A stretch of 33,839 nt of DNA from the NCBI GenBank assembly GCA_026025075.1, contig JAPEUI010000156.1, positions 1 to 33,839 of the forward strand. Direction: 5' to 3'. Made by a program: the position numbers and the translations under genes. Within the stretch, counting starts at the first letter, position 1; the number at the start of each line of letters is the position of its first letter. The notes beneath the pieces are model-generated. The model saw nothing but the letters and a program-made list of their open reading frames with translations, was not told the origin of the DNA and searched no databases. Shown piece after piece: positions 1 through 33,839 of the stretch. This stretch comes from Vezdaea acicularis (Eukaryota).

Positions 1-690
1 GGCCTCTGGCCCGTCTACCGCGGCCTCGTCAGCCGCCCCCGCTCCATCGGCGACGCCGGCATCCTCTTCCTCCCCCAACGGCCCTACCTCAGCGTCGGCA
101 CCCTCCGCGACCAAGTCATCTACCCCCGCACCGAACTCGACATGCGCGAAGCCGGCCGCTCCGACCGCGACCTCCTCGCCGTCCTCGAGTCCGTCCGTCT
201 GGGCTACCTCCCCGACCGCGAGGGAGGCTGGGACGGCCGGAAAGTCTGGAAAGACGTCCTCTCCGGCGGCGAGAAGCAGCGCATGGCGTTTGCGCGCCTG
301 CTCTACCATCAACCGCGCTATGCGGTCGTTGACGAGGGCACTAGCGCCGTCTCCTCCGATGTCGAGGGCTTGCTGTATGAAACCTGCAAGCAGCGCGGTA
401 TCACCCTTGTCACCATCTCCACGAGAGCCAGTCTCAAGAAATACCATACCTTTCACCTCGAGCTGGGGCTTGGGGAGAGTGGGAGGGAGTGGCTCTTTGA
501 TCGCATTGGGACGGAGCAGGAGAAGATGGGGGTGGAGCGCGAGTTGGCGGGGTTGAGGGAGAGGTTGGCGAGGGTGGAGGGCTGGAGGAGGAGGAGAGAG
601 GAGATTGAGCGGGAGTTGGGAAGAGTTTGGGTTGAGGGCGGGGAGTTGGTCGAGCCTTCCCCCAATTCGGAAGTCCTGGTCGAGGGATGA
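1..690 (+). CDS. PXA1: Peroxisomal ABCD half-transporter (Pxa1/ALDP-like), 3' part of the nucleotide-binding domain; 5' end outside window
   Basis: Frame open from base 1: GLWPVYRGLVSRP...FLPQRPYLSVGTLRDQVIYP, ABC signature LSGGEKQRMAFAR, Walker B/D-loop AVVDEGTSAV, coiled-coil-like tail; TGA at 688-690. Confidence 0.9.
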   Translation, partial: GLWPVYRGLVSRPRSIGDAGILFLPQRPYLSVGTLRDQVIYPRTELDMREAGRSDRDLLAVLESVRLGYLPDREGGWDGRKVWKDVLSGGEKQRMAFARLLYHQPRYAVVDEGTSAVSSDVEGLLYETCKQRGITLVTISTRASLKKYHTFHLELGLGESGREWLFDRIGTEQEKMGVERELAGLRERLARVEGWRRRREEIERELGRVWVEGGELVEPSPNSEVLVEG

Positions 691-1092
691 ATCCAGGCAA
701 ACCGGTTTTGGGTTTTGGCGTATATCACCTGTAGGAGAAAACGCACTGTATGAGAAAGGGGGTGGAAAGACTCAAAACACCGTCGACGCCTCATCTCTCA
801 ACACCGGGCTCTGGCTTTCATGAAGTGAAAGCGCTCCTTTCATTCAAATGTCGTGTAGCTGAAACCATTCACATTTCCCCCCTGACCGATTCACTACTGC
901 ATGAATCATCTCAACTCACTTTCTTTCTTTCTCCTCACCACTTCCCTTTACTCTCAACACCTCCCCTCAGCAACTACTCTCACAACTAGACATAGACATA
1001 TTCAACTCCTATCACCACGAAGGAGGCCTCACCCAGTCATCTACCTCTGAACGGTACCTTCTCCGCCGCCGCCGCCCCAACGCGCGAAACAA

Positions 1093-1587
1093 ATGGAAGC
1101 AGAAGCCGCCCCCCTCCCACCACGTCCTACAAATTGCTTCAAGCCCAAAGACTGGGTATGGCCTCACACCTGGCTCCGAAGCGACATCCACGAGGCCGTT
1201 TACATGACCTTTAGCCTATTCGCCCAGCCAACAGCGCAACAGATGAACACAAGACTTGACAAAATCGAGAACGATTATCACGACTATCCTTGCAGCGCAC
1301 TCAGACGCACCTACAATATCAAGATCACGCGGGAATTCGACGATGAATTGGTGGAGGATTTCAAAAAGGCCTATCCGCAATGCGATGAGACGGACGCGCA
1401 GATTGAAAGGGCACTGAAGCTGGACCTCAAGACGAAACGTCGCATCCTGATTCAAGCGGCCTTGGAGGATGGCGTGGACACGAAGGGGGACTACCGGATG
1501 AAATGGAACACCACGAAGACTCTGATCCGATATCCACGCTTTGGAGTTGTGGAAGGTACAGGTAGGCAAGCTAGTCGCACGAAATAA
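1093..1587 (+). CDS. Hypothetical protein, 164 aa
   Basis: ATG in context ACAAATGG after a pyrimidine-rich region (~915-990); protein-like charged composition; followed by AATAAA-containing AT-rich sequence. No family recognised. Confidence 0.55.
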   Translation: MEAEAAPLPPRPTNCFKPKDWVWPHTWLRSDIHEAVYMTFSLFAQPTAQQMNTRLDKIENDYHDYPCSALRRTYNIKITREFDDELVEDFKKAYPQCDETDAQIERALKLDLKTKRRILIQAALEDGVDTKGDYRMKWNTTKTLIRYPRFGVVEGTGRQASRTK

Positions 1588-1847
1588 ATATAAATGAGAA
1601 AAGGATATTTCGTAGCCCCAAACCCGAATATATTCCTGAAATAAATAAGAAATGAGTCGAATATCCCCCATAAACGCCCGTAGAAAAAAAGCCAGAACAG
1701 ATAGCCGGACCGAACGTTAGGATCATGATAAAATAGCGCTGAGAGGATCGACGCCGCACCTCCTCAAGCCTCTCGAACGAGCAATATTCACAGTCTCCCT
1801 ACACCCCCTTACCCCATTGTGGTCCTCCCATGTCCATCAAAGCCACA

Positions 1848-3042
1848 TTATTGCACCTCCGTGAGATAATTCCGATATCGACAACCGCACATATCGCCAC
1901 TGGGCTCAGGCATCAGCCCATCCGTGACTCTACTGCCCTGTCCCGCGCCGTTCAGCAGTTGATAGCAGGTCGGCACATCGTTGCCGCCTCCGATACTATA
2001 CTGGACGTTGACAGCATACGGCCAGGGGGCGTACGGGCCCTTTGTGGTCGTCGAAGACGGAGCAGCGGTGGAGGTGCTCGTGGGGGCTGAGCCCGAGGCG
2101 GCGGAGGTCCCATTGGCGACGGTCCAGTCCTTGGTCTTTTTGGTGTAGAGCTCGGCGGTGAAGGTGGTGCCGTTGAAGTAGCACTGGGCGGTATGTGGGT
2201 CGCTGCCGATGGACTGGGTGGGGATGGTGACGATGTTGATGTGGGTGGAGAAGGTGTAGCGCTCGGAGGGGGAGCCGGCGTCGAGGAGGGTGAGGGGGAT
2301 GCTGCTGAACATGAAGGAGAAGGGGTTGGAGGTCGAGGAGATGGTGTAGGCTGGTGGGTTGGAGTTGGGGACGGAGTGGATCAGCCATTGGAAGGAGGCG
2401 CCGGTGGTGGAGGGGTCGGAGGAGAGGGTGCTGTAGGGATAGCAGCGCCATGTTGAAGCTTGGGAGGTGCAGTTTGTGGTTATGGTGTCTAGGAAGGTTT
2501 CATATGTCCATGAGCCTAGGGGAAAGGGCCCGTTGGGTGGAGGGCCGGGGGAGGTTGAGTTGGCTGCAGGTGGGGGGGAGCTAGAGTGGGTAAGGTCAGT
2601 CATCTGAGGAATGTGGCGCGGCTGGACAGAGGCCGTACCTGTTCTTGTGCTTTAATCCAACGACAAGTCCTACAATCAGACCAACTAGGACCGCGACAAC
2701 CACAAAGAAAACCAGACACACTCTCTTCCATCCTCCTCTCCTTGCTATGTACTTGTTATTCCTTACATCGTTCAGCTTCTCTCCATTCGGTCCAATGATA
2801 CCCGCATAGGCACTATATGGCGGCGGTGGAACATCGTGTTCATGTTGTGGTGGGTTTCCCAATTGGAAGCGTCGGAAAGCAGGTCTATGAGCCGCCTTGG
2901 GAGGGATTGGGGGCGGGTCGTCGGCGTTCTCCATGATGACTGATAGATGATGGTCCTCCGGTACGTCCAAATTCGAGGCCAGCGTCGAGGATCGCGATCG
3001 CGATGCTCCTGGCTGGGATCGCATCGTGAAAATGAAAGCCAT
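1848..3042 (-). CDS. Single-pass (type II) membrane protein, ~378 aa, with Cys-containing extracellular/lumenal domain
   Basis: Exons 3042-2639 and 2580-1848; intron 2638-2581 (GTACGG..ACTGAC..TAG) joins two ORFs in frame (1137 nt). Basic RRGGWKR precedes TM helix VCLVFFVVVAVLVGLIVGLVVGL; PPPPY motif N-terminally; Cys residues and NxS/T sequons C-terminally. Confidence 0.8.
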
Positions 3043-3990
3043 CTTGGTGGAAGTCGCGCGTCAAGCGCTTGTGCGCCAGCGCACGGCTGGTAAAGATATG
3101 TGTGACTTCGATACGGCGATTGTAATGATGTTGAAGAGATCGTAACAGCGGAAGAAAAAGTTGGTCAAGACCGAGGCCCAGAAGGCTGGACGTAATCTAA
3201 GAGAAATGACGGAAAGCGCGAAAGGACAATGGTCGACAGGAGAGGTTGAGGACAATTGAATGAGCGATGCCGAGAGGTTGTATGACAGGTACGACCTGCA
3301 GCTCTGACGATTGACAACGACGGGTGGACAAAGGAGGGTGAGGGACGTTCGGCTGGAGGTGAGTGGTGATGGTGCATGGATTGTCCTGACGGATTGGTTA
3401 TTGGATGTGTGGATTTCCCGGCCAAGCGACGGATTGGGGCGATCTGCGACGAGCCAATTAACGGGATGTTGTCATCGTCTCCGATCATTCGTTGAGCTTT
3501 AAGAGGCTGTAGATTTAAGGATTGACAGCCTCCGTTCCTTCATATCATTCCCTCAATGACCAAGACTTGTGCACACTTGCATCTTGATGTCGCAAACGTC
3601 CTCTTCCTAGCAGGACCAGATGGACGGGCGTGAGAGCACCAGCCAAGCTTCCACGGCCAAGCTGAGCGCGAGGGGCAGGAGATCTGCGGCTTGGATCTTG
3701 GCCCATGCACTATCCCTGTCCAAGCAATAAAGAGTAGCTGCATCGGGTCCTAGCTCCAACTTCGCTTCCACGCACGTTCCCTCTTCCGGCTGGTCTATGC
3801 AACCGCATCCCTCTGGATGCTGCAACAACTGCAACGATAAAGTCCAAATGCACGTGCTTAAGCTCGAGAAGAGCCTCGAAGATGTTGGAGTTCACGTTCG
3901 CTCTTGTTTATAGTCACTTGGTTGATGTATCTTTGTATAAGATGTTCTCTCACCACCCTCACGATTGTCAACATACTTGCAAGACAGACG

Positions 3991-5845
3991 CTACTCATAT
4001 CGCCAGTCCTTCATGCTAGGGAACCGATTGACCCACCAAAGATGCCAGGAACTGAACGGGTAGGTCGCGAAGTTCCAGCCGGTCTTCTGATCAACATAGT
4101 ACTGGCCGACAATCAGCGATGGCTAGGTTGACAGGCTAGCGGACTTACTGTGTTGCACTGGTCCGCCCAGACCCTTTGTTTCAAAGCCTTCTGAAGCGTG
4201 TTCGACCAGCTCTTTTCAGCCTCATATTTCACCTCGACCTCGGCTTTCTGCTTTTTGAGTATGGGCCGGATCATCCTTATGATTAGTTGCACCGTGCTGG
4301 AGGAGCTCGTCAGCTCGGACACCTAGCACACCTAGAATGCATGGGTGCGTACCATTCGATAGAGTATATGACACTCGTATGACCAGTGGATGCATTCGGT
4401 CCCAATACGATGAAGAAGTTCGGGAAGTCGGTCATGGCAGTCGCCTTGTAAGCTTCTAGCCCCCCGAATCGTGCCCAATGCTCGTGGAGCGTGGTCCCAT
4501 TGCGACCCCTGATGGGGATATTGAATTGGGAAACTGCGAAGCCATTCGCTAGTATCTGTCCGCTGGTCAGGAGGGTTTCAAGACTTCGGGAGTAATTAAG
4601 GGGTCTACAATGACATCAGACGGGTAGTGTCTTCCTGACTTCGTGACAACCGCCTGCGGCTCTATCTCAACGATTGGATCGTCGGTCATGTGCACGTTGG
4701 GTCGTGCAAGGCATGACACATACCCGGGGTCGAAGATACGACGTTTACAACCAACGGCGTACTTTGGCGTCAGCATGTCCCAGTACTCCTCTAATTTATG
4801 TTAGTGAGTCGGTAGAATTGTTGGAGGGAAACGAAGGGGGTAAGACACACTCGGCGCATGCTTCTTGATGTGTTTCTGGCTCATTTCGCGGGCCTTCTCA
4901 CGCAGCCTCTCTCCCCTCTTGTTCAGGTAGAACTGTGCAAAATCTGACTCTAATAGGAGAAAGATGGCCCACCGGAAGAAGGTGTCAAAGCCAGGCACAT
5001 ATCGCAGCATCCATTTCCACCGGCTGGGAATGGTGAGGTTGGGTCGTGGAAAGTAATATTGCGGAGTCTTCAAAAGTCAGTATTTCGCTATAAGGGATGA
5101 AAGAAGAGGACGAACCCTAATAAATTGATACAAATGGCTGACTTCATCTGCTATTGCTGGTATGATTTGTGTGGCCGAACCTAAAGAAGACATCAATTAT
5201 CCGTGCTCCTACTGGTGACCAAGGGTGCCCACATCCGTTTCCAACGACCGCAACATCTTTGTCTTTCAAGACGACATCGTGCTTCCACCTTGCGCTGTGC
5301 ACTATTTCTCCCCTGAAGTGGTCAATACCAGGAAAATTGAATTCATTCGGATTGACCAGGCCTCCAACGCAAGATATCAATAGTTTAGACTCTTGAGTAA
5401 AGTATTCTCCTGTTGTCAAATCCTTAAAGCGATTGATCCAGCTCTTGTTTTCTTCTTGCCAGTCTCCACCTTCCCACGATATGTTACATTCTATGTGTCT
5501 TTCAACGCCGAATCTTTTTGCAACATCTTTTATGTACTGATGAATCTCCGACTGGTCGGGAAAGACCTTTGAAAAGTTGGGATTTGGAGCAAACGACAGA
5601 CTGTAGCAGATGGAGGGAATGTCAACGCCGCAGCCAGGATCTGGAATCAGTCAGTCGGCGCCACACTCCATTGGAATAGCGAGCACACATTGATTGGCAA
5701 ACCAAGTCCCGCCGTAATCTGGCGACCTCTCGTAAAGAATGAATTCTTCAAAGCCTAGCTTTGCTTTGAGTTGACAAGCCATTGCAATTCCTGAAAAGCC
5801 CCCGCCGATTACAAGAACTGGGGTAAATGGCCTCTGAGTAGCCAT
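3991..5845 (-). CDS. Flavin-containing monooxygenase, Baeyer-Villiger/cyclohexanone monooxygenase family; 8 exons
   Basis: Rossmann motif VIGGGFSG, GGTWFANQYPGCGVD, fingerprint FRGEIVHSARW (FxGxxxHxxxW), second Rossmann VVGNGCSA, GCKRRIFD, ILANGF, FPNFFIVLGPN. Seven GT-AG introns rejoin the fragments; ends KDWRYE* at 3991. Confidence 0.9.
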
Positions 5846-6600
5846 AATGAAGTAGAAATAGCAAAGATATAATAGACTTATACAGATTGCTCGAAGCGCT
5901 TATGAGTGAGCTGTATATACGCAATTAGGTATATACATCCTGAGGGTGTAGTCACCCCATATGATACTGAACGCGACGGGGAACGTTGCCTCGAGCTTTG
6001 ACCCGCCACCAACTGAGCGACTTGTGAGGCCATTGCCTCGGCCTGGATGAATGGCGCATTGCGCCTAGATCCTTTCGCTAGATGCGATCGAGGTTGAGAT
6101 ATCCAATGAGAGTGAAGCACTCTGTTATGACTTTGAGGGTAGAAAATAAATATTAATGAATTGAGTAATGTCTATTGACGTCGCCTAATTCTATATCATC
6201 ATACTAAAGGGGCGATCGCCCGTTCAATGTAGATCAAGTGATGGGTTGAAGAAGCTTGCGCGTTCTCGTCAACCACAGGATGTAGGTTGACCTTCTCGCG
6301 ACAAATAGACCCCACGACAGACCATGGCCATGCTTGAAGCAATGAGAAACCCTGGTCGTACTTGGCGGCAACCCTGTGCGCACAGGTTACTCATGCATGT
6401 AGACTTTCTTTACCCAGTGGTGTCCTATATGCTAGAGCTCAGAGCTAACTTTCCAAGTCCTTCATGAAGGGCTTCTATCAATCGATGCCGCACCATCATC
6501 TAATACTGCTGTCAACACTTCGAGCCTCTAGACGCGCTCACTCTAACACGGGGCGCATTGCTCCCTCCACTATCTTTCACCTTACACGACCACCATTAAA

Positions 6601-7888
6601 ATGATCAAGTCCCTCTTCTACAGCAAGTTCCACCCACGCGAAGGCCCAAAAGTGCAGCACCAGGTACCCTCTGGGAGCATAACGCCCCAACCGGGCTCCC
6701 CTCCACCACTCATCGACTTCGACTCCCTAGTAACCTTTCTGATCCCACGTCAAGAGTTCTGCGACCAGCCCATCAGCATCAATGTCCCGTCCTACCGTGT
6801 CCTTGGCTACCCGGTATGCGTCACGAACCGCAAATACGAGCGCAACGAGTATATCTTCAACTTCGCCATCGTGCTGGACGTGCACGCGGACGCAAGCGGG
6901 TATGCCGCTGTGGTGCGGAAGCTGGCAATGCTGTTCCGCGCGCTGGAGGAGCAGGGAGAGTGGCTGAGTAGGGCGGGGGAGGCCGAGAATGAGGGGAAGG
7001 TGTATGCGGTCTGCGAGATGATATTGGAGGATCTGAATAACTACTGCGAGTGTATGATACCAATCGGTATGCCCAACTCTGCGCCTTAAAGTCTCCACAC
7101 GATCCATCTGCTAACCCACACCCCCAGACGACTCCAACACCATCAACATCAAACTCTTCCCCTCCTACCCGCCCCCCGCCGCCATAAAACCTTACCACGT
7201 CCCCCTCCCCACCATCTCCCTCAGCACCGTCGCCGACAAGAACTGGGACCTAACCATGCTGACCATCCTGCCCCACATCGACGGGATCAACAGCGTCTCG
7301 CGCATCTCCCAACTCGCAGACGCCTCCCCGCGCCTCGTCCGCGCCGCCCTCGAGCACCTACTGTACTACTCCTGCATCCTCCTCCTGGACGTCTGGTCCT
7401 TCAGCAACACCTACGCCGCCACGCCCGAGATCCTGCTCTTCATCAGCAACGGCGCCATGCAGGCCGAATGCGCCGCCTACGTCGCCTCCCAGGGCCCTTT
7501 TGGCGCTCGGATCGAGACGGAGCGCCTGCTTCCCCTGTATCTCAGTCTGCGTCAGGGCTTGAGCGTCAAGAGTTGGGTCTTGGAGAATAGGGAGAGGCTT
7601 GATGGCGTTGATGTGAGGAGGTTCGTCACGTTTGGTGTTGTTAAGGGGTTTTTGTATAGAGTGCATAAGTATGCGATTTGGAAGGGGCGGGCGCCGAAGA
7701 CGCTTGGAGCGGCGGCGCAGGCGGGTGTGGCGGCGGATGGGCCGGGGGTGGGGGAGGGTAAGCGCTTGGAGCGGTTCTTGGATGGCACGCATTGCTTCGA
7801 TGAGATCTGTACTGCGCTGGAGTGTAGCGAGCGGGAGCTGATGGCCAAGCTGAAGAGAGTGGGGACCGTGCAAATCATACATCGTTAG
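6601..7888 (+). CDS. NPR2: Nitrogen permease regulator 2 (GATOR1/SEACIT subunit), ~408 aa
   Basis: MIKSLFYSKFHPREGPKV...KYERNEYIFNF...LEDLNNYCECMIPIDDSNTINIKLFP...LDGTHCFDEICT. Exons 6601-7066 and 7128-7888; intron 7067-7127 (GTATGC..GCTAAC..CAG). Confidence 0.93.
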
Positions 7889-8051
7889 GCGTCGGATAGA
7901 TATCCCGTGGGGAGGGCTATGTATACTATCGGAGACGCGGTGGATTATGATATGTAGGCCTTTTAGCTTTTTGAATTCCACTATGTGCACTAGCCACTCT
8001 GACACCTCTACGCTCTAATCGAAAAGGAGAGAAACCACACCACCACGGCCC

Positions 8052-10195
8052 TCACTTCCCACGATCTATCTCCTCCAGCCGAATACTCACCGCCCTGCGA
8101 TGCGCCTCCAACTCCTCGACCCTCGCCAGCTGCATGACCGCGCCCCCCACATTCCTCAAGCCCTGCTTCGTCAAATTCGCGCTGGTGATATGCTTAACAT
8201 ACGATCCAAGATTGACGCCAGAGTACTGTTTCGCATAGCCATAAGTGGGAAGGGAATGATTGACGCCGGCGGCGTAATCGCCGACGCTCTCGGGGGTCCA
8301 GGGGCCGAGGAAGACGCTGCCGGCATTCTCCACCATCTCGAGGACCTGCTCGGCGTTCCGGACTTGCAGGATGAGGTGTTCGGGGGCGTAGTCGTTGCTG
8401 AGCTGCATGGCTTCGGTGATAGTTTTCGCGAGGAGGGTTACGGAGTGTTGGATGGCGCCGCGGACGATGTCGACGCGGGGGAGCAAGTTCGCTTGGGCGT
8501 GCAGCTCGGCTTCGATAGCGGCGAGGGCGGGTTCGTCGAGGTCGACGGCGATTAGGATGACTTGAGAGTCCGTGCCGTGTTCTGCCTGGCTGAGGAGGTC
8601 GGAGGCGACGAAGGCAGGGTTGGCGGTTGTGTCCGCAACGACAAGAACTTCGCTCGGACCAGCAGGCATGTCGATGCTGACACCAGCACTCGTATCGTTC
8701 GACACGATCATCTTTGCGGCGGTGACGAATTGGTTTCCTGGGCCAAGGATCTTGTCGACTTTGCTAACGCTTTCAGTCCCGTATGCCATGGCAGCAACCG
8801 CTTGGGCGCCGCCGGCAAGGACGATGCTCTCGGCGCCGACTTTGTGGGCGGCGTATACGATCTCAGGGGTAATCGAGCCATCCGATCTTGGGGGCGAGGC
8901 GAGCACGATTTTCTTGCAACCGGCGACCATCGCGGGTATGCCGAGCATGAGCGCGGTCGAGGGGAGAATGGCGGTCCCGCCGGGGACGTACAGGCCGACG
9001 CGCTCGATGGGCCGGCTGAAGCGCGAGCAGACCACGCCGGGCATCGTCTCGACGATCAGGGGTTTCTCCTCCTTTTGCGCGCTGTGGAACTTGCGGATGT
9101 TCTCGAAGGCTATGTCGATGGCTTGTATGGTCTCGGGGGGGAGTTGCATGAGGGATGCTGGGAAAGGGGCGCGGATGACGGGAGATGTGAGGGAGGTGGC
9201 TTTTTCGAACTTGTGGGTGTATTCGAGGAGGGCGGTGTCTCCTCTAGCTCGGACGTCTTTAATGATTGGATTGACAATTCCCATTATTTGGTCGGTCGAG
9301 CGCTGTGAAGGCCTTTGGAGTACCTCTTGGAGAGTTGTTGCTGGAGTAGTGGTAGTGTCGTATCGCCTCATCTGTATCCTTCCATCCTTAACACCTGAAG
9401 GATCGTTGGCGCTCTCAGGGACTGAGGTAGCTACTTTAACCACCTCTTGACTGTCACTGTTTGTGTTCGTATCCGTGACACCATTCGCAATACCCTCCCT
9501 CTCCGCCCACGGCCCCTTAGCATCGCCTTTCCTCCTCGTCGTCTGCCTGCTCTTCTCATCCAGATTCCTCTCAATATCCTCCAAACTCACCCCCGCACCA
9601 ACACACTTCGTGAGCGCAAAGTAAATGAGATCTGCCGCCTCGAACGCAACCTCCTCCTTCGACTCCGCAGCGCACAGCTCATCCGCCTCCTCCATGATCT
9701 TCGCCCTGAGCAACTTCGGGTCATTATAAAGCCGCGCCGTATACGAGCCCGCCGGCGCACTCTCCTTCCTCGCCCGAAGCGTCTGCTGAAGCTTCGAAAG
9801 ACCGGTGTAATCGCCGAAACACGTCGCTGTCTGCAAGTGGCAGAACCCTACTCGCGCATGAGCGGTGATGGAGCATTACAATCGGGCATCAAAAACCTAC
9901 CGTTCCCCTTCTGCCGCACAACGAACCTCAAGCTGTCCGCATCGCAATCTAGCTCGATCCTGACAACCTCTTGGGTATCCCCGCTGCTCTCGCCTTTATA
10001 CCACAGCCCGCGCTTCCTACTCTGATACACGCCTCGCCCGGTCTTGAGACTCTCCTCCACGCTGGCTTTCGAGCTATAGACTAATCCGAGCGCGACGCCC
10101 AGTTCGTTCGTGACGATGGTGGGAATGAGCCCGTCGTCTCGATCGGACACGATTGTGTCGAGCAGCTCGGGCGTGAGTTCCCTCGTGGCTGCCAT
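8052..10195 (-). CDS. HIS4: Histidine biosynthesis trifunctional protein (PR-AMP cyclohydrolase / PR-ATP pyrophosphatase / histidinol dehydrogenase), ~696 aa
   Basis: LGLVYSS...YQSRKRGLWYKGESSG...DCDAD..FCH (PRA-CH), GSYTARL..KIMEEADE..EAADLIYF (PRA-PH), IDMPAGPSEVLV, SQAEHG, APEHL (HDH). Exons 10195-9901 and 9847-8052; intron 9900-9848. Start in context ACAATGG; an in-frame ATG at 10222 is an alternative. Confidence 0.96.
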
Positions 10196-10214
10196 TGTCT
10201 CGCGCGTGCGGTGG

Positions 10215-10221
10215 TGATTCA
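10215..10221. promoter_or_regulatory. Possible Gcn4/CpcA (cross-pathway control) element variant TGATTCA
   Basis: GTGATTCAT, one mismatch from TGASTCA, just upstream of HIS4, a classic Gcn4/CpcA target. It is very close to the ATG and may lie in the 5' UTR. Confidence 0.3.
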
Positions 10222-10556
10222 TAGAAATGGATGGTGTCGCGTAGTGGGGTGAGTGTCAGTCGAGAAATTATTTTGCGGGATTGTTCCACTAGCGCCCAAT
10301 GCAACCAAAGCATAACTTAAACTCTGAATGCACGCTGACAACATGTCGTCCACCTGTCTCCAGAGTTTTTGGCATTTTCGAAGTAAATCAATCTGTGATC
10401 GTTATTTAGTACCTTTACTTGTGGCCATCTAGGTCCTACGCATCAACCCCCCCTGTCCCTCCCCGCGCTCTTCGCCCTTTCCGCCCATCTCCGCCCCGCC
10501 CCGCCCCTCCACCCCGCTCGACCTCCGAGTCCGCTTCCCCCAAAAAATCCAACCCC

Positions 10557-11349
10557 ATGAGCGACACCAGTTCCACGTACGCCCCCCCCCCTCCCCATTC
10601 CATCCCCAACCACACTCACCCCCCCTCCCAGCCGCTCCTCCCCCCACCCCGGCCCAATACCCAAAACCCTCCGAATCGTCGGCCCCGAGAACAGCGGCCG
10701 CGAAACCCTCGCCGGGTGCCTCCTCTACAAAGTTCTCTCTCCCCCCTTTTCCCCTTTCCCCAACCCCTTTCCCCCTAACTAACCCCCACCAGGCCAACGC
10801 CCTCCCCCCCTCCCTCCTCACCCGTTTCTCCAACAGCCACATCCGCTCGTACTCTTCCATCGTTCCGACCCTCCTCTCATGGAACATCCCCCCCAGCTTC
10901 GACACAGTCCGGTACCGCATCTCCTACACGACGGCGCCTGATCCGGATATCCTCCTCCTCGTCATATCGACGAGTCCGATGATGGAAACGATCCCCGACG
11001 ACGTCTCGAGCGAGCAGGTAAGGCTCTACCGGGAGACTAGAAACGTGGTTGTATGTGTTAGTGGGATGTAAGGTTCCCCCCTGTATCCCCTCCTGATGCG
11101 ACCACCCCGCTGACGGGTTGATGAGGATATAGGGAAACAGTATCCTGGTCCGAACCCGCCTTCCTCTCTGTCGTCGAAGCTGTAACCGATATCCTCGACG
11201 CGGTAGGCGTGGATACGTCCCGTGTGCCGTTCATACCGGTGGATTGTGCGACGGGGGCGAATTTCTTTGAGTTTTCGGCAAAGGCGCCGTGGTTTGAGGC
11301 GAGGGAGGGGGCGAGGACGGTCTTGGAGGCGTTGGATGGGTGTGTTTGA
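10557..11349 (+). CDS. Degenerate EF1A/HBS1/eRF3-like G-domain-only protein (probable pseudo-GTPase), ~203 aa, 4 exons
   Basis: Exons 10557-10576, 10632-10731, 10793-11067, 11133-11349 (612 nt, in frame). Product: LRIVGPENSGRETLAGCLLYK...FDTVRYRISY..DILLLVIS...NVVVCVSGMETVSWSEPAF...VPFIPVDCATGANFFEFSAKAPWF...TVLEALD, colinear with EF1A domain I. Exon 1 and the weak GTTCTC donor of intron 2 are least certain. Confidence 0.75.
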
Positions 11350-11573
11350 TTAGATTAGATTGATTGATTAGGGGATGGGATGGGGGTTGGGATGGCGTCA
11401 CGAGGTAGAAAGCAGTGGGACGCGAGAGAGGGAAAGGTAGAGGGGGATCAGCATGAAGAGCTCTGCATAACGAGAGTATCCACCGAGCGCGCAAACCCAT
11501 TCTACCACTCCATCTCCTTCCCAAACCCTCCTCCTCCCCCCCCACAAACCGAGCCATCCAGCTATGTAACCCC

Positions 11574-13901
11574 TCAATTCCCCCCCACAACAAACCGAAC
11601 CCCCATCAACACGCCCACCTCCCCAAACTCCCCCATCCTCGCCGACTTCACCTCTCTGAGCCCCTTTTCCCTGATCCTAGCTTTATCCACTGCTGTATTA
11701 CCACCCGCCGCCGCCGCCGCCGCCGCAGGGGAAGCCGTAGCTCCCGTCACAGCGCCCATCCCATCCCTTACAGCCCCTGAAACTCCAGTGGTCGATCCAG
11801 CTACTCCCCCCTCATCGTCGCCCCACCGCCCGCCCTCCGCATACGTGAGTACGGCATCACTATTCAACACACTGGGCGTCCAGTCCTTCCCCACACTATT
11901 CCTCGCCGCAACAATGAGAAGACTCGCTTTACCTCTAGACGACGGCGGAGTACTCGCCGGACTTCCCGCAGTAGACAACGGGGATTGATAGCGGGTTCGA
12001 GGGGGCTTTTGCGTGGACTTGCGGCCCAACAAAGTGGACGAAGCGGCAGAAGCAGGTGTATTAGAGCCAAGACCTGATCGAGCAGCAGCTTGCTCGGCGC
12101 GAGCGGCGGAAGCGCGTAACTCTTCGAACCACTGCGTCGCAGAGGGTAAACGCGCGGGACCGTACTGGGGCAGGTGAAGCGGCGTTTCCGGTATCGTGGG
12201 TGAATCGCCCGTCGTTTGGCTTGCTGGGGGTGAGAGAGCGAGGCGCTTCAGTCCTGGTTGTAGTACGCCCGCCGTACTATCTGGCGCATGAAAGCGTTTA
12301 CGAGGAGCGGAAGAGGTTGAGGGGTTGGATGGAGTGGTACTCGCCAAGGCTTTTTTCGCGGCGGTCTTTCTGGCTGATGGGGTTCTTTTCCGTGGACTTG
12401 GTCTGGGAGACGCGGAGGTGGTTTTCTGGCTGGTGGTGGGCGGTTTGATGGGTGTGTAGATCAGGGGTGGAATGGGCACGGGGGTGCGAAGTAGGGGAGA
12501 GGCTGCTGCTACCTTATGCGACGGCGGCAGCGGTGGGTCGCCTGCTTTGACAAGAGTAAGGCCCTGTGGTGCAGCCCGCGGGTCATGCACGATGCGGGTG
12601 CTGTGCTGCGTCTGGGGTTTATTCGTGGTGGACCAGCCGCGAGAGAGTCTCAACTTGTTGCCTCCTGCTTGTTGGCTTTTCGGGACGGGCGAGCCTTCCT
12701 TATGGCGGCCTAGGCGGCGGGTCGAGGTATTCGCCGGGTGAGGAGAAGCTTGGAAAGGAGTAGGTGGAGGCGGCATTATCGAATTGTCCGCAGCTCCTGC
12801 AAGGACCTCACCAGGGCGTGTCTTGTCGAGTCGAGGCGTGAAGCAGGGATCCAACATCCTCATTGGGGCGTTAATATAGTGGTGATTTGATTCCAACTTG
12901 CGACCCCTTCCCACAGTAATCAGCACGTCGATGACGCCGTACCGTTGCCCACCAGGTCGTTCCATCCGAGCGACTTCCTCTGGCATTGGCAGCTTCGCGA
13001 GACTCGTGAGGTACTCCCCGGTGTATGTCTTACGACTGCGACTATCCGTGAGCCAGCCCGCCGCCTCCTGATCCAGGGACTTTCCTATGGCATCCCATCT
13101 CGACTGCGGCGTGGGATATATAGACTTGATTCTCTTTCCTAGGACGTCTCGTAGCTCCCCGTCAGGGCCCTGGCCGGGAGGGATGATAACCCAAGCACGC
13201 TCTTCCTTCCGCCCCACCCGCCGGCCAGAGAACAACCGTATCCTTTCTGACGGAGTCGAGATGGAGCGTTTGGGTACGAGCTCGCTGCCGCAGAACTCGC
13301 CATTGAAGAAGACGCTGATCTGGATGTCTTGGAGGTCTCCACGCCTTTTCGTCCGTGGTAGACCGCCTGTTGGGGGACTAGGAGAGAGGAAGGAGTCAGG
13401 TGAGAGGTTGACGACGACGCCAAGTGTGCGGGGAGCGAGAACTGGCTGGATATTGCTGATCGGCTTAGGCACACTAGGAGAGGTATAGTCGAGTATCATA
13501 TAACTAGAGTTGACTGTGCTCGTAGAATCGGTGGACTTCCGTCTAACAGCAATCGGCTTCAAAGGTTCAGACTTCCGTCCTGCGGATCCTCCTGCCTTGA
13601 CCTCAGATACAGCAGATGTCGAGCTTCTCGTCCTAACTCCTCTTGCGTCGTGGGTGTCTTTGAATATGTCTTTCCCGGCTCGTACCATGAAGAAAGGGTA
13701 GCTGGGTGGCTCGCCGAGGAATGAAACGTGTGAATCTTCACCAGGGATACAGAGTGCCTCCTCCCCAAGAGCAACAGGCACGTAGGAGAAACCTGTTGCC
13801 GTGGATGAATCATTCTCAGCTGAAGAGATAATAGTAGTAGGCTGCGCAGGCACTGAGACGGTCAAGTTGACTGTTGTGAGAAGACTACGGTAGGTTGGCA
13901 T
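11574..13901 (-). CDS. Fungal hypothetical protein, 775 aa, intronless
   Basis: Long ORF. Globular-looking block (DIQISVFFNGEFCGS...FSGRRVGRKEERAWVI...GVIDVLITVGRG) and C-terminal block (WTPSVLNSDAVLTYAE...ARMGEFGEVGVLMGVRFVVG) are separated by a Pro/Ser/Thr/basic low-complexity region. Confidence 0.82.
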   Translation of the reverse strand: MPTYRSLLTTVNLTVSVPAQPTTIISSAENDSSTATGFSYVPVALGEEALCIPGEDSHVSFLGEPPSYPFFMVRAGKDIFKDTHDARGVRTRSSTSAVSEVKAGGSAGRKSEPLKPIAVRRKSTDSTSTVNSSYMILDYTSPSVPKPISNIQPVLAPRTLGVVVNLSPDSFLSPSPPTGGLPRTKRRGDLQDIQISVFFNGEFCGSELVPKRSISTPSERIRLFSGRRVGRKEERAWVIIPPGQGPDGELRDVLGKRIKSIYPTPQSRWDAIGKSLDQEAAGWLTDSRSRKTYTGEYLTSLAKLPMPEEVARMERPGGQRYGVIDVLITVGRGRKLESNHHYINAPMRMLDPCFTPRLDKTRPGEVLAGAADNSIMPPPPTPFQASPHPANTSTRRLGRHKEGSPVPKSQQAGGNKLRLSRGWSTTNKPQTQHSTRIVHDPRAAPQGLTLVKAGDPPLPPSHKVAAASPLLRTPVPIPPLIYTPIKPPTTSQKTTSASPRPSPRKRTPSARKTAAKKALASTTPSNPSTSSAPRKRFHAPDSTAGVLQPGLKRLALSPPASQTTGDSPTIPETPLHLPQYGPARLPSATQWFEELRASAARAEQAAARSGLGSNTPASAASSTLLGRKSTQKPPRTRYQSPLSTAGSPASTPPSSRGKASLLIVAARNSVGKDWTPSVLNSDAVLTYAEGGRWGDDEGGVAGSTTGVSGAVRDGMGAVTGATASPAAAAAAAGGNTAVDKARIREKGLREVKSARMGEFGEVGVLMGVRFVVGGN

Positions 13902-14448
13902 GCTGTGTGGCTACTCCTATGTAGATACTGATGAGGTAATATTTACTTGGTTAAGTTATCGCTATTCCATGGTGGTGTACAGGATAAATAGCACTTTGTA
14001 GTGTTGATGGTGCTTGGGGGACACAGCACGCATAGTTCAAACGAGACGAGTCTGGTGTGTTCGCCCATACGTCGGGCTAACCGGGACCTCCAACACTTCT
14101 TGGGACCTTCATGAGAAATCTACAAGACGGTTGAATGCTACTATTGTATTGTGCCTTCTCAGCGTTGGTCATTGTTACAGCGACAAGGGGGAAGCGAAAT
14201 AATATGAATGCAAACTTAGCCATCAATTTGGCAGTCAAGATGATTTTTAGAGCTGTCCGCCACTGTAAAAAGTGCGGAGGACGCCATGCCCAAGCCCTCT
14301 CTCGCAATTCCCTTCCGTTCATGCTATAACTCATAGAATCGTGCAATGCAATGTACGGATATAAAGCACAAAGCAATGGGCCGAATTCCAAGCGCAAGCA
14401 ACTCGCCAAGCGACGAAAATCTTTGTCTGGTTCCTGACAACAGACGAA

Positions 14449-16569
14449 TCATGGCGGGCTTTCTTTAGTGTCCTTTACCACGCCGTCTTCCTTGGCTACT
14501 TGAAGAGGGGCGCATCTCGCGCTGACCAAACGCCCTTTTGATACGACGCGTCGCTTGGTTGGAGAATCCGGGCAGGGCAAGTTATCACCGCTCATTCGCC
14601 TCTTCGAGCCGCTCGAATTGATGGTGATATACTCAACACTAAAAGAGGCCTCTCTTCTCGCTGCACTATTTGAACCGCATGATGTGGCACGGGATGCTGG
14701 AAGAAGTATCTCAGCCTCGCAAGGAGTGACAGGCCCCGCCCCTTGTAAAACCTGGCCTTTCTCTCCTCGAGCTTGCTTGCCATTGATTATGGCCGTTGGA
14801 GTCGTTCTCGGGATTGGATGCGTATTCTCCCTTGCTGTCGACGAATGCGTACATAGCTGGTCAGAGATCTCTTTTGCTGTTGGAGGATGCATACGCAGCT
14901 GATCATGGATGCGAGATTCTGCACTTTTATCAGAAAGATCGTGATCTTTGTTTGCCGGAAGGGGCCGAGGGGGCGGCTGTCCGTGAGATACGCTCCGAGC
15001 AGTAGAAGCAGCGGATGGTTTTGAGAGGACAGGAGTGTTTGAAGCACTGCTCTGGCGAGTATTGGCTGGAGCCTTCGTCCCATTCGATCCATCTCTCTGT
15101 CCACCCATAACCTCATGTATATGCTCAACGTGCTCGTCATGAATATCTGGTCGTGCAATAACACCTGATGTGCTTCGACTGCTGTTCGCCGAACCATAAT
15201 ATGAATAGTCGGGCATCGAATGATCGTCGTTGCTTCCATTGCCATAAGATGATGATTCCTTCGAACGATGTCCGCCTAGCCCCATAGCATAACCATTCTC
15301 GAAGAAAGGATCTGGCAAAGAATGTATTGCGCCACCTCCCCAGTACCCACCAGGAAGAGATAGTCCGCGAGAACGGATGGCATGAGGCGTCGGTAGTATC
15401 GCACAAGTAACCGGTAAGTTGAAAGGGACCGGCGCTAGGGGAGGGCCTTTGGACTCCCGTGCTTCCGCTCGTCGTTGTGGAGAATGAGCGTGCGCGTCGT
15501 GGTCGTCCGGTTGAGATGGCTGTTGAGACATGACTCGGGCATTGAAAGCCGCTCCATGAACATGTTGCCACATTGCTGGGTTCGGGTAAGCGATACCCTT
15601 GCTTTCCAGAAGACCTGAACCCAGAGTGTATTAGAACAACATGGTGGACCTATCTGCCAGGGGGTTGGGACTGGGTTGCTGAACGTAGCCAGCAAAGGGT
15701 AAACTTGCCTAGAGGAGCATGCACGAACGCGAAGGCAACAATATTTCTTTTGCGTTCCCAAGTCATGTGGTATGAAGTTTGCTGGGCAATGCCCTCAGCG
15801 ATTATAACTTTGATCCGACCAAGGTCTTGACCGGCATCCCACCAGCCTTGAGTGATGAGATCTTCATGAAAGGGGGGGAATCCTAGTAGCTCCATCTGTC
15901 CGTTCTTATCAATTCCTGCCATACATTCAGAATTAGCAGCGACTCGTTGGTAGGTTCCTTGAGTTCGGGTATAGGACTGACTATTACTGGATTCTGTCAA
16001 AACCTTAGTCAGTGATTATCCACCAGTGACCTGAAGCTGGGGAAGTACCTATAACGTGAGGCCAAGGGCCCTCTGCATGAAATAGTGATGAACTAAGCTC
16101 ATGACAATCAGACCTATAGTTCTTCTCTGAAGGTATGTAGCGCGACCTTGAAGAGGCGTTTTGTCTCACCTGACTTGTCGACCATCGATGTAGACTCTCG
16201 CCTCGAAGAGAAGCATCTGTTCAGGACGGGCTGTACTTTGCAACGTGTGAGACACCTTCGGAGAGCTCCAACTATGCATTGAGATTCTGAAGGGGTGGCC
16301 AGGAGGCAAGTTTGACACGAGGCTGGTTACGATGGGCAAATGTGATTGCGCGCCATGGTCGAAAGGGAACGGCAGACTGGTGGACGATACCCTTTGTAGG
16401 ACCGCATCTGGATATGGCGTCTGTCAGAACGTTTGGCCTAGATGAATATAGATGATCAAGAGATAGACTCACCAGGATCAGAGACGACCGTGCAACTCGT
16501 GTTGAACTCCTGGATGGGGACCTTCAGGCCGGCTTGAAACAGCAGCACGTCCCAGTCTTGATATCTCAT
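14449..16569 (-). CDS. Conserved fungal hypothetical protein (MRYxDWDVLLF family) with disordered C-terminus; 6 exons
   Basis: MRYQDWDVLLFQAGLKVPIQEFNTSC | LPPGHPFRISMHSW...FEARVYIDG | WPHVI | ESSN | IDKNG..GFPPFH..WWDAGQDLGRIKVIIAEG..AFAFVHAPL | LESKGIAYPNPAMW, continuing into the 374-aa ORF. Includes a 12-nt microexon (15993-15982) and a GC-AG intron (15708-15615). Confidence 0.82.
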
Positions 16570-17580
16570 TGTTGAGGCTATTTAGATGTGGTACTGCTTA
16601 AGAAGATCAATACCTTGAAGTTAGCGCGTAAGTCCGAGGCCTCTCGCTATCCAACCAGGCAAAGGTCGGAGTCTCAGCACGGCTCTATGTTATTGGTGTC
16701 GGATGGAAGAATGGATAAGGGCCTGTGGGGTTTAGGGTAGATGGCAAAAATATATCTCGCTGGCGGCATAGGTCGTAAACATCTAGATGATGGGTAGTGG
16801 ACGTGGGGTGGGCCTCTGACGTGGGAAGAAAAGAAGGCACGAACCGCGAGTCGTCACTGCCAGGTGGAACATAGGAGGAGGTATCGTATAGCTGACTGCT
16901 CTTAGAAGCGATGAGAGGGGAAGCCGTAGGCTGATGTGCGGAGTAGAGATTGGATAGGAAGGGGCATACTTTCCACGCTCGGTCTTTATGAGAGTAGTAG
17001 TACAGGTCAAGCGCTTAGTTTGTACACTTGATGCTTCTTCGTTTGGCAAGGGAAAGGTTCTAGGTCAGTGATTAAATGGAGATGGTCTTGTTGTGGTTCC
17101 AATGGCGTGCGTTCGAGTCAAGCTCCTCACCTTAGGGCGATCGCGATGCACAAACCAATGCAGTGGTACAATTCCTGATAGAACGCTGTTTTGAGTTGAG
17201 GTAATGGCCAGATAACTTCACCAGCACGATCAGTATATCCTTCAATAGTCTTCACAAGAAGAAACCGTTATAGTCTGCGCTCCCTCGACCGCACGCCCTT
17301 GAGTAAGAAGCACGCGGGAGGTACGCACACTGCTCCACCGAGCATATGACGCCATCTCCGATCACGACAGTCTTTTCTCGTCCACGCTCTTATCGTAACA
17401 CGTTTGGCAGTCTATCGCTCCGGGACGCAGCAAAGGAAGGGACATTCGGCAGAGGGACTTGCTTGTTGTTGAGGACAGGAGGTGAACGAGATCGCGCTCG
17501 GTTCCACGGAAACCCCAGCCCCAACGCCGGCGGCACAAGCGAGACGGGTTGTGCACATGATCTGCAAGAGACTGCAGCGA

Positions 17581-19838
17581 CTACTGAGCGAAGACGGAGT
17601 CGTAGCCTCGACCGTTGGCCTCGAGGCGATCCGAGATGCTCTGCTTCCGGTTCATGTACATCTCATTCAGTCGGTCCACGGGGACGGCGTCGGTCGGGCC
17701 TGGCGCTTCGGGATCAAGGGCGCCTGGAAGTCCCTGTGGTGGCTGAGCTCCGGACATCGATGGCAGGTGAGAATGCGCGGCATGAGGACTAAGGTCAATT
17801 GAAATTCTCGTCAGCATCATGTATCGATCTTCCGTTCCTCGTCAGCGCCGAACAAATGGGAAAAAAGGGTCAGGGTCTAGAAATCACACAAGCGTCCCCA
17901 GTAAAGAGAAACACGCGACTATAGAGACTTTTTGGGTTTTCTTCATTCGAAAGCATAGGAGAGAGTATGAGCTTGTGCTGCCGAAAGGGTCCGTGTCTAA
18001 GCAACAGATTGCCCATGAGAGGAGAAAATCAAAGGCCTGGCAGGCAGTTCGTGCTCAAAGTAGCTACAAGAACTGTAACCGCCGGAAGGTAAATGCAGAT
18101 TGAGCCCCGTGAGATGCAGAGTTTTTATACAGCCTTCGCTCACCGTCGGAGCACTGATGTCTTTCAAGAAACATTTCGGACACTGCAGAGATCCTCCCAT
18201 CAACTTTTTCCGAACGCTAATGGGCAAAGCTAGCCAAGGGCTTTTCGAGGTGCATCAAAAGAAAAGCGCCCATGGACAGATGAATTGTGGATTTTTGAAA
18301 TGAGAACTAGCTGCGACCGAGCAAATTGGAAAACAGAAGGTTCTTACTGTGGTTTGAACGTCAGTCGATGCCGAGGGACAGGAAAGTGCATGTCACGTAC
18401 CTTCATTGGAGCATAAGGACTAAAATGGTTTTGGGGGGGTATCCCCATGCTGGGGTAGACAGGAGGTGGAGGTGCTGGTCTGTACGGGGTACCGGCCGGG
18501 CCGGAGTTGTTTTGAGAGCGGCCCCAGCTGAGTCGAACACGAGAATTGCCAATCGGGTATCCCTGCATCTGGTTGATCGCCATCTCTGCCGCATGTCGCT
18601 GGACGAACTGAACAAAGCCACAGCCCTTGCCGGGTGGAATCTTGACGTAGGTGATCTCGCCGAAGCCTTGGAAGAACGAGCGAAGCTCATCCTCCGTGAC
18701 ATACCCCGAAAGGCCACCGACGAAGACCGTCGTGTTGTTGGGATCGGTGAACTGATTCATCGGCTGTGGAGATCCATAGTATCCCATCGGCGGAGCTCCC
18801 ATCGAGAACATTCCCACCGGGCCGGCAGCACCTTGCATCCCCCCAGCCATCGCACCGGGCCCACCACCGCCACCCGTCTTATTTTTGGGAGTGGCCGTTG
18901 AAATTCGCATCGGTCGATTACCGCAATAGACGCCTTGCATCTCCGTCAACGCACGCTGCTGATCACCCTCATCGGAGAAGCGAACGAAACCGTATCCTCG
19001 AGACATGCCGCTGATGGGATCTGTCATAATTTTCGCCGACTTGCAAGAAGGGAATCGACTTTGGAACAAGGAAACCAAAACATATTCATTAACTTCGGGT
19101 CCAAGATCACCAACAAAGATAGAGTACTCCGGCCCCCGGTCGTCCCTGAGGAAAGGTTAGCATATACCCAAGCTTGAGCAGGTGAGATGGAAGGTCTAGT
19201 ACGAAGGAAACTCGTTCACCGACCTCCTATCCGCAAGACCACCTCCGGAAGCCCAGTTGAGCTTGAAAGGACGAGTTGAATTAGGGATGAGCTGGCCGTT
19301 GAGACCGAGCGCCTTCTCGGCGGCCGCAGGGGACTGGAAATCGACGAAACAGTAACCGGCATTACTGCTGTAAATCAGTACGCATTAAAGTGAGGTCCGC
19401 CTCTGGGAGCGAGCTGGGCATACCCTGAGAACTTATCACGAATCATCTTGACGTTGACTTGTTCTCCCATACCAAACCAGACGCTGCGAACGAAATTCTC
19501 GTCAATCCACGGCTCGAGCTCACCCATCCTATTGCCCCATGTCAGATATCACATCCCACGTTGGAGACCCGAATGATCGATTGGGTCATGAGGGGGGGCG
19601 CCCGCAGTGAGGCCCCTCGCATCGAGACTCACCAGAGAGTCGTCTTGCTATCCGTGCCCGGTTGAGCGGCACCAGCGGATCCTGGCTCGCCGCCGCTGCC
19701 CTGAAAGGGAGCGATGGGGTTTCCCGCACCTTGCTGGCCCATCGGTGGCTGCTGTTGCTGGTTGGGGCCGGCCGGAGCACCCACCGTTTCCTCAGCACCC
19801 TGCTGCGGGTTCTCGTAGTTAAACTGTTCGAAATTCAT
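17581..19838 (-). CDS. NAM8: Triple-RRM RNA-binding protein, Nam8/Ngr1/Csx1 (TIA-1-related) family; long isoform ~468 aa, short isoform ~400 aa ending PMK* at 18344
   Basis: TLWMGELEPWIDENF, AGYCFVDF, FKLNWA, YSIFVGDLGPEVNE, SRGYGFVRF, DPNNTTVFVGGL, KGCGFVQF, VRLSWGRS. Exons 19838-19633, 19528-19424, 19367-19224, 19145-18402, 17788-17581. The terminal exon depends on the twin-intron model; orthology within the family is not resolved. Confidence 0.9.
17789..18401 (-). other. Putative [D1,2] spliceosomal twin intron (stwintron): internal intron 18400-18347 nested between G1 and T2 of the external donor
   Basis: Minus strand reads ATG AA-G-[GTACGT..ACTGAC..ACAG]-TAAGAA...GCTGAC..CTTAG-T CCT CAT. 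Only the reconstituted G|TAAGA donor gives the phase-2 junction the last exon needs. Confidence 0.72.
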
Positions 19839-19939
19839 TATGACAGAAGATGAATGGAACTAGCAAATTGGAGGTTTCGTAGAATCGTTATGTTTTCGAA
19901 GTGCAGACGACCGACGCTTTTTGCAGAGGCAGATTTCAT
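19838..19939 (-). other. 33-aa upstream ORF whose stop overlaps the RRM gene start codon (TAATG)
   Basis: ATG at 19939; MKSASAKSVGRLHFENITILRNLQFASSIHLLS; TAA at 19840-19838 shares its last A with the main ATG. Confidence 0.4.
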
Positions 19940-20924
19940 GAAAGTGTGTCTAAGTGAAGGCAACTCGCTGGCTCGATAGAAATTCGTTGATGTGGTGAAT
20001 GAGGTCACCGCGTATCTAGAGGTGGGAAGAGAATGTAAGTGAACGTGGACGTGAACGTGGGTATGGGTATGAGTGTGAGTGAGAATATATAAATATGAGT
20101 GTGGGTGCGAGTGTGGCTGTGAAGGTAGGTGTGTAGATGGGAATGTGAATGGGGTTTAATGGGAGCACCGGACGGTGAGGTGCGGCGTTGTGTTTTTCTC
20201 TCGTTTGGGTAGAGGTGGTGAATGATCACGAGGACGAGGGAAATTTGGAACGGGCCGTGCTGCTGAAGCTGTTGTTCCTGTGTAGCAAAGGTGTTCCGCA
20301 AGCAAACGAGGTCGAGTGGGCATCCCCACGCGCGCGCGCCGAGGTCGTCCGCTTTGCGGCTCCGATGCCCGCGGCCGCCGTCTTATTCAAGAAGAATGAA
20401 CAGCAGATGAAGTTTGGCGTAGAGACCATCAATCTGCGACGCTATCTCCAGATGATGGCGGTTCGAGGCAGGGTCGATCGGCCTGCCCTACGACGCCAAG
20501 GCCGGCATCTTGTTTTCCATTTATATGGCCCGCCAGAATTTTCACGGACGTGCCGACAGATATCGACGACGGGGAGAGGAAGAGAGACGGACGGGCTTAC
20601 CAAATCAAAGCAGCGCGCAATGCAGGAACTCGGAGACGTTCAATCCAGATCGATGGCAGGAAATCAAGAACTCCGGCGACAGAGAAAGAACGCGGCGGCA
20701 GAGAGGGATGAAAGACGGTCCGCAAAAGAGATGTTGGATGACGGCGGAGGTGAGGGGACGAATGGGGGTTTAAAGCGAGCGAGCGGGCGACACGGAAATA
20801 GGCGCACCGCTGGCTCCGTCGCAGGAGGGAACGGCCGGCGGAAAGTTGGGCCCCCGTAGCGGCCTTGGATCGCTCTTAGTGCAGACTTCGAGGGAGGGAT
20901 GGGGGGCTGAGTTGGAGGGAAAAG

Positions 20925-20990
20925 ACGCAATGGAGTGAGAGAGAGAGAGGGAGGAAGAGGAAGAGTGGAAGAGAAAGAGGGTGAGGACAG
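20925..20990. repeat. GA-rich tract (CT-rich on minus strand), possible core-promoter pyrimidine box for the RRM gene
   Basis: gagagagagagagggaggaagaggaagagtggaagagaaagaggg; CT boxes commonly precede transcription starts in filamentous fungi. Confidence 0.45.
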
Positions 20991-21117
20991 AGCGACGGTC
21001 GATTTTCGAACGAACGAACGAACAAAGTTGGGACTGGTCAGTGTGGGATGATCAGAAAAAAGAACGAAGGTCGAAGTAGCAGTCGGGCTCGTCGTCCGTC
21101 CCCAGCGTGCCGTTGCT

Positions 21118-21129
21118 GGGGGGGGGGGG
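21118..21129. repeat. G12 homopolymer
   Basis: Twelve consecutive G. Confidence 0.9.
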
Positions 21130-22388
21130 CTGCTGCTGGGCGTGGCTAGGCCTTGGCTCCTCCACACGCACACGAACGGACGCGAGATTATCAGTGGGAC
21201 AGGGGACGGGGCTGCTCCTCGGCCGTTGGGTGGAAGAGCGCAGGAAGGAGGCTAGAAGGACGCAAAGGCTGAGAGGGTCTTGCGCCGGCGCACCCACCGC
21301 ACGACCTCCCACGATCATGGACTCAATGAGGACCGCGCGCAGGAGGTGTTCGTGTGACGGCGGCGCTCGCAGCTGAACTGTAATTGCGAGAGGCCACGGA
21401 GAAGAAAGCTAACAAGTCAAGAAAAAGTTACGACGGCGCCGCAGGAATGACGGGGCCCGGCCAATTGGAGAGCTCGGCCATGGTGCCCCTACTGGAGGAC
21501 TCACGCGCAGCCAATTGCTGGAGGATATCCGCCGTCGATCGAAAAAGAGCATGACGGACATCGTATTGGACGCTCAACGCGAACGATCTCACAGCGGCGG
21601 CGGCAGCAGCATCGGCCATCCCCATGCGTTCTCGCGTTCTCCATGCGCAATGGCGCCGATGGGGAAGTGTGCAGCGATGCACCGTGGCCGCACCGGCGCT
21701 CCAGTGCACTGAGTTTGGAGGCTGCAAGGAGTCGTCGCAGGCTGTTTGCAGGTCGTACACCGCGCTCTCTAGTGCATTCCTTGGTGGCGCGTCAGAGATG
21801 GCGTTGCGCATGGCATTCTGGAGAGGCCATGGCAAACTCTCCACTACATTGTGCGCACAGGACGAGCCAGCCGGCCAACACACCACCCTGCCCTCTCAGG
21901 TACCAGCGGGATGCGACCGAGACCGCTTTTCCATCTCGACATTGTGCCTCACCATCTTCACGCTTCTGTCTCCTGCTTGCCATATGTAACATGTTACGAC
22001 GCAAGGATGCCCTGGATGGGCTTCTGATCAGCGGGCAGCATCGAGGAGGGCCCGGTGCGACTCCTGCGGCCTTCCTGCCCGCGCTCCCCTTTGCGTCCAC
22101 CCTCGTTTCCCTCGTTGGGAGCGTCTGCCGAAAGCCTCTTTCGCGGCCGGCGCGCGATGCGTGAGGCCTAAGGGCGGACGAGTAATTTTCCACCACGCAC
22201 AGGCCAGGCCCAGGCACCGGCCCAGGCAAACTTTCGGCGTTGGCCGACCGGTGAAGAAATTCAATCGTGTGCAAAAGGGTGATCGATGCGTCGAACGTGG
22301 AAGAAGCTGTCCCACCAAGCACCCGCGGCGTCAGGAGCTGCCGCATCAGGTGACCGGCAGCGATCTTCGGTTGTCTTTACCTTGCGGT

Positions 22389-22438
22389 CCACGTGATGTC
22401 GCGGCGTTCGTCCGGCGATCCACTGCGCCCTGACGTGG
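22389..22438 (+). promoter_or_regulatory. Candidate unfolded-protein-response (Hac1/XBP1-type bZIP) elements upstream of SCJ1
   Basis: CCACGTGA at 22389-22396 and TGACGTGG at 22431-22438, ~300 nt before the start of an ER co-chaperone gene. Confidence 0.4.
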
Positions 22439-22727
22439 ACGCTGCGTGACATCTGTGGCGTTTATGCACGAATGGCGCAATACGCTACCCGCATCGCCAC
22501 CGCGGCGTCAAGCCACTTCTGCACCGTCCGCGCTCCCGCCTCGCCCTAGCCCGAAATTCCGAAAGTTTCACGAACAGCTTATCTGGCCTATATACTGGCT
22601 TCATCATGAGCACCCTTCTCCGCGACGACCTCGTATGACCTCATCTGGCTCCGCGCAACCTGCCTCGGACTGAGATCTGGGCGTCCACTCTTTATCTAGC
22701 TCACTGGCGTCTTGTGGGGATCAGAAG

Positions 22728-24253
22728 ATGCTGGTCTTTTCGATATGGCTTCTCCTGGCCTTGGCGCCGTTAATACTGTGCGCCCAGGACTACTACGAGG
22801 TGAGCACGCGCGCCCCCGTGGACGTGACATGGCACGAATGCGGGCAATTGAATTTCCTACATTGTACACGGTTCTGACGAAAGTTATAGCTCCTGGGCAT
22901 CGACCGTCAGGCGGATGAGCGACACATCAAGAAGGCGTACCGAACATTAAGCAAGAAATACCACCCAGACAAGAATCCGTACGTTCTCCCTTTTCTTGTC
23001 CCCAACTCATAAGAATACCAAGCCCATTTGCTACTCCGACCCCCATTCCTCTCAAAGCCCTCTCAAGGCTTTGCCGTACATGCCCAAAAAAAAGCTTCTA
23101 CCCCTTCCCCCTTTCCTACGTACCGTCCGCCCTCGACCCAAACTCTCACTGACCAGCCCCTCTCCACAGAAACAACGACTCCGCCGCCAAGAAATTCGTC
23201 GAAATCGCCGACGCCTACGACGTCCTCTCCACACCCGAGACCCGCCGCATCTACGACCAATACGGGCACGACGGCGTCGAGCAACACCGCCAGCGCGGCG
23301 GCTCCGCCGGCCAACACCACGACCCCTTCGACCTCTTCCGCCAATTCTTCCCCGGCGCCGGCGGCGGGGGCCACTTCCAGAACGGCGGCCAACGCCGCGG
23401 CCCCAACCAAGAAGTCCGCGTCACCATCCCCCTGCGCGACTTCTACACTGGCGCCTCCCGCGAATTCAGCATCGAGAAGCAAGCCCTCTGCGACGAATGC
23501 GACGGTACCGGCAGCGAAGACGGCGCCACCGAGCCCTGTCCCTCCTGCGCCGGCCGCGGCGTCAAACTCACCAAACACATGCTCGCCCCCGGCATCTTCC
23601 AACAAGTCCAAGCCACCTGCGACCAATGCAGCGGCTCCGGCCACAAGATCCTGCACCCCTGCCCCACGTGCCACGGCCACAAAGTCCTCCGCAAAGTCTT
23701 CACGCACCCCCTCATCATCGAGCCCGGCGTGCCCAAGGGCCACCGCCTCGTCTTCGAAGGCGACGCAGACGAAAGCCCCGATTGGTCTCCCGGCGACTTG
23801 ATCGTCCATCTAGACGAACACCCACCCCTCTCCCCTGCCTCCAACCCCAACGAAGCAGACCGCACAGACGGCGCCTTCTTCCGCCGTCGCGGCCCCCACC
23901 TCCTCTGGACCGAACTCCTCTCTCTCCGCGAAGCCTGGATGGGGGATTGGTCCCGCAACCTCACCCACCTCGACGGCCACATCGTCCCCCTCCGCCGCCC
24001 CCGCGGCAGCACCGTCCAGCCCCGCACCCTCGAAGTCGTCAAGGGCGAGGGCATGCCCGCCTGGGAGGGCGCCGAGCAGGGCGATTTGTTGGTCGAGTAT
24101 CTCGTCGTCCTCCCGGATCAGATGGATAGCGGCATGGAGAAGGAGTTCTGGGCGCTGTGGGAGAAGTGGCGGCGGAAGAGCGGGGTTCATCTGGGCAGGG
24201 ATAGTGGGAGGCCGAATGGCGGCGCGGGGGAGGGTGGGAGGGATGAGCTGTGA
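22728..24253 (+). CDS. SCJ1: ER-lumenal type I DnaJ/Hsp40 co-chaperone (Scj1-like), ~414 aa
   Basis: Signal peptide [20 protein letters not shown] domain QDYYELLG...KKYHPDKNP, four zinc-finger repeats ([32 protein letters not shown]), C-terminal RDEL. Exons 22728-22799, 22890-22978, 23170-24253. Confidence 0.93.
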
Positions 24254-24334
24254 GTATAGAGAGCGCTGGGTTTTTTATAGACTCGTGGGCATTTTAATGG
24301 CATGGTTTCTTGCGTTTCTTTCAAACATTTGTAT

Positions 24335-24350
24335 GTGTGTGTGTGTGTGT
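24335..24350. repeat. (GT)8 microsatellite in the SCJ1 3' region
   Basis: gtgtgtgtgtgtgtgt. Confidence 0.85.
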
Positions 24351-24627
24351 TTGGTTTTGGACGGGTTAGATCTAAGCATGGCAGTCATCTGCAGCGTATG
24401 GGACGTTCTATTCTAAACCCTCGCTCCCGCTCTCACAGAACCTGCGAGCTCTCCTCATTTACCGCCTCTTCATCCACCACCTCCGGCGCGCGCACGCGCG
24501 GCCGTCCCATTGGCGGCATCTTGGGCTACAACAGAAGAAAACATTAACAGCCCCCTCTCAAGTTTTACACAGAAAAAGGGGTATCGTTTATTCCGGGCCA
24601 AGAGGAAGAAAAGGGGGTAAGGAGGTT

Positions 24628-26167
24628 TCAACTCACAGGTTTCGGCTGAGCGATCCCACGGACCTGGACGCCGCCCGTCATGGGCGTCGACGAGGTGGAC
24701 TCCATTATGGGCGGCGGAGGGGGGTACCACGGCGCCGCCGAGGGATCCAAGGGAATTCGCGAGCGTTGTTCAGCTATCGGAGTGTATTCCCCCCGGATCT
24801 CCGGGCCCCAGGGGTCATGGTCCGGTAACTCTGCGACGCCGCCCGTCATAGCCTCCGACGAGGCGGAATCCGTCATGGGCTGCGGAGGAGGGAATTGCTG
24901 CGAGCCATGCCGGGAAATTGTTTGAGAGGATCGATGCTGGTCCATCAGGCTCCAGGGGCCATCGTCCAGTGAATCTGCGACGCTGGCCTCCGAGTAACTT
25001 TCGGGAGTGTGACTGTGGCGATAACGATAGGGTGCGGGCTGCTGCCCGTATGGACTCCGGGGAGGCTGGTAATGCGCATCCGGGTGACTTGCGGGAGTGG
25101 GACTGTGGGAAACATAATAGTGTACGGGCTGCCGCCAGTCTGGACTGGGGGAATAACGGTAATGCGTGGCATGCTGCCAGCCTGGACTGGGCTGCTGTTG
25201 TTGCGGCGGTTGTTGCTGTTCTGGTGGTGGTTCCTGTTGCGGGGGCGGTGCCTGTTGCTGGGGCGGGCACGGGAACAAGGGCGGGGGCGGGTACAGTTCA
25301 CGCCCGTGATATCGTTCGTTGATTATCGGGGGCGTACCCTGTGCAGATAGCTCTTCTTCTAGATCTAGACGGGGAGGCACTGGATGGGATTTTGGCAGCC
25401 GATCAGCTTCAGGGGGATGTCGCACAGGCCGTGGTCGAGTTGTGGATGCACAGCTTGCTTTACTAACGGGTACGATCTCATCTGGAGATCCGGTTATTGC
25501 AGGAGATCTGCCCAACCAATTGTTCCCTTCATGGGCCTCGGCATCTTCGACAGACCCTATAGAGTCTTGTTGGGAGTCGTGCCGCTCACCATGCTCTGTA
25601 TTTCCTTATGAGCGGAAGATGCTCGAGGCCCCTGAAGAAAAGGGGGGTCTTACTAAACTTCCTAGAACTATACTCCAAGCTTCTTCTCTGAGTCTTTACT
25701 TCACCGTCAGTGCCGTGTCCTCTTAGTTGCCTATCGGCGGAGGAAATAAGGACCGTTCACCCATACCATGGAGAGCTCTCCTCGAGCCGTTACAGTGTAC
25801 TTGGATATGTGCTAGTGACATGAATTAGAGCCCATAAATCATCGGGTACAATCATGAGACTTACCTCCGGACGCCTCTCGTATATATATCCATCACGTTC
25901 AAGCGTTCCCCCTTTCCTCTCAAACTCGACCTTCGCATCGCTCCCTAAATACTCACGGATTTGAGCTATCAGAGGCTCGGAGTCGAGACTTTCTGCGTCC
26001 GATTCCTGAGGATATTCCCTGGTGATATATCCTCCGCTATCCAACGTCCGATGTATTCTGGCTCTATCTCTGCTGCCATCCCGCTTCCTCGATCTTCTAG
26101 CTTTAAGGCGCCCTTCCGCTGAACCCCGAGATTTTGCGGACCCAAAATCGTTTATCGAGGAGCTCAT
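24628..26167 (-). CDS. Hypothetical Pro/Gln/His-rich protein with small N-terminal domain and PAM2-like motif; ~4 exons
   Basis: MSSSINDF...IREYLGSDAKVEF...RRPE (GTAAGT donor) | HISKYTVTARGELSM (GTATGG) | TQRRSLEYSSRKF (GTAAGA) | KHGERHDSQ..., in frame with the 295-aa ORF ending at 24628. Confidence 0.65.
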
Positions 26168-26821
26168 CGTGACAACAGAAATGATACGAGGGCAAGATGA
26201 GAAAAATTGCTTATTATGACATAGATAAGAGTATGCTGCGCTTAAGCGGCCGCCCGGTGCGATAATATACAATTCCAAGACGCGGCTGAGCTATCGCAGT
26301 CGTACGTTTCATGATGCAGAATGCAGCCGACGAATCAGAACATTGTGGGGTTGCAATCCGTGTTTAGCTCAGCCTTGCCAGAAGATATCTCATTGTCAGC
26401 GAGCCCAGTTGAGGATCATAGGATGAAATCCTTATCTCTGGTTGGACAGAAACAGTTGATTCCGGCACATCCTCGCCACATGATAAAGCGGCCAAAAAGG
26501 TATGTATTGTGCGGGGAGATGGAGCGTAGTCCGTGATACTTCGACTTGATAGCTAAGCTTTTCGCTTCCTCTAACACAAGCGCACGTTGGGCGGTTCAAA
26601 AATCCTCCGAGATTATTCAGCAAATTGATCTTGCATGAAGCGTTTAGAGTATTGTATATACATTCAAATGTAGTGCCAGACACCTTATATGCTTTTCCGA
26701 CTTAAGTCACCACGACTATCATACACTGCTGGCCCACCCCTCCTATTACAGCCGGAGGCATCATTTACCGACTCGTCAACCATCACCGAAGGCGAAGATA
26801 ACATCAGATCTGAATCAACAC

Positions 26822-28116
26822 TCAACCTGCCTGATATAAAGCGGGGCCGGCGACCACATGCGGGTTGATCATGCTCAGGTTGAATGGGGTGACTGTGACG
26901 TTGGCATCAGTAAGTGCCACGAACATTGTGCCGTTGACCGCTGGATCACCAGCAAATGTGGACATGTTTGGCTGAATAGTCATGCCGGTATTGCCACTGA
27001 TGTTCGTGAGCGCCGAATACGTAGCATTCAGCTGCGATACCCAGACCACATATGCCGGAGCACTAGCCGTGGTGCTCGTAGTGTAGCTATTGTTTGGACC
27101 CACACCCTTTCCAGGGTTCTCCCAGGAGAAGTAGACTTGGCGTCCAGGGTACGAAAGAGGTATTGTGCGATTATGAGTGATGGCTGGACCACAAGAACTG
27201 TTACAAGATGCACTCCCGGGAATGGAGGATATAGATTCGTTGAAGCCCGTGAGGTTGGCGTTTGCTCGAGCAGGGTTGGGTTGGTTGACTACAGTCAAGG
27301 CTGGGAAATTTTGCCATGCAAGACGAGTCTGATTTGCAGGGCATGACTTAATATAAGGAGCAAGGAGCGTCCAGCCCCACGACTGGGGAATGCCGGTCTC
27401 GAACCACACAGGCATGGGGAAAAGACCATCAAATTGACGGAAGATCATCTGCTGACGCGCCTCCGTGGAGATGGATTGAAGGAGTAGTGTAGCCGCTTCG
27501 CGTGAATTGAGATGATTCATGAATCCGTACACACCAGACTCTCCGAATCGTGTCAACTTCTGGCAGAAGTCGAGGAACTCTCGAACGGTAGTGAAAGGGT
27601 ATTGATATGTGCATTGGACTGGTGCAGCTGGTCCAAGAATATTAGTGAGTAGGGTGGCGTGCCCAACTTCCTGGTCAGCCATGAATTCAATTAAAAATCG
27701 GTCCTCAGCATTCAACCCTGCTGCATCGAATTCCGCCGTTGTGAATCGAGCGAGGCCGTTATGGAAAAGATCAAGTTCAATCCATTCCTGATATAGAGCG
27801 AGTGCCTATTCAGGATATGTCAGAGGCTGGTGAAGTATAAGGTATATGCCACACTCACGATTGACTCAAAGTCGAAGTCGCTCTGAACAACATAGACGGG
27901 CTCACTGCCGTTGGTACCTAATCCTCCAGCAGGCGTGTATGGTGCGGGCTCTGGCGCATGCAATTTGCCATCACGAGGATAACTCGTGGCATCTGGTCCC
28001 GGGGGCAGTGCTGGAATGCTAGGGGCCAGCACGCTGGTTGTTATTGCTTGAGGAAGTGCACCAACGCTCAACGGCACGGCAAGCAGAGCAATCGAGAGTG
28101 CAAATTGAAAACCCAT
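26822..28116 (-). CDS. rds1: Rds1-like secreted ferritin-fold stress-response protein, ~413 aa
   Basis: Signal peptide; SDFDFESIALALYQEWIELDLFH...MADQEVGHATLL...LTRFGESGVYGF...STEARQQMIFRQF. Exons 28116-27859 and 27805-26822; intron GTGAGT..CTGAC..TAG. Confidence 0.85.
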
Positions 28117-29603
28117 GACGAATGCTGCAATGCTTCGACGACCTTTGAATAGAGATTTAAGACTTTGAAAGGAAAATCATGGAGGCCAAAGCCTTTCATA
28201 TGGAGTCCGCGAGAGCTTGGCCACAGCGCATAGTGACGATTTCGCCATGTTCCGAGGTACAGGCTGAGCTGACGTACTTTCGCAAGCGTCAGTCAGCATT
28301 GCCCATTGATTCTCTATAGCTGCAGAGCTTCAGACTGGCATAGTGATACATGACGTTAAGAAGACGTGATGTATTTCAGTACGTCAGTACCTTGATCATA
28401 TATCGGAAGCTTGCCGTTACTTAGAACAACTGGTTCCCTGCGGCAAAAACGGCAAGTGGTTGCCGACATCCCGAAGTTACCTAGCGCCGGTCTTTGCGGA
28501 AAGTCTATGATGGCATGCCTGCCTGGAGGAAAGAGGAAAATGCGTTTCTCCACAGCGAAAGCAACCATTGCATTGGTCGAGAGTTATCCTAGCTAGCCAT
28601 CTAGTTGACCTGCGTTGCATGGATCTCGTCACGTTTTCGTCAGATCCAGACCCTTCTGGCTGATTGGTTTTTGACTCTGCGGATACCCTTCTACACATTC
28701 GGCAGTTCAGGTTTCCGAAAACCAGTCAAAGAAGGCTCCGCAATAGAAAATAGAACTAACTAGTGGGGCCCTAAAATATGAGACAGGTCTTTTTGACTGT
28801 TGCATCTCGCTATGGAAAAGGCTGTAGGATGCCTTCAGCCAGTTCCTCCCTAATATCTCTAGCTGTTTGGATACAACAATTAGTCTTCATACGATGAAAT
28901 GACGGCTAAACCTTCAATCGTACAGCCGGCTACAACCTAAGCTCCTGATGCGGCGAGTGAGACCCTAGGATTCTACTTGAAGGATGTCCCTATTTGAGCT
29001 ATGTTTGTATTGGAATTCCCACCCAATGCGCAGGGTCTTATATTCTTATCCATTCGTTCGTGAACTGAAAGGCGCCGTTGCGACGACTTAAGAGAAAGAA
29101 TGGCAGTTGCGTATGTCCAAGAGGGGTCTTGATGGTCAGCTGTTTGACCTTGTCAAACAACAGATACCAATCATTGGGGTATCACTACCATTATGCTCTG
29201 CGCTTGGAAACAATGGGACATCTTGCAGAGGGCGAGTCCTACACGGACCATCCAGATCATAACTGCGTTGTGTTCAGAAGTAACCAAGGAGGGGATCCGT
29301 CTCGTTGTCTTCTAGAAAAGCTCCCGAATTTTCCAGATCTGCAACGCCGTCTAGGAGACTTGTTTCTTTCCTCTCTTTGTCTAGCGAATCATGCTGAAAG
29401 GCAAACAAGTCCACTGTCTCCGAGCGTTTTCAGATAACAATGTGAACACTCAGAACACTTCATACCTTGTTTTTCCTTTGGCTCTCCCGTTCTGGTTGCA
29501 GTCATTTTGCTGTGAATACTTGAAGATCCTAGCGGGTATATCGCTCCTTGATTCATTTTCACTCACTTCGTACAATATCAAATAACCGATATTCTACGAG
29601 AAA

Positions 29604-30131
29604 ATGATGTCGACTCCTCCTACAAGAGGTGGTGCTCCCACCCCAGAATCAGCCCGCGAAATCAAGCGCATCCTTTCGCTGCCTCCGTCATCATTTTCAC
29701 TAATACTCAACTCCCCTAGCCCCTTCTCTGCGCTCTCTATAAGAAAGTCTTACCACGCCCTCTCCCTTCTGGTACATCCTGACAAGACCAGCTGCGAAAA
29801 CGCGAATGAAGCCATGGTACTTCTTACGAACGCCTATCAGGAACTGGAGAATGCTCGTAAGAATGGAGATAGGTGGAATCCGACACATCTCTTTGACGAT
29901 GCGAAGTTCGTAAATTTGAGCAAGGATACAAGGACCGAAACGGAAAAAGAGCACCCGTTTATGCGGCGATTTAGAGAAGAGAGAGAAGGAAAGTGGGGTC
30001 CAGATGGGAGGGGCCCGTTCAGTGATCATGGGGATGTGAGTAAGCCGCCATTTAGCACATGGCTTGCCGTGCTTCCCATCCTCATCGTGGGTCTGGGCAT
30101 AGTGGCTCATCACTACTTAACAGTAAACTAA
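29604..30131 (+). CDS. Small J-domain protein with C-terminal transmembrane anchor, 175 aa
   Basis: IRKSYHALSLLVHPDK...ANEAMVLLTNAYQEL (HPD motif); hydrophobic tail WLAVLPILIVGLGIVA seven residues from the stop. Confidence 0.8.
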   Translation: MMSTPPTRGGAPTPESAREIKRILSLPPSSFSLILNSPSPFSALSIRKSYHALSLLVHPDKTSCENANEAMVLLTNAYQELENARKNGDRWNPTHLFDDAKFVNLSKDTRTETEKEHPFMRRFREEREGKWGPDGRGPFSDHGDVSKPPFSTWLAVLPILIVGLGIVAHHYLTVN

Positions 30132-31079
30132 TATCTTCCTAGTCGTAACCCTAATGATAACAGTTCAGAGACATTGATACTCTATATTAGGAGAAGCATA
30201 GGGGACTTTTAACCTTGCTTGCTGCTAAAGGTTTGTATCATTCATTCGATTTGGAACTGATTGGTTGTGTGCAATTTGGAGCATTCATCCGATTCACAGT
30301 ATTTCCTTCCTTCAAACAAGTAGCAGGTGATGCGTGTACGTATTCTCAATATGATGACAGTGTTATCTTCATTTCAGGTCATAAGGAACATGATCATATC
30401 CTATTCTTGGAGTCATCAGATCATATTGTGCTTGATTTGCTTCTTGACCCGGAGGTAGAGCCCCATGCATGCCCGTCGCTTTCAAACACCCCTGAGTATC
30501 TAGAAAGATAATCGATCAAGCATATTTCACATGATCTGGCACACATTACTACAGAAATTTTTACAGTAATAGAAAAGCCACATAAGCTTTTATGGATTTT
30601 GTAGGTGTGCCCATAGGGGGTGAGCGTGTTCACAGCCAACAGCCCCAAATCATTGTTTGTGCCTGCTTCCAGAGCCCGGCCTTTTCTTAGTATGTAAAAC
30701 ACATTAACTTACTAGCCTTCAATCCCGTTAAAGGATCATGTGCATGTTGGCTTGGGCAAGCTCTTAGGCATTGAGTAACTGCTGCTGCGATCCTTGAGGT
30801 CTTCAAACAGCCGAAAGCTTTAACCACCAGCTTGCTTTTACCTAAAAGCCAGACTACCGAAGATGCTCGATGTCAAGTATGAAACTTGAAGTAAAACTGG
30901 GCGCAGAATAAATGCTCTAATTCCAGTCTAGTTTAAGGCTATAGAACAGCAAATCCCTATATCTCCAATAGAGATGTCCAAGAGAAGAACTCACGCTAGG
31001 AGAAACCATCATGCCTTCAATTTCGCTTTCCACGGTGGAGCATATGTTAGCCATTTCTATTCATGGTCTGCCCCTTATT

Positions 31080-33123
31080 TTACAAGTGCGCCTGCTCTGC
31101 TTTCTGCCATGATCCTACCAAAGCACTCAATTCCTTCTCTGCCAACTCCTTCTGCACTCGTGGATCATACATACGCTCCCGAATATACTCATCTAGCTGC
31201 TCATCATTCAAGTTACTGATGTGAGTCTCACGATCGTATTTGCCCTTCTGAGCGGCGCGGATGACGCCCCGAGCGACTATGACGCTTACATCGCGGATAC
31301 GGTCTACCTCGGGGTAAAGCCAGCCCTTAGACTTCTCTTCATCGGTGAGCGATGTACTGAGCGCAACGGCAGATGCGTAGATCATATCCTGACTGATGCT
31401 TACGGCTTTGGAGACAATAGCACCAAGGCCTATGCCTGGAAAGACATACATGTTGTTTCCTTGGCCGGGGGAGTGAACTTTGCCGTTGATTTCGTAGTCA
31501 GGAAACGGGCTGCCACTGGCAAAGAGAGCACGTCCTTCGGTACACTCCATCGCGTCCTCGAAGGTACATTCGGATGCAGTAGACGGGTTTGAGAGCGGGA
31601 AGATGATAGGTTTGTCGTTCAGTTCGCCCATACGAGTGAGGATTTTGTTGGTAAAGATCCCGCCGATGGTGCAGAGACCCATCAACATAGTTGGCTTTAC
31701 GTACTCAATAACTTCTTCGAGGGTCTTGTACTGTTTGCCATCATTGTCGTCTCGCGCAAAGTAGGTTTTGTGGTCTGCAAGTTTGTCGCCCCGATCATTG
31801 GTTACAAGTCCCTACTACAATTTTAGCTCTATGTTTTAGCAATCTGGGGTAGGTGTTTACCTTTGAGTCAACAAGCCAGAAGCAGCGACGAGCTTCATCT
31901 TCAGTAAGACCTTCCTTGACAAAGAATTCTACTATTTCCTTTGCGACACCAACGCCCGCGCTTCCTGCGCCCATGAAAACCGCTCTATGTTCCTTGACAT
32001 GCTTGCCCGTATGTCTCACCGCATTGATAACACCAGCAAGGATTACCGCTCCTGTCCCCTGAACGTCGTCATTGAACATGACATAGGTGTCACGATATCT
32101 TTCCAGAGCATGGAAAGGGTTCTTCCAATCCTCAAACTGGATGACAATACTGCTCAATGTTAGTCTATCCTAAGCTCCATACCAATGCACAAACTCACCC
32201 TGGCCATTTTTCAGTCAGTGCAGCCATCAATTCATCCAGGAATTCCTCCTCCTGGTCAGGGGTAATCTTCTCGTGCTTATTGCCCATGTACAGGGGATCC
32301 TCCCAATTTTCTTTGTTGTTAGTGCCAAAGTCCAGCATCAATGGAAGAGTACCCTCGGGGTGTATGCCAGCGCATGCTGTGTAAAGCGCCAACTTTCCAA
32401 CAGGTATACCCATACCATTGACGCCTAGATCTCCGAGACCTAAGATTCGAGACCCATCAGTCACAACTGTCATTTCTACATGAGCCTGTGGCCAGTTGTT
32501 GAGTAGGGTAGCTATTGAGCCGCGGTCCGAATACGAAAGATATAACCCTAGTCAGGTTAGTTGTGACTCCGTATGCAATGAAAGCAGGGTACGAAACCCT
32601 CGGGCTGTTGATAGATCTGAGACCATTTTTGACAGGCCTCTCCAACTACTGGCGTATAAATCAATGGAGTGATATCCTGAGTCTCTTTAGTCCTGCGTAT
32701 AGGGTCTCAGTGAGCAATGCCTACCTTTAGATGAGCCAGCACCAATCGGTAGAAAACGTGGACATTATTATTCCTGAGAGTACTTAGATACTCATATTTC
32801 TCAATTGGCTCCTTTTTCGAGTCCAATTGCTTCAAGCCTTTAGAAAATGTTCAGTATAATTCAATTATATCCAAACGTGAACAATGAGCTTCATTACATC
32901 TCGATATTTGTGTTTCGTGGTTTTCGACACTTGGTGGGGTAAGCCCATAAGTGCGGAGGTACTTCCGTACCTCTTGCGAGAGGGATGTGTCGAAGTCGCC
33001 ACTCCTAACCACGATAAGCTCCCAAATATCGAAGTTCAGATGTATTTACCCAACAAGCATCGGCTTGGCACGCGATGGGCCCATAGATTGCTTAATATTT
33101 GTCTTTGGGTGAGCCGCAGCCAT
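31080..33123 (-). CDS. MAE1: Malic enzyme, NAD(P)-dependent; 7 exons; optional in-frame upstream start at 33255
   Basis: PLIYTPVVGEAC, VVTDGSRILGLGDLGVNGMGIPVGKLALY, IQFEDW, FNDDVQGTG, GAGSAGVG, PIIFPLSNP, GQGNNMYVFPGIGLG. Six GT-AG introns; ends QAHL*. Confidence 0.95.
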
Positions 33124-33839
33124 TGTCACTGATGAGTACTTCGCGTTGATCGAACAAGTAGAGAGAAAATAAGTCCCCAATGTCGAATTGATTCTCGAGA
33201 TAGAGATCGCGTGCTTAGTTGTCAACCGGGACAGCCCCGATATAAGTAGTGGCATTGACGACAGTCAAGCTCTACGATCGCCAGCGGGCTACTCCGAGTG
33301 CAGAACTTTTTTTTACTCCACCAAAAACAAAACACTGGCAGAAAAGCGGGATATGAGCGTGCAAAGGTTGAGTTGTCATCAGTGGTCAAAACGCATCTAG
33401 CAGCGCCTCTCTAGATACCAATTGGACGCCTTGCACTTACTCAATGGATAGTAGGTGCTCCAACAAATAGGAAGTCGTGGAGGCATGGATTGTGGGATGT
33501 TTTGTTCTCGTGTGTGAGCTGGGTCGCATGTGCCTCTAGCTTGACCGCCTTCTCTAGTACACATTTCTATCCTAATTTTCGGGAAAGCCCGGTACCAAAT
33601 TTCGCACGTGCGCATCGGCATATTGCTTTGCGATCATTACTTTTCAATGCACTTTTGATGGTCTACAGATCTATACTAGTATTTCAGGACAAAGCTGGAG
33701 CTTTGATTTTAGCTCAATACGAACAAATCCATCGCATTTGCTTCACGTGGTCAGAAAACTCCCTGCAAGAACCATGCGGCTATTTCTGAGCTATGATCGA
33801 GAACTGACGTAGTGATGTGGTCGCCATGGAACTACTAAG

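Follow-up and report, generated by a model that had tools for sequence, protein, structure and literature searches.

Positions 10557 to 11349 (plus strand) of the window, i.e. the whole stretch of 33,839 nucleotides from Vezdaea acicularis that was analysed, probably hold a real, unannotated gene of four exons. It would encode a stand-alone protein of 203 residues derived from domain I of eEF1A, a nucleotide-free pseudoGTPase of a small family, which has lost domains II and III. When the four exons were spliced by coordinates, a coding sequence of 612 nt was obtained, i.e. 203 codons followed by TGA, with no internal stop. This bears out the sequence-only reading, which had posited a hidden spliced gene of about 203 amino acids with three short introns and no stops, and confirms, at the level of prediction from sequence, a small spliced gene colinear with eEF1A domain I and with one open frame.

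Exon 1 (10557..10576, +) consists of the ATG (10557-10559), which has a C at position -3, and 17 further nucleotides. This ATG is the only one that can be joined to the frame of exon 2, an ORF (10561-10782) devoid of any Met, and predicted intron 1 (10577..10631, +, 55 nt; GTACGC ... ACTCAC ... CAG) is the sole GT/AG pair connecting the ATG with the P-loop frame; its branch-site candidate, ACTCAC, is off-consensus. Exon 2 (10632..10731, +) encodes strand 1, the P-loop remnant GPENSGRE (10681-10704) and helix 1, which ends in LLYK; left unspliced, its frame runs into a stop at 10780. Predicted intron 2 (10732..10792, +, 61 nt) is pyrimidine-rich, with a CTAACTAAC branch site (CTAAC, that of intron 3 being CTGAC) and a CAG acceptor. 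Its donor, GTTCTC, is weak and does not follow the GTRNGT consensus usual in fungi. Since there is no further G between the GT of the donor and the AG of the acceptor, this is the sole possible intron at that place, and the exon 2/exon 3 junction is colinear without gaps with the LLYK-CGGID... of EF1A and of the Ptychographa relative described below.

Exon 3 (10793..11067, +) encodes an ill-conserved middle part, a shortened switch I region, FDTVRYRISYTTAPD, the hydrophobic strands ILLLVIS and VVVCVS, and SGM(E), the G4 remnant, which starts at 11060. TAPD (10931-10942) stands here in place of the G3 motif DAPG, and switch II is deleted. Predicted intron 3 (11068..11132, +, 65 nt; GTAAGG ... 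GCTGAC ... TAG) interrupts the G4 remnant within its Met codon. The junction that it creates, SGME-TVSWSE, lines up without gaps with NKMD-SVKWDE in yeast eEF1A and with NKMD-QVEWSE in the relative. Exon 4 (11133..11349, +) encodes the post-G4 helix (WSEPAFLSVVEAVTDILDAVG), the strand VPFIPV, the G5 remnant DCA (11242-11250) with a following loop of the form G-x-N..E-x-S-x-K-x-x-W, and a last helix, TVLEALDGCV, before the TGA (11347-11349). The competing consensus donors flagged by the sequence-only reading do exist in the sequence of exon 3 (GTAAGG, 11018-11023; GTATGT, 11051-11056; +), with the effect on the frame that it foresaw: joined to the acceptor at 11132, either one would shift exon 4 into the frame 11133-11270, with a stop at 11270.

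The GC content at the three codon positions of the spliced model (GC1/GC2/GC3 = 0.54/0.51/0.755) is similar to that of the neighbouring HIS4 gene (0.61/0.45/0.71). In exons 3 and 4 the remaining two plus-strand frames are closed by stops. The chosen frame of exon 4 topped the plus-strand frames in the codon test with a score of 8.1, a reverse-strand frame reaching 4.9. That of exon 3, where GC3 is 0.79, scored 7.9 and came first of the three plus-strand frames (-12.4 and -13.3 for the other two); on the reverse strand one frame came close at 6.8. In exon 2 our frame scored 0.5 and was outdone both by another plus-strand frame (2.2) and by a reverse-strand frame (5.2). The DNA is GC- and proline-rich here, and many long spurious ORFs occur on both strands.

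Exon 4 carries the clearest link to eEF1A. Against the PDB it matched residues 157-213 of yeast eEF1A (E 9.3e-7), ahead of Hbs1, eRF3 and archaeal EF1A, and its alignment to canonical EF1A was equalled by none of 1000 shuffles (z 18.2). Exons 1-3 taken together also stood clear of the shuffles (z 8.0, 0/1000), exon 3 alone being weak (z 2.8, 17/1000). Domain I of eEF1A (TEF1; yeast PDB 1f60, 2b7c) is the best sequence match and, for the model of the relative described below, the best fold match, with colinear secondary structure, and the colinearity claimed beforehand was upheld by the alignment as well as by these scores; the predicted protein is thus homologous to the translational-GTPase G domain (PF00009). 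A check against the Pfam GTP_EFTU profile had been suggested, and its outcome was divided: no exon of the window matched when searched singly, while the relative passes (E 1.9e-11, 44.4 bits, cut-off 26.5). Exon 2 gave weak Walker-A-type matches in the PDB, and GPENSGRE resembles GPESSGKT of RecA. A word-based homologue search with exon 4 among longer proteins left none of 77 candidates at E<=1e-3, and no extra domains of the Ski7/Hbs1 type were found at the locus. Domains II and III (GTP_EFTU_D2, GTP_EFTU_D3) had been described as absent; with the stop at 11347-11349 and no Pfam match to them in the downstream plus-strand ORFs, we agree.

All five G motifs are altered in the exon translations and the alignment, exactly as had been quoted: the P-loop remnant is GPENSGRE (Lys to Arg, Ser/Thr to Glu), the switch I region is deleted, and TAPD, SGM|E and DCA take the places of the G3, G4 and G5 motifs. 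The intact eEF1A set, GxxxxGK[ST], the G2 Thr, DxxG(H), NKxD and SAx/SGx, is therefore absent. The shortening of switch I and the loss of switch II, noticed before, are seen as deletions in the alignment, most of them common to the relative. The structural motifs said to persist are equally there (LLYK, FDTVRY, W-S-E-x-x-F, VPFIPV, APWF, TVLEALD), and all core strands and helices are retained as hydrophobic patterns. The likeness to eEF1A is well preserved in the helix-strand-loop after G4; the differences lie in the altered G1-G5, the deleted switches and the missing domains II and III. The functions of eEF1A that involve aa-tRNA, eEF1B-alpha and ribosome-dependent GTPase activity would not be expected of such a protein.

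A search of 1.84 billion protein representatives with exon 4 returned five matches at E<=1e-3, one of them a short protein that ends where our model ends: MCJ1412997.1 of Ptychographa xylographoides, 185 aa in its full form, labelled 'translation elongation factor EF-1 alpha'. None of the five is identical to exon 4, as would be expected of an unannotated gene. Residues 18-203 of the spliced model align in one stretch with residues 4-184 of this relative at 69.9 bits, the best stretch against canonical EF1A reaching 25.7 bits. Exon 4 is 41% identical to it (BLASTP E 7e-16; shuffle z 25.8) and exon 2 matches its residues 1-40 (z 12.4, 0/1000), exon 3 alone barely exceeding the shuffles (z 2.1, 42/1000).

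The spliced model, the relative and EF1A were compared in a three-way script alignment of 175 columns, which we used because MAFFT, given separate exon pieces, misplaced exons 2 and 3. Exclusive identities numbered 28 for model and relative, 10 for model and EF1A, and 26 for relative and EF1A; the model lacks 52 EF1A residues, 42 of which the relative lacks too. The two proteins, 33% identical over the 175 columns, have the same deletions of switch I, switch II and the EFEAGISKNGQTRE stretch, and share as derived states GxxxxGR (Lys to Arg), T[ST]AP for DAPG, and a stop after D-x-C-V. They differ in that MCJ1412997.1 retains YKCGGID, NKMD and SAL, where the window copy has SGME and DCA, and in that only the window protein has a proline-rich N-terminal extension. 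The relative is also closer to eEF1A (32% identity versus 22%), and by the EF1A-only identities (26 versus 10) the window copy has eroded further than the relative, which could reflect relaxed constraint.

The relative's top PDB match is yeast eEF1A (4.5e-16), which outranks Hbs1, eRF3 and Ski7, and it scores 83.5 bits against the NCBIfam EF-1_alpha equivalog, below the 540-bit cut-off. Its AF2 model (pLDDT 70.4, pTM 0.73) comes from a 6-row alignment in which EF1A fragments bias the fold; it fits domain I of eEF1A best (2b7c_A, E 3.6e-11, TMq 0.69). The structure prediction suggested earlier thus agrees with eEF1A domain I, as a model of the relative; for the window protein we infer a G-domain fold from its colinearity.

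Other searches for members of the family pointed back to known proteins. The ESM Atlas, queried with the relative, gave nothing beyond generic GTP_EFTU clusters, and in a word-based search with an alignment of the relative and exon 4, four of 544 candidates passed, three being fragments of canonical EF1A and the fourth the relative. A metagenome scan with V[SE]WSE[PM]AF and [RH]VPFIP.. yielded 110 stretches, of which the three confirmed were all one bacterial CysN beside CysD and were discarded. As the collection of the word-based search contains many further lichen-fungus genomes with annotation and yielded no annotated copy from them, either the family is patchy or its members are being missed systematically. 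The window gene and at least one other member, MCJ1412997.1, appear to form a small undescribed family, judging by their shared derived states.

The hosts of the two genes are far apart. The NCBI lineages of Vezdaea acicularis and Ptychographa differ above the order level, and HIS4 of the window, which matches a protein labelled Vezdaea acicularis with 100% identity, shares only 75% identity with its counterpart in Lambiella insularis, a species that we take to be a family-mate of Ptychographa. Because the relative's host belongs to a distant lineage, a maintained stand-alone pseudo-GTPase seems more likely than a decaying relic; a distant lichen fungus has a relative truncated in a similar way, which is suggestive of a 'dead GTPase' that has been kept. 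The sequence-only reading had argued for maintenance from the open frame. That argument gains from an end-to-end distant relative with shared derived states and from the GC3 periodicity, and it is tempered by the number of such relatives, a single one.

The locus might still be a once-functional truncated EF1A-like gene that is no longer properly spliced or expressed, its frame open by chance, and we regard this as rather unlikely. The weak intron 2 donor GTTCTC and the two stronger, out-of-frame donors in exon 3 speak for it, as do a middle exon that is almost unrecognisable, the absence of an annotated protein from what we found, and the loss in the window copy of the NKxD and SAx that the relative retains, reflected in its EF1A-exclusive identities (10 against 26). 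However, 203 codons run over four exons without stop or frameshift, the other plus-strand frames being closed in exons 3 and 4, with a GC3 of 0.755 and a coding-type periodicity; the hydrophobic patterns of the core strands and helices are still in place, and the stop falls at the same position as that of the relative. A likeness to a protein from so distant a lineage would hardly outlast a long neutral decay. Very improbable, in our opinion, is a gene-model artefact in which pieces of a larger gene, or chance ORFs of GC-rich DNA, have been stitched together. The long spurious ORFs of this GC- and proline-rich DNA invite such a view; the model was picked to avoid stops, and exon 1 and intron 1 follow from the need for an ATG alone. 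But exons 2 and 4 both match one protein of 185 aa significantly (z 12.4 and 25.8), and their order and spacing agree with it. Across both inner junctions the model aligns without gaps to EF1A and to the relative; no Pfam domain lies downstream, where just 225 bp separate the TGA from the convergent ORF, and an HMM of the HIS4 N-terminus matches nothing here on either strand.

If the gene encodes the kept pseudoGTPase that we favour, the protein would retain the G-domain fold, its core strands and helices surviving as hydrophobic patterns. GTP switching would be impossible with Lys and Ser/Thr of the P-loop, the Thr region of switch I, the DxxG and catalytic His, and switch II all gone. The window copy is in addition without the guanine-specificity motifs NKxD and SAx (SGME and DCA instead), and most likely binds no guanine nucleotide, acting as a nucleotide-free protein-binding module like class i pseudoGTPases. 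Alternatively, its Arg P-loop could hold GTP, ATP or another phosphate ligand, making it a slow or hydrolysis-dead switch. GPENSGRE is still like a Walker A motif such as RecA GPESSGKT, the relative retains NKMD, SAL and a glycine-rich loop (GASGTGRAT), and Ski7, a degenerate EF1A-family member, is reported to bind GTP and GDP (PDB titles 4zkd and 4zke; PMC4509514). We hold nucleotide binding to be improbable, though, given that the window copy has other residues in place of the P-loop Lys and Ser/Thr and of DxxG, NKxD and SAx, that its switches are deleted, and that the conservation between the two members lies outside the nucleotide pocket.

The best-kept surface of the putative pseudoGTPase is that of exon 4, i.e. 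the helix after G4 with the next strand and loop. Its counterpart in EF-Tu is presumably 'helix D', the contact site for the exchange factor and for the ribosomal stalk. As this face is the best kept, the most likely action of the protein would be to bind, or compete for, a partner that recognises the same face of eEF1A. That it is a scaffold or decoy for EF1A-family partners, as proposed earlier, is speculation. Tentatively, and with less confidence than we place in the gene itself, we see it as possible that the family is old: a stand-alone, nucleotide-free pseudo-GTPase from eEF1A domain I that arose before Vezdaeales and Lecanoromycetes, two distant groups of lichen-forming ascomycetes, split, has been kept since and missed by gene finders, and uses its helix D face to capture or titrate something that translational GTPases interact with. 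Candidate partners would then be the ribosomal P-stalk tails, an exchange factor or a modifying enzyme, and a previously unknown layer of translation control would come to light.

Ski7, aSelBL and the extra EF1A copies of some protists are known examples of degenerate translational-GTPase paralogues. To our knowledge, all of them keep tRNA- and ribosome-binding domains. Ski7 and Hbs1 are EF1-family members that work away from elongation, Ski7 with degenerate catalytic features, and they are weaker sequence and fold matches; they retain domains II and III and long N-terminal regions, whereas the window protein is only a G domain, nearest to eEF1A and not to Hbs1/Ski7, and Ski7 still binds GTP and GDP. 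The accessible text of a 2015 trGTPase survey lists as eukaryotic EF1S subfamilies eEF1A, EFL, Hbs1, Ski7, eRF3, eRF3-2, GTPBPs, eIF2g and SelB, and an eEF1A G-domain-only protein with all G motifs eroded is not among its 57 subfamilies as they stand in that text (PMC4342817). A comparable case is aSelBL, a group of SelB-like proteins of archaea whose GTPase domain is disrupted. They are likewise translational-GTPase paralogues with severely eroded G motifs and a patchy distribution, but are SelB-derived and keep their tRNA-/ribosome-binding domains (Atkinson et al. 2011, PMC3037878). The N-terminal domain of AAGAB is a class i pseudoGTPase, i.e. a G-domain fold without G motifs that neither binds nor hydrolyses nucleotide and acts through protein-protein binding (PMC12490416). 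We propose the same mode for the window protein from its motif loss, although AAGAB is kin to small GTPases and not a translation factor, and their homology ends at the P-loop NTPase fold.

Our literature searches found no paper pairing pseudoGTPase with elongation factor 1-alpha or eEF1A, nor pseudo-GTPase with translational GTPase, and no genome paper under the two species names. If expressed, the gene would offer a compact natural test of an EF1A G domain without nucleotide, tRNA or the other domains, and would draw attention to small intron-rich genes that fungal annotation pipelines overlook or mislabel 'EF-1 alpha'.

Around the gene, the only repeats are short low-complexity matches. The idea that the locus might contain the missing N-terminus of HIS4 on the minus strand was dropped, since an HMM built from 112 orthologues picked up just the first exon already known and nothing on either strand here. 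HIS4 itself (8055..10195, -; exons 10195-9899 and 9848-8055) is a divergent neighbour, its ATG lying 362 bp from that of the EF1A-like gene, and on the other side a convergent ORF ends at 11574, 225 bp past the TGA.

On the + strand, outside the ORF annotation, the interval 10557-11349 spliced by coordinates yields an uninterrupted 612-nt CDS (203 codons and a terminal TGA). Exon 1 (10557-10576) holds the ATG at 10557 and is followed by exon 2 (10632-10731), exon 3 (10793-11067) and exon 4 (11133-11349, 71 aa); the introns measure 55 nt (GTACGC ... ACTCAC ... CAG), 61 nt (GTTCTC ... CTAACTAAC ... CAG, with no G from the donor GT to the acceptor AG) and 65 nt (GTAAGG ... GCTGAC ... TAG). This splice solution is essentially unique. 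The frame of exon 2 offers no Met, and the ATG therefore has to come in by splicing; retention of intron 2 would end the product at 10780, and the donor at 11068 is the only one that brings exon 4 into the EF1A-like frame. Introns 2 and 3 were accepted mainly because both inner junctions align with EF1A without a gap (LLYK/ANAL.. against LIYK-CGGI.. and SGM/E-TVSWSE against NKMD-SVKWDE, respectively). GC1/GC2/GC3 is 0.54/0.51/0.755 in this gene and 0.61/0.45/0.71 in the neighbouring HIS4. On exons 3 and 4 the chosen frame outscores the two other + frames in codon usage, and stops close both alternatives; on exon 3 a reverse-strand frame scores nearly the same (6.8 against 7.9). Exon 2 is undiscriminated, the chosen frame (0.5) lying below another + frame (2.2) and a reverse-strand frame (5.2).

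The EF1A likeness of this hidden gene, as put forward by the sequence-only reading, is confirmed by the PDB match, the shuffle scores and the junction colinearity. Exon 4 alone finds yeast eEF1A residues 157-213 as its best PDB match (E 9.3e-7), followed by mammalian eEF1A, archaeal EF1A, Hbs1 and eRF3. In shuffle tests against residues 1-245 of the canonical EF1A P0004 (1000 shuffles), it gave z 18.2 (0/1000), exons 1-3 together z 8.0 (0/1000) and exon 3 alone z 2.8 (17/1000). Searched singly, exon 2 had only Walker-A-like matches, such as the RecA GPESSGKT, and exon 3 had no sequence match. The motifs originally quoted are all present in the exon translations, and every GTPase motif is indeed altered: G1, canonically GxxxxGK[ST], reads GPENSGRE, the switch I block (ERERGITID...) is mostly missing, G3 is TAPD instead of DAPG(H) and is followed by deletion of the start of switch II, G4 is SGME for NKMD and G5 is DCA for SG(W). 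The stop lies directly after TVLEALDGCV, the end of domain I. An opposite-strand ORF of 778 codons ends at 11574, 225 bp from this stop, and the + strand ORFs 3′ of the gene have no Pfam match; domains II and III could not fit here, in agreement with the stand-alone status first claimed. As far as can be read from its sequence, the gene is clearly homologous to eEF1A domain I and has lost all catalytic and switch elements together with domains II and III. The convergent frame itself (11577-13910, - strand) is rich in Ser, Pro and Thr, and Pfam gives it no match at E<=0.1.

A full HMMER scan of 1.84 billion protein representatives with exon 4 as query gave five proteins at E<=1e-3. None is identical to exon 4, and the window gene is therefore absent from the predicted proteins of that collection. 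Four of them are assorted EF1A-type proteins; the C-terminal end of the fifth, P0006 (154 aa, E 9.6e-6), is exactly that of our model, and its 90% cluster includes P0009 (MCJ1412997.1, 185 aa), recorded as 'translation elongation factor EF-1 alpha [Ptychographa xylographoides]'. No single exon of the window gene matched GTP_EFTU in Pfam. P0009 passes this profile from end to end (E 1.9e-11, 44.4 bits for a cut-off of 26.5). P0009 scores 83.5 bits with NCBIfam EF-1_alpha, far under the 540-bit cut-off, and its best PDB sequence match is yeast eEF1A (4.5e-16). Structure prediction, run on P0009, also ranked eEF1A first in Foldseek (2b7c_A, E 3.6e-11, TMq 0.69), ahead of archaeal EF1A, Hbs1, eRF3, CysN, EF-Tu and Ski7, with an AlphaFold2 model (mean pLDDT 70.4, pTM 0.73) biased by the EF1A fragments in its six-row input alignment; confidence is low in what was once switch I (residues 43-50 and 54-76). 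Also among the five matches is an odd fungal EF1A paralogue from Periconia digitata (CAI6340621.1, P0008, 322 aa), whose predicted start lies after the P-loop; it keeps DAPGH and domain II, has TQME for NKMD, and is without the deletions characteristic of the window gene and P0009.

Local phmmer aligned residues 18-203 of the model with 4-184 of P0009 in a single stretch of 69.9 bits, against 25.7 bits for the best stretch with canonical EF1A (E-values here relate to an eight-sequence file). Shuffle tests against P0009 gave z 12.4 for exon 2, 25.8 for exon 4 and 2.1 for exon 3 (42/1000). In a MAFFT alignment, 30 of the 175 columns common to model, P0009 and EF1A are identical in all three; exclusive identities number 28 for model and P0009, 10 for model and EF1A and 26 for P0009 and EF1A, some of which may simply be states usual in fungal EF1A, as the reference was not a Pezizomycotina TEF1. 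The shared indels and truncation point are independent of this choice. Of the 52 EF1A residues missing in the model, P0009 lacks 42 as well. In both, the P-loop Lys is Arg, DAPG has become T[TS]AP followed by an identical deletion, the EFEAGISKNGQTRE stretch is absent, and the protein ends after D-x-C-V. Of the two, P0009 has changed less, keeping YKCGGID, NKMD and SAL, and the window copy is the more eroded.

Two TEF1 copies truncated independently would not produce this shared pattern, and we therefore read the window gene and P0009 as one family, whose common ancestor would have been truncated and already degenerate. The hosts belong to distant lineages, both lichen-forming: in the NCBI taxonomy, Vezdaea falls under Vezdaeales (leotiomyceta incertae sedis) and Ptychographa under Lecanoromycetes, Baeomycetales. 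The large HIS4 exon is 100% identical to the trifunctional histidinol dehydrogenase recorded for Vezdaea acicularis, and its next-best matches, spread over several classes, reach ~80% identity; HIS4 of Lambiella insularis, presumably of the same family as Ptychographa, is 75% identical. For protein similarity, indels and stop position to stay shared across such a distance under vertical descent, purifying selection would have been needed for most of the divergence. The window copy itself may nevertheless be a relic. GTTCTC, the donor of intron 2, deviates strongly from the consensus usual in fungi (the HIS4 intron, the one independently verifiable intron of the window, has GTAGGT), the competing consensus donors at 11018 and 11051, rightly pointed out before, would shift the frame of exon 4, and the need for an ATG is the sole basis for exon 1 and intron 1. 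Given these weak splice points, we retain a minor but appreciable chance of a relic. A maintained, truncated EF1A-like gene is the best explanation of the locus as a whole, and we hold it to be reasonably probable. The interpretation given by the sequence-only reading is thus supported in part: the gene looks real, stands alone, is degenerate and has a conserved relative.

None of the 544 candidates from a word-based search with P0009 and exon 4 proved to be another member. Many lichen-fungus proteomes are represented in that collection, and this absence counts against a broad, conserved family. Either the distribution of the family is patchy, or gene finders routinely overlook it. VSWSEMAF in bacterial CysN beside CysD (L001 782-3324, L002 and L003, near-identical metagenome contigs) is a chance-level match within the wider EF-Tu/CysN superfamily and was rejected as a member.

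The window protein would adopt a G-domain fold, with strands (LRIVG, YRISYT, ILLLVIS, VVVCVS, VPFIPV) and helices (ETLAGCLLYK, EPAFLSVVEAVTDILDAVG, TVLEALDGCV) kept as hydrophobic patterns. GTP hydrolysis should be impossible, and guanine nucleotide is probably not bound, as NKxD and SAx are gone. The best-conserved part in the model, P0009 and eEF1A is the post-G4 helix with the next strand and loop. The equivalent helix of EF-Tu, helix D, is where EF-Ts and the L7/L12 stalk make contact, and in archaea the stalk tails bind aEF1A; PDB 3wy9 is among both the sequence and the fold matches of P0009. Our preferred guess is that this helix face would bind or titrate a partner; the decoy or scaffold role put forward earlier is likewise hypothetical.

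This predicted state probably matches the class i pseudoGTPases, defined in PMC12490416 by neither nucleotide binding nor hydrolysis and exemplified there by AAGAB, which acts purely via protein binding. We found no literature linking pseudoGTPases with eEF1A or a translational GTPase. Ski7 (from PDB titles) and archaeal aSelBL (PMC3037878) are known cases of G-domain degeneration. Unlike the window protein, none of the eukaryotic EF1S members named in the 2015 survey of translational GTPases (eEF1A, EFL, Hbs1, Ski7, eRF3, eRF3-2, GTPBP1/2, eIF2-gamma and SelB; PMC4342817) is a G domain alone. What is new here is a putative EF1A-derived pseudo-GTPase cut down to domain I.

The divergent HIS4 (8055-10195, - strand) has two exons, encodes 696 aa exactly as in the deposited protein, and is without the ~195-aa N-terminal domain present in 112 orthologues, which are 860-905 aa long. 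When an HMM built from the first 230 residues of these orthologues was run on all six frames of the whole window, only positions 196-231 matched, in the first HIS4 exon (E 1.6e-14). The start of the EF1A-like gene lies 362 bp past the HIS4 ATG, where the missing domain is expected; its absence could reflect real loss, rearrangement or a contig mis-join. Directly 5′ of the EF1A-like ATG, within the 362-bp region common to both genes, a long C/T-rich tract of CCCCGCCCC-type repeats (10440-10556) possibly serves both as promoter or 5′UTR.

Follow-up and report, generated by a model that had tools for sequence, protein, structure and literature searches.

Gene structure and protein family

The window (the whole stretch of DNA analysed, 33,839 nucleotides of contig JAPEUI010000156.1 of Vezdaea acicularis) carries a gene whose model is free of internal stops; it and all features described below lie on the minus strand. 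Exon 1 (19633..19838) opens with the ATG at 19838-19836, encodes a Q/G-rich N-terminus and has the TG of a split Trp codon at its 3' end. Intron 1 (19632-19529, GTGAGT..TAG) leads into exon 2 (19424..19528), where RRM1 starts (MGELEPW..), and intron 2 (19423-19365, 59 nt, GTATGC..CAG) into exon 3 (19224..19364), which holds the remainder of RRM1. Exon 4 (18401..19145), reached through intron 3 (19223-19146, 78 nt, GTCGGT..CAG), encodes RRM2, a linker, RRM3 and a Pro-rich stretch and ends in CCA ATG AAG at 18401. Its terminal base, G18401, doubles as position +1 of the donor of a second, larger intron (the external intron).

Pfam RRM_1 is found twice in exon 4 (E 2e-33), for which the best orthologue is 92% identical, and three times in orthologue P0009; the three RRM domains stand in the order of Nam8, with similarity to Nam8 along its full length. 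Among solved structures the best relative is yeast Nam8 (E 4e-76 with the single sequence, E 9e-104 with a profile). The profile, built from 32 orthologues, aligns with residues 24-401 of the 523 in Nam8 and the match stops at position 368 of 456, the end of RRM3. Matches among the orthologues bear mixed source names (Nam8p, Csx1-type regulator, C23E6.01c). The three RRMs and the match to Nam8 support the Nam8/TIA-1 type that the earlier note had proposed; the gene encodes a three-RRM protein of the Nam8/Ngr1/Csx1 family, which may be either the U1-snRNP Nam8 orthologue or a regulator of mRNAs like Ngr1/Csx1. According to the account of U1 snRNP-bound Nam8 in PMC5648754, stable association is through RRM3 together with a tail that touches Prp39/Prp42; the tail of yeast Nam8 is described in PMC3082912 as dispensable.

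Exon 4 is followed by a complete canonical U2 intron of 54 nt (the internal intron, 18347..18400) with a GTACGT donor, an ACTGAC branch site 14 nt before its end and a CAG acceptor. The search model for [D1,2] stwintrons given in PMC9024468 sets the internal intron at 42 nt or more. The sequence next to the internal intron, from 18346, is TAAGAA. Excision (step 1) gives ATG AAG TAA, in which TAA (18346-18344) is an in-frame stop of the half-spliced RNA, and the protein encoded by the full gene model is then 399 aa long with the end ..APMK. The same joint reads AA|GTAAGA, a donor not present in the genome: TAAGA (18342..18346) supplies the external donor with positions +2 to +6, which G18401 completes after step 1. 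The external donor is split between G18401 and G18400 (GG start), the geometry of a [D1,2] stwintron. The earlier note had held that step 1 creates a stop codon, and the codon is indeed formed; the stop is, however, automatic, because the intron is in phase 2 and its donor is GTAAG, and is therefore no sign of design by itself.

The body of the external intron (17789..18346) measures 558 nt (559 nt if G18401 is counted) and is seven times as long as the other four introns of the gene, which average 74 nt. Its donor is followed from +7 to +26 by a U-rich/pyrimidine tract (18322..18341; U 0.50, Y 0.75). The acceptor G lies 22 nt past the A (17811) of the likely branch site, GCTGAC (17810..17815), and the acceptor AG (17789..17790, CCTTAG|T) is in phase 2. 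The last coding exon (17581..17788) begins with a T that finishes an Asn codon and continues with 67 codons (PHAAHSHL..YDSVFAQ) to the TAG at 17583-17581. The distal frame has no phase-0 AG upstream, and its sole in-frame join is AA + T = Asn, so that step 2 swaps AAG (Lys) for AAT (Asn). With both introns out the conserved frame is restored in an ORF of 467 aa. Joining the genomic GTACGT straight to the acceptor at 17789 shifts the frame and runs into a stop after 24 wrong residues; the reconstituted phase-2 donor is thus required, as the earlier note had claimed, and orthologues show the Asn. The exon end, the 54-nt intron, TAAGAA, the new donor and the distal acceptor all lie where that note had placed them. 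In the stwintrons termed [D1,2]/[A2,3] alternative, a downstream exon starting with G permits a second excision order (PMC5639578). Here the downstream exon starts with T17788, which rules out the [A2,3] order, and therefore only the [D1,2] order is possible.

The twin intron in relatives

The window was compared with 80 related metagenome loci (81 sequences in all). The [D1,2] layout is present in 41 of the 80 loci (42 of 81 with the window, 17 of the 42 being tail-bearing); the lineages of L014, L043, L055, L065 and L076 are among the relatives that bear the tail. Stwintron-type loci and window together represent 24 distinct lineages; these are mutually related, and the counts and Wilcoxon tests given here overstate independence. 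The internal intron occupies an identical position in all 24 lineages and ranges in the relatives from 49 to 85 nt, with CTRAY motifs; the external donor is split in the same way in 24/24. G+TAA is likewise invariant (24/24 lineages) while the internal donors drift, taking 16 different forms, and only 8 of the 24 lineages have a stop-giving internal donor, as against TAG in all 8 Pezizomycete-like lineages. The external donor G|TAAGA has positions 1, 2 and 5 as required; it is sub-consensus, because position 6 is A in the window and never U across the 24 lineages. The tract behind it has a mean U content of 0.41 compared with 0.23 in the internal introns (24 lineages, Wilcoxon p 2e-4, the lineages being related), and of 0.53 in the 8 Pezizomycete-like ordinary introns. 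Nine relatives gave external introns of 448-577 nt, and longer ones are implied by the 916-988 nt gaps of L041, L052, L053 and L067. CTRAY-type motifs occur in relatives at the position matching the external branch site, and all tail-bearing loci have conserved YAG|T with CCN-YAY behind it.

In 14 Pezizomycete-like genomic loci a single ordinary intron (AA|GTAG..YAG|T) sits at the same site and in the same phase, and in 14 loci the junction is encoded without an intron. The junction itself was followed in 120 listed orthologues of at least 435 aa. In 27 of these ..AP(L/M) is joined through N to PHAAH.. without extra residues, and they include the transcript-like P0009, P0010 and P0013 from short contigs. 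Among the others of the 120, a spurious insertion or deletion separates ..K from the tail in nine, 23 run on into intron sequence and three end in ..K. A middle exon, which the earlier note had kept in view as a source of the phase change, is neither needed nor allowed, because orthologue junctions have no extra residues and some lineages are intronless there.

Each splicing step is seen in cDNA-like contigs, in relatives only. For step 1, the cDNA-like L045 and the genomic L064 are 96-98% identical, and the 83-nt internal intron of L064 is precisely missing from L045. For step 2, L079 reads ..APM-N-Y-stop and its 3' part aligns to L026, with the join point just past TACTAAC..TGTAG|C TAC TAG, 733 nt beyond the exon end. 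Six cDNA-like contigs are half-spliced and two fully spliced; all six come from lineages in which the conserved tail was not found. Fifteen stwintron-type loci have at least 1790 nt of downstream sequence yet no conserved tail.

The layout is not due to chance, because it recurs in 41 of the 80 loci and in 24 lineages and because the orthologues show the predicted Asn. The alignment of orthologous loci that the earlier note had proposed thus bears out both the intron layout and the distal exon, and at the level of comparative sequence the last intervening sequence is confirmed as a genuine, old [D1,2] spliceosomal twin intron.

The nearest parallel is the [D1,2] stwintron of lipS, described by Flipphi et al. 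(2017; PMC5639578) in Aspergillus nidulans/niger and other Leotiomyceta. In both systems the external donor is interrupted between G1 and U2 by the internal intron (GG start), several classes of Leotiomyceta share the stwintron and early-diverging Pezizomycetes have a standard intron at the same position, from which it was concluded for lipS that an intron had been inserted into an existing intron (PMC5639578). Unlike lipS, as it is presented there, the Nam8-like gene has its stwintron as the last intervening sequence and in phase 2, the intermediate has an immediate stop and a whole ORF, the 450-1000 nt of the external intron include a conserved block, and what several lineages have lost is the coding tail further downstream, not the stwintron. 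The [D5,6] stwintron of a reticulon-like gene (Kavalecz et al., 2019; PMC6616335) is also old and Pezizomycotina-wide, and its report describes alternative splicing and evolutionary loss of a neighbouring exon; its donor is split elsewhere, however, and the alternative event consists in skipping an exon close to the 5' end instead of choosing between a stop and a C-terminal tail. The sister and unique [D1,2] stwintrons of Hypoxylaceae/Xylariaceae share the geometry, the expected 'splinter' and a one-G mis-splice, and are described as mostly young, species-specific and often repeated (PMC9024468; PMC12403724), whereas the Nam8-like stwintron is single-copy and class-spanning and has a conserved site. 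The supplementary files of these two papers name no RNA-binding or RRM gene.

The C-terminal tail and a conserved block in the external intron

The tail encoded in the window comprises 68 residues including the Asn, its frame is open for all 68 codons, and it scores 87.5 bits against the tail profile, as the other tail-bearing loci do within their range. For the tail pN is 0.14-0.32 with pS saturated (0.17-0.32 and 0.57-1.05, respectively, in the final 33 codons), and the stop stands at the same position in 14/14 sequences; this pattern points clearly to purifying selection on the tail exon. With pN below pS, a fixed stop and orthologues that have the same junction, the distal exon behaves as real coding sequence of the gene. 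Conservation of its peptide, the absence of which the earlier note had named in advance as refuting, is seen across Ascomycota. A helix is predicted in the tail of orthologue P0009 (pLDDT 63-80). The tail has no Pfam match, a chance match only among solved structures (E 0.06), no usable match in the ESM Atlas and no alignment with the tail of yeast Nam8. Prediction of a complex between RRM3 (258-352) and tail (400-450) of P0009, run without an alignment, gave no verdict either way (score 0.01). A protein search with the tail of P0008 gave nine matches, none transcript-derived from the species of a tail-bearing stwintron locus.

Within the external intron a conserved block (18183..18240) consists of a small hairpin, TTTGCCC, TTAGCGTT (18220-18213) and then GATGGGAGGATCTCTGCAG. 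The 8-nt core TTAGCGTT is identical in 15/15 aligned sequences, from tail-bearing and tail-less lineages, and the motifs that flank it (TTTGCCC and GATGGGAGGATCTCTGCAG) are able to pair. The helix is paired in 89% of cells, compared with 47-71% when slid; covariation is weak (both partners change in two pairs), and the sequences that were scored had also served to derive the structure. In the closer pairs, conservation over the first 200 nt of the external intron (0.82-0.83) equals that of exon 4, compared with 0.55-0.57 for the internal intron and the remaining external intron. In the window these 200 nt are near baseline (0.51-0.58 vs 0.51 shuffled) and match relatives in the block alone. 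A search of 17400-18500 against Rfam with E up to 5 returned two chance-level matches (a retron msr and a human lncRNA) and therefore indicates no snoRNA or known RNA in the external intron.

Two roles considered for the block were rejected. As a coding alternative last exon it keeps its nucleotides and not its frame, with early stops in L049 and L076. Its TTAG as an alternative acceptor has no upstream branch-site motif, and the block is unspliced in the cDNA-like L025 and L042.

The half-spliced RNA as a possible messenger

From this arrangement we lean, if only by a little, towards a twin intron whose second step is slow or regulated, with both isoforms made. Removal of the 54-nt intron would bring G18401 to TAAGA and so create the only donor that reaches the last exon in frame; the product would have an immediate in-frame TAA and would encode a complete, tail-less protein of 399 aa. 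Removal of the 559-nt external intron would then add the conserved 68-residue tail with its terminal helix, giving 467 aa. In Aspergillus or Penicillium relatives with this layout the tail amounts to no more than N-Y-stop, and step 2 would there alter chiefly the 3' UTR. We think that step 2 is slow or regulated, because it has to remove an intron that is very long by fungal standards, from a weak donor (-1 is A and +6 is not U) behind which stand the U-rich tract and the conserved block. The half-spliced RNA would also be a working mRNA, and the cell would produce tailed and tail-less forms. A real short isoform is plausible, because GTAA is invariant in 24/24 lineages, the block in the external intron is conserved and six half-spliced contigs exist. 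The earlier note's view of the intermediate as an isoform gains from the invariant stop-type donor, the block, these contigs and the loss of the tail in some lineages, although the transcripts belong to relatives only; that V. acicularis itself makes and uses both isoforms, and in what ratio, we infer.

Several observations weigh against a working short form. The half-spliced contigs, which come from lineages with no tail found, may be final mRNAs there and not intermediates; the invariant GTAAG is also explicable by a need for strong U1 pairing when A stands at -1; the window is near baseline over the first part of the external intron; the stop is followed by about 770 nt or more of RNA, which could make the intermediate a target of decay; and yeast Nam8 can do without its own, non-aligning tail.

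It is possible, though in our judgement rather unlikely, that the stwintron is constitutive, both steps being fast on every transcript, the intermediate short-lived or decayed, the stop incidental and the 467-aa protein the only product. Such behaviour is the default for [D1,2] stwintrons in the accounts of PMC9024468 and PMC5639578, where the intermediate ('splinter') is a precursor, and it agrees with the automatic stop, with the clear purifying selection on the tail in the window's group and with the fully joined form in 27 of the 120 listed orthologues. Constitutive splicing leaves unexplained, however, why, in the closer pairs, conservation of the external intron reaches exon level over its first 200 nt, why the 8-nt core is identical in tail-bearing and tail-less sequences alike, why the poor donor GTAGTT, which likewise produces a stop, has been kept in Pezizomycete-like loci, and why half-spliced contigs outnumber spliced ones by 6 to 2.

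Loss of step 2 in V. acicularis, which would make the 54-nt intron the last one, TAA the true stop of a 399-aa protein and the distal exon a relic, is very improbable. The 15 stwintron-type loci without a conserved tail, the three listed orthologues ending in ..K and the six cDNA-like contigs that end at TAA show the kind of end it predicts; in the window, however, the tail frame is open throughout with a score typical of tail-bearing loci, the tail differs from its relatives mostly synonymously and keeps its stop position, and the branch site and YAG|T acceptor upstream of it are intact. That the frame is supplied by another path, either a small exon hidden in the 558 nt or a single step from GTACGT to the distal acceptor, is scarcely credible: one-step mis-splicing of [D1,2] stwintrons with one extra G is described as occasional (PMC9024468; PMC12403724) and an 85-codon open frame lies within the external intron (17997-18254), but the single step ends in the frameshift given above, orthologues have no residues between ..AP(L/M)N and PHAAH, and the intronic block is kept in no single frame (stops in L049 and L076) and is unspliced in L025 and L042.

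A slow or regulated second step may be part of something larger, an old splice switch of two steps through which a splicing-factor gene senses its product; we put this joint reading forward as a speculative one, doubtful as it stands. The half-spliced RNA would be the mRNA of the tail-less protein and carry the conserved element in the manner of a 3'-UTR. Step 2 would need a deliberately weak donor and U-rich RNA, the type of site at which U1 snRNP is assisted by Nam8/TIA-1 proteins; it would delete the stop together with the conserved element and add the conserved C-terminal helix. The level of the protein would set the ratio of tailed to tail-less forms, and a donor hidden until step 1 would enforce the order and timing of the decision.

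Long metazoan introns that are spliced recursively likewise regenerate a 5' splice site in one reaction and use it in the next. What they lose first is the upstream portion of a single long intron, and exon end plus intronic GU form the new donor; the donor of the Nam8-like gene, by contrast, is interrupted by an entire small intron, and the half-spliced intermediate is already a full ORF. The Nam8-like protein belongs to the Nam8/TIA-1 family, and the weak step-2 donor with its conserved U-rich tract is the type of site that such proteins are described as helping (PMC5648754; PMC3082912). Self-regulation by the protein would be a conjecture built on these cis features, and the known self-targets are mammalian cassette exons, not a twin intron.

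Our literature search found no description of a twin intron for a Nam8-like gene. The case adds to the known [D1,2] class and joins the very few old stwintrons described (lipS, bioDA and reticulon-like), being single-copy and class-spanning. It has the same history as the known old ones, in that Pezizomycetes have an ordinary intron where later classes have a twin intron, and is useful for the study of intron birth within introns. The twin intron also explains why public gene models of the Nam8-like protein disagree at the C-terminus; with nine insertion or deletion models, 23 read-throughs and three ends in ..K among the 120 listed, the conserved C-terminal helix is often missed. With all its cis elements mapped, the gene is a concrete case in which to ask whether the intermediate of a stwintron can act as a messenger and whether the isoforms of a Nam8/TIA-1-type protein are tuned by the protein itself.

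Gene structure and distal exon

The gene lies on the minus strand of the window and has five exons (19838-19633, 19528-19424, 19364-19224, 19145-18401 and 17788-17581). Exon 4 carries RRM2, RRM3 and a region rich in proline; it ends CCA ATG AAG and is followed by a canonical internal intron of 54 nt (18400-18347, minus; GTACGT, ACTGAC, CAG) and then TAAGAA. Removal of this intron gives ATG AAG TAA, encoding a 399-aa protein with the C-terminus ..APMK, and creates at the junction AA/GTAAGA a donor that is absent from the genome. GCTGAC and CCTTAG lie 558 nt downstream and precede a 68-codon open frame (P0001). There is no phase-0 AG upstream of this frame, so AA + T (Asn) is the sole in-frame join, yielding a 467-aa protein. 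A one-step join of the genomic GTACGT donor to the distal acceptor was rejected; it shifts the frame, as the earlier note had claimed, and reaches a stop after 24 wrong residues. That note's description of exon end, 54-nt intron, TAA, new donor and distal frame is exact.

The best solved relative by far is yeast Nam8 (E 4e-76 and 9e-104), the match stopping after RRM3. Source names of the listed exon-4 matches are mixed (Nam8p, Csx1-type regulator) and we therefore call the gene Nam8/Ngr1/Csx1-family. The tail encoded by the last exon has no match in PDB, Pfam or Atlas; an AlphaFold2 prediction for an orthologue (P0009, 32 sequences) shows residues 345-412 as a disordered linker and 419-443 as a single helix (pLDDT 63-80). 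In the yeast U1 snRNP, RRM3 has its RNA-binding face covered by the tail of Nam8 (PMC5648754), yet yeast can do without this tail (PMC3082912).

Among 53 candidates, a word-indexed protein search with the tail alone found just two longer proteins. Both are read-through artefacts: an in-frame Ser (AG/T) comes first, and similarity to the window begins precisely with PHAAH. An exhaustive phmmer search (E <= 1e-3) gave 42 representatives, mostly orphan ORFs of 52-190 aa corresponding to the exon called alone. With exon 4 as query, longer proteins were recovered (1139 matches at E <= 1e-30 among 2198 candidates), and the 120 listed were sorted by C-terminus using a tail profile. The tail directly follows ..AP(L/M/I)-N in 27 of the 120, including Tuber, Morchella, Lipomyces, Saitoella, Pneumocystis, Nam8p-named proteins from two yeasts and several entries on ~2-kb contigs. 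A further nine have ..K, a spurious insert or deletion and then the tail, and six have the tail after a diverged junction. Three end at ..K, 23 have ..K and read-through without the tail, five are of a ..Q type and 47, mostly Sordariomycete or distant, have different C-termini. The 27 clean junctions make the Asn predicted by the reconstituted donor a conserved residue, with 0 residues between it and PHAAH; the phase-2 fit proposed earlier thus holds, as do a conserved distal peptide and the absence of a middle exon. Over the last 33 tail codons, changes between the window and relatives are mainly synonymous (pN 0.17-0.32, pS 0.57-1.05), and the position of the tail stop is identical in 14/14 sequences.

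Gene predictors cannot model a GG..AG gap. The nine insert/deletion models (P0005, P0006, P0008, P0014, P0016, P0017, P0019, P0022, P0025) are all public NCBI genome models, largely MAG-derived and for the most part from lichen fungi, and the inserts or deletions by which they connect ..K with the tail are invented; the 23 tail-less read-through models run into intron sequence or fuse with the next gene. In the window this next gene (~16456-16581, minus) begins MRYQDWDV... and it also lies 3' of the orthologue in several other fungi, where ~1000-aa models (P0031, P0032, P0034, P0045, P0051, P0054) wrongly merge the two. Elsewhere in the window, an open frame (23153-24253, plus) that begins like a J domain and contains CxxCxGxG repeats may be a DnaJ-type chaperone gene.

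Orthologous loci and spliced RNA in relatives

Scanning metagenomes with exon 4 gave 464 matching stretches, 375 of them encoding a relative; 80 (L numbers) were kept and compared with the window (81 sequences). The window layout, exon-final G, an intron of 49-85 nt and TA(A/G), occurs in 42 of the 81. The tail was found in 17 of the 42, is borderline in one and was not found in 24, where downstream sequence is <1.1 kb in six and at least 1790 nt in 15. Another 16 read directly AAG/TAG: two are cDNA-like, and 14 are genomic, with upstream introns, the tail 213-273 nt downstream and a single ordinary phase-2 intron (AA/GTAGTT..YAG/T), several being 97-99% identical to Tuber-like proteins. In six, all of them half-spliced cDNA-like contigs, AAG or CAG is directly followed by TAA and all upstream introns are absent. 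The remaining 17 are contiguous across the site: 14 lack an intron at this position but have the tail, L037 is too short, and L022 and L079 are cDNA-like with short unrelated ends. Best named matches of the stwintron-type loci (94-98%) are to Lecanoromycetes, Leotiomycetes, Dothideomycetes and Eurotiomycetes, labels that are approximate because exon 4 is very conserved. The pattern is that Pezizomycetes have an ordinary intron at the site where later classes have a twin intron; Flipphi et al. (PMC5639578) described the same for the lipS stwintron.

Contigs with RRM1 to RRM3 in one ORF, split in close genomic relatives, must derive from spliced RNA. For step 1, L045 is compared with genomic L064 (96-98% identical): intron 3 and the internal intron of 83 nt are precisely missing from L045, which retains AAG/TAAG and 1.4 kb past it. 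For step 2, L079 reads ..APM-AAT-TAC-TAG, and its 3' part aligns to genomic L026 (69.6% over 125 nt) from right after TACTAAC..TTTTTTGTAG/C TAC TAG, 733 nt past the exon end, which indicates a lineage with a full stwintron (internal 67 nt, external ~667 nt). In this Eurotiales-like lineage (L026/L030, 3226-3965; L079, 1765-1775) the twin intron is intact, but only Asn-Tyr-stop is left of the conserved tail, and step 2 lengthens the protein by one residue and mainly removes ~670 nt of 3' sequence. Among relatives' loci and proteins, no transcript and genome pair was found from a species with both stwintron and conserved tail.

Two other cases were seen. In one lineage (L054, L056, L059, L061, L062, L063, L073) the 'internal intron' just after the exon-4 match is 63, 72, 72, 75 or 78 nt, always a multiple of three, and largely CAG/CAA repeats with mostly poor donors (GTTGGT, GTGGGC; GTGAGT in L054). 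It may have turned into coding sequence; cDNA-like L063 retains it (..APMK-VGG-polyQ-..NHQQ-stop). In L041 (1825-4171) one ORF spans the three RRMs without upstream introns, but the contig has both twin-intron parts as well as the tail exon; it represents either a lineage poor in introns that kept only the stwintron or a transcript unspliced solely at this site.

External donor and conserved intron sequence

A retained phase-2 intron beginning GTAAG or GTGAG gives an immediate stop. The proposal that step 1 makes a stop that is also a donor stands as to the presence of both, but the coincidence is automatic from phase 2 and such a donor and so proves nothing by itself. The external donor is GTAA in 24/24 distinct lineages (GTAAGC 14, GTAAGA 6, GTAAGG 2, GTAAAC 1, GTAAAG 1), whereas the internal donors at these loci come in 16 forms, and a stop would result in only 8/24. 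GTAAG may have been retained for U1 pairing; eight Pezizomycete-like lineages have a poor, also stop-giving donor (GTAGTT 7, GTAGAG 1). At the external donor, position -1 is A, +6 is never U, and the sequence that follows is rich in U: positions +7 to +26 average 0.41 U, compared with 0.23 in internal introns (Wilcoxon p 2e-4; n = 24 lineages, which are not independent) and 0.53 in Pezizomycete-like introns.

The external intron is 448-577 nt in nine measured relatives, and longer where gaps are 916-988 nt. Its first 200 nt are constrained: in L055/L065 and L055/L066 they are 0.82-0.83 identical, like exon 4, compared with 0.55-0.57 for the internal intron and for what remains of the external one (shuffled baseline 0.51). 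In Leotiomycete-like L042/L058, identity is 80.7% past the stop and 78.9% in coding sequence. The window itself resembles its relatives in a short block alone (18183-18240, minus), with a core TTCTCC-NN-TTAGCGTT ... TGGGWGG-AT-TGCA, 99-126 nt after TAAG. The core occurs in the window and 14 further deduplicated lineages, tail-bearing and tail-less alike (L014, L043, L049, L055, L071, L074, L076, L024, L025, L042, L050, L058, L060, L080), and the 8-mer TTAGCGTT (18220-18213) is identical in 15/15 sequences from different classes. It lies between TTCTCC and GGRKGG, complementary motifs that can pair (the paired share of cells is 89%, and 47-71% when slid), with little covariation. Rfam gave no match to the block, and a coding role was rejected, no single reading frame being conserved.

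Class and possible role of the intermediate

[D1,2] stwintrons are an established class. The window has all of its sequence-level defining features, and orthologue junctions and loci strongly support assigning the twin intron to it, as the earlier note had done. No mention of this gene was found in the four stwintron papers searched for Nam8, RRM or RNA-binding terms, one supplementary file of each Hypoxylaceae paper has none of these terms, and no paper combining 'stwintron' with 'RNA recognition motif' was found. The gene therefore appears to be a new host of a known class.

Stwintron-type lineages yielded six half-spliced cDNA-like contigs, with the internal intron removed and the external one kept, and two that are fully spliced. 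The half-spliced contigs may simply be final mRNAs, since the conserved tail was not found in their lineages. Cases of retention at an ordinary last intron (AAG/TAG) were also observed: Pezizomycete-like, cDNA-like L013 and L018 keep it with all upstream introns gone (no tail within 790 nt in L013), so this intron may have been subject to retention before the twin intron arose. Four observations go beyond the stop coincidence, namely donor conservation, the U-rich tract, conserved intron sequence and the half-spliced contigs; they make it plausible, at roughly even chances, that the half-spliced RNA serves as a working short form in an isoform switch. Control of step 2 by the gene's own protein is unlikely. 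An unusual feature is that the half-spliced RNA already holds a complete ORF and that the protein of this gene may itself act at this type of donor.
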